From Candidatus Undinarchaeota archaeon (lineage in GTDB: Archaea; Undinarchaeota; CAZWFW01): DNA of 45,845 bases. Each line of letters opens with the position of its first letter. Within the stretch, counting starts at the first letter, position 1. The stretch is taken from the NCBI GenBank assembly GCA_964633445.1, contig CAZWFW010000003.1, positions 1 through 45,845 of the forward strand, written 5' to 3'. The position numbers and the translations under genes are program-made. Shown here piece after piece: positions 1 to 45,845 of the stretch. The notes below the pieces were generated by a model. The model saw only the letters and a list, made by a program, of their open reading frames with translations. It had not been told where the DNA came from and did not search any database.

Positions 1-50
1 CCCCCGGCGGGACTTTCTCGGTTTGTGCAGTTCCCTCCTTTCTGCTATAA
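1..50 (-). ncRNA. Possible 5' portion of RNase P RNA, truncated by the window edge
   Basis: The first ~45 nt are markedly GC-rich in an AT-rich window. The minus strand reads GCAGAAAGGAGGGAACUGCACAAACCGAGAAAGUCCCGCCGGGGG. It contains GAGAAAGUCC, one base off the universally conserved RNase P RNA CR-I/P4 motif GAGGAAAGUCC, preceded by a GCAG...CUGC hairpin (P3-like). AT-rich TATA-like boxes lie upstream on the minus strand (46-51 and ~96-107), so the RNA may start nearer position 85. Only a fragment is visible. Confidence 0.35.
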
Positions 51-125
51 ATGAAATAATATAAGTAAAACTCTTCTACTCGTCTCCTAGCTAATATTTT
101 TAAATTAATCAAAATAATTACTAGG

Positions 126-1097
126 CTAATCAGCGAATAAATATTTCTTTTGTGGGTTTGCAAGCAAAAGTATATTTCTTATAGCCTCTTTATTAGCAAT
201 CTTTAGCAAATTCATGTAAGCGTTCATAGTATCATTTCTTGTTATTCTAACGAATTTATCTACCTCGTCAAGAATAAATGGGAAAACATTTTTGCTGCAT
301 AGTTTAATTAAATAGCTGATTATCTCCTCCAGTTGTTCCTCGTTTGCAAATATCTCTACTTTGTTTCCTATGTTCGTTTTAAAGGCAACAACATATACAT
401 CTCCATAAGTTGGCAATTTGGTAATCGCATCCTTAGCATTATCAACAGCCTTCCCTACACTTTTCAAGTACCTCGCATATTTTTCAACCGCATCCCTTAA
501 TTTTCCAATGACGAAGTATTCGTTCTCATCCAAAACATACGTGATCGCAGCTCTGTCGTAAACTAGATTCTTTTCAGGCATATTGCAGAGCATAGCAATG
601 TATAAGCTTCTAACACGCTTAGGAAATCCGATTATTGCAACATTGTTTTCTCTAGCCAAATTAAGCAATTTTTTCAGGGTATCAACTAACTTATTGCTTA
701 TTTTAAAGGGGGCTCCTGGGAAGTTGTTTATTGGACCGTCTAAGATTATAATATCTGCTTTATCATCTCTCTCTTCAATGATCTTAACCGCAAGTTCTCT
801 CTCCTTTTTAATTAAAAAATTCGTTATTTCCTCCTTCTCACTCAATTTAACCCCGTAGTAAATCTCTTTATCACCCAAATTGCTCAAATAACCATAGGAA
901 TAAGCATAGAATTCTCCATTAAGAACATCCAAGGGAGGGGTTGAATAGCTGGAGTCGATCGCAAAAACGTTAAATTTCTTGGAAATCTCTTTAGCTTTTT
1001 TGGCTTTTATCTCCGTTTTAAATTTCTTCAGCTCTTCAGGTATTATTAAGCTATTTGCAATATCTCGTAATTCCTTTGCTAGGCTAGGTAATAACAT
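126..1097 (-). CDS. nurA: NurA-family 5'-3' nuclease
   Basis: 323-aa ORF with acidic motifs FAIDSSYS and IILDGP at NurA-like spacing. It sits head-to-head with a HerA-like ATPase, the canonical NurA partner. The assignment comes from motif and context recall only. Confidence 0.65.
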   Translation of the reverse strand: MLLPSLAKELRDIANSLIIPEELKKFKTEIKAKKAKEISKKFNVFAIDSSYSTPPLDVLNGEFYAYSYGYLSNLGDKEIYYGVKLSEKEEITNFLIKKERELAVKIIEERDDKADIIILDGPINNFPGAPFKISNKLVDTLKKLLNLARENNVAIIGFPKRVRSLYIAMLCNMPEKNLVYDRAAITYVLDENEYFVIGKLRDAVEKYARYLKSVGKAVDNAKDAITKLPTYGDVYVVAFKTNIGNKVEIFANEEQLEEIISYLIKLCSKNVFPFILDEVDKFVRITRNDTMNAYMNLLKIANKEAIRNILLLANPQKKYLFAD

Positions 1098-1130
1098 AAA
1101 AATATTAAAACAATGCTTAAGTTAAAAATA
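1098..1130. promoter_or_regulatory. Compact bidirectional promoter region for the nurA / herA-like pair
   Basis: Pure A/T tract. On the minus strand TTTTTAA (1122-1128) lies ~24 nt upstream of the nurA ATG (1097). On the plus strand ATATTAAAA (1102-1110) lies ~20 nt upstream of the second herA ATG (1131). This spacing is typical of archaeal TATA boxes driving leaderless mRNAs. Confidence 0.35.
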
Positions 1131-2729
1131 ATGCTTGAGGAAGTTTGGAATAAAACAAAGAAAAGACTTGTTGGCTACACGCTGTCGAATGCGAAATCTT
1201 ACGCTGTGCCAATTCACGTTATTAGTAATGAGATTTTGCAGGAAGAAGAAATCTTAGCAATTGAAGATGGCAGCAGACTTTTAGTAGGAGTGCTAAGAAA
1301 TCTGTGCTCATTAGAGCCGTCTTTAAGGCAGGAGGATACCTCTCATTTTATCTGGAAACCAGAGTTACTGAAGGAATGTCAAGAGCTACTTAGCAGCTAT
1401 GTTACTGGGAATGTCTATATAATTGGGCAAGTTGTTGAGGAAAATGGCAAAGTTATTATGCAAGAGAATAGAATGCCCCCGAAGGCTGGCAGATATGTTT
1501 ATGCTATTGAATCTCCAGAAATACTTGAAAGTTGCGTTAAAATCGATAACGCTCTGAGAGTTGGTATTCATAAATATGCAAAATGGCAGTTTCCTCTGGA
1601 TTCAAAATTTCTAAATTATCACATTGGAATTTTTGGTGCCACCGGTACAGGCAAATCAAGACTTTGCGTAGCCTTAGTACGCGAAATTATAAGTAAGACT
1701 GGCTATAATGTTATTGTTTTTGATCACTCTGGAGTGGATTATGTTAATTTCTTTGAAAATGCTGAGATAATTGATTCAAGCAAAATCTACATACCTCCAA
1801 ATATCATTGCAAATACCTTAGTTAAGCAAGCAAATCTATCATGGCAGAGTTATGGGGATTACTTTGAGATTGTTACGATGATATACGATGAGCTAAGAGC
1901 TGGCTCTTTCAAATCTTCGGAATTTCTGCAAGCCTTGCTGGAGCTCATGCAAAGATTAAGGGAAAGGGAAAGAAGGGTTAATGTACCTAGGATTTTTGAG
2001 GAGGTTGTTAGTACTCAGGCACAAGCTACGCTTAGAGGTTTTAGCAATGATACTGCCAGCAGTATAATTGCTAAGGAAGGATGGAATGTTAAGTTATTTG
2101 TCGATATGCTCAGCGACATAATGCTTTCTTTGGGAAGTAGGGCTCCAAATATAATCAAGGCAGCATCATTCATTTACTGGTTCATAAATCAGAAGGATTT
2201 CCAGAAGCTTAATGAAAGGAGTGTAAAGGCTGAGGATATTGTTAGAACTGCTTTGGAGAGAAGGATCGCCATTGTTGATATGAGCAAGGATAGCGAGATT
2301 GAGATTAAGAGGGCTATTGTTAAGTCTATAATGGATGCAGCATGGCAGATTACCTTAGCTGCTGCTAAACCTCTAAATCTTATCTTTGTTATAGATGAAG
2401 CTCAGAATTATGCCTGCAGCGAATGGACGTTGTGCAAAGATGTTATTGAAAAAACGGCAAGGGAGGGGAGAAAGTGGCAGCTAGGAATAATACTACTCAG
2501 CCAGAGGATTGTTGCAGATATAGATGCCTCAATTAGAGCTAATCTTAACACAATTTTCTTTGGTAAACTAACGGCGCAAACTGATGTTAATGAGTTAAGC
2601 AAGTATTTAGCTCTAGCTGGTGTTGATTATCCAACTCTTGCTAGGTTGCAAGAAAGGGAATTTTTTGTCGCTGGTTTAATGAACCCGATTGATGTGCCAA
2701 TATTGATCAATGTTAAGGAAGTTAATTAA
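1113..2729 (+). CDS. herA: HerA-like (DUF87) hexameric ATPase/helicase
   Basis: 538-aa ORF. An N-terminal barrel-like region is followed by Walker A GIFGATGTGKS, Walker B IFVIDEAQNY and an ILLSQR segment, as in HerA/FtsK-type ATPases. The ATG at 1131 (MLEEVW...) is an alternative start that fits the promoter geometry better. Confidence 0.75.
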   Translation: MLKLKIMLEEVWNKTKKRLVGYTLSNAKSYAVPIHVISNEILQEEEILAIEDGSRLLVGVLRNLCSLEPSLRQEDTSHFIWKPELLKECQELLSSYVTGNVYIIGQVVEENGKVIMQENRMPPKAGRYVYAIESPEILESCVKIDNALRVGIHKYAKWQFPLDSKFLNYHIGIFGATGTGKSRLCVALVREIISKTGYNVIVFDHSGVDYVNFFENAEIIDSSKIYIPPNIIANTLVKQANLSWQSYGDYFEIVTMIYDELRAGSFKSSEFLQALLELMQRLRERERRVNVPRIFEEVVSTQAQATLRGFSNDTASSIIAKEGWNVKLFVDMLSDIMLSLGSRAPNIIKAASFIYWFINQKDFQKLNERSVKAEDIVRTALERRIAIVDMSKDSEIEIKRAIVKSIMDAAWQITLAAAKPLNLIFVIDEAQNYACSEWTLCKDVIEKTAREGRKWQLGIILLSQRIVADIDASIRANLNTIFFGKLTAQTDVNELSKYLALAGVDYPTLARLQEREFFVAGLMNPIDVPILINVKEVN

Positions 2730-2739
2730 TTGAGTTAGT

Positions 2740-3789
2740 TTACAACCCAATCATTTCTTTCTCTATAGCATAAAAGCAATAAGGATCATTGTGAAATTGG
2801 CCTGTAATTGTGTAGGACATAGCATTGCAACCGCCTCTGCATTTCATAGCATACTTGCAGTTTCTGCAGTTGGGCCCAAGCATTTCTTTGTTAAATTTCC
2901 TATTATATGCGAAATTATTAGGATCCTCCCAGATTTCTCTTAGGCCCCTTTCCCTAACATTACCCTCTATAAACTTATCGTGAGCCATTGATAAACAACC
3001 CACAATTCCTCCATCACTTGTAACTCCTATAGCCTCTATTCCTGCTATACAACCGTTCCATCCCTCGCATCCAGGAAGTATTTTTGAAAAATACCCAAAG
3101 CAATGCGCACCTATAACGGGTAAATCCTCAAATCTATTTTTTAACCTCTCCTTTGCTATCCACAGCGCAACAGCATAAAATTCTTCTCTTGAAAGCATGT
3201 ACTCCCTTTTGAAATTTCCGAAAGGCATTGCAACCTGAATTTGCCAATTTACATTTTTCTTGAAAAGCAACTCCTTCATTCTTGGCAGATCTCTAAAGTT
3301 GATTTTGCTTACTGTTGTAATCATAGTTGTTTGAATGTCTCTTTCCCTAAGTAGATCTATTGCTTTAACCGTCTTTTCCCAGGTTCCTTTGCCTCGTATT
3401 TTTTCATGGTTTTCTTTCATACCATCCAGGCTTATTCCAACAACTTTTGGTTCAAGCAAAGCAATTTTATCTATAAACCTATGCAAAATGGTACCATTGG
3501 AAACAAAGGATAAGTTCATTCCCAAATCTTTGATGCATGAAGCCACTTCAAACCAATCTTTTCTTAGGAAGGGTTCGCCTCCCATTAAAGAAACATCCTC
3601 GCAACCAAGCTCAGCAAGTTCCTCGCAAAGTTTGAAGCATTCCTTTGTTGTAAGCTCATTAGGCCTAGGTATCCCGGCAGAAGATCCGCAATGAAGACAT
3701 CTTAAATTACATTTAAGGGTGAATTCCCATACACAACACCTAAGCTTATAGGCTAATTTATTTTTTTCAGATTCTCTATTCCACGACAT
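2740..3789 (-). CDS. Radical SAM enzyme with C-terminal SPASM domain (peptide/protein maturase type)
   Basis: 349 aa. CNLRCLHC (CxxxCxxC) lies near the N-terminus, followed by a GGEPFL SAM-binding segment. The C-terminal Cys cluster GCIAG...GCLSM...CRNCKYAMKCRGGCNAMSY...PYCFY is typical of SPASM auxiliary Fe-S domains. Confidence 0.85.
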   Translation of the reverse strand: MSWNRESEKNKLAYKLRCCVWEFTLKCNLRCLHCGSSAGIPRPNELTTKECFKLCEELAELGCEDVSLMGGEPFLRKDWFEVASCIKDLGMNLSFVSNGTILHRFIDKIALLEPKVVGISLDGMKENHEKIRGKGTWEKTVKAIDLLRERDIQTTMITTVSKINFRDLPRMKELLFKKNVNWQIQVAMPFGNFKREYMLSREEFYAVALWIAKERLKNRFEDLPVIGAHCFGYFSKILPGCEGWNGCIAGIEAIGVTSDGGIVGCLSMAHDKFIEGNVRERGLREIWEDPNNFAYNRKFNKEMLGPNCRNCKYAMKCRGGCNAMSYTITGQFHNDPYCFYAIEKEMIGL

Positions 3790-3821
3790 CTTAATGCTTT
3801 CTCTTTAGCATCTCTACTCAT

Positions 3822-4190
3822 TCATCTCCTATAAGCATCATATTTAATGGCATACCCAAATATCTGCTGTCCTAGCTTGTAAGAGGAAACAAATGCTATT
3901 ATAGAAAAAAGAAGTGTAACAAAAATGCTTGCTACCTTTTCTCTTTTGCTCATGGTAGAAACTACACCTGGGGCTACCATAGCTCTGCTATAGGGATAAC
4001 CCTCACAATTTATGCAAACCGGATTATTTCCTCCCAAGATGAGCCCTAGAATGGCGGATGCTATTATAATAACGAGGTTTGGCAAAATAAGTTTTGCCTT
4101 TCCAATTATCGAGGAGCTCCTTGCAATATCCTTTATTTCCTTTTCGTTTACTTGCATTATTTTCCCTATTTCGAGAAGTTTCTCATTCAT
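3822..4190 (-). CDS. Small membrane protein, paralog B (122 aa)
   Basis: Two clear hydrophobic helices. Its start overlaps the stop of paralog A (ATGA). It aligns with paralog A along its whole length. Its loop carries CINCEGYPYS. Confidence 0.6.
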   Translation of the reverse strand: MNEKLLEIGKIMQVNEKEIKDIARSSSIIGKAKLILPNLVIIIASAILGLILGGNNPVCINCEGYPYSRAMVAPGVVSTMSKREKVASIFVTLLFSIIAFVSSYKLGQQIFGYAIKYDAYRR

Positions 4191-4567
4191 TTCCTCGAAT
4201 ATACGTTATATTCTATGGCTTGTCCAAAAATAGGTTGGGATTTTATTGCAAGGAGAAAGACAAGTATTGAGAGTATTAGTATCGCAGTTTTTGATCTTCT
4301 TTTTTCTTTTAATGCTGCAGGTATAGCGAGGCCTACTACAGCAAATGGATAACCATGAGGAGATGTAGCTGGGCAAGCTCTCTTTCCTATAAGGTAACCT
4401 GCGATAAAGGAAACTATTGCAATTATTATGCCTAATATCCAGTAAATTAATTTGTTTACAGAGCCTCTCCTTCCCATTCTTTTGATATCTCTCTCCTCCA
4501 CCCCTAAACTTTTTGCTATTCCCATAATTCTATCAAAGCTCATAAAATAATAGTAGCTAAAACTCAC
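4187..4567 (-). CDS. Small membrane protein, paralog A (126 aa)
   Basis: Same architecture as paralog B: short HTH-like N-terminal segment IAKSLGVEERDIKRM, a TM helix, the loop CPATSPHGYPF, a second TM helix, and the tail FGQAIEYNVYSRK. It starts 13 nt downstream of the methyltransferase stop. Internal ATGs (M9, M15) are possible alternative starts. Confidence 0.6.
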   Translation of the reverse strand: MSFSYYYFMSFDRIMGIAKSLGVEERDIKRMGRRGSVNKLIYWILGIIIAIVSFIAGYLIGKRACPATSPHGYPFAVVGLAIPAALKEKRRSKTAILILSILVFLLAIKSQPIFGQAIEYNVYSRK

Positions 4568-4580
4568 TAATAAAATTATT

Positions 4581-5858
4581 TCAAAGATCTTCCCAAACAG
4601 GTTGTGGTGGTATCTCTTTAGGATCTGTATGAAATAAACCCATTTCTGCTTTCACATTCTTTCTTAGTTTGCTATTCTTCAACAGCAAATACGCCCTTTT
4701 GTAGTATTCCTCCACTCTGTTCTTTTCATAATTTCCCATTGCTATCTCCAATCTTGCCAAATTCCACCATACCATGGGATTGGAGGGGTTAATATTGGAG
4801 GATTTCTTTAACAATTCTAATGCTTTGTTGAATTTTCCTTTGTAAAACATTTTTATTCCCATATTACATAACTTCATAGCTTTCAGCATTACCAAATCGA
4901 AATCGAAAATCTGAATACTTTCAGATGGTAAACTCAAAATATATTCCAACCTTTCCAGCTCTATTTTTTCGCTTTTAGCAACTTTGTAAACTAGATTTTT
5001 TATATCTTCCACAAATCTTTCAAACTCCTGAATAACATTCAACGATTTCTTTCTTCTAATCCATAGGGAAAAAATTTTATTGCTGAACTCCTTCTCTGCT
5101 AGTAACTCTGCAAGTGATAGGATATTTTTGTTTAAATTTGAAAATTCGAAATTCATAGCTTCTTGAAGAAATACTTTGGGTATCACGGGGCAATGTAATG
5201 AAATTTCCGAAATTATTTGCCTTTCCCAATCAAGATCTCTTTTCGAAAAAATATCTATTGCTTTAGCTACGTACTTCTCAAGTGGTATTAATAAAAGGGA
5301 ATCCTTAAAATAACTTAACTCTTTTCTAAGTTTGCTTCTGAATTCTGCAAAAAACTGATATTCCTTACAATCTATAGGTTTTCTGCATATAACTCTCATC
5401 CCGGGATCATAGATATGAGTTTTAGCCTTTTTCTTCGAAATTTTCTCATAACCTATCTCCTTTAGCACACTTTTCAACAGATCGAATGTAAACCCAGTTT
5501 TATGTTGCATTCCTAGGCTATCTATTCCATAAATCCATTGTAAGGTTTTTTCTTTATCTCTACTTTTCAAAAATTTTTTAAAAGATTTCTCAAGATCTGG
5601 GGTTTCCAAGATTAGAAATCCACCTGACTTTAAAACCCTAAACCATTCGCTTAGAACATACTTGCAATGGATGTAATCAAAATGTTCAATTAGGTGGTAC
5701 GCCTCCATTCTGTCAACGCTGTTCGATTCGAATGGTAGATCTTCAACATCGCATAAAACATCTGGTATTTCTTTGTTATAGCAATCTATGTTGATGTAAC
5801 CAACTTTGTATATGTCTCCACATCCTAGGTGAAGCTTTATTTCATCTTTTGCAGGCAT
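4581..5858 (-). CDS. Class I SAM-dependent methyltransferase fused to a helical/TPR-like C-terminal region
   Basis: 425 aa. The N-terminal ~150 aa carry LHLGCGD, a DLPFESNSVD acidic loop and LKSGGFLILETPD (Methyltransf_11-like). The C-terminal end has TPR-like repeats (NKALELLKKSSNINPSNPMVWWNLARLEIAMGNY). Confidence 0.75.
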   Translation of the reverse strand: MPAKDEIKLHLGCGDIYKVGYINIDCYNKEIPDVLCDVEDLPFESNSVDRMEAYHLIEHFDYIHCKYVLSEWFRVLKSGGFLILETPDLEKSFKKFLKSRDKEKTLQWIYGIDSLGMQHKTGFTFDLLKSVLKEIGYEKISKKKAKTHIYDPGMRVICRKPIDCKEYQFFAEFRSKLRKELSYFKDSLLLIPLEKYVAKAIDIFSKRDLDWERQIISEISLHCPVIPKVFLQEAMNFEFSNLNKNILSLAELLAEKEFSNKIFSLWIRRKKSLNVIQEFERFVEDIKNLVYKVAKSEKIELERLEYILSLPSESIQIFDFDLVMLKAMKLCNMGIKMFYKGKFNKALELLKKSSNINPSNPMVWWNLARLEIAMGNYEKNRVEEYYKRAYLLLKNSKLRKNVKAEMGLFHTDPKEIPPQPVWEDL

Positions 5859-6006
5859 TTTAGTTTTTATTTTAGTTTATTGGAAAAATTGTGCATCGGA
5901 AATTTATACATTATAGCAGCTATAAATAAGTCTGTTACACCACTTTTTGCTACTCATCCATAATAAAGGATTTTATGGAATCATGTTAATTAAACAAAAG
6001 AAAAAA

Positions 6007-7140
6007 TCACCGCTTAACTTCGAATATCACACTATAATTGGGAGGTATTTTCTGGACCAATACCCAATTCATTTTTCCTATTATCATTTCGCAAGGACCC
6101 TTTTCAATGACTTTTATAGAGAAAATGATTCTTTTATTGACATCATCCTTGTAAACTTTTCTTTCAAAACTAACGGAGCACCCACCACCATAAGCATATT
6201 TACCGAGCAAGGTATATCTCGAGAAATCTATTGAGGGTAGTTGAAAATCTGCGCATTCTGGAACAGAAGCTTTATGATTTAAAAGTTCTTGATACTCTTC
6301 TCCAGAATTAATAACATATTCATTATGCGGATCCACAATACAACGTAATTGCTCTGTCATATCTATAAATTGCATCTCTTCTCCGTGAAACCGTGGAACA
6401 TAGTGTGTTACCAATATAATTGCTAAAATTAATCCTAAAATTGATGCTGGAAGTAAATATTTTCTTTCTATTTTTTTAGATTTTGACGCAATAGTACCTA
6501 TCAAGATACCAACAATTATTCCAATAATGAGGATAATAGCAATAGTTATTTCGCTTTTCTCTTTTTCATTTAAGATTAGCGTATCAGTTTCCGACTCAAG
6601 TTCTGGCATACCGCTAATTCTAAAAACAACAGGTATGTTTTCAATACCTAACTTTCTAGCTTCTTCATCTATTATTTCATATATTTCCTCTGTTAGGGTC
6701 TCATTATATTCAAAATCCTTTTTAAAATCTACAAAGAAATACCCATATATGCTGTATCCATAAGTGATTACGGGACCTGCTGGATACTTAAATTCTTTAA
6801 GGCTCTGGCTTTCTCTTAAAGAATCTCCGAGTTCATCCAATTTTTCAAACCATTCCTTTTTCTCCGTCTTGTTTTCGAATTTGGGAATTTTTCCACGTAT
6901 GTCTATTACTATTTCCTCACAAAGTTTCATGCAAATTTCTTCACTTTTGCCAGATTCTATACAATCTTCGATTTCTGACTTTAAAAATTCTTTGCATTCT
7001 TCTTCAGAAAATGCATGAGCTATTTTCAGAAAGAAAATTAAAAATACAAATACAGCAACAATTTTTGTATAATTTCTCACTCCCTCTGACTTTTTAGATA
7101 TTTTATTATACATAAGAATAAACATTACTATTAAACTCAT
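6007..7140 (-). CDS. Membrane protein of unknown function with C-terminal PrcB_C-like beta domain
   Basis: 377 aa. It has an N-terminal signal/anchor (IVAVFVFLIFFLKIAHA), an acidic extracytoplasmic domain and two central TM helices. The C-terminal ~120 aa (INSGEEYQELL...SIDFSRYTLLG...GGGCSVSF...) resemble the PrcB C-terminal domain pattern as I recall it. Confidence 0.5.
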   Translation of the reverse strand: MSLIVMFILMYNKISKKSEGVRNYTKIVAVFVFLIFFLKIAHAFSEEECKEFLKSEIEDCIESGKSEEICMKLCEEIVIDIRGKIPKFENKTEKKEWFEKLDELGDSLRESQSLKEFKYPAGPVITYGYSIYGYFFVDFKKDFEYNETLTEEIYEIIDEEARKLGIENIPVVFRISGMPELESETDTLILNEKEKSEITIAIILIIGIIVGILIGTIASKSKKIERKYLLPASILGLILAIILVTHYVPRFHGEEMQFIDMTEQLRCIVDPHNEYVINSGEEYQELLNHKASVPECADFQLPSIDFSRYTLLGKYAYGGGCSVSFERKVYKDDVNKRIIFSIKVIEKGPCEMIIGKMNWVLVQKIPPNYSVIFEVKR

Positions 7141-7545
7141 ATTTAAGACTTCGGCTGAAAGAGGCTGTTAATATACAATAATTTCCTAAAGTCAAAAGTT
7201 AATAGGCAAAGCTCCTCAATAATTCTAGCAGGCGAGCAAAACGCAAGCACTTGAATTATTTGCAAAACTATTTAAAAGTATTTAGGCTTATTTTTGTGTA
7301 AGATTTGTGGAATTGCTTTAAAATTAGTCATGAAGCATTAGAAAGATTTTCAGGAAAACAAGAAGGTTGTTTTGAACTAAAGATTCTATAGTTGCTTTAA
7401 TGCTAGGAGCTGTATTGAAATTCAGGTTGTTTATGGTTTTGTTTGAGTTTTACAGCTGTATAACTTGTTTTATCAAGAGGTGTAGGTTGGCAGGTTTGGC
7501 TACACTTTCGAAATTTTAAAATTTTGTAACGTTATATTATACGTA

Positions 7546-7842
7546 ATGGATGGTAGAGACGCCTACATAGAACTAATGCAGGCTATTCTCAACAAAATTA
7601 AGCAAATAATAGGATTGAAACGTGCCGTTAAATTCGCAAGGAATGCCAAAAGCGTTCAGATAAGTGATAATGGGGTAGTTCTAAGTTATAAAGGAGATCC
7701 TGTAAAGGCTCTTGAAGAACTGGTAGCGCAATATGAAAAAATTGCTGGTGCGGTTGCATTGATGTTTTGCAGGCAAGCGATAGAACCTTTACTTGAGAAA
7801 TATCCTAGTATAAAGCTTCCAGAAAAATTGATTAAAAAGTAA
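7546..7842 (+). CDS. Hypothetical protein (98 aa)
   Basis: Unopposed ORF with ordinary composition, 16 nt upstream of the NFACT gene. I recognise no family. Confidence 0.45.
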   Translation: MDGRDAYIELMQAILNKIKQIIGLKRAVKFARNAKSVQISDNGVVLSYKGDPVKALEELVAQYEKIAGAVALMFCRQAIEPLLEKYPSIKLPEKLIKK

Positions 7843-7858
7843 TCTTAGGTTTTAGCTT

Positions 7859-9745
7859 ATGACGAAGAGAGAGCTGACAGGCATAGATCTGCATATATTA
7901 TTGAGGGAGATTTCAAAAAAACTTGAAAATAGTATCTTAAAGAAGATAAAGGAGGACTTCCAAAATAAAACGTTTCTATTTATTTTCTATAAAAAGAAAG
8001 CTGGTGAGCTACATCTTTTGGTAGAGCTTGGTAAAAGATTGCATCTCACAAATTATAGAAGAGAATTTCCTCAGCCAACACCATTCTGCATGCTTCTTAG
8101 AAAGCATCTAAAAGGATCAGTTTTAAGAAGGATTCTGCAAAAAAATTTTGAAAGAGTTGTTGAGTTTATATTCGAAAGGAATAATAGGAAATATTATTTG
8201 GTTGTGGAGCTTTTCAGTAAGGGAAATTTGCTGCTATTGAATGAAGATAGAAAAATCGTAGCTATCTTTGAGCGTCAATTGTGGAGGGATAGATCCCTAG
8301 AGATTGGCGCAAAATACGAGTATCCTCCCGAAAAAATAAACCTATTTAACTTGAATACCAAAAGCATTTGCAGACTGGCAAAGAGCTGCGATAAAGATAT
8401 TGTTAGGTTTTTAGCCGTAGATTTAGGCTTAGGAGGATTGTATGCTGAGGAAGTATGTTATAGAGCCAAAATCGATAAAAATATGCATGTAAATAGCCTA
8501 ACGGAGGAGCTCGCCAATACCATAATTGAAACCCTTAAGGATATGTTAAAAGAGGAAGCCCATCTTTACGATGATTGCTTTGCCCCCTTTGAACTTAAAA
8601 AATTAAAAAAATCTCCGTTAAAAGTTTCAAAATCTTTTAATGAGGTTCTAGATGAATATTTTGCTAAATTAGAGGATTTGCACAGGAAATCTATTGAGGA
8701 AAGGAAAATTCGCGAGAAGGAGAAAAAGATATGCAAAATTTCAAAAATAATCGAGAAATTAGAAACACAAGAAGAGCTCCTAAGGGAAATTGGGAATCTA
8801 ATTTATTTAAACCTCCCTACGATTCAGAAGCTTCTCGAGGATATAAGAAAAGTTAGAAGGGAAAATTCCTGGGAAAAAGTTAAGGAGATGCTGCCTAGAA
8901 AATACAACTTCATTAGCGAAATTGATGAAAAGGAGGGAAAAATAACTCTAATGATAGAAAACAGGAAAATATCCTTAGATCTGAGGAAGAATGCCGCTGA
9001 GAACGCTAACCTATACTTTGAAAAGGCAAAGAAAATTAGAGAAGAAATTAATCGCCTTAAATGCAAAATTAAGGAGATCGAAAAAAAGAAGGGTATCAGG
9101 AAACTTAAAAAGCTTAAGAGAAGAAAATGGTACGAGAAATTCAGATATTTCTTTACATCAAATGGTTTTTTGGTTATTGCGGGCAAAGATGCTGCAACAA
9201 ATGAATTACTTATCAAAAAATATTTGGAAAGTAGAGATATTGTTCTTCATGCGGAGATTCAAAGCCCGTTTGCTATTATAAAATCTATGGGCAGGAAAAT
9301 AGACGAACAAAGCATAAAAGAGGCTGCTGTATTTACTGCATGTTATTCAAAAGCTTGGAAGCTTGGGTTAGCAAGTATAGATGTTTTCTGGGTTAAACCC
9401 GAGCAAGTAAGCAAAAGAGCCCCCTCCGGGGAATATCTCGGCAAGGGAGCATTCATGATATATGGGAAAAGGAATTATATTGCGGTATCTTTAAGGCTTG
9501 CTATAGGAATTACTTTTGAAAATGATACCTATGAAATTATTGCAGGACCAGAAAGTGCTGTAAGTAGCAAAACTAAATATTTTGTAGTGATTACACCAGG
9601 TAATCTGAAGAGTAGCGATCTCGTAAAAAAGATTAAGAGAAAGTTGAGTAAAAAAATTCCTATTGAAAAAAGAGAAATACTAGAAAGCATAGAGATTTCG
9701 GAATTTCAAAAATGGATTCCTGGGGGTGGGGAAATTAGAAGCTAA
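7859..9745 (+). CDS. NFACT-family protein (Rqc2/RqcH/FbpA-like ribosome quality-control factor)
   Basis: 628 aa. It has an N-terminal NFACT-N-like region, a long Lys/Glu coiled coil, and a DUF814/NFACT-R segment (FLVIAGKDAATNELLIKKYLESRDIVLHAEIQSPFAII). Confidence 0.8.
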   Translation: MTKRELTGIDLHILLREISKKLENSILKKIKEDFQNKTFLFIFYKKKAGELHLLVELGKRLHLTNYRREFPQPTPFCMLLRKHLKGSVLRRILQKNFERVVEFIFERNNRKYYLVVELFSKGNLLLLNEDRKIVAIFERQLWRDRSLEIGAKYEYPPEKINLFNLNTKSICRLAKSCDKDIVRFLAVDLGLGGLYAEEVCYRAKIDKNMHVNSLTEELANTIIETLKDMLKEEAHLYDDCFAPFELKKLKKSPLKVSKSFNEVLDEYFAKLEDLHRKSIEERKIREKEKKICKISKIIEKLETQEELLREIGNLIYLNLPTIQKLLEDIRKVRRENSWEKVKEMLPRKYNFISEIDEKEGKITLMIENRKISLDLRKNAAENANLYFEKAKKIREEINRLKCKIKEIEKKKGIRKLKKLKRRKWYEKFRYFFTSNGFLVIAGKDAATNELLIKKYLESRDIVLHAEIQSPFAIIKSMGRKIDEQSIKEAAVFTACYSKAWKLGLASIDVFWVKPEQVSKRAPSGEYLGKGAFMIYGKRNYIAVSLRLAIGITFENDTYEIIAGPESAVSSKTKYFVVITPGNLKSSDLVKKIKRKLSKKIPIEKREILESIEISEFQKWIPGGGEIRS

Positions 9746-10250
9746 AATAATAGTAGGAATGACAGGAAGCGTTGCTGTTACAGAAGCTTTAAGGCTAATT
9801 CGGGTGCTGAGAAAAAAATATGAAATTTGCGCAGTTTTAAGTGATGCTGCAAAGAAACTTATAAGCAAAGAGCTTGTGAGGTGGTTCGCTGGAGAAATTG
9901 TCGAGATATCTGGTTATGCGGAGCATATAAAAGTTGTTGAGGAAGCTAAACTGATGATTATTGCCCCGGCTACGGCAAATACAATCAGTAAAATCGCTCA
10001 CGGAATTGCTGACACGCCAGTGACGCTTGTTGCACTTTCAGCTTATAAGAAAATACCGATAATTATCGCACCAGCAATGCATATAAACATGTACACCCAT
10101 CCTGTGATCCAAGAAAATCTAAAAAAGCTGGAAAAATTGGGATTTATTATCGCTAGGCCAAGAATTGAGAATAAAAAAGCAAAGATCGCCAGCGCCGAAG
10201 AGATCGCTGAAATGGTGGAGAAAGTTTTAAAAAGTAGTAAAGAAAATTAA
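9726..10250 (+). CDS. HFCD-family flavoprotein (phosphopantothenoylcysteine decarboxylase CoaC-like), stand-alone
   Basis: 174 aa with a GTG start. Motifs are IIVGMTGSVAV and MIIAPATANTISKIAHGIADTPVT, the CoaC/EpiD flavoprotein signature. No CoaB (synthetase) domain is fused. Confidence 0.7.
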   Translation: MGKLEAKIIVGMTGSVAVTEALRLIRVLRKKYEICAVLSDAAKKLISKELVRWFAGEIVEISGYAEHIKVVEEAKLMIIAPATANTISKIAHGIADTPVTLVALSAYKKIPIIIAPAMHINMYTHPVIQENLKKLEKLGFIIARPRIENKKAKIASAEEIAEMVEKVLKSSKEN

Positions 10251-10258
10251 TTTTTTGT

Positions 10259-10645
10259 ATGGAGCGAATATACTATAACGTTTGTGCAAAGGCCGAAATT
10301 CCTAGAGATGAGCTGGAGGAGAATATAGACATTAATTATCTTTTGGAGAAAATTATAACAGATTTGGAGGATCGTCTTAAGGAAAACATCATTTATTTCG
10401 GAAAAAGCGAAACAAGAGGCGCATTAAGCAAGGGTGAAGCCGATTTCTTCATAATTGAAAATGGTGGCGTTCTTGAATTTTACATTGAGGATTGCTTCGA
10501 GATAATTGGTCATTTTCTAAAGGAGGAGAGAGCCGAAAAATTTGCAAAAATATTAGCGGAAGTTTTGAAAAATCAGATTCTTGATATTATAAAAAAAGCT
10601 GGAGAGAATATTATTATAATAAGAAAAGTTTCAAAATTTCCCTGA
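10259..10645 (+). CDS. Hypothetical protein (128 aa)
   Basis: Unopposed ORF 8 nt after the flavoprotein gene. I recognise no family. Confidence 0.45.
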   Translation: MERIYYNVCAKAEIPRDELEENIDINYLLEKIITDLEDRLKENIIYFGKSETRGALSKGEADFFIIENGGVLEFYIEDCFEIIGHFLKEERAEKFAKILAEVLKNQILDIIKKAGENIIIIRKVSKFP

Positions 10646-10665
10646 ATCAGCTTGCTGATCCGTCA

Positions 10666-11661
10666 TCACTCATCAGCATCTCTGACCTTCATCATACTAT
10701 TAAAATTTCCTAATCGCGACATTATAATGTTTTTTACTTTACCAATATTAATACATTTTACTGCTGAAATCTCTATGGCATCTCCCTCCCTAGCCCTTAT
10801 CTCTTCTATCTGCCGCCTTTCACAAATGTCTATCTTATTAATCACGACTATTACCTTCTCCCTACCGAAGCTTCTTCTTATCGATTCTAGCAAAGATACC
10901 TGATCTTTAAGCGAATAACCGCAGGTTTCGCTTGGGTCGATTACGAAGATTATTAAATTTGCAAGATATTTTAAAGCTAAGATAGCTTGCTTCTCGATCT
11001 CATTTCTTTTCTCGAAGGGTCTGTCGAGTAAACCAGGGGTATCTATAATCTGTATGCCATTCATATACCCAATCCTTATCTTCTTAGTTGTAAATGGATA
11101 AGGCGCAATTTCTGGCTTTGAATTAGTTAGCTGCTTTAAAAGTGTGGATTTTCCGACGTTAGGATAACCCGCTATCACTACCGTTGGTATATTCTTAACG
11201 TTAGGCATGCTTCTCAATTCCATTTTAGCTTTCTCAAGAAATTCCAAATCTCTTCTAATCTTCCTTAAAATTGAGCAAAGCCTACCATATGCCTCTTTCC
11301 TTATCTCTCTCAACTTCTTCCAATTTTTTCTATTTCTTTCAAGCTTTTCAAGTTCTTCTCTTTTTATTTTCTCAATTACGCTAATAACTCCTTTAACTCT
11401 ACCCAAACTCAGTTTTAATTTGTCAACACCAACTAAAACGTCTATAAGTTCCTTGTAAAATGGTTTCAGATTGTCTATCCAAGGAAACTCTTCAAGCTCG
11501 CCTTTAAGCTTTTCCTGAACAACTTGAAATGCTGTATTTATCCTTACCTTCTCCCTTGTATACGCTATATTCTTTCCAGTATCTACGCTTGATGCGGATT
11601 TTGAGGCTGTAGAAAATGCTTTGTCAATTATTTTTCTGTATTTTCTATATGCTTTGCTCAT
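10666..11661 (-). CDS. NOG1-family GTPase
   Basis: 331 aa. A helical N-terminal domain is followed by G1 AGYPNVGKST, G3 DTPGLLDRP, the RNEIEKQAILAL segment and G4 NKID. This pattern matches NOG1. Confidence 0.8.
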   Translation of the reverse strand: MSKAYRKYRKIIDKAFSTASKSASSVDTGKNIAYTREKVRINTAFQVVQEKLKGELEEFPWIDNLKPFYKELIDVLVGVDKLKLSLGRVKGVISVIEKIKREELEKLERNRKNWKKLREIRKEAYGRLCSILRKIRRDLEFLEKAKMELRSMPNVKNIPTVVIAGYPNVGKSTLLKQLTNSKPEIAPYPFTTKKIRIGYMNGIQIIDTPGLLDRPFEKRNEIEKQAILALKYLANLIIFVIDPSETCGYSLKDQVSLLESIRRSFGREKVIVVINKIDICERRQIEEIRAREGDAIEISAVKCINIGKVKNIIMSRLGNFNSMMKVRDADE

Positions 11662-11666
11662 AAATT

Positions 11667-12812
11667 TTAAACTTCGCTTAAAGCTTCTAATACTGTTTCT
11701 GGTTGCAATCTTAGCTCAATTTTTCTACTTTTGCCTCTATATCCTTTGCTTGTTAATGGGGCATCTATTATTCTTAGCGTTTCTAATCTTGAAATGTAAT
11801 TTCTAAACGTTCTTTCTGCAACGGGTTCCTTGCAGTTCTTCTTGTATTCCTCATAAAGGATACCAGTCAGGATCTCCTTTTCTTCAATTTGCATCTCTGC
11901 AATAATCCTAAGCAAAATTTTTTCATGATGCGTTAATGCTCTCAGAAGCTCCTTTATTTGGTAGTCTCCAAGCTTCTTAGCAACCTCCTTAACGTGCCTA
12001 AGCTCTATTTTCCTGCTTGCTTCTCTTTCGGCAAGTCTTCCAGCTTTCCATAAACATTCCAAGGCTATTCTCACGTCACCTCCCTGCTCAGCTGTTATTC
12101 TTGCAACCTCGTTTATGATATCCTCGCTCACTACACCAGAGTAAAATGCTACCCTCGCCCTTTCCTTTACGATATCTCTCAATTCCTTCTCGGTATACGG
12201 CTTAAAGATAATTTCCTCCTCACATAGGCTACTTTTTATCCTTGCATCAACATATCTCATGACAAAGGCGTCATTGGATATAGTTACTAAGCTTAAATTT
12301 GCATTTACCCATTCGTTACTTCTCAAAATATCGTAAAGTACGGCATACTCCTTCTTATTAACAATTTGATCTACTTCATCCAATGCTATAACTATCGCTT
12401 TTTCTCTTTTCTCAACAACCTTGAGAAATCTTTCAAATATTTCATCGGTAGCTACGCCCCTTCTAGGCATGAACCCTTTCAATTCTGAAAGGATTTTGCA
12501 GAGAATCGCATGTCTTGTATTATACTCCCAGCAGTTTACATAAATTGGTACGACCTCGTTGCTAACTTCAACCATCTCGTTGAAAAGGAATCTTGTGATT
12601 GCTGTTTTTCCAGTACCAGGAGGACCGTAGATGAAAACGTTGTAAGCTCGTCTACCTCTCAAGGCAGGTTTTAAGCATGTGGCTATTGCTTGGATCTGGT
12701 GTTCCCTGTGTGGGAAATTTTCAGGAATATACTCGGGCATGAGGCTTCTTTCGTTTTTAAATATGGTTTCCTCATTACCCAGGAAATCTGCAAATGCTTT
12801 TGTTGCGCCCAT
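11667..12812 (-). CDS. cdc6: Orc1/Cdc6 replication initiator
   Basis: 381 aa with the typical N-terminus (LMPEYIPENFPHREHQI). It has Walker A YGPPGTGKT, Walker B ALDEVD, and a C-terminal winged-helix region. Confidence 0.92.
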   Translation of the reverse strand: MGATKAFADFLGNEETIFKNERSLMPEYIPENFPHREHQIQAIATCLKPALRGRRAYNVFIYGPPGTGKTAITRFLFNEMVEVSNEVVPIYVNCWEYNTRHAILCKILSELKGFMPRRGVATDEIFERFLKVVEKREKAIVIALDEVDQIVNKKEYAVLYDILRSNEWVNANLSLVTISNDAFVMRYVDARIKSSLCEEEIIFKPYTEKELRDIVKERARVAFYSGVVSEDIINEVARITAEQGGDVRIALECLWKAGRLAEREASRKIELRHVKEVAKKLGDYQIKELLRALTHHEKILLRIIAEMQIEEKEILTGILYEEYKKNCKEPVAERTFRNYISRLETLRIIDAPLTSKGYRGKSRKIELRLQPETVLEALSEV

Positions 12813-12836
12813 ATCATTTTATACAGACTTACCCAA

Positions 12837-12844
12837 ATATAAAA
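12837..12844 (-). promoter_or_regulatory. TATA box for orc1/cdc6 (leaderless-type spacing)
   Basis: The minus strand reads TTTTATAT, with ~24 nt between the box and the ATG at 12812. Confidence 0.4.
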
Positions 12845-12997
12845 TAGTTGCATGTCCAGCTTGCCACTATTCAATTTAAAATCTGGCTTAATTTGTTGCA
12901 CAATATACAGCAAAATTTCGGGTGTTTTTTGGATATGAAGCTATTATATCATATCTTCAAAGATTTCGAAGTAGATTTGAAACAAAACGCTAAGCTA

Positions 12998-13003
12998 TTT
13001 ATA
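12998..13003 (+). promoter_or_regulatory. TATA box for the Lhr helicase gene (leaderless-type spacing)
   Basis: TTTATA, with 23 nt between the box and the ATG at 13027. Confidence 0.4.
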
Positions 13004-13026
13004 GGTAATCTTTTTACACTATATGC

Positions 13027-15855
13027 ATGAGTACGTCTCCTACCCTAAATAGGTTGAACTCGAGAATTAGGGATGGTTTAGCAAGGTTGGGGATAAGAAG
13101 ACTGACTTCTATTCAGGAGAAAGCTATTCCAAAAATTCTTGAAAACAAAAATGTATTGGTTATATCCCCCACTGGTACTGGGAAAACAGAGTGCGCTCTG
13201 CTACCAATTTTTCACAAAATTTTAGAAGAGTATAGAAAGAACAAGGGGATTATTGCTATTTATATAACGCCTTTAAGAGCTCTAAATAGAGATCTTCTCA
13301 GAAGGTTGGAATTTTGGTCAAATTTTCTTGAAATAAAAATAGAGGTGAGGCATGGAGACACCCCCGCTCATATAAGGAGAAAACAAGCAAAACTGCCACC
13401 TAAGATTCTAATAACCACCCCAGAAACCTTGCAAGCTATACTACCGGGAAAGCTTATGAGGGAGAATCTAAAAGGTGTAAGATTTGTTGTTGTGGATGAA
13501 ATTCACGAATTCTTTGAGGATAAGAGGGGTGTACAACTAGCTGTCGCATTAGAAAGATTGAAGGAAATCACTAATAGAAAGTTGCAGAGAATCGGTTTAA
13601 GCGCCACTATAGGGAATGTTGACGAAGTTGCAAAATTTTTAGCTGGAGGTGACGATTATCCTGAGATTGTAGAAGCTGAAGAGGAAAGAAAAATAAATTT
13701 GAGGGTTGAGCATCCACTAGCCAATAAAAAAGATATGGAGAAGGCGGATCTGCTTTTTACCGATGCTAACGTCGTGGCGAGGCTTAGGAGAATCCATGAA
13801 TTAATTAGGAAGCATGGAAAAACACTGATCTTTGTTAATACTAGAGAAACCGCCGAAACATTGGCGTCACGATTTAAAAAATTGTTTGATGACGTAAAAC
13901 TAGATGTTCATCACAGTTCACTATCTAGAGATGTTAGGATAGCCACTGAAGAGAAATTTAAGTCAGGTAAATTGAGCGCAATAATTTGCACCTCCAGCTT
14001 AGAACTTGGAATAGATATTGGAGATATAAACCTAGTAATTCAGTATAACAGTCCAAGACAGGTGATAAAGCTTTTGCAAAGGATTGGTAGAGCAAGACAT
14101 TGGTACAGGGAGGTTGCTAGTGGCGTAATAATTGCTGGCGGATTTGATGATATTTTGGAATCCTTAGCAATAGCCATGCTCTGCAAAAAGTTTATCGAAA
14201 AGCCAAAGATGCATAGAAATGCCTTAGACGTTCTTGCAAACCAAATTATTGGTTTGGCAATGGATTTCGGGGAAATCAGCAAAGAAAGTGTTTTTAAGGT
14301 AATAAAGAGGGCGTATCCCTTCAATCACCTAAGCTACAGAGAATTTCTTGATATATTGGAATTTCTGTCTTCACATAGGATGATTAGGCTCTCTGGAGAT
14401 AAAGTTCTGCTCACGCGAAAGGCAAGAGATTACTATTTTGAGAATTTGAGTATGATTCCTGACGAAAGTCAGTATAGCTTGGTGAATATTGCTGACAACA
14501 GAAAAATTGGGATGCTTGATGAAAGCTTTGTCGCGAAGCATGTTGAGCCTGATAAAATCATTATTTGTAAAGGACAAGCTTGGAAAATTCTAAGTATTGA
14601 GGAAAACGCGGTTTTTGCCGAACCAAGTGAGGATGTTTTTGGAGCAATACCCAGCTGGGAGGGCGATTTGCTGCCGGTAAGCTATGAGGTTGCCAAGAAG
14701 GTTGGAGAGTTGAGAAGAAAAGTCGAGGAAAGCGTGAGAAAGGGAAAACTTAACGAGATAAAAGAAATATTTTTATTGTATGGTGATAATAGTTGCTTTG
14801 AAAGAGTTGTTGAAGTTATTAGGGACCATGTAAGAAAAAATTTACCAGTTGCTAACGATAAAAGGATTGTAATCGAATCCTCTAGCAAATACGTTGTTGT
14901 TCATGCATGCTTCGGAAATCAAGTTAACGAGGCTTTTTCAAGATATTTGCTCGGTAGGATCCTTTATGAGCTTGGAGAGAGCGTTTTCGTTAACGTAGAT
15001 GCCTATCGCATAGTTTTTGAAACCTCAAAGCATATAGATGCTAGCGATGTTAAGAAACTCATCTTAGATGCTAGCAACATTGAGGAAAACATAATTAACA
15101 GCCTAAAGGGCTCTGTACTGTTAAATTGGAAGATTATGCACGTTCTAAGAAAATTCGGAGTTGCCAGGAAAAGTGTTGACTACAGCAAAGTTAGGCTCAA
15201 AAAAATTATCGAGCTCTACACAAACACACCGATTTTCAAGGAAGCTATAAGGGATTTGCTTACTGAGAAAATAGATGTTAAAAAATTTAAGGAAATTCTT
15301 GAAAGAGTAAAAAATGGCGAAATTGAGGTAGTTGCTATTAACACTACTGAACTTAGCCCAATCGCTAAGCAAAGGCTTGAATACCTATATTTGCATGACA
15401 TTGTTCAGCCAAAAATTCCTGAGAGTGTTATCATGGAAATTGTTAAAAATAGGTTGCTAAATAGCAAGGCGAGATTACTTTGCATGTATTGTGGAGAGTA
15501 TGAAACAAGTATAACAATAAAGAATTTGCCTGATCTGCCTAGATGTAAGAAATGTGGAGCAAGATTGCTTGCTGTTGTTGAGAGTGACGAGATGAGACGG
15601 ATAATTAGAAAATGGATTTTCAGAAAAAAATTGAGTAAAAAGGAGCAGGAATTGTTGGCAAAAGCGAGGAGAACTGCGGATTTAGTATTATCCTATGGTA
15701 AAAAGGCAGTAATATGTTTGGCCGGTAGAGGTGTAGGTCCGCAAACTGCAGCAAGGATTTTAAGCAGGATGCATAGAGATGAGAGGGATTTCTATAAGGA
15801 TATAATAGAGGCTGAGAGGCAGTTCATAAGAACAAAAAAATGGTGGAGAAGATAA
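13027..15855 (+). CDS. lhr: Lhr-type large superfamily 2 helicase
   Basis: 942 aa. Motifs are motif I SPTGTGKT, YITPLRALNRD, motif II VVDEIH, motif III LSAT and QRIGRARH, followed by a long DEAD-associated-type domain. The C-terminal end has CMYCG...CKKCG (zinc ribbon) and GRGVGPQTAARIL (HhH-like). Confidence 0.85.
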   Translation: MSTSPTLNRLNSRIRDGLARLGIRRLTSIQEKAIPKILENKNVLVISPTGTGKTECALLPIFHKILEEYRKNKGIIAIYITPLRALNRDLLRRLEFWSNFLEIKIEVRHGDTPAHIRRKQAKLPPKILITTPETLQAILPGKLMRENLKGVRFVVVDEIHEFFEDKRGVQLAVALERLKEITNRKLQRIGLSATIGNVDEVAKFLAGGDDYPEIVEAEEERKINLRVEHPLANKKDMEKADLLFTDANVVARLRRIHELIRKHGKTLIFVNTRETAETLASRFKKLFDDVKLDVHHSSLSRDVRIATEEKFKSGKLSAIICTSSLELGIDIGDINLVIQYNSPRQVIKLLQRIGRARHWYREVASGVIIAGGFDDILESLAIAMLCKKFIEKPKMHRNALDVLANQIIGLAMDFGEISKESVFKVIKRAYPFNHLSYREFLDILEFLSSHRMIRLSGDKVLLTRKARDYYFENLSMIPDESQYSLVNIADNRKIGMLDESFVAKHVEPDKIIICKGQAWKILSIEENAVFAEPSEDVFGAIPSWEGDLLPVSYEVAKKVGELRRKVEESVRKGKLNEIKEIFLLYGDNSCFERVVEVIRDHVRKNLPVANDKRIVIESSSKYVVVHACFGNQVNEAFSRYLLGRILYELGESVFVNVDAYRIVFETSKHIDASDVKKLILDASNIEENIINSLKGSVLLNWKIMHVLRKFGVARKSVDYSKVRLKKIIELYTNTPIFKEAIRDLLTEKIDVKKFKEILERVKNGEIEVVAINTTELSPIAKQRLEYLYLHDIVQPKIPESVIMEIVKNRLLNSKARLLCMYCGEYETSITIKNLPDLPRCKKCGARLLAVVESDEMRRIIRKWIFRKKLSKKEQELLAKARRTADLVLSYGKKAVICLAGRGVGPQTAARILSRMHRDERDFYKDIIEAERQFIRTKKWWRR

Positions 15856-15907
15856 TGAAACGTAACCATTAATGTTAAAGAGAAGGGATCCGCATTCAGC
15901 GTTTGAT

Positions 15908-16804
15908 TCATAGGTGCTTTAGTACGACGACATTAGCCCCTAATGGTACTTGCAGAGAATTCGCAACAACCTTACACTTTGCCTTTAAAATAAAAAACAC
16001 AGGTTTATTAAGCTTAAATTCAGTTAAAGATTCGTAATTACCCATTCCCTTCGCAATAATGAAATCGCATTCCTCAACTTCTCTAATCAATTCTTTACCA
16101 CATTCCCTAAGCCATGTACCAATGTAATCATTACCAGTAGTTATAACCTTAGCAGCTTCTTGCATATCGCATGCGTTAGCATCTTCAAGCGTAGCATCAT
16201 TTTGTACAGGCTTGCCTTTAACCACCACAGTAACGTTACAGTATTTTCCAAGAATTTTAACAAGTTCCTTATCAATGAAAATTTCTCCAGCGTTATCGCA
16301 GAGATATATTATCTTTTTACTTTTTTTGAGCATATCCAGCATAATTTTAGTGTTATCTAAAAATAGTCCCTCGTGTAGCACATTTTTAAGCATTTTCTCG
16401 AAGTCATCTTCTGGATCAAACTTGTGCTCAGCAATTCCAAAATCGAAAGCATTACCTGCAACTGCGCAAAGACAAGCCATTCTCAATTTCTCAAGTTCTC
16501 CTTCCGATTCTTCAATAACCTTTCTTACCAAGGGCATAACTTTCGCTGCACATTCATTACTTCCTCTCTTTATCTCGGCATAAGGATCCTCCAAACCAAT
16601 CTTCTCTTTAATTAATGTTTTAAGAATTCTTTCTCTTTTAGTGGCAATCAACATCGGAGGCTTTTTTAAGCTAAATTCCTTCTCGAAAAGCTTCAAAACT
16701 TCTTTCATGGCCTCTACTTTAAAAGCATCATCATTAGATAGCCTATCAAGTATATAGAGAGTTCTTCTTATCAAACAAACCATGCATTGTGGTCTAGCTT
16801 TCAT
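15908..16804 (-). CDS. DUF89 (ARMT1-like) damage-control phosphatase family protein
   Basis: 298 aa with CMVCLIRRT at the N-terminus, DNAGEIFIDKELV, and KGMGNYESL. Confidence 0.75.
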   Translation of the reverse strand: MKARPQCMVCLIRRTLYILDRLSNDDAFKVEAMKEVLKLFEKEFSLKKPPMLIATKRERILKTLIKEKIGLEDPYAEIKRGSNECAAKVMPLVRKVIEESEGELEKLRMACLCAVAGNAFDFGIAEHKFDPEDDFEKMLKNVLHEGLFLDNTKIMLDMLKKSKKIIYLCDNAGEIFIDKELVKILGKYCNVTVVVKGKPVQNDATLEDANACDMQEAAKVITTGNDYIGTWLRECGKELIREVEECDFIIAKGMGNYESLTEFKLNKPVFFILKAKCKVVANSLQVPLGANVVVLKHL

Positions 16805-17048
16805 GAGAATATTTTTACAGGAAATAAATTATCTTATTATTTTTTGTTAACTAATATATCAACAGATATAGAAAAGCCAAACATTAAGCAAATGGTTATC
16901 ATAAAAGATTGAAAAAAATTATCACAGCTGAGATTCCTTTTCTAATAAGACTTAGGTTTGGAAATTCTATTTGTCAATCTGCAAGCATACTATCTTGCTA
17001 CTACCAAATAAGAAACAAACAAATATTAAAGCTTCATAAATATAGATT

Positions 17049-17603
17049 ATGGGCACAAATGTTCCCTTAGAATATTTTTACAAAGTTTTGGCCCCAAGAC
17101 CTGTAGCTATAATTACTACAATAGATAAAGAAGGTAAAGTAAATGCTGCACCTTTTAGCTTTATTATGCCTTTATCCATGGAACCTGCGATGCTCTGCTT
17201 TGCAACGGACCCGGAGCATGATACCTACGCAAACATAAAGGAGGTTCCAGAATTTGTTGCCAATTTGCCTAAGGAGGAGATTGCGAAAAAATTGTGGATT
17301 ACTGGTAAAGAATTTCCGAAGGGGGTCAATGAGCTTGAAAAAGCTGAGTTAACGCAAATTTCTTCGAAAATGGTTAGACCACCTAGCATAAAAGAATGTT
17401 TTGCAAGGATTGAATGCAAAGTTGAAGACACTAGAGAATATGGTGATCATGCCCTAGTTGTGGGTAAAGTTGTTAATGTTGATGTAGATAGCAATTGTTA
17501 TAATCTTGATAAAAATTTGCTGAATGTTGATGCTGCAAAGCCTTTGCTGCATCTGGGAGGATCGAAGTTTGCTTTGCCTTTGAAAGTGATTGATGTAAGA
17601 TAG
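17049..17603 (+). CDS. Flavin reductase-like FMN-binding protein
   Basis: 184 aa. PRPVAIITTIDKEGKVNAAPFSF and DTYANIKEVPEFVANL match the flavin reductase domain pattern. Confidence 0.7.
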   Translation: MGTNVPLEYFYKVLAPRPVAIITTIDKEGKVNAAPFSFIMPLSMEPAMLCFATDPEHDTYANIKEVPEFVANLPKEEIAKKLWITGKEFPKGVNELEKAELTQISSKMVRPPSIKECFARIECKVEDTREYGDHALVVGKVVNVDVDSNCYNLDKNLLNVDAAKPLLHLGGSKFALPLKVIDVR

Positions 17604-17619
17604 CAATTGGTTAGAAAGT

Positions 17620-19011
17620 TTAAGGCAACCACCACAATTCCCCTTTCACATGCTCAGATAAAAGCAATAGAAACTCTTTATCTCTAACATCGATTTCATC
17701 ATTAATTTTAATATTAAAACCTCTGTTTAAGACCTTAGCAATGTACTTAGCAATACCTTGCCTAATAAGCGCTTCAGTCCCATAAGCTAGCTCCTTTCTT
17801 ATAAGATCCTCAATCCTAAAATATTTTCTTTTTACCAAAACAACCCATCTGTTTCTTTCAATCCACGGTTTAAGAACTGCAACATTAGAATTTTCGTATT
17901 TTTCAATAAACTTATCCCTATTTTTCGCACTTGTAGTTAGGGGAGGACCGTAATGCTTTTTTTCTTTGGATAATTTAAGGGTGTTAAGTTCAAAGAAAAT
18001 TACACAATTATTATTTGCCCAAACATCGCATTTTATAATTTTAAAATCCTTCTCAACATTCTGAATAAGTTTTGCTATAGCGTTTGCACTCCTCCTTAGC
18101 TGAGGCCAGAGAACATCCTCAACAACATTTGGCTTTTTGAAGATTATGAAAACGTAGCTTCTGTTCCTCAATAACTTTTTAACGTCAGACAAATTCACTT
18201 TAACCTTTGGAAAAAAGAAATTTCCAGACGGTTTTCTTAAAAATAGTTTAGAAGCTTTAACAAAGCGATTGAGACTCCTTTCAGATACCGCAGCTGCAAC
18301 ATTTCTATTTTTATCAACTGGATCAATAACTATAAGCGGCGCATTCTCAAATTTTTTTCTCAAGTCATTTGATAGGATGTCATAGTAATTTTCTATATCA
18401 ATAAAAACAGTAGATTTCCAATTTGCGGCATGTTTTATTAAATTTAGAAACGAGCCGTAGTGAATAATAAGGAGCTCGCAGAGGTAGCCCGAGAAACCCT
18501 GAATTTTTGCTTCAGCACCATAGATACCTAAGCTTTTTAAGAATTTCTTAAGAATGAGAACATCATCCGTATTCTTTAGCTTTCTTCTCACGTAATCCAC
18601 ATGAAACGGTGTTCTATCTACTGCAGATTTTACATGCTTTGTTGAGCTAATGCGATACGCTGGCACGACATCGAAAGTAATTTTACCAATTTTAACCTTT
18701 GCATAAGGATGCTCGGCATATGCTATCTCATAACTTCCCCCAAATTCCCTTGCAAGCTCCTTACCAACTTTTTTGCTGAATTCATCAAAATATTTCTTAT
18801 TAACTGATTCGTCAAAAAAGACGAATATATCCACCTCTTTATTATCAGCGAGAATCGTCCCCTTTGCCAGAGAACCCATTAATCTAGCGTCATATCCTTT
18901 ATCCTTAAGAAAACTTATAATTCTGTCAGACTCTTTAAACAAAGCCTCTATTTGATCCTTTCTCGGTTTTATCTTCTTTAGCACACTACTAAGCAGGCTG
19001 TCTACATCCAT
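17620..19011 (-). CDS. cca: Archaeal class I CCA-adding tRNA nucleotidyltransferase
   Basis: 463 aa. MGSLAKGTILADNKEVDIFVFF is the nucleotidyltransferase motif. Size and layout match the archaeal Cca enzyme. Confidence 0.85.
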   Translation of the reverse strand: MDVDSLLSSVLKKIKPRKDQIEALFKESDRIISFLKDKGYDARLMGSLAKGTILADNKEVDIFVFFDESVNKKYFDEFSKKVGKELAREFGGSYEIAYAEHPYAKVKIGKITFDVVPAYRISSTKHVKSAVDRTPFHVDYVRRKLKNTDDVLILKKFLKSLGIYGAEAKIQGFSGYLCELLIIHYGSFLNLIKHAANWKSTVFIDIENYYDILSNDLRKKFENAPLIVIDPVDKNRNVAAAVSERSLNRFVKASKLFLRKPSGNFFFPKVKVNLSDVKKLLRNRSYVFIIFKKPNVVEDVLWPQLRRSANAIAKLIQNVEKDFKIIKCDVWANNNCVIFFELNTLKLSKEKKHYGPPLTTSAKNRDKFIEKYENSNVAVLKPWIERNRWVVLVKRKYFRIEDLIRKELAYGTEALIRQGIAKYIAKVLNRGFNIKINDEIDVRDKEFLLLLSEHVKGELWWLP

Positions 19012-19046
19012 ATCAAAGAAATAAATGCACTAACGTTTATTTTTTA

Positions 19047-19307
19047 ATGTCGACTGAGAAACTTCTTAAGAAAAAGTTGGAGATATACTTAAACAAAGCA
19101 AAGAGTCTCTTTGATAGCGTAGAAGCTGTTGATGAGAAGGGAAAAAGGTTTAGGGAGATGGCTCTATGCTACTATAAAGATGCTCTATATTTCTATAACA
19201 AAAAGAATTACATTGATGCATTAGCAGCACTAGAATATGCAGAAGGGTGGTTGGATGCGGGAATAGAAGCTGGGTTTTTAGTCATTAAAGCTAAAGAGGA
19301 AGATTAA
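19047..19307 (+). CDS. DUF357-family small protein
   Basis: 86 aa. The segment ALEYAEGWLDAGI is what I recall as characteristic of DUF357. Confidence 0.55.
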   Translation: MSTEKLLKKKLEIYLNKAKSLFDSVEAVDEKGKRFREMALCYYKDALYFYNKKNYIDALAALEYAEGWLDAGIEAGFLVIKAKEED

Positions 19308-20058
19308 AAAGATGTTTAGCGTTTTCAATCAATTGCTCGGAAATTTTCTCAAGGGAAATATTCTTTAGTTTTGCTAACTCATTTCCAACCTCAACAACAT
19401 CATAGGGATACGCTATTCTACCTCTGTAGGCTACGGGAGAGTCTGATTCTACGAGTAGATACTCTAGGGGTGTTTCTTTGGCTACATTGATCACTCTTAA
19501 ATCATACCTAATAGCTGGGGTAACCGAAACATAATATCCCTGATCCAGAGCTACTTTAAGCACATCTATGCTTCCGGAAAACCAGTGAAGCAGCACTTTC
19601 TTGCAGCCCCATTCTACCAACAAATTTACGGCATCTCTCTGAGCATCTCTTGAGTGTACAACTACTGGAATACTTAACTTCTTTGCCTCTTCAACAAACT
19701 CCTTGAAAACATTTATCTGAAAATTTTTCTCGTCATTGTTTGCTAGGATTTTATAATCTAGACCAATTTCTCCTATGGCTATGATCTTTCCCTTATTTTC
19801 TTTAATCAAGCTCAGGACACGCTTATGATCTCCACTATCTTTTCTAACTGTACACGGATGTGTTCCTATTGCTGCAAAAACTTCTCTGTACTTATCTTGA
19901 AGTTCTAGAGTGGTTTTAGCAGATGGGTAATCTAGAGAGTTGCATATCATTGCCACAACACCACTTTCCCTACATTTGCTTATGACTTCATCAACTTTTC
20001 CTAGAACCTCTTTCTCAGTGAGATGACAGTGGGCGTCAACAAATTTTTTAGGCTCCAT
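19291..20058 (-). CDS. tatD: TatD-family metal-dependent hydrolase
   Basis: 255 aa with DAHCHL, GEIGLDY, VVHSR, HWFSG and ESDSP motifs. Its 3' end overlaps the convergent DUF357 gene by 17 nt. Confidence 0.85.
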   Translation of the reverse strand: MEPKKFVDAHCHLTEKEVLGKVDEVISKCRESGVVAMICNSLDYPSAKTTLELQDKYREVFAAIGTHPCTVRKDSGDHKRVLSLIKENKGKIIAIGEIGLDYKILANNDEKNFQINVFKEFVEEAKKLSIPVVVHSRDAQRDAVNLLVEWGCKKVLLHWFSGSIDVLKVALDQGYYVSVTPAIRYDLRVINVAKETPLEYLLVESDSPVAYRGRIAYPYDVVEVGNELAKLKNISLEKISEQLIENAKHLFNLPL

Positions 20059-20123
20059 TTTTAATTAATTGAATAATTTATATTAATTATAATATTCATT
20101 CTAAATAATGGGGGTGAAATCGA

Positions 20124-20327
20124 ATGGTGAAAAAAAGATTGAGGAAGGTTTATGAAGCTGGCTCAGTTGCAGGGGCTTTGCTAGTGGCATTGGGTGTTTT
20201 GTTGCTAGGTTTAGAGCTTGCTGCAAAATTTGCCAGTACCCCCTTGGTAGCATCAATAACACTTGTAGCTGCAGGAGTAGTTTTAGTGGTGATATTTGAA
20301 ACATTACTACTTACAGTCGAGAAATGA
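20124..20327 (+). CDS. Small two-TM membrane protein (67 aa)
   Basis: Two Ala/Val/Leu/Gly-rich helices. Its stop overlaps the start of the OB-fold gene (ATGA). It is preferred over the fully overlapping antisense 67-aa ORF. Confidence 0.45.
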   Translation: MVKKRLRKVYEAGSVAGALLVALGVLLLGLELAAKFASTPLVASITLVAAGVVLVVIFETLLLTVEK

Positions 20328-20641
20328 TAAGAAGGGCCCCTGCTGTTGAGAAATCCATAGCAAAGATAAGAAAGGATGATTTAAGGGTAAGGGTTTTGGG
20401 AACTGTTATTGAAAAGCAGGAGGATATTCTTGTTATTGATGACGGTACTGGGCAGCTAACTGTATATTTCGCGGATCCTAACTCAATAAAAGATTTGAAG
20501 CAAGGAGACTTAGCAATTGTTGTGGGAAGACCTCTCGAGAAAGGATATTTAGATGGTGAAATTGCTATAAAGCCAAAGATAAATATAAACCTTTATAATA
20601 AAGTTAAAAAAATTGTTGAGGATGCAGGGGGTGTGTTGTGA
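20324..20641 (+). CDS. OB-fold nucleic-acid-binding protein (RPA-like)
   Basis: 105 aa. LRVRVLGTVIEKQEDILVIDDGTGQLTVYF...GDLAIVVGRP is a typical OB-fold pattern. It sits at the head of a replication operon. Confidence 0.55.
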   Translation: MIRRAPAVEKSIAKIRKDDLRVRVLGTVIEKQEDILVIDDGTGQLTVYFADPNSIKDLKQGDLAIVVGRPLEKGYLDGEIAIKPKININLYNKVKKIVEDAGGVL

Positions 20642-20778
20642 TGGAGGTCTCAAATGTTTTTCAAATGTTTCAGGAGGGTTTTAATAATATTATGGGTTGC
20701 GGTATGCCATGTTATTTAATATTAGGTTTGGCATTCCTATTAGGATTTATAATTGCGTGGAAGAAGTATCATGTTTAG
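20641..20778 (+). CDS. Possible 45-aa single-TM microprotein
   Basis: This ORF is absent from the ORF track (under 60 aa). It translates as MEVSNVFQMFQEGFNNIMGCGMPCYLILGLAFLLGFIIAWKKYHV. Its ATG shares one base with the OB-fold gene stop (TGATG). Its stop overlaps the PCNA ATG by 8 nt. Confidence 0.3.
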   Translation: MEVSNVFQMFQEGFNNIMGCGMPCYLILGLAFLLGFIIAWKKYHV

Positions 20779-21502
20779 AGCAGCATTGCCAGAGGCTGGA
20801 TTACTGAAGGAAAGCATGAATGTTGTTTCTAGTTTGATTACCGAGGGAGTCTTTAATCTTAAAAAGGATGGTATAGAGCTAATTGCCATAGATTCGGCGA
20901 ATGTAGCAATGGTGGAATTCAGACTCCATCAAATGGCATTCGAAATATACGAAATCGATAAGGAGGCGAGTGTTGGTATCAATTTCGATGATCTGCAAAC
21001 TGTGATGAAGCGTGCTAAAAAAACAAACAGAATAGAGCTCGAGGTTGATAAACAGCTTAAAATTACAATTGGCGGAAGAAGAAGTTTCTACCTACCGCTA
21101 CTCGATATAAAGCAAAATATTCCAAATATACCGAAGTTAGAATTTTTGGCAAAGGCTGAGGTCAGAGCTAGTTTTTTGCTTGATAGCATTGCTGATGCTA
21201 AGCAAATTTCTGATGCTGCTATATTCGAAGCTAATGAAAATGAATTTAAAATAAAAGCAAGAGGGGATAACAGAGAGGTTGAGGCGAAACTAGTAAGGGG
21301 GGATGAAGATTTGATATCTTTAGAGGTTAAAAACCCTGCGAAGTCTATGTTTCCGATAGATTATTTAGAAAAAATGGTTAAGGCCAGTAAACTTGTTGAT
21401 ACAGCAGTAGTAAAGCTTGGTAATGATTATCCTATGAGATTGGAGTTTAGTTTAGTCGACAGACTGGATCTAAGTTTCATTTTGGCTCCGAGAATTGAGT
21501 AG
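20771..21502 (+). CDS. pcn: PCNA sliding clamp
   Basis: The 243-aa ORF begins MFRAALPEAGLLKESMNVVSSLI, a canonical archaeal PCNA N-terminus with two-domain length. The track ORF starts at a TTG at 20753; the ATG at 20771 is the more likely start. Confidence 0.9.
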   Translation: MFRAALPEAGLLKESMNVVSSLITEGVFNLKKDGIELIAIDSANVAMVEFRLHQMAFEIYEIDKEASVGINFDDLQTVMKRAKKTNRIELEVDKQLKITIGGRRSFYLPLLDIKQNIPNIPKLEFLAKAEVRASFLLDSIADAKQISDAAIFEANENEFKIKARGDNREVEAKLVRGDEDLISLEVKNPAKSMFPIDYLEKMVKASKLVDTAVVKLGNDYPMRLEFSLVDRLDLSFILAPRIE

Positions 21503-21558
21503 ATTTTTCCACTTTTAAATTTAATTTTAAATTAGCATATCTCTTTTTTTCATGTAAG

Positions 21559-22833
21559 GTGTATAAGGAGCAAATTGAAGAGTATTATGCAAAAGATAAT
21601 ATTTGTGAAATCATCGCAGAGGTAGCCGCAAATAGAGAAGTTGTACCTATCTACACAGACGGTAGTTTTGGTAAAAGACCCTCTATTGTTAATTATGCTA
21701 AGGATGTAGAGGAATTAATTAAAGAAGGTGCGGTATCGTTTCATGGTTCTGTAGAAAGATGGTATAACCCTATGTTGCTTAGGACTGATATGAAAAAAAG
21801 CGAATACGATGAATTACGAAAGGGGTGGGATTTGGTTATAGATATAGATGCTAAAAGTCTTGAATATGCAAAAGTTGCTGCGAAACTATTCGTTAGTCTT
21901 TTGAAAAGTTATGATATATCATCCTTCACAGTCAAATTTTCTGGAAGAAGGGGATGGCATATTGCAATACCGTATGAGGCTTTTCCTCAGGAGATAAATG
22001 GTAAACCCACAAAACTGGAATTTCCGAGACTTCCCAGAATAATAATCAGCTACATGAAAAAAATCGTAGAAAATGAGCTCAGAAAAAGAATAGAAAGAAT
22101 CAAAGGCGTGCAAATATCAGATCCCTACAGATATGTTGAGGTAGATACCAATGTTATTAGCGTGAGGCACTTATTTAGGCTTCCTTACTCTCTGCACACA
22201 TCAACATGGCTTGTTAGTTTGCCAATAAGCTATAAGAAAATTGAAGGATTTGAAATAGATGAAGCAAGGCCAGAAGTCGTTAAGGTCAAGGAAAAATTTC
22301 TTGTTGTGGAAGCTACACCCGAGGAAGCCACAGAACTTGTAAGAAATGCTGTATTCTGGTATGAGGAGTATAGGGAAAGAAAAAGGGAAGTGGAGACTGC
22401 AGAAAGGGACGTAGAGATGAAAATTAAGGAAAAGCCTAGAAAAGCCGTAGATCCCAAATATTTTCCACCTTGCATAAAGAAAATTATGGAGGGACTGGAT
22501 GATGGTAGAAAGAGAGCTGTCTTTGTTCTAACAACATTTCTCTATTATATGGGATGGTCGCTGGAAAAAATTGAGAAGTTTTTGTATGAGGAATGGAACA
22601 AAAGAAATCGTGAACCCCTAAGGGAAAGCGTTATAAGGGCTAGTTTGAGGCATCAAAAGAGAAGGTTAGAAAAGAAACTGGACGTACAACTCCCTCCAAA
22701 CTGTGATCATGAAAATTATTATAAAGGTATGGGTGTTTGTGAACCAGACAACATTTGTGAAGGTATAAGAAACCCTTTGACTTATGCATTAAAAAGGATG
22801 AAATTAGAAAAAAATTACAAAACTAGGAAATGA
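21559..22833 (+). CDS. priS: DNA primase: PriS catalytic domain fused to a PriL-CTD-like Fe-S domain
   Basis: 424 aa with a GTG start. PriS motifs are WDLVIDIDA, KFSGRRGWHI and LFRLPYSLH. The C-terminal ~115 aa carry YFPPCIKKIMEGLDDGRKR plus three further Cys (PPNCDHE, GVCEPDNIC), like the PriL 4Fe-4S domain. Confidence 0.8.
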   Translation: MYKEQIEEYYAKDNICEIIAEVAANREVVPIYTDGSFGKRPSIVNYAKDVEELIKEGAVSFHGSVERWYNPMLLRTDMKKSEYDELRKGWDLVIDIDAKSLEYAKVAAKLFVSLLKSYDISSFTVKFSGRRGWHIAIPYEAFPQEINGKPTKLEFPRLPRIIISYMKKIVENELRKRIERIKGVQISDPYRYVEVDTNVISVRHLFRLPYSLHTSTWLVSLPISYKKIEGFEIDEARPEVVKVKEKFLVVEATPEEATELVRNAVFWYEEYRERKREVETAERDVEMKIKEKPRKAVDPKYFPPCIKKIMEGLDDGRKRAVFVLTTFLYYMGWSLEKIEKFLYEEWNKRNREPLRESVIRASLRHQKRRLEKKLDVQLPPNCDHENYYKGMGVCEPDNICEGIRNPLTYALKRMKLEKNYKTRK

Positions 22834-23453
22834 CTGTAACATACGAAATATTGCGCGAAATAAAAAGAAAGGAAGAGAAAAGTCAGAAACTCCAGTCATT
22901 ACCAGAGAATTTCTATGAAGAAGTGAGGAAATATATAGAGGAAAAATTAAAAGTTTCTTCGCAAAGGATAACCTCTGATTTACATAGGAAAGAGCTTGAG
23001 AATGCCATAGAAACTTTTCAGAAAATATTAAAGTTAAGAATAAGGAAAATTCTTGAGGAAGCTATAGGATCCATTTTATGTGACTATGAGGCTAAAGTAG
23101 ATAGTATGGCTAATGAAGAGAAGAAATTTTTTGAAGAGCTGCAAAAAGTCATGAAAAAACATACAACAAAACTCTTTTCATACTCATCTCTAAGCGTTGA
23201 GGAAGGTGGGGAGAAAGATATTAAGGAAGCTGGTGGAGAGGATGTCGCAACAGATGCTGATATTAAGGAAAAGAATAATGAAGTTGAAATCCGAAAAATG
23301 AAAGTTAGGTTTTTAAGGAATTTTCCTTCAATTTTAGGCACAGATTTGAAAGCATATGGTCCTTTTACAGAGGGTGATGTGGTAGAGCTTCCTGAAAGGA
23401 ATGCTAAGATATTTATAGAAAAGAAAATAGCAATTCAATATGAAGCTACCTAA
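22830..23453 (+). CDS. GINS subunit (Gins51/Gins15 type)
   Basis: 207 aa. The N-terminus [28 protein letters not shown] and C-terminus [27 protein letters not shown] match the archaeal GINS pattern. Its start overlaps the primase stop (ATGA). Confidence 0.7.
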
Positions 23454-23718
23454 GGAGATAAAGACATACTGTCCATTTTGTAGGAAACATACAATTCACG
23501 TAGTATCTGAGGTTAGAAAAAGGAAGGCAAGCGAACTTACTTGGGGACAGAGACAATTTAGAAGGATATTAAGTGGTTATGGCGGTTATCCAAGACCTTT
23601 GCCAAAACATGAGAAAACTATAAAAAAGAGAGATTTAAGATATCAATGCAAGGAATGTAAAAGAAAGCATACTAAAGGTAAGGGTTTCCGCGTTAAGAGG
23701 CTCGAGATAGTGGGGTGA
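23440..23718 (+). CDS. rpl44e: 50S ribosomal protein L44e (eL42)
   Basis: 92 aa with [15 protein letters not shown]...CKECKRKH zinc-ribbon ribosomal protein signature. Confidence 0.92.
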
Positions 23719-23912
23719 TCAAAATGAAAGATATTATAAGAAAACCTAGGAGTAAATTCCTTAAAGTAGAGTGCTTTGCATGTGGAAATCAGCAAATAAT
23801 TTTTAGTCATGCTTCTACGGTGGTTAAATGCCTAGCATGTGAGGCAACTCTAGCAAAGCCAAAGGGCGGGAAGGCAGAGATCAAAGCAAAAGTTTTGCAA
23901 GTTATTGGGTGA
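23715..23912 (+). CDS. rps27e: 30S ribosomal protein S27e
   Basis: [42 protein letters not shown]. The ATG at 23724 is a likely true start; the track ORF begins at a GTG at 23715. Confidence 0.92.
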
Positions 23913-24709
23913 TGACTTTGAAATTTTATTTTAGAGAATGGCCTGATGAAGGGGAGGTAGTTATAGTTAAAATTACCAGAGTAATGCCATATGGCGCCTT
24001 TGCATCCTTAGAGGAGTTTAAGGATAAGGAAGGATTTATCCATATCTCTGAAATTTCTCCGAAATGGGTTAAAAATATTAGAGATTATGTTAGGGAGGGT
24101 ATGTATGTTGTTGCCAAGGTGATAAAGATTAATAAGGTGAAGGGGCATATAGATTTGAGCATCAAAAGAGTTAAGAAGTTTGAGAGGGAAAATAAGTTGG
24201 AGGAGTGGAAAAAGGAAAAAAGAGCATTAAAACTCCTAGAGTTGCTTATGAAAACAAGAGGTTTTGATAGGAAGGAGGTTGAGAAGATAGCTAAAATCAT
24301 ATACGAAAGATATGGTTGCCTATACACGCCATTTGAAGAATGCGTTTACAAGAAGAGACCTTTCCACGAGATTCTAAGAAAGGACATTGCCGATGCCTTA
24401 ACGGAAATCGCCCTTAAAAGTATTGAACCCAGGCATGTGAGGATTCAGGGCTACTTTGAGCTAACTACTAGAGATCCTAGGGGTATTGAGATCATTAAAA
24501 AAGCTTTGGGTAAGGTAAAGGAGATTAAAGTAAGTGACAGTGATGCAAGGATAGAGTTGTTTTATGATGGTGCACCTAAGTACAAAATTTTTGTTTATGC
24601 AACTGACTATAAAGCAGCTGAGAGAATCATGAAGGAGGCTTATGAGAAAGTCTTGGATTATTTTAAAAAACTGGGCGGTGTCGGTTCCTTTCATAGAATA
24701 AGGGAGTAA
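23909..24709 (+). CDS. eif2a: Translation initiation factor aIF2 alpha subunit
   Basis: 266 aa. It has an N-terminal S1 domain ([39 protein letters not shown]) followed by helical and alpha-beta domains. Confidence 0.92.
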
Positions 24710-24861
24710 TGGATAGAATTAGAAGGTGTACCAAGTGTAAAAGATACACGCTAAAAAAATATTGCCCTTTATGTAAACATGAAACCAAAACTGCTCATCC
24801 TCCCAAATTTAGCTTAAAGAAAGAGTTAAAATATATAAAGTATAAAGTTTTGATAGAATGA
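24709..24861 (+). CDS. nop10: H/ACA ribonucleoprotein component Nop10
   Basis: This 50-aa ORF is absent from the ORF track. It translates as [50 protein letters not shown], with a CxxC...CxxC ribbon and the PPKFS motif. It overlaps both neighbours by a few nt and sits at the conserved position after aIF2-alpha. Confidence 0.8.
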   Translation: MDRIRRCTKCKRYTLKKYCPLCKHETKTAHPPKFSLKKELKYIKYKVLIE

Positions 24862-25646
24862 CAAAAGAAGTTTGGGTTGAGTATCTTAAGGAAGTGGATC
24901 TAGGGAATCCTATATTGATTGAGGGATTGCCGGGATTTGGACTTGTGGGTAAACTTGCTGCTGAACACTTGATCAACGAACTTAAAGCCGAAAAATTTGC
25001 TATGCTGTATTCGCATCACTTTCCACCACAAGTTGTCGTTTCAAGGGACGGTGTTGTAAAGCCGATAGTTAACGAGTTTTATGCATACAAAGGAAAGAAA
25101 AAAAGCTTGATCTTAGTGATTGGGGATGCCCAGTGTTCAACTGTTAGAGGACAGTATTTGTTGGCGGAGACAATTCTTGACATAGCGGAGAAATACGGTA
25201 CAAAAATGATTTTTACATTGGGTGGTTATGCCACTGGTAAATTAAAAGAACATCCCAAAGTATATGGTGCTGCTACATCAATCAAACTTGTAAGGAAGTA
25301 CGAGAAGTATGGAATTATCTTCAGAACTGAAACTGAGAGAGGAGGTATAATAGGCGCTTCTGGATTGCTACTCGGATTAGGTAAAAGGAGGGGAATGGAA
25401 GGGGTATGCCTGATGGGCGAGACTCCAGGCCATCCTTTAATTGTTGATGCTAAAGCTGCCGCATGTGTTCTTAAAGTTTTAACAAAGATCTTGGGAATAA
25501 AGGTGAGTATCGAGAAGCTTGAAAGGAAAGCAAGGGAGGTTGAGCTCTTCAGAGAAACGCTTGAAGATATGATGAGAAGGGCTTTGGAGAAAAGCTACAT
25601 TAAGGAGAGGGAGGAGATACACGATCAACTTAGGTATATAGGCTAG
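24858..25646 (+). CDS. PAC2-family proteasome assembly chaperone
   Basis: 262 aa. ILIEGLPGFGLVGKLAAEHLI is the PAC2 N-terminal signature. Its position after Nop10 is conserved. Confidence 0.8.
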   Translation: MTKEVWVEYLKEVDLGNPILIEGLPGFGLVGKLAAEHLINELKAEKFAMLYSHHFPPQVVVSRDGVVKPIVNEFYAYKGKKKSLILVIGDAQCSTVRGQYLLAETILDIAEKYGTKMIFTLGGYATGKLKEHPKVYGAATSIKLVRKYEKYGIIFRTETERGGIIGASGLLLGLGKRRGMEGVCLMGETPGHPLIVDAKAAACVLKVLTKILGIKVSIEKLERKAREVELFRETLEDMMRRALEKSYIKEREEIHDQLRYIG

Positions 25647-25691
25647 AAATTGAAAACAAATAGGCTTTCGTAAATATGGCTTGCACTTTCC

Positions 25692-25703
25692 TTTTTTATT
25701 TTT
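25692..25703 (+). terminator. Oligo-T tract, candidate archaeal terminator for the replication/translation operon
   Basis: TTTTTTATTTTT lies 46 nt after the PAC2 stop, between convergent genes. Confidence 0.3.
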
Positions 25704-25725
25704 AAATTGAGCCCTATTCGAATAT

Positions 25726-26184
25726 CTAGAAACCTATCACAATTTTATCGTACTTGCTGTTCTCTGGATAAATAACTTTAACCTTTTTATTACCTCTCCT
25801 AACAAAATAGAATATTTTCTCAAATTTCCTATCACAGACAATTTTCAGAACTAAAATGTAAAGAAACACATAGATTGCTACCAGGAGACCTCCAAGCAGC
25901 GGTTTATACGGAAATGTGATCAGAAGTATTATAGGAGGAGGTATAATAGCAAATATTAGAGCTAAAATCATAAATTTTACGGAGACTCTATAATACGTAC
26001 CAGCTTTTATAACATGCGGTATGCATGTACCTGGCAATCTTAATTCGCAGCAAGTACTCCAATCGATATCCCTTTCCTCAATTTTCTTCGCTTTAAATTC
26101 TATTTTTCTCTTAAAGCAAAATAAGCTTTCCCAAAGCGAAAATTCTACTCTGTTCTCCGTATTTATTAGCATCGTAGCAATCAA
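25726..26184 (-). CDS. Membrane protein, uncertain 5' boundary
   Basis: 152-aa ORF with a TTG start. The C-terminal half has two strong TM helices (MILALIFAIIPPPIILLITF, LLGGLLVAIYVFLYILVL). The 5' end overlaps a frame-scrambled Cys-rich domain (see the pseudogene feature), so the real start is unclear. Confidence 0.4.
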   Translation of the reverse strand: MIATMLINTENRVEFSLWESLFCFKRKIEFKAKKIEERDIDWSTCCELRLPGTCIPHVIKAGTYYRVSVKFMILALIFAIIPPPIILLITFPYKPLLGGLLVAIYVFLYILVLKIVCDRKFEKIFYFVRRGNKKVKVIYPENSKYDKIVIGF

Positions 26185-26404
26185 GCCATCACATGTAGTT
26201 GTGATCGGTTTTCAAACTTCGATTGACAAACTGCCCAGAACATCCAGCTTTTATACAGTCTTCATCACTGCTGCATTTGCCGTAAGTCGACCAACCGCAA
26301 AATTCTGCATGAGGTTTCAAAATGAAAATATTACCATCTTTATTCAGAAACTCGACTTTAGCTTCCTTAGGAACATCAAAAATTGTCACTCTCTTTCCGC
26401 ACAT
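26156..26404 (-). pseudogene. Frame-disrupted small Cys-rich domain gene
   Basis: The 71-aa ORF ends ...FCGWSTYGKCSSDEDCIKAGCSGQ followed by out-of-pattern residues. The natural continuation is VCQSKFE / KPITTTC / WLDCYDANKYG. These pieces lie consecutively but in three different frames over ~80 nt. Confidence 0.35.
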
Positions 26405-26452
26405 ACACCAATACCTCCTATTGCTAATCTTTTGATTTTTGCCATTTTTTAA

Positions 26453-29173
26453 TTAGATTCTTATTCTAAGTAATTTCCTCAATTCATCAGCTAAAAATAT
26501 GATGATAGGAACAATCAATATTAAAAGCAATTCCTCAGCATGCAAGGGTACAACATTAAATGCGATGTGTAGAGGTGTATAGAGAATAATCAATTGCAAA
26601 AACGCGGAGATTAGCAAGGCAGGCCACAACCATTTATTATTTCTCAGTCTGAACGATGATATATTCTCGCTTCTCGATGCGAAAGCTCTACCGAATTCCG
26701 AAAATGCCAGAGCTGTGAATGCCACAGTTCGTGCAAGAATTAAATTTTTTGACAGGAACTTCTTGAAAAGCAGTATTACGAGAGTTGCAATCAGTGTGCC
26801 CATAGCGGTATAATAAACTAATTTTCTGTTAGTTATGAACCTATCTTCCTTTTTTCTTGGAGATTTTTTCATAATACCAGGTTCGGCAGGTTCTAAACCC
26901 AAAGCAATCGCTGGTAACGCATCAGTAGTAACATTTATCCACAGCAAGTGAATGGATTTTAAAAAAGAAGTTGGAGATAAGTGCAAAAGTAGCATTGCTC
27001 CGCATACCGAAATAACTTCGCCAAAGTTGCATGTAAGCAAATAATTTATTGGCTTCTTCAAGTTCTCAAAAATAATTCTACCTTGCTTTACAGCCTCAAC
27101 TATTGTGGCAAAGTTGTCGTCAAGCAAAATTAGTTGACTAGCTTCCTTAGCAACATCTGTACCTCTTATACCCATAGCCACACCAATATCGGCAAATTTT
27201 AATGCAGGAGCATCATTAACACCATCACCAGTCATCGCTACTACGTAACCCTTCCTCTTTAAAGCCTTAACGATTCTTGCCTTATGCTCTGGTGTAACCC
27301 TGGCGTAGACTTTAATTTTATCAACAATGTTCTCGAGTTCCTCATCACTAAGTTTGTCGAGTTCCTTACCTTCAATAATACTGCCTTCACTCACATCCAA
27401 ACCGATCATTCTGGCAACTGCCATTGCTGTTAGTTTATGGTCTCCAGTAACCATAATAACCCTTATACCAGCCTCCTTAGCAATTCTAATAGCTCTTGCT
27501 ACCTCCTCTCTCGGCGGATCTATTATTGCCAGAACCGCAAAGAATATCAAATTGCTTTCCACTTCGTTGACGTCTTCCTTTATTATCCTGGGATCTTCAA
27601 CTACCCTATATGCTATAGCGTAAGTTCTGTAGCCCCTACTTGCCAAATCCTCGATCATCTTGCTGATTTTGGTCTTTAAGTCTTCGTCAAGCTCCAAAAT
27701 TTCACCAGTGCAACCATTTATAACTCTATTACATCTTGCAAGCAGTAACTCTGGAGCACCGCTTGAAATTAACAGAAAACCATCCGAAATTTTATGAATT
27801 GTGGTTTTTCTTTTTCTAAACCTATCGAAGGGTATTAGTTTCCTAAGGGGCAAACTTCCCTTAGCTTGCTCTATACCCTTCTCACCAATGCCCTTATATG
27901 CCAGCACCAATGCAGCACCTTCTGTTGTTGAACCCTTAATGTGCCACTCGCCATTTTCTTTAACAAGTTTAACATTTACGCTTGTGTGTGCGGCAGTATA
28001 TCTAAGCAAATCTCCTAGAACCTTATCATTTTTGCCAACTACAGCCTTTATGGCACCTTCAGGTGAATAACCTACACCAGAAACTTCATATTCGCTGTTA
28101 AGCATAACTATGCGTTTAACTGTCATTTCACCTTTAGTTATGGTTCCAGTTTTGTCGCTACATATAGCATTGCAAGAGCCTAAAGCTTCGACGGCTGCTA
28201 AGCGCTTAACTAACGCATTCTTCTTAGCCATTTTCCTCGATCCTATTGCAAGCACAGTTGTCGCTATAGCAGGCAAACCCTCAGGAATCGCAGCTATAGC
28301 TAGTGCTATGGAAAAACGGGCAATCTTTATCAAGGGTTCCTTTGTCCAGAGCATCGATGTGATGAAGATGGAAAGTGATATAAGCAGAATCACAACACCG
28401 ATCCTCCTACCAAAGTAATCTAGCTCTCTTTCAAGAGGAGTCTTTTCTTCTGGAGCCTCAGCAATAGCTTTTGCAATTCTGCCAACTTCGCTCTGCATTC
28501 CGGTAGCAACAACAATTGCCTTGGCGTAACCCTTAGTGACATATGTACCCATGAAAACCATGTTCTTCCTATCCGCTAAGGGCGTACTCTTTGGTAGGAT
28601 AAGTTCAGCATCTTTTAATACTGGGGTTGACTCTCCAGTCAGTGCGGATTCGTCAACCTCAAAATTCCAAGTCTCGAGTAATCTAGCATCTGCGGGAATT
28701 CTGTCTCCTTCATTCAAAATTAGGATGTCTCCAGGCACTACTTCTTTTGCATAAATCTCAGTTTCCTTATTATCTCTGACAACCTTACATGTTGGCGTAG
28801 CTAATTTTTTAAGAGCTTCCATAGCTTTTTCAGCCTTATACTCTTGCAGGAAACCCATGATAGCCATAAAAAGAACAATTAACAGGATTACTACGGCATC
28901 CAATACCTCGCCGAGAAGGAATGCTGAAATTAGTGTCGCAATAAGCAGAATTAGGATAAGAAAGTTTGCAAATTGGCGTAGAAATAGAAAGATAGCTGGC
29001 TTCTTCTTTTCCACAATTTCATTGTACCCATATCTTTTTAATCTTTCCTTAGCTTCGCTATTGCTTAAACCATTAGCAGATGAGGATAACTTGCTGATGA
29101 CCTCATTAGCACTTAAAGAGTGCCACTCCATATCCACTAAAATTGAAGTTTTAACTAACATAAAATAATTCAT
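26453..29173 (-). CDS. P-type cation-transporting ATPase (type II, Ca2+-ATPase-like)
   Basis: 906 aa. Motifs are TGES, PEGLPA, the CSDKTGTIT phosphorylation site, MVTGDH and TGDGVNDAPAL, with a 10-TM layout. The ATG at 29131 (MEWHSLSANEV) is the more plausible start. Confidence 0.9.
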   Translation of the reverse strand: MNYFMLVKTSILVDMEWHSLSANEVISKLSSSANGLSNSEAKERLKRYGYNEIVEKKKPAIFLFLRQFANFLILILLIATLISAFLLGEVLDAVVILLIVLFMAIMGFLQEYKAEKAMEALKKLATPTCKVVRDNKETEIYAKEVVPGDILILNEGDRIPADARLLETWNFEVDESALTGESTPVLKDAELILPKSTPLADRKNMVFMGTYVTKGYAKAIVVATGMQSEVGRIAKAIAEAPEEKTPLERELDYFGRRIGVVILLISLSIFITSMLWTKEPLIKIARFSIALAIAAIPEGLPAIATTVLAIGSRKMAKKNALVKRLAAVEALGSCNAICSDKTGTITKGEMTVKRIVMLNSEYEVSGVGYSPEGAIKAVVGKNDKVLGDLLRYTAAHTSVNVKLVKENGEWHIKGSTTEGAALVLAYKGIGEKGIEQAKGSLPLRKLIPFDRFRKRKTTIHKISDGFLLISSGAPELLLARCNRVINGCTGEILELDEDLKTKISKMIEDLASRGYRTYAIAYRVVEDPRIIKEDVNEVESNLIFFAVLAIIDPPREEVARAIRIAKEAGIRVIMVTGDHKLTAMAVARMIGLDVSEGSIIEGKELDKLSDEELENIVDKIKVYARVTPEHKARIVKALKRKGYVVAMTGDGVNDAPALKFADIGVAMGIRGTDVAKEASQLILLDDNFATIVEAVKQGRIIFENLKKPINYLLTCNFGEVISVCGAMLLLHLSPTSFLKSIHLLWINVTTDALPAIALGLEPAEPGIMKKSPRKKEDRFITNRKLVYYTAMGTLIATLVILLFKKFLSKNLILARTVAFTALAFSEFGRAFASRSENISSFRLRNNKWLWPALLISAFLQLIILYTPLHIAFNVVPLHAEELLLILIVPIIIFLADELRKLLRIRI

Positions 29174-29231
29174 CAGGTTTATGAATGCTCAAGCGAAAGA
29201 AATTTCTCTGCAAAATAATCTTAAAAATTAG

Positions 29232-30080
29232 ATGAAGGTACAACTCATAGCTGCTGACAGCATGGGTACTCGCAGCATGTGCACCTATGTTGAAACAGAT
29301 ATCAAAATTCTAATAGATCCTAGCGTTTCTTTGGCACCCTCTCGCTATGGCTTACCTCCACATCCCTTAGAAGAGGAGAAACTAAAGGAAGATTGGCAAA
29401 AAATACTAAAGCTTTCGGAAAAAGCAGAGATAATGATAATAACCCATTATCACTTTGATCATTTCTCATGGCGACATCCAGAGCAATTCAAAGATAAAAT
29501 TTTGCTAATTAAGCACCCTAAGCAAAATATTAACAGAAGCCAATTTGGCAGAGCAAGCTTCTTTCTAAGTCAAATTGAAGGAATGCCAAGAAAATTGGAG
29601 TATATAGATGGTAAAAGCTTTGATTTTGGGGAAACGAAGATAATTTGCTCGAAACCTGTATTCCATGGAACAAATAACAAACTTGGCTATGTTGTTGAGG
29701 TGTTGATTGATTATAAAGGCAAAAAATTTCTTTTTATGAGTGATGTTGAAGGTCCTGCTCTGCAGGACCAAGCAAGCTTTGCTCTGCAGCATAAACCAGA
29801 AGTTATCTATATTGATGGACCAATGACGTATATGCTTGGCTATAAATATGCTATGGATAATTTTAGGAAAACTGTAGAAAATATTAGGAAATTCTCGGAA
29901 TTTGCAAAAACAATTATTTGGGATCATCATTTAACAAGAGATTTGCATTACAAGGAAAAAATAAAGGAAGCTGTGGATTATGCAAAAGATAAAGGTTGCA
30001 AAATTGTTTCAGCAGCAGAGTTTATGGGCCAAAAGGATAATTTACTTGAAGCAAGAAGGAAGGAGTTATATGGTAAATAA
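29232..30080 (+). CDS. MBL-fold metallo-hydrolase family protein
   Basis: 282 aa with the ITHYHFDH metal-binding motif and beta-lactamase-fold-like length. Confidence 0.7.
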   Translation: MKVQLIAADSMGTRSMCTYVETDIKILIDPSVSLAPSRYGLPPHPLEEEKLKEDWQKILKLSEKAEIMIITHYHFDHFSWRHPEQFKDKILLIKHPKQNINRSQFGRASFFLSQIEGMPRKLEYIDGKSFDFGETKIICSKPVFHGTNNKLGYVVEVLIDYKGKKFLFMSDVEGPALQDQASFALQHKPEVIYIDGPMTYMLGYKYAMDNFRKTVENIRKFSEFAKTIIWDHHLTRDLHYKEKIKEAVDYAKDKGCKIVSAAEFMGQKDNLLEARRKELYGK

Positions 30081-30116
30081 CTTTGCTTAGGAATTGTTTT
30101 TGATCAGAAATAAAAA

Positions 30117-30599
30117 TTAACCAATTTTAGTCATCCAGCTTAGAACTGCCAACAGTACAAAGGTAGTGACCGCATTAATAACCAAGATACCTTGTGCAGT
30201 TATGAAATCTGCGCTACCTAGCAGGTACCTCTGATTGCACAGAAGATGAATCGCTATTGTTGGCAAAAAAGCTATTACCACAATTAAAAGTATGCGTACA
30301 TCAATCCTAAGTTTTGATGTTTGAACATACGCCAACGAACTTTGTAATGTTAGAACTATAGGAATAATTAGCAAGGGTAATAAATAATAGAAAAAGGACG
30401 GGATGTCAGGTCTATTATAGACGAAGGCGAGAGGGCTAATTGTAAGGAGCGTACTCTTCCTTAAAAGTACTCCGAGAAAAATTAGTGCTAAAAAAAGAAA
30501 ATATGACAGAATTTGTAGATTTAAAATTAGCATACACGTAAGTATGGGAGCCGTAAAAAGAAAAATAAGTAAAATGTCAAGTGTGTTTTCGATTCTCAT
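30117..30599 (-). CDS. Polytopic membrane protein, unknown function
   Basis: 160 aa, about five hydrophobic helices, unopposed ORF. Confidence 0.5.
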   Translation of the reverse strand: MRIENTLDILLIFLFTAPILTCMLILNLQILSYFLFLALIFLGVLLRKSTLLTISPLAFVYNRPDIPSFFYYLLPLLIIPIVLTLQSSLAYVQTSKLRIDVRILLIVVIAFLPTIAIHLLCNQRYLLGSADFITAQGILVINAVTTFVLLAVLSWMTKIG

Positions 30600-30741
30600 C
30601 CTTAAGCACCTCAGAAAAATTATCTAAAGGATGATGCAAGTTAATCTTTTTTGAGCATATCTGCATGGTATAAGCTTCTGCATGAGCAGAATAGTTTACG
30701 CTCATTAAAGTTTTAATATTGTATAAATCTAAAATAAGTTT

Positions 30742-32649
30742 ATGAAATATTTTAGACTAATTTTATGCGTTTTGGTTTTCATTTCTTGCTTTTTAGCAAC
30801 ATCTTTTTGTTATAATGCACCCTACGAGGAAATTCCACCATACAACTATCCCATAATTTCGGAACCTCCGGAATGGTTAGAATGGCTTACTTACTTGTGG
30901 TTTTTTGGAAGCTCAGGAGGAGGTATGCCACAGCTTGCTTTTATTGTAGAACCTGCTAATAATCTCTATTGGAAAACAGAAACATACGATATCTACTTGG
31001 GGGTGCCAAGAAATGGGATTTCTTGGCTGAAGAGTAAGAAGGGTTGTTACTCTTCGCCATCCGCCGGTAATTATGGGGCGAAATATAACGTATCAAAAAT
31101 TGTTCTTCAGGGACATCACGAATTCTTTTTAATTAAACCACCTACAGAGGAGTCTGAAATTAATGCTGATAGTATAATTCTTGATCCAGCATCTGCTGGA
31201 ATCTTTGAGGTATGTAAAAATATGTACGATGATTACAAAATTTTGCTGAATCTGAAGCAAAACGCAATGCTATATTATAATGCGTATTTTACACCTCTTG
31301 AGATAGATCCTGAAAAGATTGGGTATGTTGAAGATGTTCCTAAGGAAATAATTAACCAGTACACTCAGCTACCGTATAAAACGTTGCCCAGCGAGATCGC
31401 TGAGGTTAAAGATATGCTCTACGATCCTAACTTAACTGTTTACGAACAAACTGCAAAAATTGCAAAGTATGTGATGAAAAATATACGCTACGATAGGTAT
31501 TGGTGGTTAAATGCGACACCTTGGCAAAATGAAGATGTTGCGGTATGGACACTGAGAAATAGGAAGGGAATTTGCACCCATTTTGCCACCACTTTCATAG
31601 TCTTGCTCCGTTCAATGAATATTCCTGCAAGACTTGCCATAGGTTTTGCGGGGGGAATAAACTACGGTAATAAAACATATATATTTACGTCCTTCGCACA
31701 TGCTTGGGCTGAGGTATACATGCCACCGTACGGCTGGGTTCCTGTTGAGGTTACTGCACCCTCAAATGAAACTCAAATGCCTATAAATATGGAAAACTTG
31801 CCTTTAATACCATTTAATGGTAATGTGGAGCCATATTTGCATGAAATGTATGAAAATCTCCTTAACCAGCAGCTTAACCAATTCAACCTTACGGATCTAC
31901 AGCAACTTTTAAATAACAGCTACAATATAAGCTACTGGAATACCAGTCTGTGGAACTTTAGCTATTTTGGAAACTGGACACCTCAACAGTGGAATTTTAG
32001 TTACTGGAATATCAGTTGGGATGTTTGGAATACAACATACGATAGCTTTAATTTTACAGGGAATTACACGGGAAGTGTAAATAATGTTACGGATAACGTA
32101 ACAAGTAGCGAAAATAGAACGGAAAGCAATGATACAGCTCCAGATTTCGGAAATCTAGATCTAAATACCACATTCAGATCAGGACTTTTAAGTCTTGGCA
32201 CCAGAAAAATTACTGTTCTACTTATAATTTTGTTCGCGATCTTGCTTTTACTTCTCTCTAGTTTCGTTACGAGAGGAAAGAAAAGGGAAGTTAAAAAATT
32301 AGAAAGGCTTCCTCCAGTTAGGAAGATTAAATATGTTGACTTAATGAGGGTTATTAGGATTTGTGAGCAGATGGGTAAAAAGGGAAAATATTTAGAAGCT
32401 GTACTCTACGCGTATATAGAGCTAGCTTCTTTCTTCAGATACAAATTTGATATTAAGGAATGGAGCTCTAAAACACCTAGAGAATTTGGAAGCAGCGTTA
32501 AGAAAGCTACTAGGATAGATATAGCACCAATAACTTACGTTTTTGAGAAAGCTCGTTATGCTGAGAATGTTTCGGAAAAGGAGTTTTTTGAATTTTTAAA
32601 TTGCTTAAAGGAAGTGGCAAAGGAAATTAAAGCTGAGGAAAATGCTTAA
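30742..32649 (+). CDS. Transglutaminase-like surface protein with C-terminal TM and DUF4129-like cytoplasmic domain
   Basis: 635 aa with a signal/anchor. The transglutaminase core is KGICTHFATTFIVLLRSMNIPARLAIGF...FAHAWAEVYMPPYGWVPVEVT (Cys-His-Asp). It is followed by an N-X-S/T-rich stalk, a TM helix (ITVLLIILFAILLLLLSSFV), and a C-terminal domain ending ARYAENVSEKEFFEF. Confidence 0.85.
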   Translation: MKYFRLILCVLVFISCFLATSFCYNAPYEEIPPYNYPIISEPPEWLEWLTYLWFFGSSGGGMPQLAFIVEPANNLYWKTETYDIYLGVPRNGISWLKSKKGCYSSPSAGNYGAKYNVSKIVLQGHHEFFLIKPPTEESEINADSIILDPASAGIFEVCKNMYDDYKILLNLKQNAMLYYNAYFTPLEIDPEKIGYVEDVPKEIINQYTQLPYKTLPSEIAEVKDMLYDPNLTVYEQTAKIAKYVMKNIRYDRYWWLNATPWQNEDVAVWTLRNRKGICTHFATTFIVLLRSMNIPARLAIGFAGGINYGNKTYIFTSFAHAWAEVYMPPYGWVPVEVTAPSNETQMPINMENLPLIPFNGNVEPYLHEMYENLLNQQLNQFNLTDLQQLLNNSYNISYWNTSLWNFSYFGNWTPQQWNFSYWNISWDVWNTTYDSFNFTGNYTGSVNNVTDNVTSSENRTESNDTAPDFGNLDLNTTFRSGLLSLGTRKITVLLIILFAILLLLLSSFVTRGKKREVKKLERLPPVRKIKYVDLMRVIRICEQMGKKGKYLEAVLYAYIELASFFRYKFDIKEWSSKTPREFGSSVKKATRIDIAPITYVFEKARYAENVSEKEFFEFLNCLKEVAKEIKAEENA

Positions 32650-33907
32650 TCAGAGAATAGTACGCATTGTTACTGTAGCTATATTATTTTTATCCATCTC
32701 CCTTTTCTTGTTTTATACATCAAAAACGATTTATGAAGCTCCTCCAAATTCCTCAGCATACTCAAGTAGCTGGCGTGGTCTAAGCAAGATTTACGGTTTT
32801 CTTATAAGAAGCGGATACACAATCAAAATTCTCCATTCCGATTTAGAACCCCTAAAAAATTTTGAAAGGGGAAGTATGTTGGTAATTGTAGGTAATACAG
32901 CTAGATATTCTAGGGAGGGCATCAGAACTATTAAGCAGTATGTAGAGAGAGGAGGTTGCCTGCTAATTTGCGATGAAGCAGGAAGCGATCTGATAGAAAG
33001 TTTTGGTGTTATTATGAATAATGCTACGGTAGTAGACTTTAGAAAATTTGCAAAGAGGCAGGATATTCCTTACATAAGATTTAAAGTAGCGGAAGTGGAG
33101 GGTGAGGTTTTATTGAAATTCCCCTCTGCAATTTTGGATTATCCAGAAAATACTTACGTGCTTGCAAAAACTTCAGCAGATAGCTGGATTGACGAAAATA
33201 AAGACTATAAGATAAATGCCTCAAGCGAATCCAAAGGACCCTTTGCTGAAGCTGTTTATTTTGAGTATGGTGACGGAGATGTAATAATTGTTGCAGATTC
33301 GGACATATTCACAAACGACATGATTGATAAAGCGGATAATGCCAAATTCCTACTAGCGCTACTATTACTTTGCAAACCTTCCTTAATAATCTTCGATGAA
33401 AGCAAATCCGATGGAGTGGTGTTAGGCGATGTGAGCGAGTTTCATAATAACCTTATGAATATTAATAAATGGAAGACCCTAATTTTTTCTGCACTGATGT
33501 TAACATCTCTTTTTGCGGTAGATATGTACTCTAGAAAGGTAAATAAAAGAAAGTCTAGGAGAATTTCGCCTCAAGTAAGTGAATTCAGAAGGTTGGTTGA
33601 GGATATCAGGAAGAGATTTGCGAAAAGATACGAACCATATAACTGGATAATACTAATGAGATGCAGGCAATTGAGAAAGGTTTTGTTAAAATACGTCTCC
33701 CCCAAATTGCGGGATAAGGTTGATGATCTAACGTTGGTTTCCTTAGTTTACGAGAAAAAAAGAAATTTCGATAAAGTTGAACTTTATCATCTGCTGAAGG
33801 CTTGCAGAAGCATAGGGGAAGGTAAAAGTTTTGTCAAAAGCTTAAGAGAAACGACATTTCTTGAAAGAAAGCTAAGAAAATATATAGAACTATTGAAAAC
33901 TCGCTAA
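32642..33907 (+). CDS. DUF4350-like membrane protein
   Basis: 421 aa. It has an N-terminal TM helix, then WRGLSKIYGFLIRSGYTIKIL...MLVIVGNTARYS...GGCLLICDE...DGDVIIVADSDIFTND (the DUF4350 pattern), a second TM helix and a basic cytoplasmic tail. It overlaps the transglutaminase gene by 8 nt. Confidence 0.6.
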   Translation: MLNQRIVRIVTVAILFLSISLFLFYTSKTIYEAPPNSSAYSSSWRGLSKIYGFLIRSGYTIKILHSDLEPLKNFERGSMLVIVGNTARYSREGIRTIKQYVERGGCLLICDEAGSDLIESFGVIMNNATVVDFRKFAKRQDIPYIRFKVAEVEGEVLLKFPSAILDYPENTYVLAKTSADSWIDENKDYKINASSESKGPFAEAVYFEYGDGDVIIVADSDIFTNDMIDKADNAKFLLALLLLCKPSLIIFDESKSDGVVLGDVSEFHNNLMNINKWKTLIFSALMLTSLFAVDMYSRKVNKRKSRRISPQVSEFRRLVEDIRKRFAKRYEPYNWIILMRCRQLRKVLLKYVSPKLRDKVDDLTLVSLVYEKKRNFDKVELYHLLKACRSIGEGKSFVKSLRETTFLERKLRKYIELLKTR

Positions 33908-33909
33908 TG

Positions 33910-35196
33910 TTATCTGGCTCCAACACCTCTTTCTATTAACCTTAAGTAGTTCTTGACGGCTAGCGGTATTATGGTCCTAGGAGAAACAGGTATGATTGTT
34001 ATACCATATCTGGAGAGCTTCATTTTGAGCTCGTCTAGCTTTTCCTCATATCTTTCCCTGGCGGCGGATGCTATTAGCTTTTCTATATCTTCATCAAATT
34101 TTTCGAAGTCTGGAGGATATATGTAGAGAAGCAAAGCCCTATGTCCCCTTGAGGCTAAATACTTCATGCTTTCAATGATGTCTTTTACTTCAGATTCGAG
34201 GTTCGACAAAATAATAAAAAATGCTCTATTTTTAGTTAGTACTGCTATTTTCCTGAAGCATTTCCTAAAATTGGCTTTTTCCTCAGCTCTTATATCCGCT
34301 AAAGCCTCCAATATTCTAATAAACTGCATTTTCCCGATGTTTGGCTGTATGTATCTTATTATATCATCTGAAAAAGTTGCTAACCCCACAACATCCCCCC
34401 TTTTCATCGCTAGGTAAGCAAGTAATAGAGAAGCATCCACTGCTTTGTTTACCATGAATGGTGTGCCAGCAAGCATATTCTTGCTAAAGTCAACGGCAAT
34501 TACTATGCGTTGCCTTCTCTCGGCTTCATATTCTCTGGTGAACAGTTCACCGAATTTCGCTGAAATTTTCCAATCGATTGTTCTAGGGTCATCACCTTGC
34601 ACGTACTCCCTTACCCCATAGAATTCCGTTCCCAATCCTTTATACCAACTTCTTCTTAAGCCGTAGAACATTTCCGTAAGCTTTCTTCTAGCTATTAAAT
34701 CAAATTTTCTTATCTCCTTTATTGAAGGAAATGCAACTATCTTCTCAAAACTTCTGATTTGAAGATTTTTAGTGAAAAGGCCTAGACTGTCTTGGATATT
34801 AAGTAAAAGGGGTCCTATAACAAAAACCCCAGAATTCTTTGGCTTAATTTTATAACTAAACTTTACACTTTGACCATCAATTTCAGAGTGGTTTTTACCT
34901 ATAACTTCTAGGTTTTCATCAACCATATCAATAGCCTTGCCTTTAATTCTTTCTTCAACTATTACCTCAACCTCACATTTTGCTTGAGAATTAACCGAAA
35001 CTCTCTTTCTATCTAATTTTCTCTTGCACTCTATTCTTAGCCTTCTTAGATTCTGATTAAATATGAGATATTCAGCTATTAAAAAGTAGATAAGCGTAAA
35101 AGCGAGAATGATAGAAAAAGAGTTGTATGTCGCTATACCTAAGATTATCAATGATGATACGGCTACAATCGTTGCAAAAAAGGTTTTCGTAAACAT
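33910..35196 (-). CDS. DUF58 (vWA-like) protein
   Basis: 428 aa with two N-terminal TM helices. The hallmark EFYGVREYVQGDDPRTIDWKISAK is present. It starts immediately after the MoxR stop with no gap. Confidence 0.85.
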   Translation of the reverse strand: MFTKTFFATIVAVSSLIILGIATYNSFSIILAFTLIYFLIAEYLIFNQNLRRLRIECKRKLDRKRVSVNSQAKCEVEVIVEERIKGKAIDMVDENLEVIGKNHSEIDGQSVKFSYKIKPKNSGVFVIGPLLLNIQDSLGLFTKNLQIRSFEKIVAFPSIKEIRKFDLIARRKLTEMFYGLRRSWYKGLGTEFYGVREYVQGDDPRTIDWKISAKFGELFTREYEAERRQRIVIAVDFSKNMLAGTPFMVNKAVDASLLLAYLAMKRGDVVGLATFSDDIIRYIQPNIGKMQFIRILEALADIRAEEKANFRKCFRKIAVLTKNRAFFIILSNLESEVKDIIESMKYLASRGHRALLLYIYPPDFEKFDEDIEKLIASAARERYEEKLDELKMKLSRYGITIIPVSPRTIIPLAVKNYLRLIERGVGAR

Positions 35197-36144
35197 TTAC
35201 TTCGGCACGGGAACCTCCCTAAGAATATCGGTAATAATATCCTCAGTTTTCACACCCTCAAGCTCATATTCGGGTTTTAGGAGGATTCTGTGTCTTAGTA
35301 TATCATAAGCTAAAAATTTAATGTCATCGGGTATAACGAAATCTCTACCGTTAAGCAGAGCCCTAGTTCTGGAAGCATCAAGAAATGCTATGCTAGCCCT
35401 TGGTGAAGCTCCCAGCAGAACTCCCTCCCGATTTCTTGTAGCATTAACTATATCAATAATGTATTTCATGAGATCCTCTGAGATGTAAACTCTCTTAGCT
35501 AGCTTTTGAAGCTGTAATATAATATCCCTTGAAAGGATTCTGTGAACATCTGGTGTTTCGCCAGATAACTTTGTTTTCAACATTCTAATTTCGTCTTTAG
35601 CAGTTACATAGCTAAGTATAATTTTAAACATAAACCTATCCACCTGCGCCTCAGGTAATGGATAAGTACCTTCCATCTCAATGGGGTTTTGGGTTGCCAG
35701 AACCATGAAGGGTTCTTCTAGCCTGTGCGTTACACCCTCGATTGTAACCTGTTTCTCTTGCATGCATTCAAGAAGAGCGCTCTGTGTTTTCGGCGGAGCT
35801 CTGTTTATTTCGTCAGCAAGCAGAATATTCGTAAAAATGGGGCCTTTTCTCAAGTAAAATCTACTTTCCTTCATATCGTAGACGGTTGTTCCTATAATAT
35901 CTGCTGGCAGAAGATCTGGAGTGAATTGAATTCTCTTAAATTCGCATCCAAGAACCTTCGATAAGGTGTTAACAAGAAATGTCTTCCCAATTCCGGGCAC
36001 ACCTTCAAGGAGAACGTGACCCTTGGAAACTAGGGCAATAATAATTTTTTCAATTATATCATCGTAACCAATAACAAACTTCCTCATTTCCTCCAGAACT
36101 GCAAAATACAGTTCAGCAACCTTTTCCAATGTTTCCTTTTCCAT
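35197..36144 (-). CDS. MoxR-family AAA+ ATPase
   Basis: 315 aa with GHVLLEGVPGIGKT, LLADEINRAPPKTQSALLECMQE and ATQNPIE. Confidence 0.9.
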   Translation of the reverse strand: MEKETLEKVAELYFAVLEEMRKFVIGYDDIIEKIIIALVSKGHVLLEGVPGIGKTFLVNTLSKVLGCEFKRIQFTPDLLPADIIGTTVYDMKESRFYLRKGPIFTNILLADEINRAPPKTQSALLECMQEKQVTIEGVTHRLEEPFMVLATQNPIEMEGTYPLPEAQVDRFMFKIILSYVTAKDEIRMLKTKLSGETPDVHRILSRDIILQLQKLAKRVYISEDLMKYIIDIVNATRNREGVLLGASPRASIAFLDASRTRALLNGRDFVIPDDIKFLAYDILRHRILLKPEYELEGVKTEDIITDILREVPVPK

Positions 36145-36182
36145 ATATAATTACTTATATGAGAGAATAGCTTAAATTTATT

Positions 36183-37394
36183 ATGTTAATCAGATTTCTG
36201 AAGGTAATTTTACTTATACTTATTATTACTCAATTGTTTTTGTTAGGAAAAGCAAAAGAGAGTTACGATGATTGGGATGTTGCCGTTAGGTTTGAAATGG
36301 CAAATTTTAACAATTTCTATCCTTTTTCGAAAGTACCGGGTGTAGTCGGTAAAACATATTATGCAAAGTTGGACAAGAGCGATGATCTTTTTGAAGTCAT
36401 ACCTTATTGTTTAACTGGATGTGGCATAGATTGTAGTTGGGCTAAATTATGCGCAAAGCATTGTAATAGAAATACCTGCAGAAATGATAGAATGGCAGCT
36501 TGTCAATGCTTTGATACAAGCAAATGCTATCGCCCTAAAGCATGGTATGTTGAAAGGAAGAAAATTTCCGAAGACAAGTTTGTAATTCTGATAAGAGGTA
36601 TATCCAAGGCAGATTGTGGGCTTGGACAAGGTTATGTTAAAGGAGAGCTGTGGATAAATACGAAAAATGGATGGGGGATAACTCATATCGAGAGATGCAA
36701 TATAAGTAAGGATACCAGGGGAAGGGAATTTTACTGCATAGTAAATAGCAAGACAGGTCGCGTGAAATTTGCTTCGGGTAGTAGCTGCATAGGTTGCTGT
36801 GCATGTGAGGACAGCGCAATGCTTAATATCAATATTACGGTCGAAAGGAATTTACCCGACCTAATTGTTGAGGAGGTTAAGCTTGCAAGTGATCTTTCAA
36901 AAGGTAACGTAACGGAAGTTATAGCTAAGGTTAAATGCAAGAATTGCAAGAATGGGAATATTACTACCAAGATAAGTTTTTATGTTGGAAATCCTAGAAA
37001 AGGTGGTGAAAAATTTTATGAGGATACAATTGAATTAAAAGAAAATTCAACCGTAATTTTGAGGGTAAAACTCAAAGTAACGGGTAATGATAAAGTTTAT
37101 GTTGTTATAGATCCAGACAACAGAATTAGCGAAAGTGATGAGGAGAACAATGAGAAAGGTGTCAGCATAAAAACGTATAACTTATTTAATCAAATCGAGC
37201 TTCTGCTGTACGTGATCAGTGGTATAATATTAATTTACGTAGCAGCATCCTCTATCTATAAGCAAGTAACGTATAAAGCGAAGGATAAAGGAAAGCATAA
37301 GCATATATGCCCAAGATGTGGTATGATACTTATGTCAGAGACAAAAATCTGCCCAGTTTGCGGATACGAATTCAAAAATAATAAGTTTAAGTAA
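36183..37394 (+). CDS. Cys-rich secreted protein with CARDB domain, C-terminal TM helix and cytoplasmic zinc ribbon
   Basis: 403 aa. It has a signal peptide and Cys-dense segments (CLTGCGIDCSWAKLCAKHCNRNTCRN...CQCFDTSKC; SCIGCCACED). The CARDB pattern runs PDLIVEEV...VIDPDNRISESDEENNE. It ends with a TM helix and CPRCGMILMSETKICPVCG. Confidence 0.65.
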   Translation: MLIRFLKVILLILIITQLFLLGKAKESYDDWDVAVRFEMANFNNFYPFSKVPGVVGKTYYAKLDKSDDLFEVIPYCLTGCGIDCSWAKLCAKHCNRNTCRNDRMAACQCFDTSKCYRPKAWYVERKKISEDKFVILIRGISKADCGLGQGYVKGELWINTKNGWGITHIERCNISKDTRGREFYCIVNSKTGRVKFASGSSCIGCCACEDSAMLNINITVERNLPDLIVEEVKLASDLSKGNVTEVIAKVKCKNCKNGNITTKISFYVGNPRKGGEKFYEDTIELKENSTVILRVKLKVTGNDKVYVVIDPDNRISESDEENNEKGVSIKTYNLFNQIELLLYVISGIILIYVAASSIYKQVTYKAKDKGKHKHICPRCGMILMSETKICPVCGYEFKNNKFK

Positions 37395-37417
37395 AAGTTT
37401 TCTGTGAGGCTAAATAT

Positions 37418-39013
37418 TTAATGGTTTTCTAATTTGTTGCCACAAACGGGGCACTCTTTAGTTCCCTTAGGCAGAACCATACCGCATCTTGGGCATTTAA
37501 TAGTTTTCTCCTCTTTAGGAGCTTTGTAGCTCAGAGATTTATAAACTGAGGAAAGCATAAAGGTTAATAGGGTCATAAGAGCAGCCCCTATAGAAATGTA
37601 GATGAAGTACTCCAACTTGCTGGTGGATAATCTTCTGAGAGCAATATTATTTCCCTCGTCAATCTCAGGGATTTCGTCTTTTGGGTCAAGGAGAATGTAT
37701 ATATCTTTGCTTCCCGAAACATTGTAGGTAATTTCAACTCTCCTAGAACTGTTGGCCTCAAGATCCACTACTATCTTTCCTATTAATTTTCCATATTTGG
37801 AGGGATTTCCCTCATAGAATTGTACTAGAACCCCAGATATGTTATCATCTCCCTCATAGTGTATTCTAGCAAAGATCTTTATAATCTCTCCTTTTTTTGG
37901 TGATGTGTTGGAAAAAGAGATGTCCTCGGGCTTTATGAACAGATCTCTTCCCCCAATAATCACGGTTGGTTCTGGCTCTATATATTTGCGAACAAAGATG
38001 TAGTCTAGATCAGCAACAGCACCTGGGCATCTTGAAGCGACTTCTGCTGCTGAAACAAAAAATGCTATTTTATTTAGCGAATAAGTTATTGGTGAAAAAG
38101 CTCTTTCCTTAGATTCGTCAAAATTTATTTTCCATACAGACCCCTTCTTCTTTATCTCTATTCTATGCCAATTTGTATCATGAGCGCCTATGTCATAGAA
38201 TTTCTCACGATCGCTGTTATCAGGCTTGTATGCATATCCCCATCTATCCTCGCCTCTTGCAAATCTAACATATCTGGATCTTTCCTCAGATAAATCGCCA
38301 ACAAAGAGATTATGTGTCCACTTATCTCCCCAAGACCAACAATTTACCTCATCTCTGTATTTAACTACAACACTAAAGTTATTCGAAAATATTTTTCGTG
38401 ATTCTATTCCTTTTTTACACCAACAACAATTTCCAATGCCTTTAATTCTTAACATACCTTTTTCTTCAATAATTTTTGAGTTTTTACAACCTGAACAGCA
38501 ATCGTTGCAATGGTGGCCCCATTCTAAATGACAGCAGCTATACTGGTTACATTCTTTAAGATAGATTTTCCACTTGCTCTTATCAATTACACCATCGTTG
38601 AAATCGTCAAAGAGCTCAAAAACTTTGTCTCCATTACTTTTATCTTTCGCATCTGGGTTTCCGTAATAAAGATAGACGATCCTTTCCTCATTAGCTGGAA
38701 TTTCTGGAACTTTCACCCAAATTACAGCTTTTTTCTTTACAGGATCCCATTCCTCGATCCAATAATTTAATTCCTTCCCAGAATCTATAAACCTTATATC
38801 CGCTCCATTGGGAAGGGCTTTCTCAAATCTAAAATTTTTGGAGTCTAGCTCAACTTTTATTTGGTAGTCCTTCAAAGTATTTCCAGAATTTTCTTTGATT
38901 GTTATTTTAAGTTTGGATTTCCAATGGCGATCCCAGTGATCTCCTTTGGCATTTGCTATACATATTAGGCATATTAGACCTGCGATCAATAAAATTACTG
39001 GTATTCGGACCAT
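37418..39013 (-). CDS. DUF2341 + LamG-like + CARDB surface protein with C-terminal TM helix and cytoplasmic zinc ribbon
   Basis: 531 aa with a signal peptide. The DUF2341 pattern runs WKSKLKITIKENSGNTLKDYQIKVELD...GADIRFID...NYWIEEWD...IWVKVPEIPA...LYYGN. A Cys-dense insert follows (CNQYSCCHLEWGHHCNDCCSGC; NCCWC), then CARDB (DPKDEIPEIDEGNN). It ends with a TM helix and CPRCGMVLPKGTKECPVCG. Confidence 0.7.
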   Translation of the reverse strand: MVRIPVILLIAGLICLICIANAKGDHWDRHWKSKLKITIKENSGNTLKDYQIKVELDSKNFRFEKALPNGADIRFIDSGKELNYWIEEWDPVKKKAVIWVKVPEIPANEERIVYLYYGNPDAKDKSNGDKVFELFDDFNDGVIDKSKWKIYLKECNQYSCCHLEWGHHCNDCCSGCKNSKIIEEKGMLRIKGIGNCCWCKKGIESRKIFSNNFSVVVKYRDEVNCWSWGDKWTHNLFVGDLSEERSRYVRFARGEDRWGYAYKPDNSDREKFYDIGAHDTNWHRIEIKKKGSVWKINFDESKERAFSPITYSLNKIAFFVSAAEVASRCPGAVADLDYIFVRKYIEPEPTVIIGGRDLFIKPEDISFSNTSPKKGEIIKIFARIHYEGDDNISGVLVQFYEGNPSKYGKLIGKIVVDLEANSSRRVEITYNVSGSKDIYILLDPKDEIPEIDEGNNIALRRLSTSKLEYFIYISIGAALMTLLTFMLSSVYKSLSYKAPKEEKTIKCPRCGMVLPKGTKECPVCGNKLENH

Positions 39014-39369
39014 TGGATAATTCTACATATCCTTAAAGCTTTTCGCCTATATAAATCTAGTTATTGACCCACTTCATTATTCTAGCCTTTTTCTTGATTT
39101 TTAGAAAAGAAAGTGATTTAAGATAAGTTTTAAATTCCTACCAAGGAAGTCCGTTGGAACATTATTCTTAGAATTTTGGAAAGTGACAATGTCAGTTTAA
39201 CAAATTTTCATTTAGCTTATAACGATAGCAAACTCATCGAACACAGCACAACCGAATTTATCAGAAACTAGATTTTTTGCAATTATATCATCACATATAT
39301 CAAACATTGTAGGATCAACAGAACTTTTCTAAACATTTATATACTCCTAATTCTTTTAAGGAATGAACA

Positions 39370-40980
39370 ATGAGATACATAGTAACCTCGGCATTACCCT
39401 ATGCTAATGGTCTTTTGCATTTGGGCCATGCAATAGGAGCCTATATCCCAGCCGACATCTACGCAAGATATAGGCGTATGAAGGGCGACAGAGTTATTTT
39501 TATTTGCGGTACTGATGAACATGGAACCCCCATAGCAATTCAAGCGGAGAAGGAGGGAATACCGCCGAAGAAGCTTGTTGATAAGTATCATGAACTCATA
39601 AAGGAAACCTTCAGGAGATTGGGTATAAGTTTTGATATTTTTTCGAGAACAACGAAGAGTCATCATTATGAGCTTAGCCAGAAATTCTTTCTTAAGCTTT
39701 TAGAAAATAACTACATTTATAAAAAAACCGTTAAAAGACCATATTGCGAAAAATGCAGAAGATTCTTACCAGATAGATATGTTATAGGCATATGTCCATA
39801 CTGCAAAGCTAAGGACCAACGTGGTGACCAATGTGAGGTCTGCGGTAAGCAACTGGAACCTAATGAGTTAATTGAGCCAAAATGCATAATTTGTGGAAAC
39901 AAACCTGTTGAGAGGGAAACAACTCATTGGTTTTTTAAACTTTCTGCATTTTCTGCGAAACTTGAGGAATGGTTAAACAAGAACAAACATTGGCCGGAAA
40001 ATGTTAGAAACTTTAGTTTGGGTTGGCTTAGAGAGGGTTTGAGGGACAGATCCATAACAAGAGATCTTGAGTGGGGAGTTCCAGTACCATTGGAGGAGGC
40101 GAAGGGTAAAGTTCTTTACGTTTGGTTCGATGCTCCAATTGGCTATCTATCATTTTTGCAGGAGTTGGTTGGAGAAGAGTGGGAGAAAGTTTGGAATAAC
40201 TCAAGGGTTGTGCACTTTATGGGAAAGGATAACGTACCATTTCATGCTATAATTTGGCCAGCCATGCTTCTTGGATACGGACTCAAGCTACCTTGGTATA
40301 TATCTGCAAACGAGTACTTGATGCTTGAAGGTAGGAAGATGTCCACCAGTAGGGGATGGGTTGTCTGGCTTCATGAAATTCTTGAGAAGTTTGATGCGGA
40401 TCAGGTTAGATTTTACTTGATTAGAATAAATCCTGAGCAAAAAGATGCAAACTTCTCATGGAAGGAGTTTCAGAGCGTTTGCAATACCGAGTTAATAGGG
40501 ATTATTGGGAACTTCATTCACAGAGTTCTTGTATTAGCATATAGAAGTCTAGGGGAGGTTTCCATAGATAAGGATGAAAGGGAGGATTGCAGAAATGTTA
40601 TAGGAAAGGCAGGGGAACTTATTGAGAGTTTTAAATTTAAGGAAGCTCTCAAAGAAATCATAAATTTTGCTACTGAAGGCAACAGATACCTAAATGAGAG
40701 AGAACCTTGGAATATGAGTAGAGAGGATAAGATGTTTAAAGATGTGTTATCAGTCTGCTGTACAAAGGTGGTTGCCATTTCAATACTTTTGGCACCCTTC
40801 CTTCCGTTTTCAGCCCAAAAGTTATGGGAACTTTTAGGTCTGGAGGGTAAGGTTCATGAGCAGGGATGGGACTTTCCGAATATTGAGAAGGTTAACATCG
40901 TAGGCGAGCCCAAACCTTTGTTTAGAAAGATAGATGATATGGAAATCAGTAACGAGCTGGAGAAGCTGAGTGAAAAATAG
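39370..40980 (+). CDS. metG: Methionyl-tRNA synthetase
   Basis: 536 aa with the HIGH-type motif ANGLLHLGHA, zinc knuckles CPYC...CEVCG...CIICG, and KMSTSRG (KMSKS). Confidence 0.93.
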   Translation: MRYIVTSALPYANGLLHLGHAIGAYIPADIYARYRRMKGDRVIFICGTDEHGTPIAIQAEKEGIPPKKLVDKYHELIKETFRRLGISFDIFSRTTKSHHYELSQKFFLKLLENNYIYKKTVKRPYCEKCRRFLPDRYVIGICPYCKAKDQRGDQCEVCGKQLEPNELIEPKCIICGNKPVERETTHWFFKLSAFSAKLEEWLNKNKHWPENVRNFSLGWLREGLRDRSITRDLEWGVPVPLEEAKGKVLYVWFDAPIGYLSFLQELVGEEWEKVWNNSRVVHFMGKDNVPFHAIIWPAMLLGYGLKLPWYISANEYLMLEGRKMSTSRGWVVWLHEILEKFDADQVRFYLIRINPEQKDANFSWKEFQSVCNTELIGIIGNFIHRVLVLAYRSLGEVSIDKDEREDCRNVIGKAGELIESFKFKEALKEIINFATEGNRYLNEREPWNMSREDKMFKDVLSVCCTKVVAISILLAPFLPFSAQKLWELLGLEGKVHEQGWDFPNIEKVNIVGEPKPLFRKIDDMEISNELEKLSEK

Positions 40981-41032
40981 GAAATCCAAATAAATATGAA
41001 GCTTGGCTTTCTAGTTTGAATAAAATATTTAT

Positions 41033-42007
41033 TTAATGCCAAGCCAGTGTTTTTTTTCCTTTTAAGTATTCATATGCTTGCAAAGCAGCCTTTGCCCCTT
41101 CGCCAGCTGCAATAACCAATTGTTTGAACGGCGTGTTCGTAACATCACCAGCCGCGAATACACCTGGTTTAGTTTCATTGCCATTTGGCTTATACGTTCT
41201 GCAAAGATTATCTATCACTATTTGGTTATGCTCATCAAGCTTAACAAAATCCTTAAAAGGTTTATGATCTATAATATAACCAATTTTTATAAAAACACCG
41301 TCAACAGGAATTTCAGATAGATTGCCAGTAAACTCCGCATTATTGTTTTTCATTCTAACCTCCTCGATGATTATCTTTTCAACGTGTTTGCTCCCTTTTA
41401 TCTCTTTAATCACATGATTATAAACTATCTCAATGTTCCCCACCTTAGATACCTTTTCAACGAGACTTAGAAATCCTCTAAAACTATCTCTTCTATGAAT
41501 TAGATAAACCTTTCTTGCATATTTGCTTAGCAGTAAAGCTGCCTCCAGTGCGGAATTCCCTCCTCCAACAACTGCAACAATTTTATCTTTGTACAAAGGT
41601 GCATCACAAACTGCACAGTAACTGACACCCCTTCCCTCAAATTTTTGCTCGCCAGTAACATTAAGCTTTTTAGGAGCTTTTCCCGTTGCGATTATTACGG
41701 TCTTTGCTTTATATGTCGAACTATTAGTTCTTATACAGTAAAAACCGGAGTTATCCTCTATCTTATCAACCTTCTCGAAAACTATTGGTACCTTAAGATA
41801 GAGGAGGTGTTCATAAAGTCTTTTCACAAATTCAGAGCCGGATATGTTCTTTATTGTTGGATAATTATCAATGCAGTCTGTTAAATTAATTTGTCCTCCC
41901 AAATCTCTGGTTAAAACCAAAAAGTTTACCTTAAGCCTACTTGCATATATAGCTGCGGTTGCTCCTGCAATACCGCAACCAACTATTATTAGCTCATATT
42001 TAGTCAT
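41033..42007 (-). CDS. trxB: Thioredoxin reductase (low-Mr TrxB type)
   Basis: 324 aa with FAD site IIVGCGIAGATAA, redox CAVC, NAD(P)H site VVGGGNSALEAA with HRRDSFR, and the C-terminal GDV motif. Confidence 0.88.
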   Translation of the reverse strand: MTKYELIIVGCGIAGATAAIYASRLKVNFLVLTRDLGGQINLTDCIDNYPTIKNISGSEFVKRLYEHLLYLKVPIVFEKVDKIEDNSGFYCIRTNSSTYKAKTVIIATGKAPKKLNVTGEQKFEGRGVSYCAVCDAPLYKDKIVAVVGGGNSALEAALLLSKYARKVYLIHRRDSFRGFLSLVEKVSKVGNIEIVYNHVIKEIKGSKHVEKIIIEEVRMKNNNAEFTGNLSEIPVDGVFIKIGYIIDHKPFKDFVKLDEHNQIVIDNLCRTYKPNGNETKPGVFAAGDVTNTPFKQLVIAAGEGAKAALQAYEYLKGKKTLAWH

Positions 42008-42016
42008 GTTTTCAAC

Positions 42017-43048
42017 CTATCTTTTTGGTTTTTTATTCTTACGTTTTAGCTTCGACAAAAAGCGAAATGGTTTACGCTTATCGTGCTCATCTTCAATCTT
42101 GCCAACAAGTTTCTCGATCAAATCCTCCAACGTAACTAATCCTAGGACTCTCCCTTTCTCTTCTATGATGGCCATATGTATAGCCTTTTTCTGCATTTTT
42201 CTTAGCACATCATCTATTTTTTCCTTTGATGAAACCTTCAGAATATCTCTTTTTATCTCGGAGACCTTAACATCCTTTGGTGCAGCAATTGCGTCCTTAA
42301 CGTGAACCATGCCAACAATATTATTTATGTTACCCTTATATACCGGAAATCTCGAATGTCCTGTTTCTATTGATAAATCAATAACTTTACCAGCGTTTTC
42401 ATTTTCCTCTATACAAATCATCTTTTTCCTTGGAACATATACATCTATTGTCTTAGTTTCGTCAAATACGAAAACCTCCTCAATCAATTCTTTCTCATCC
42501 TTTTTTATGGTACCGTATTTAACCCCTAAATCTAACATAGCCTTTATTTCCTCCTCCGTAACAATCATCTTTGATTTTTCTTTTCCAAGCGCCTTAACTA
42601 TGACATTAGACATTGCAGAGAATGTTTCAGCTACAGGATAAAATATTTTGGTCAAAATGAATAAAGCTTTGGCTATTTTTAAAGCAAATTTTTCATTATA
42701 TATACCAAAGGTTTTTGGGATGGCTTCTCCAAAAACTATAATTAATAGAGTCATTATAGCTGTAGCGATACCAATACCAACGTTTCCAAAAATATTAACA
42801 GCAAGCACGCCTGCTAGGATGGATGCCAAAATGTTAACAACGTTATTGCCTATCAATATGGCGCCAACAACATCTTCTGGTTTTTCTAGTAATTTTTCCA
42901 AAATTCTCGCATTCTTATCACCCTTTCTTGATTTATTCAAAATTCTGGCTTTATTTAAGCTAACAAAAGCCATCTCTGCGCTTGAGAAAAATGCTGATAA
43001 AATAATTAGCAATATTATAGCTAAAACTATTAGCAAAGTATAGGACAT
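42017..43048 (-). CDS. CNNM/DUF21-CBS family transporter (TlyC/CorC-like)
   Basis: 343 aa. A four-TM DUF21 region (SAFFSSAEMAFVSLN) is followed by a CBS pair and a basic tail. Confidence 0.85.
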   Translation of the reverse strand: MSYTLLIVLAIILLIILSAFFSSAEMAFVSLNKARILNKSRKGDKNARILEKLLEKPEDVVGAILIGNNVVNILASILAGVLAVNIFGNVGIGIATAIMTLLIIVFGEAIPKTFGIYNEKFALKIAKALFILTKIFYPVAETFSAMSNVIVKALGKEKSKMIVTEEEIKAMLDLGVKYGTIKKDEKELIEEVFVFDETKTIDVYVPRKKMICIEENENAGKVIDLSIETGHSRFPVYKGNINNIVGMVHVKDAIAAPKDVKVSEIKRDILKVSSKEKIDDVLRKMQKKAIHMAIIEEKGRVLGLVTLEDLIEKLVGKIEDEHDKRKPFRFLSKLKRKNKKPKR

Positions 43049-43068
43049 CCCTCTTGTTAATTTAGCTA

Positions 43069-43539
43069 TTACAGGGTCTTTATAATATTTTCCCCAAGCA
43101 GAACTGATAAAAATACTAAGGAGTTCGAGAGAACTCCTCCCAACATTAGAGCCAATTTCGCTCTAAATTTTTCCATACCCAACAAATGAGCTGCTATACT
43201 TCCCGTCCACACACCTGTAGCTGGCAAAGGAATTGTAACAAACAATGCTAATCCAAAAAATCCCCAGATATCGACGTATCTCTTCACCCTAGCTCTAATT
43301 TTATCTCTGTAGGATTTGTAAAATTTTAAGATTTTGCTTGACTTCAGAAGTGCTTCCGCAAATATTTCTAAATTATTTATTATGCTGGGGAGAACCGCAC
43401 TTAACAAAATTATCCCAAAAGTTGCTAAGATAAAAGTTAACCAAGGGTCTACCCCCATAGCAATGCCTGCCAGAATTGCATATCTACCCTCAAATCCTGG
43501 TAACAAGGAGAGCAATGCAACTATCAGGGGAGATACCAT
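43069..43539 (-). CDS. Small multidrug-export-family membrane protein (COG2426-like)
   Basis: 156 aa, four TM helices, with the N-terminal PGFEGRYAILAGIAMG motif recalled for this family. Confidence 0.55.
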   Translation of the reverse strand: MVSPLIVALLSLLPGFEGRYAILAGIAMGVDPWLTFILATFGIILLSAVLPSIINNLEIFAEALLKSSKILKFYKSYRDKIRARVKRYVDIWGFFGLALFVTIPLPATGVWTGSIAAHLLGMEKFRAKLALMLGGVLSNSLVFLSVLLGENIIKTL

Positions 43540-43663
43540 AAATTTTATAAGTTTTTTAGTTCTACTTAAAATTCTTAGTCTCTACAAATGATAGAAGATT
43601 TGCTGAAATCTGTAAGTTTTCTTAACTAAAATTTTAATGGCTAAATAATGCTATTATTATTTA

Positions 43664-44446
43664 ATGAGAGCTATATGGAAAGGGGCCATTTCGTTTGGGT
43701 TAGTAACTATCCCAATAAAGGTATATCCTGCAATAAAGAAAGAAAAAATTTCATTTACTTCGCTTTGTCCACATTGCAAGCAACCGATTAAGCACAAGAG
43801 ATGGTGTCCCCATTGTAATAAGGAAGTTGGCTATGAGGAATTGCTTAAGGGGTATAAGATTGCCAAAGATAAATACGTAATTTTAACTAAGAAGGATCTT
43901 GAGGGAATAAAACTGAAAACGACAAAATGCATAGAAATTTACGAGTTTGTGGATCTAAATCAAATCGACCCTATATATTTCGAAACTGCTTACTATATTG
44001 TGCCAGATGAACTCGGAATAAAAGCTTATTCTTTGTTTGCTGAAGCGTTAAGACTTTCAAACAAGGCTGCAATAGGCAAAGTCGTTATGAGGAACAAGGA
44101 ATACGTTGTTTTGCTAAGGGCATATAAGAAGGGTATAGCTATGCATATCCTGCATTATCTCGGCGAAGTTAGAAATATTGAGGAACTGGAGGAGATAAAA
44201 GGGTTAGTTACGCTTACTGAGCAAGAAATTAATCTTGCACTAGCTCTAATAGAGAAAATGAGTAGTAAAGAACTTGATTTATCTAGATACAAGGATAGGT
44301 ATACGGAGATGTTGAAGGAACTTATCCAAGCAAAGATAAAGGGCGAAGAGCTTGTAAAAGAAGAGGAAAAAGAGGAAGCTAAAGCTGCGGATCTTATGGA
44401 TGCTTTGAAACAATCCATCCAGATTATTGAAAAAAAGAAAACCTAA
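43664..44446 (+). CDS. ku: Ku protein (bacterial-type NHEJ end-binding protein)
   Basis: 260 aa. The hallmark N-terminus is MRAIWKGAISFGLVTIPIKVYPA, followed by core-domain motifs (YFETAYYIVPD). It has a CxxC-x9-CxxC insertion and an acidic/basic C-terminal tail. Confidence 0.9.
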   Translation: MRAIWKGAISFGLVTIPIKVYPAIKKEKISFTSLCPHCKQPIKHKRWCPHCNKEVGYEELLKGYKIAKDKYVILTKKDLEGIKLKTTKCIEIYEFVDLNQIDPIYFETAYYIVPDELGIKAYSLFAEALRLSNKAAIGKVVMRNKEYVVLLRAYKKGIAMHILHYLGEVRNIEELEEIKGLVTLTEQEINLALALIEKMSSKELDLSRYKDRYTEMLKELIQAKIKGEELVKEEEKEEAKAADLMDALKQSIQIIEKKKT

Positions 44447-44455
44447 GAAGCCGCA

Positions 44456-44923
44456 ATGATAAATAATCACAGAGGGGCGGAATTAACAAGGGGAGAAATT
44501 GTTATAAATCTCTATGAGTCCTTAGAAGCTTATAAAGCTTGGAAATATCTTCCAGTTTTGTGCATGCTAGCTTTTGTGTATATATCTATTTTTATACTAT
44601 CCTTTGCTCGTTTTCGTGTATATTTTCCCAGAATATTCACATTTTCATCAAGCATAATAGTAGCATTTGCTTTTACGCTGCTGATTGGTATTATTGCAAT
44701 GAAACATAAGGAGCGTATAAGTTTTGTTATTTATGAAAAAGGTATCTTGATCCACTTTCCAGAAGGTGTGGAGGAGTTCCACCCTTGGGAGAGTTTTAGT
44801 TATTATAACATATCTAAAGATAAGGTAAGAGTCTATTTCAACCTTAACAACAAATCCTACTTACCTTTACCGAAAGATGTTGAGCCGTTTATAATGCAAA
44901 AAATTCAGAAGTTAACAAAATGA
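44456..44923 (+). CDS. Two-TM membrane protein with small C-terminal soluble domain
   Basis: 155 aa. It starts 9 nt after the Ku stop, and its own stop overlaps the ligase start (ATGA). I recognise no family. Confidence 0.5.
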   Translation: MINNHRGAELTRGEIVINLYESLEAYKAWKYLPVLCMLAFVYISIFILSFARFRVYFPRIFTFSSSIIVAFAFTLLIGIIAMKHKERISFVIYEKGILIHFPEGVEEFHPWESFSYYNISKDKVRVYFNLNNKSYLPLPKDVEPFIMQKIQKLTK

Positions 44924-45845
44924 TAGATTTTAATACAAAAATAAAACCAATGCTTGCCTATCCCGCGAAGCCATTCAACGATCCCAATTTCATCTATGAA
45001 ATAAAATTCGATGGTACCAGAACAATTGCTTATGTGAATGTTGAGGAGAAAAAGATTAAATTTTTAAACAGGCGTATGATTTGGTTTGAGCATAGATATC
45101 CAGAGCTACATAAAATTTATGAGGTAATTGATGCCAAAAAAGTGATATTGGATGGAGAAATAGTTGTATTTGAGGAGGGTAAGCCAAATTTTTATAAGCT
45201 GGCTGAAAGAGAGCACGTAGATGATGAGTTCAGAATAAATTTGCTTGCAAAAACTATACCAGCGACATTTGTTGTATTTGATATTCTTTACAAAGATGGT
45301 GAGGATTTAACACTTAAACCGTTGTTAGAGAGGAAAGAGTTGCTGGAGAAGGTTGTTAGTGAAAGCGAGGAGCATCATTTGCTTTTATCTCGCTATATTG
45401 AGGAAAAAGGAGAGATATTCTTTGAGAAATGTAAAAAAATAGGATTGGAGGGTGTAGTTGCTAAAAGAAAAGACTCCGTTTATGAAATAGGAAGAAGAAG
45501 CAAAAATTGGAGGAAAATAAAAGCTTTGCAGACTGTTGATGCCGTTATATGCGGTTATACCAAGGGCGAGGGTAGGCGCAAAGATACGCTTGGCGCTTTG
45601 CTGCTAGCTATGTATGATGGTGGTAAGTTGAGATATATTGGAAGGGTTGGTACTGGTTTTGACGATGCGACCCTCAGACAACTAAAGCAGATTCTAGATA
45701 AGCTAAAAACGGATAGAAATCCTTTTGAGATATTTGAGGAAGAGCCCCACATAGTTGAGAAGATGGTTTTTACAAAACCAGTTCTTGTTGCAGAGGTCAA
45801 ATTTATGGAGTGGACAAAAGATAAAAAGTTAAGAGCACCAAGTTT
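44920..45845 (+). CDS. ligD: ATP-dependent DNA ligase, LigD ligase-domain type (3' end beyond the window)
   Basis: This open frame is absent from the ORF track because no stop is reached. My translation begins MIDFNTKIKPMLAYPAKPFNDPNFIYEIKFDGTR (motif I KxDG). It continues with ILDGEIVVF, FVVFDILY, LEGVVAKRKDSVY, NWRKIK and ...KLRAPSF at the edge, which is the LigD-like motif order. Confidence 0.9.
   Translation, partial: MIDFNTKIKPMLAYPAKPFNDPNFIYEIKFDGTRTIAYVNVEEKKIKFLNRRMIWFEHRYPELHKIYEVIDAKKVILDGEIVVFEEGKPNFYKLAEREHVDDEFRINLLAKTIPATFVVFDILYKDGEDLTLKPLLERKELLEKVVSESEEHHLLLSRYIEEKGEIFFEKCKKIGLEGVVAKRKDSVYEIGRRSKNWRKIKALQTVDAVICGYTKGEGRRKDTLGALLLAMYDGGKLRYIGRVGTGFDDATLRQLKQILDKLKTDRNPFEIFEEEPHIVEKMVFTKPVLVAEVKFMEWTKDKKLRAPS

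Follow-up and report, generated by a model that had tools for sequence, protein, structure and literature searches.

The window, a 45,845-nucleotide stretch of contig CAZWFW010000003.1 from a Candidatus Undinarchaeota archaeon, carries an operon of four open reading frames, all on the minus strand, whose coordinates were unchanged in an ORF check of the window. These genes and the region upstream of them are as follows.

2740-3789, minus strand: radical SAM (rSAM)/SPASM enzyme, 349 aa, last gene of the operon, splicease-related but belonging to a distinct clade
3822-4190, minus strand: small protein A, 122 aa, paralog of B and proposed precursor or substrate, with the C-terminal tail AIK-Y-DAYRR
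4187-4543, minus strand: small protein B, 118 aa from the ATG at 4543, or 126 aa if the GTG at 4567 is the start
4581-5858, minus strand: MTase-helical protein, 425 aa, first gene of the operon, a class I SAM methyltransferase (MTase) joined to an all-helical TPR-like domain
5859-6006, minus strand: upstream intergenic region, in which an oligo-T run ends the preceding gene and AT-rich TATA-like boxes lie ahead of the MTase start

The stop codon of B and the start codon of A share the sequence ATGA (4187-4190), and a 32-nt spacer (3790-3821) separates A from the rSAM gene. Both distances bear out the tight packing described in an earlier note on this DNA, whereas the 13-nt gap which that note gave between the MTase gene and B holds only if B begins at GTG 4567. 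As called publicly (P0121; 118 aa, ATG 4543, start MSFDRIMG...), B leaves 37 nt, and the counterpart of B in a syntenic relative is called as 117 aa. Judged from its sequence, the upstream region is likely to be the start of the transcription unit. The operon neighbours HerA/NurA, and no shorter classical precursor ORF is hidden within it.

The product of the last gene matches Pfam Radical_SAM (96.7 bits) and SPASM (36.3 bits), and the cysteines expected to hold its Fe-S clusters fall in two regions.

3688-3711, minus strand: CX3CX2C radical SAM cluster motif (C27, C31 and C34, from CNLRCLHC), 100% kept in 80 relatives
2776-3051, minus strand: SPASM domain with seven cysteines and two auxiliary Fe-S clusters (Pfam SPASM at aa 247-312)

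The seven SPASM cysteines (247, 265, 308, 311, 317, 321 and 338) are kept in 34 of 34 clade members and, together with C27, C31 and C34, in splicease loci too; Pfam and cysteine conservation thus agree with the CNLRCLHC motif and C-terminal SPASM cluster that had been read by eye. The best Foldseek matches of the AlphaFold model (pLDDT 76.5) are PqqE, SkfB, SuiB, BlsE, anSME, CteB and ChlB. Apart from BlsE, these maturases were compared with the window enzyme as known systems: they have the same fold and cluster architecture (Foldseek E 1e-16 to 1e-11) and act on a peptide or protein encoded next to them, as is proposed here. However, they are only 15-24% identical to it, none of them pairs an RRE-less 340-aa enzyme with an MTase-helical protein, and the precursor motifs behind their chemistries (C-C, thioether, Cys/Ser oxidation) are not seen here.

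The adjacency of the four genes might be incidental, with the rSAM protein being a housekeeping enzyme for heme synthesis (AhbD/NirJ), sulfatase maturation (anSME) or cofactor maturation. Its high conservation, with over 100 archaeal homologs at 60-88% identity, would suit such a role, as would the position of the operon amid chromosomal housekeeping genes. The profile scores speak against it: the heme enzymes AhbD (145 bits, cutoff 500), NirJ (137, cutoff 515) and AhbC (133, cutoff 650) and the tungsten (W-cofactor) maturase (82, cutoff 380) were all rejected, the MoaA model gives 77 bits, and anSME is a weak match by sequence in a PDB search (35.7 bits). In addition, no heme or cofactor genes adjoin the operon among the window ORFs and their Pfam matches.

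Classification with profile HMMs, which had been suggested as a check, places the enzyme outside the housekeeping clades and nearest to two families of peptide or protein maturases, TIGR04103 (212 bits, cutoff 725) and TIGR03913 (200 bits, cutoff 592), both scores being far below cutoff and leading generic SPASM families by only about 70 bits. In control runs, these splicease models accept a cyanobacterial locus at 833 and a GDL-type one at 781, and give 626 for the Rheinheimera aquimaris enzyme. TIGR04103 and TIGR03913 enzymes adjoin XYG-bearing precursors in reference loci, including the R. aquimaris splicease locus. The tyramine spliceases (PlpX/PlpY, type I; RhaX/RasX, type II), which likewise combine a radical SAM domain with a seven-cysteine SPASM domain, are the closest characterised homologs of the window enzyme, at 33-37% identity (37% to the R. 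aquimaris enzyme). Unlike them, the window enzyme is only about 340 aa long and lacks the C-terminal extension of about 70-130 residues, its alignment to the splicease model spanning positions 2-344 of 412. In a neighbour-joining tree of 80 relatives, sampled from sequences sharing two motifs, every MTase-linked enzyme falls with the window enzyme in a single separate clade. PlpX-, RhaX- and GDL-type enzymes make up other clades, and the window enzyme does not group with experimentally validated spliceases.

The first gene of the operon encodes the second putative enzyme, which is divided into two parts.

5379-5858, minus strand: methyltransferase domain, aa 1-160, with the SAM-binding LGCG at aa 10-14 and the N-I-D, IEH and GMxHK motifs kept
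4626-5366, minus strand: helical/TPR-like domain, aa 165-411, delimited by the secondary structure of the model, with the WNLAR motif (W365, N366, R369) kept

The methyltransferase domain passes Pfam Methyltransf_11 (33.9 bits, cutoff 21.2) and has the GxGxG-type SAM loop and acidic residue (D25) of class I enzymes; G12, G14, N23, D25, E58, H59, G111, H119 and N366 are invariant in 65 homologs. Thus, the domains and cofactor motifs of both enzymes are intact. In the AlphaFold model (pLDDT 96.5, pTM 0.92), the Rossmann fold is followed by 13 helices (residues 165-411). Foldseek finds generic class I MTases only, over the N-terminal ~200 residues, and gives no structural match in the PDB for the helical domain and no TPR structure. 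TPR profiles match at aa 338-379 only and just under cutoff (TPR_11, 25.2 vs 26.8; TPR_19, 24.8 vs 25). Of the methyltransferase with a TPR tail that was first described, the class I enzyme and the all-helical tail in the model therefore stand, whereas the TPR assignment is borderline by profile and finds no counterpart in structure. It is proposed that the helical domain docks the precursor or the rSAM enzyme.

The three components are linked well beyond this genome. Scored with an HMM of the methyltransferase domain, the MTase-helical gene adjoins the rSAM gene at 26 of the 33 clade loci but at none of the 47 splicease-type or other loci outside the clade (Fisher p = 5.6e-15), and small precursor genes occur in about 30 of the 33, with one to five tandem paralogs each. 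The clade ranges over Thermoplasmatota, Asgard archaea, Elusimicrobiota, Syntrophia and Myxococcota; the full adjacency of rSAM, MTase-helical and small genes is conserved in Thermoplasmatota, Hel-, Hermod-, Hod-, Thor- and Promethearchaeota, Elusimicrobiota and Myxococcota, while two Syntrophia loci (L024 and L029) have the rSAM and precursor genes without an MTase neighbour. A reciprocal search agrees: distant MTase homologs (26-28% identity) again adjoin an rSAM gene and two small precursor genes. In a related genome (locus L081), a syntenic copy has the identical arrangement. The co-occurrence anticipated in the earlier note is thus borne out, and its persistence in both archaea and bacteria, and in more than one gene order, is a further argument against incidental adjacency, which is strongly disfavoured. 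No further conserved gene was found travelling with the module in the clade loci.

Small proteins A and B are true paralogs (34% identity, E = 3e-13), as had been supposed. A precursor HMM trained without the window sequences recovers B (E = 4e-18) and A (E = 8e-12) as the sole clear matches among all window ORFs; the next ORFs score weakly at 0.0047, with high compositional bias, and then at 0.39. Within the two proteins, the following elements can be located.

4119-4184, minus strand: leader-like N-terminal helix of A, EKLLEIGKIMQVNEKEIKDIAR, from family alignments
3990-4001, minus strand: GYPY motif of A, holding the first invariant tyrosine, Y65
3831-3845, minus strand: K-Y-D-A-Y of A, with the second invariant tyrosine, Y117 (codon 3840-3842), as predicted modification site and K116 as the variable 'X'
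4349-4351, minus strand: first invariant tyrosine of B (HG-Y-PF), from the family alignment
4208-4210, minus strand: second invariant tyrosine of B (AIE-Y-NVY), Y112, predicted modification site

The family architecture is a leader-like helix, a membrane anchor and a core of the form Y-P-x-G-x-x-Y-(G/S)-(T/V)-(I/V), and the leader consensus, L..IG..LGL(S/T)..E(I/V), is found in archaeal and bacterial relatives. The two tyrosines are the sole invariant columns among 52 family sequences. In the window subtype, the core is split by a hydrophobic insert of ~50 residues, so that B, for example, reads as a leader-like helix, a TM helix, a GYPF motif, the insert and the C-terminal tail AIE-Y-NVYSRK. 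The compact relatives are peptides made of a leader and a core, with or without an anchor between the two. Some have three or four tandem cores (YKAGT-X-YGTVS) in which radical changes (K, D, R, I, E, F, Y) are confined to X, the other positions being constant or conservatively changed. A leader-plus-core pattern matches 18 loci, all in or adjoining the rSAM clade, and none of the splicease or other loci. The statement that A and B do not resemble classical leader-core precursors thus needs refining: set beside their relatives they do, as a derived form with a hydrophobic insert in the core.

That A and B are instead accessory proteins (an anchor, an immunity protein or an export factor), while the enzymes have some other protein, a lipid or a cofactor as their substrate, is very unlikely. 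For precursors, the window copies (118-122 aa) are indeed of unusual length and hydrophobicity, and archaeal radical SAM lipid enzymes belong to the same superfamily, GDGT-MAS being the match at Foldseek rank 48. Nonetheless, the relatives at loci L011, L012 and L013 and in Myxococcota are plain leader-core peptides with no membrane segment, some with tandem cores; an accessory role would also fit poorly with two tyrosines as the only invariant residues, with a copy number typical of precursor genes and with the lack of any other conserved gene accompanying the module.

It is most likely, then, that the rSAM and MTase-helical proteins modify a conserved tyrosine in A and B. Spliceases cut tyramine out of the backbone at XYG, their enzyme being activated by a leader helix in binary systems (PMC11414181; PMC9811515). 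The window family resembles them in several respects: precursors are encoded alongside the enzyme, whole proteins are the putative substrates, as they can be for spliceases, all precursors have a conserved N-terminal helix that may correspond to the activating leader helix of binary spliceases (PMC11414181), and a conserved tyrosine has a hypervariable residue before it and, in most cases, Gly and then V/T/S after it. In the family, Pro comes after the first invariant tyrosine in 38 of 52 sequences, and Gly after the second in 31 of 52, with V/T/S and then I/V/Y/F next. The context of the second tyrosine is thus like the X-Y-G-V-(V/I/A) sites of splicease loci, with a preceding residue as variable as the X of known XYG splice sites. 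The differences are considerable as well. Whole sub-clades have S, A, Y, F, D or N in place of the Gly (Ser in Promethearchaeota, Tyr/Phe in Elusimicrobiota, Asp/Asn in the window, where the motif positions read K-Y-D in A and E-Y-N in B), whereas the characterised splice sites reported are all XYG. The core has a second invariant tyrosine (the YP motif), which is without a role in a splicing model, no PlpY-like gene was found at the operon among the window ORFs and their Pfam matches, and the partner present instead is the MTase-helical protein. Precursors are membrane-anchored, or lipoprotein-like in bacteria, and the hosts are mostly archaea. Together with the sub-cutoff scores and their narrow lead over generic SPASM families, the separate clade and the missing C-terminal part, the loss of the Gly and the additional tyrosine count against splicing chemistry.

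A different reaction on the same substrates is rather unlikely: a C-C or C-O cross-link at one or both invariant tyrosines, with the MTase capping the phenol. The link might be a cyclophane joining Tyr to a neighbouring residue, or a Tyr-Tyr link stapling the halves of the core. It would give both tyrosines, which are 5-6 residues apart in compact precursors, a place in the scheme, it does not need the +1 Gly of known splice sites, it accords with the distance of the rSAM enzyme from the spliceases, and many of the SPASM matches from Foldseek (SuiB, PqqE, CteB, SkfB) are cross-linkers. However, in the window subtype the tyrosines lie 47-52 residues apart (36-74 in its relatives) with a hydrophobic helix between them, and the hypervariable residue before the second tyrosine would be less expected in a ring-forming motif than at a splice site. 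Moreover, the models of the cross-linking families PqqE (91 bits, cutoff 381, and rejected), WgkB, DynA and StsB all score below both splicease families.

It is improbable that the module alters the small proteins by yet another radical reaction directed at the tyrosine or the tail, such as a mycofactocin-like oxidative decarboxylation and cyclisation at a G-V-Y tail, epimerisation, beta-hydroxylation or thiolation. The mycofactocin precursor has a C-terminal G-V-Y, and many family tails read Y-G-V-Y. The two systems also share an rSAM/SPASM enzyme, a small precursor with Tyr near its end and a class I MTase in the cluster. Unlike in mycofactocin, the second tyrosine is never C-terminal, 5-31 residues following it, the aromatic residue at +3 is not conserved (I/V/Y/F), and MftB/RRE, MftD, MftE and MftF were not found nearby. 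The MftC model (TIGR03962) gives 142 bits, well under its cutoff of 265 and under the splicease scores, and the MTase matches MftM weakly (25 bits, cutoff 200).

The preferred reading is thus that the operon is a splicease-related, tyrosine-directed, three-component maturation system for ribosomally made membrane-anchored proteins, to which a probability of about 0.45 can be given. Within it, confidence is strong that A and B are substrates, moderate that the second tyrosine is the modification site, and weak to moderate for splicing as the reaction, for what is methylated and for the biological role. In such a system, the conserved N-terminal helix of the two small proteins would act as a leader, recruiting or activating the enzymes, and the rSAM/SPASM enzyme would target the second invariant tyrosine, Y117 in the C-terminal tail of A and Y112 in that of B. 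The likeliest reaction would be that of its closest characterised relatives, in which a tyramine equivalent is cut from the backbone. The MTase-helical protein would be a clade-specific partner that adds a methyl group; with its helical domain it probably binds either the precursor or the rSAM enzyme, and it may thereby replace the C-terminal extension or the PlpY helper of canonical spliceases. The products might be small membrane-anchored proteins with electrophilic ketoamide groups and varied side chains, plausibly directed at proteases.

Published surveys of spliceases cover bacteria (PMC10849128, PMC11414181). The suggestion that the module is undescribed is right as regards the precursor family and its MTase partner, which have no Pfam or NCBIfam model or literature match, but less so for the enzyme, which is akin to known spliceases. 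A SPASM enzyme with a small exported or lipoprotein partner is a concept shared with TIGR04133, a hypothetical equivalog named 'rSAM with lipoprotein'. Although the window enzyme scores only 145 bits against this model (cutoff 425) and the partners appear unrelated, as judged by NCBIfam, in which no precursor has a match, the bacterial precursors of the window clade likewise carry lipobox-like signal peptides.

It is highly probable (about 0.85) that the following four genes constitute a dedicated protein-maturation module, in which small proteins A and B are the substrates and the radical SAM (rSAM) enzyme acts on a conserved tyrosine.

4581-5858, minus strand, methyltransferase (MTase)-helical protein, ORF
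4187-4567, minus strand, small protein B, ORF
3822-4190, minus strand, small protein A, ORF
2740-3789, minus strand, radical SAM/SPASM enzyme, ORF

The four same-strand ORFs described in the earlier note were recovered on the minus strand with identical coordinates, as were the ATGA overlap, in which the stop of B and the start of A are shared, and the 32-nt gap between A and the rSAM gene. The 13-nt gap claimed between the MTase gene and B holds only for the longer B start; a gap of 37 nt is more likely, since the public call for B (P0121) comprises 118 aa with the start ATG at 4543, and its counterpart in the syntenic relative is a 117-aa call. As read directly from the sequence, the gene upstream of the operon (6007-7140) has an oligo-T run at its end, followed by a 148-nt AT-rich spacer, and a convergent HerA gene lies on the 3' side of the rSAM gene. 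Thus, the four genes look like one transcription unit. A shorter precursor ORF hidden inside the operon was looked for and not found. The window is an ordinary archaeal chromosome, also encoding Orc1/Cdc6, Lhr helicase, CCA-adding enzyme, MetRS, primase, NFACT, a P-type ATPase and HerA/NurA; tRNA and Rfam scans returned no features in it. The divergent NurA/HerA-like ATPase pair (126-1097, minus strand, and 1113-2729, plus strand) convergently abuts the rSAM gene, and this synteny is also kept in L081, a related genome's locus with the same arrangement, and in L082. The HerA-like ATPase, for which repair and defence are candidate roles, matches every curated HerA/CedD model weakly (≤ 59 bits), and its best PADLOC match is 'mad8' (85 bits).

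Relatives of the rSAM enzyme were sought in one genome per species, which yielded 80 loci. In a neighbour-joining tree, 33 of them (L001-L032 and L035) form a clade with the window enzyme, and the other clades contain cyanobacterial, Rheinheimera, GDL-type and long myxobacterial enzymes. The linkage of rSAM, MTase-helical and small genes, for which the earlier note had proposed a survey, is evident within this clade: an MTase-domain HMM detects an MTase neighbour at 26 of 33 loci vs. 0 of the 47 others (Fisher p = 5.6e-15), and at three of the seven remaining clade loci the contig breaks off at the small genes or the rSAM gene. The gene order varies (MTase-small-rSAM, rSAM-small-MTase and rSAM-MTase-small), which points to selection for keeping the genes linked and not to common descent of a single arrangement. 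When the search was reversed, starting from MTase homologs 26-28% identical to that of the window, the loci reached again contained two small ORFs of this family along with an rSAM/SPASM gene. In the close relative GCA_054010715.1, the arrangement is identical, HerA/NurA included. The archaeal hosts are Thermoplasmatota and Hel-, Hermod-, Hod-, Thor- and Promethearchaeota, and the bacterial hosts are Elusimicrobiota, Syntrophia and Myxococcota.

The rSAM enzyme carries a CX3CX2C motif (C27, C31 and C34) and a complete seven-Cys SPASM domain, and each of these Fe-S cysteines is conserved across 34 clade members. It reaches no NCBIfam family cutoff. The housekeeping assignment raised in the earlier note is disfavoured, as AhbD (145 bits), NirJ (137) and PqqE (91), together with MftC (142), are all outscored by TIGR04103 (212) and TIGR03913 (200). 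The PDB matches of its AlphaFold model (pLDDT 76.5) in a Foldseek search are peptide-modifying SPASM enzymes (PqqE, SkfB, SuiB, anSME, CteB and ChlB), i.e., generic maturases that are not informative on chemistry, and the only PADLOC match among the module parts is a generic viperin-core match of this enzyme. At two loci (L011:1788-3889 and L035:5892-8062), two tandem paralogous rSAM/SPASM genes adjoin the MTase gene, which suggests that some lineages may use two different radical steps, perhaps one per invariant tyrosine.

Both top-scoring families are splicease-type by the context of their reference loci. A cyanobacterial reference enzyme that passes TIGR04103 (833 bits) follows Nif11-type precursors with LYG, IYG and PYG sites, and one that passes TIGR03913 (781 bits) follows proteins whose sequence begins ..PYGVAI..SGDL. 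In Rheinheimera aquimaris, the enzyme, which scores 626 bits on TIGR04103 and is 37% identical to the window rSAM, follows a RhaA-like ORF with ALYGSV. Spliceases, of which surveys have found hundreds of bacterial pathways, excise a tyramine equivalent at XYG; their spliceotide products inhibit Ser and Cys proteases, the enzyme of binary systems is bound and activated by a leader alpha-helix, and splice tags are functional inside whole proteins (PMC11414181, PMC10533398, PMC11626197, PMC9811515, PMC10849128). The module resembles these systems in enzyme type and in the nearest sequence neighbours of its rSAM, and its precursors have a conserved N-terminal helix, an invariant tyrosine, a hypervariable residue directly before it (X), a frequent glycine and then a V/T/S-hydrophobic pair. 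However, the window rSAM belongs to a separate clade, scores far under the family cutoffs and aligns only to model positions 2-344 of 412, and thus lacks the splicease C-terminal region. Moreover, unlike splicease systems, the module has no PlpY, includes the MTase-helical partner, and has precursors in which a second tyrosine is invariant and glycine is not obligatory.

The putative substrates A and B are paralogs (34% identity, E = 3e-13), and iterative HMM searches identified 32 relatives adjoining the rSAM gene, present as 1-5 tandem copies per locus. Small ORFs of more distant loci share one plan throughout, consisting of an N-terminal leader motif, L..(I/L)G..(I/L)GL(S/T)..E(I/V), an anchor, usually one hydrophobic segment, and a C-terminal core, Y-(P/T/A)-x-G-x-x-Y-(G/S/A)-(T/S/V)-(I/V)-x-x-x-D-F. 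In Elusimicrobiota, the anchor resembles a lipoprotein signal peptide with a lipobox Cys, and some Thermoplasmatota relatives and the Myxococcota ones, in which it is absent, are plain leader-core peptides. No Pfam or NCBIfam model covers the family: its database members are all 'hypothetical', Pfam gave only a sub-threshold holin match on protein B (17 bits vs. 22), and NCBIfam gave no significant match for A, B or six diverse relatives. A word-indexed search with B as the sole query returned just B and one close relative, and the wider family search was therefore performed with an alignment of locus-derived relatives. As a control, a precursor HMM built without the window sequences was run on all window ORFs, among which A (8e-12) and B (4e-18) were the only clear matches, followed by E-values of 0.0047 (with high compositional bias) and 0.39. 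A 343-aa ORF (42017-43048, minus strand) is a marginal match (E = 0.005, high bias), probably a compositional, membrane-helix artefact. Further variants include one ORF with two complete leader-core units in tandem (L013:6270-6650) and Elusimicrobiota precursors (L014, L017, L019 and L022, after the MTase gene) in which two Cys flank the first tyrosine (CGPxPGYPCG); a porin-like gene comes after one of these genes. In small protein A, C-I-N-C (4006-4017) stands just ahead of GYPY, and a disulfide or metal site near the first tyrosine may belong to the design.

Only two columns are invariant in the 52-member alignment, and both are tyrosines (Y65 and Y117 of A). Position X, before the second tyrosine, is occupied by 11 different residues among the 52 sequences. 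Position +1 is Gly in 31/52 and otherwise S, A, D, N, T, Y or F, position +2 is V/T/S in 47/52, and position +3 is I/V/Y/F in 47/52. Precursors with three or four tandem cores (L012, P0142, P0146, P0148 and P0152) repeat the unit YKAGT-X-YGTVS with radical variation at X alone (K, D, R, I, E, F, Y); the position before the first tyrosine is limited to V, I and L, and changes at +2/+3 are occasional and conservative. Based on homology and this X-hypervariability pattern, tyramine excision at Y117/Y112 would be the best single guess for the reaction, a tentative one that falls somewhat short of even odds. The main rival is a tyrosine-based cross-link, which is favoured by the invariance of a second tyrosine and by the non-obligatory glycine; however, the tyrosine pair of the long forms is 36-74 residues apart. 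The substitution of Gly by Asp/Asn as a means of preserving a positive-phi backbone was considered and rejected as a general rule, as Ser, Tyr and Phe occur in other sub-clades. Should tyramine excision yield ketoamides, paralogs with different X would carry anchored warheads differing in specificity, a speculation consistent with the known activity of spliceotides.

The tyrosine spacing distinguishes compact precursors (5-6 residues), an intermediate form (about 28) and the subtype of the window (36-74). In the intermediate form, L084 (359-640 and 842-1117), a non-membrane insert of ~28 residues separates TYP from (K/E)YG(A/V)F. The window's subtype has gained a hydrophobic helix behind GYP(Y/F) and has lost the D-F tail. 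The tails are AIK-Y-DAYRR in A and AIE-Y-NVYSRK in B, with K and E at X, respectively; tails of close relatives carry Gly (AIEYGVYNK and SIDYGVYCK in L015), and X is E, L, D or R in L015. A and B each contain two clear hydrophobic helices and a short hydrophobic stretch after GYP(Y/F), and the side of the membrane that the tail faces depends on whether this stretch spans it. Among compact and lipoprotein-type relatives, the core clearly has an external destination, and modification by cytoplasmic enzymes must then come before export. The upstream 377-aa membrane protein (6007-7140, minus strand) was considered as a third substrate, as it contains KLDELGDSL...KYPAGPVITYGYSIYGY; its stretch 'KLDELGDSLRESQSLKEFKYPAGPVITYGYSIYGYFFVDFKKDF' is by eye like the leader motif followed by a YPxG...YG core. 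It was rejected because precursor HMMs gave E = 0.4-3, related loci encode no counterpart, and it is missing from the syntenic genome.

The MTase-helical protein combines a class I MTase domain with an intact SAM loop and a 250-residue all-helical domain, the final part of which is TPR-like, modelled as a single rigid body (pLDDT 96.5, pTM 0.92). Foldseek found only generic class I MTases and no match for the helical domain. Full-length members form a small family: a set of 1.84 billion proteins contains 113 representative clusters at E ≤ 1e-30. In the MTase domain, G12, G14, N23, D25, E58, H59, G111 and H119 are invariant in 65 homologs. Since the residues that bind SAM are invariant, the MTase is probably active, and candidate targets would be the phenol of the first tyrosine or whatever the rSAM step produces. 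The leader helix or the hydrophobic segments may be docked by the helical domain.

Systems of this kind, in which a splicease-related rSAM/SPASM maturase is encoded beside its precursors, are already known. As far as checked, the new elements are the clade and the obligatory MTase-helical protein that accompanies it, the precursor family, which lacks annotation and bears the two-Tyr signature, the mostly archaeal distribution, Asgard included, and the membrane-anchored, split-core substrates of the window's subtype. A literature search on precursor core motifs found nothing relevant; the 2022 splicease catalogue (Scott et al., Chem), which reportedly covers 939 predicted systems, may list bacterial clade members. 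The whole reading, in which this is the first archaeal tyramine splicing and the first on integral membrane proteins, with an MTase partner and a split core, is rather unlikely. In that case, Thermoplasmatota and Asgard membranes would display small anchored proteins with a backbone cut and rejoined, and the rejoining would create ketoamide (beta-amino acid) warheads, whose paralog-specific side chains (Lys and Glu in the window) might form a protease-directed shield or sensor. The MTase-helical partner would take the place of the RRE or the C-terminal domain of bacterial spliceases and make another, new modification, and the split core would mean that ~50 residues can separate the recognition motif read by the enzyme from its reaction site. 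If the predicted modification holds, backbone splicing, or a related radical chemistry of tyrosine, would reach beyond the secreted peptides of bacteria to membrane proteins of archaea, including those of Asgard lineages, closest to eukaryotes. It would also define a new precursor family missed by Pfam, NCBIfam and, probably, standard RiPP-mining tools and, in the fusion of an MTase with a helical repeat domain, a new type of accessory protein. Spliceases are in use as tools that introduce beta-amino acids and reactive ketoamides into proteins, and a compact 340-aa enzyme with a relaxed +1 position (Gly, Ser, Asp, Asn or aromatic) would widen this toolbox. Even under a different chemistry, the system would remain clean and directly testable through its strict two-Tyr signature.

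Some lineages carry additional neighbours. In L012 (Thermoplasmatales), a locus with an anchor-less three-core precursor, two further rSAM genes and no MTase, the rSAM gene is directly followed by a clostripain-family Cys protease (8052-9581; Peptidase_C11, E = 1e-20), which could serve in processing or could itself be targeted by the product. In L018, L020, L021 and L025, i.e., all Thorarchaeota loci examined that have sequence upstream of the rSAM gene, a 138-139-aa gene lies immediately upstream (about 6500-6960 in each). The L020 copy has an SCP2 lipid-transfer domain (Pfam, E = 5e-13), and its sequence is closely matched by the other three copies; this gene may be a lineage-specific extra component for hydrophobic precursors.
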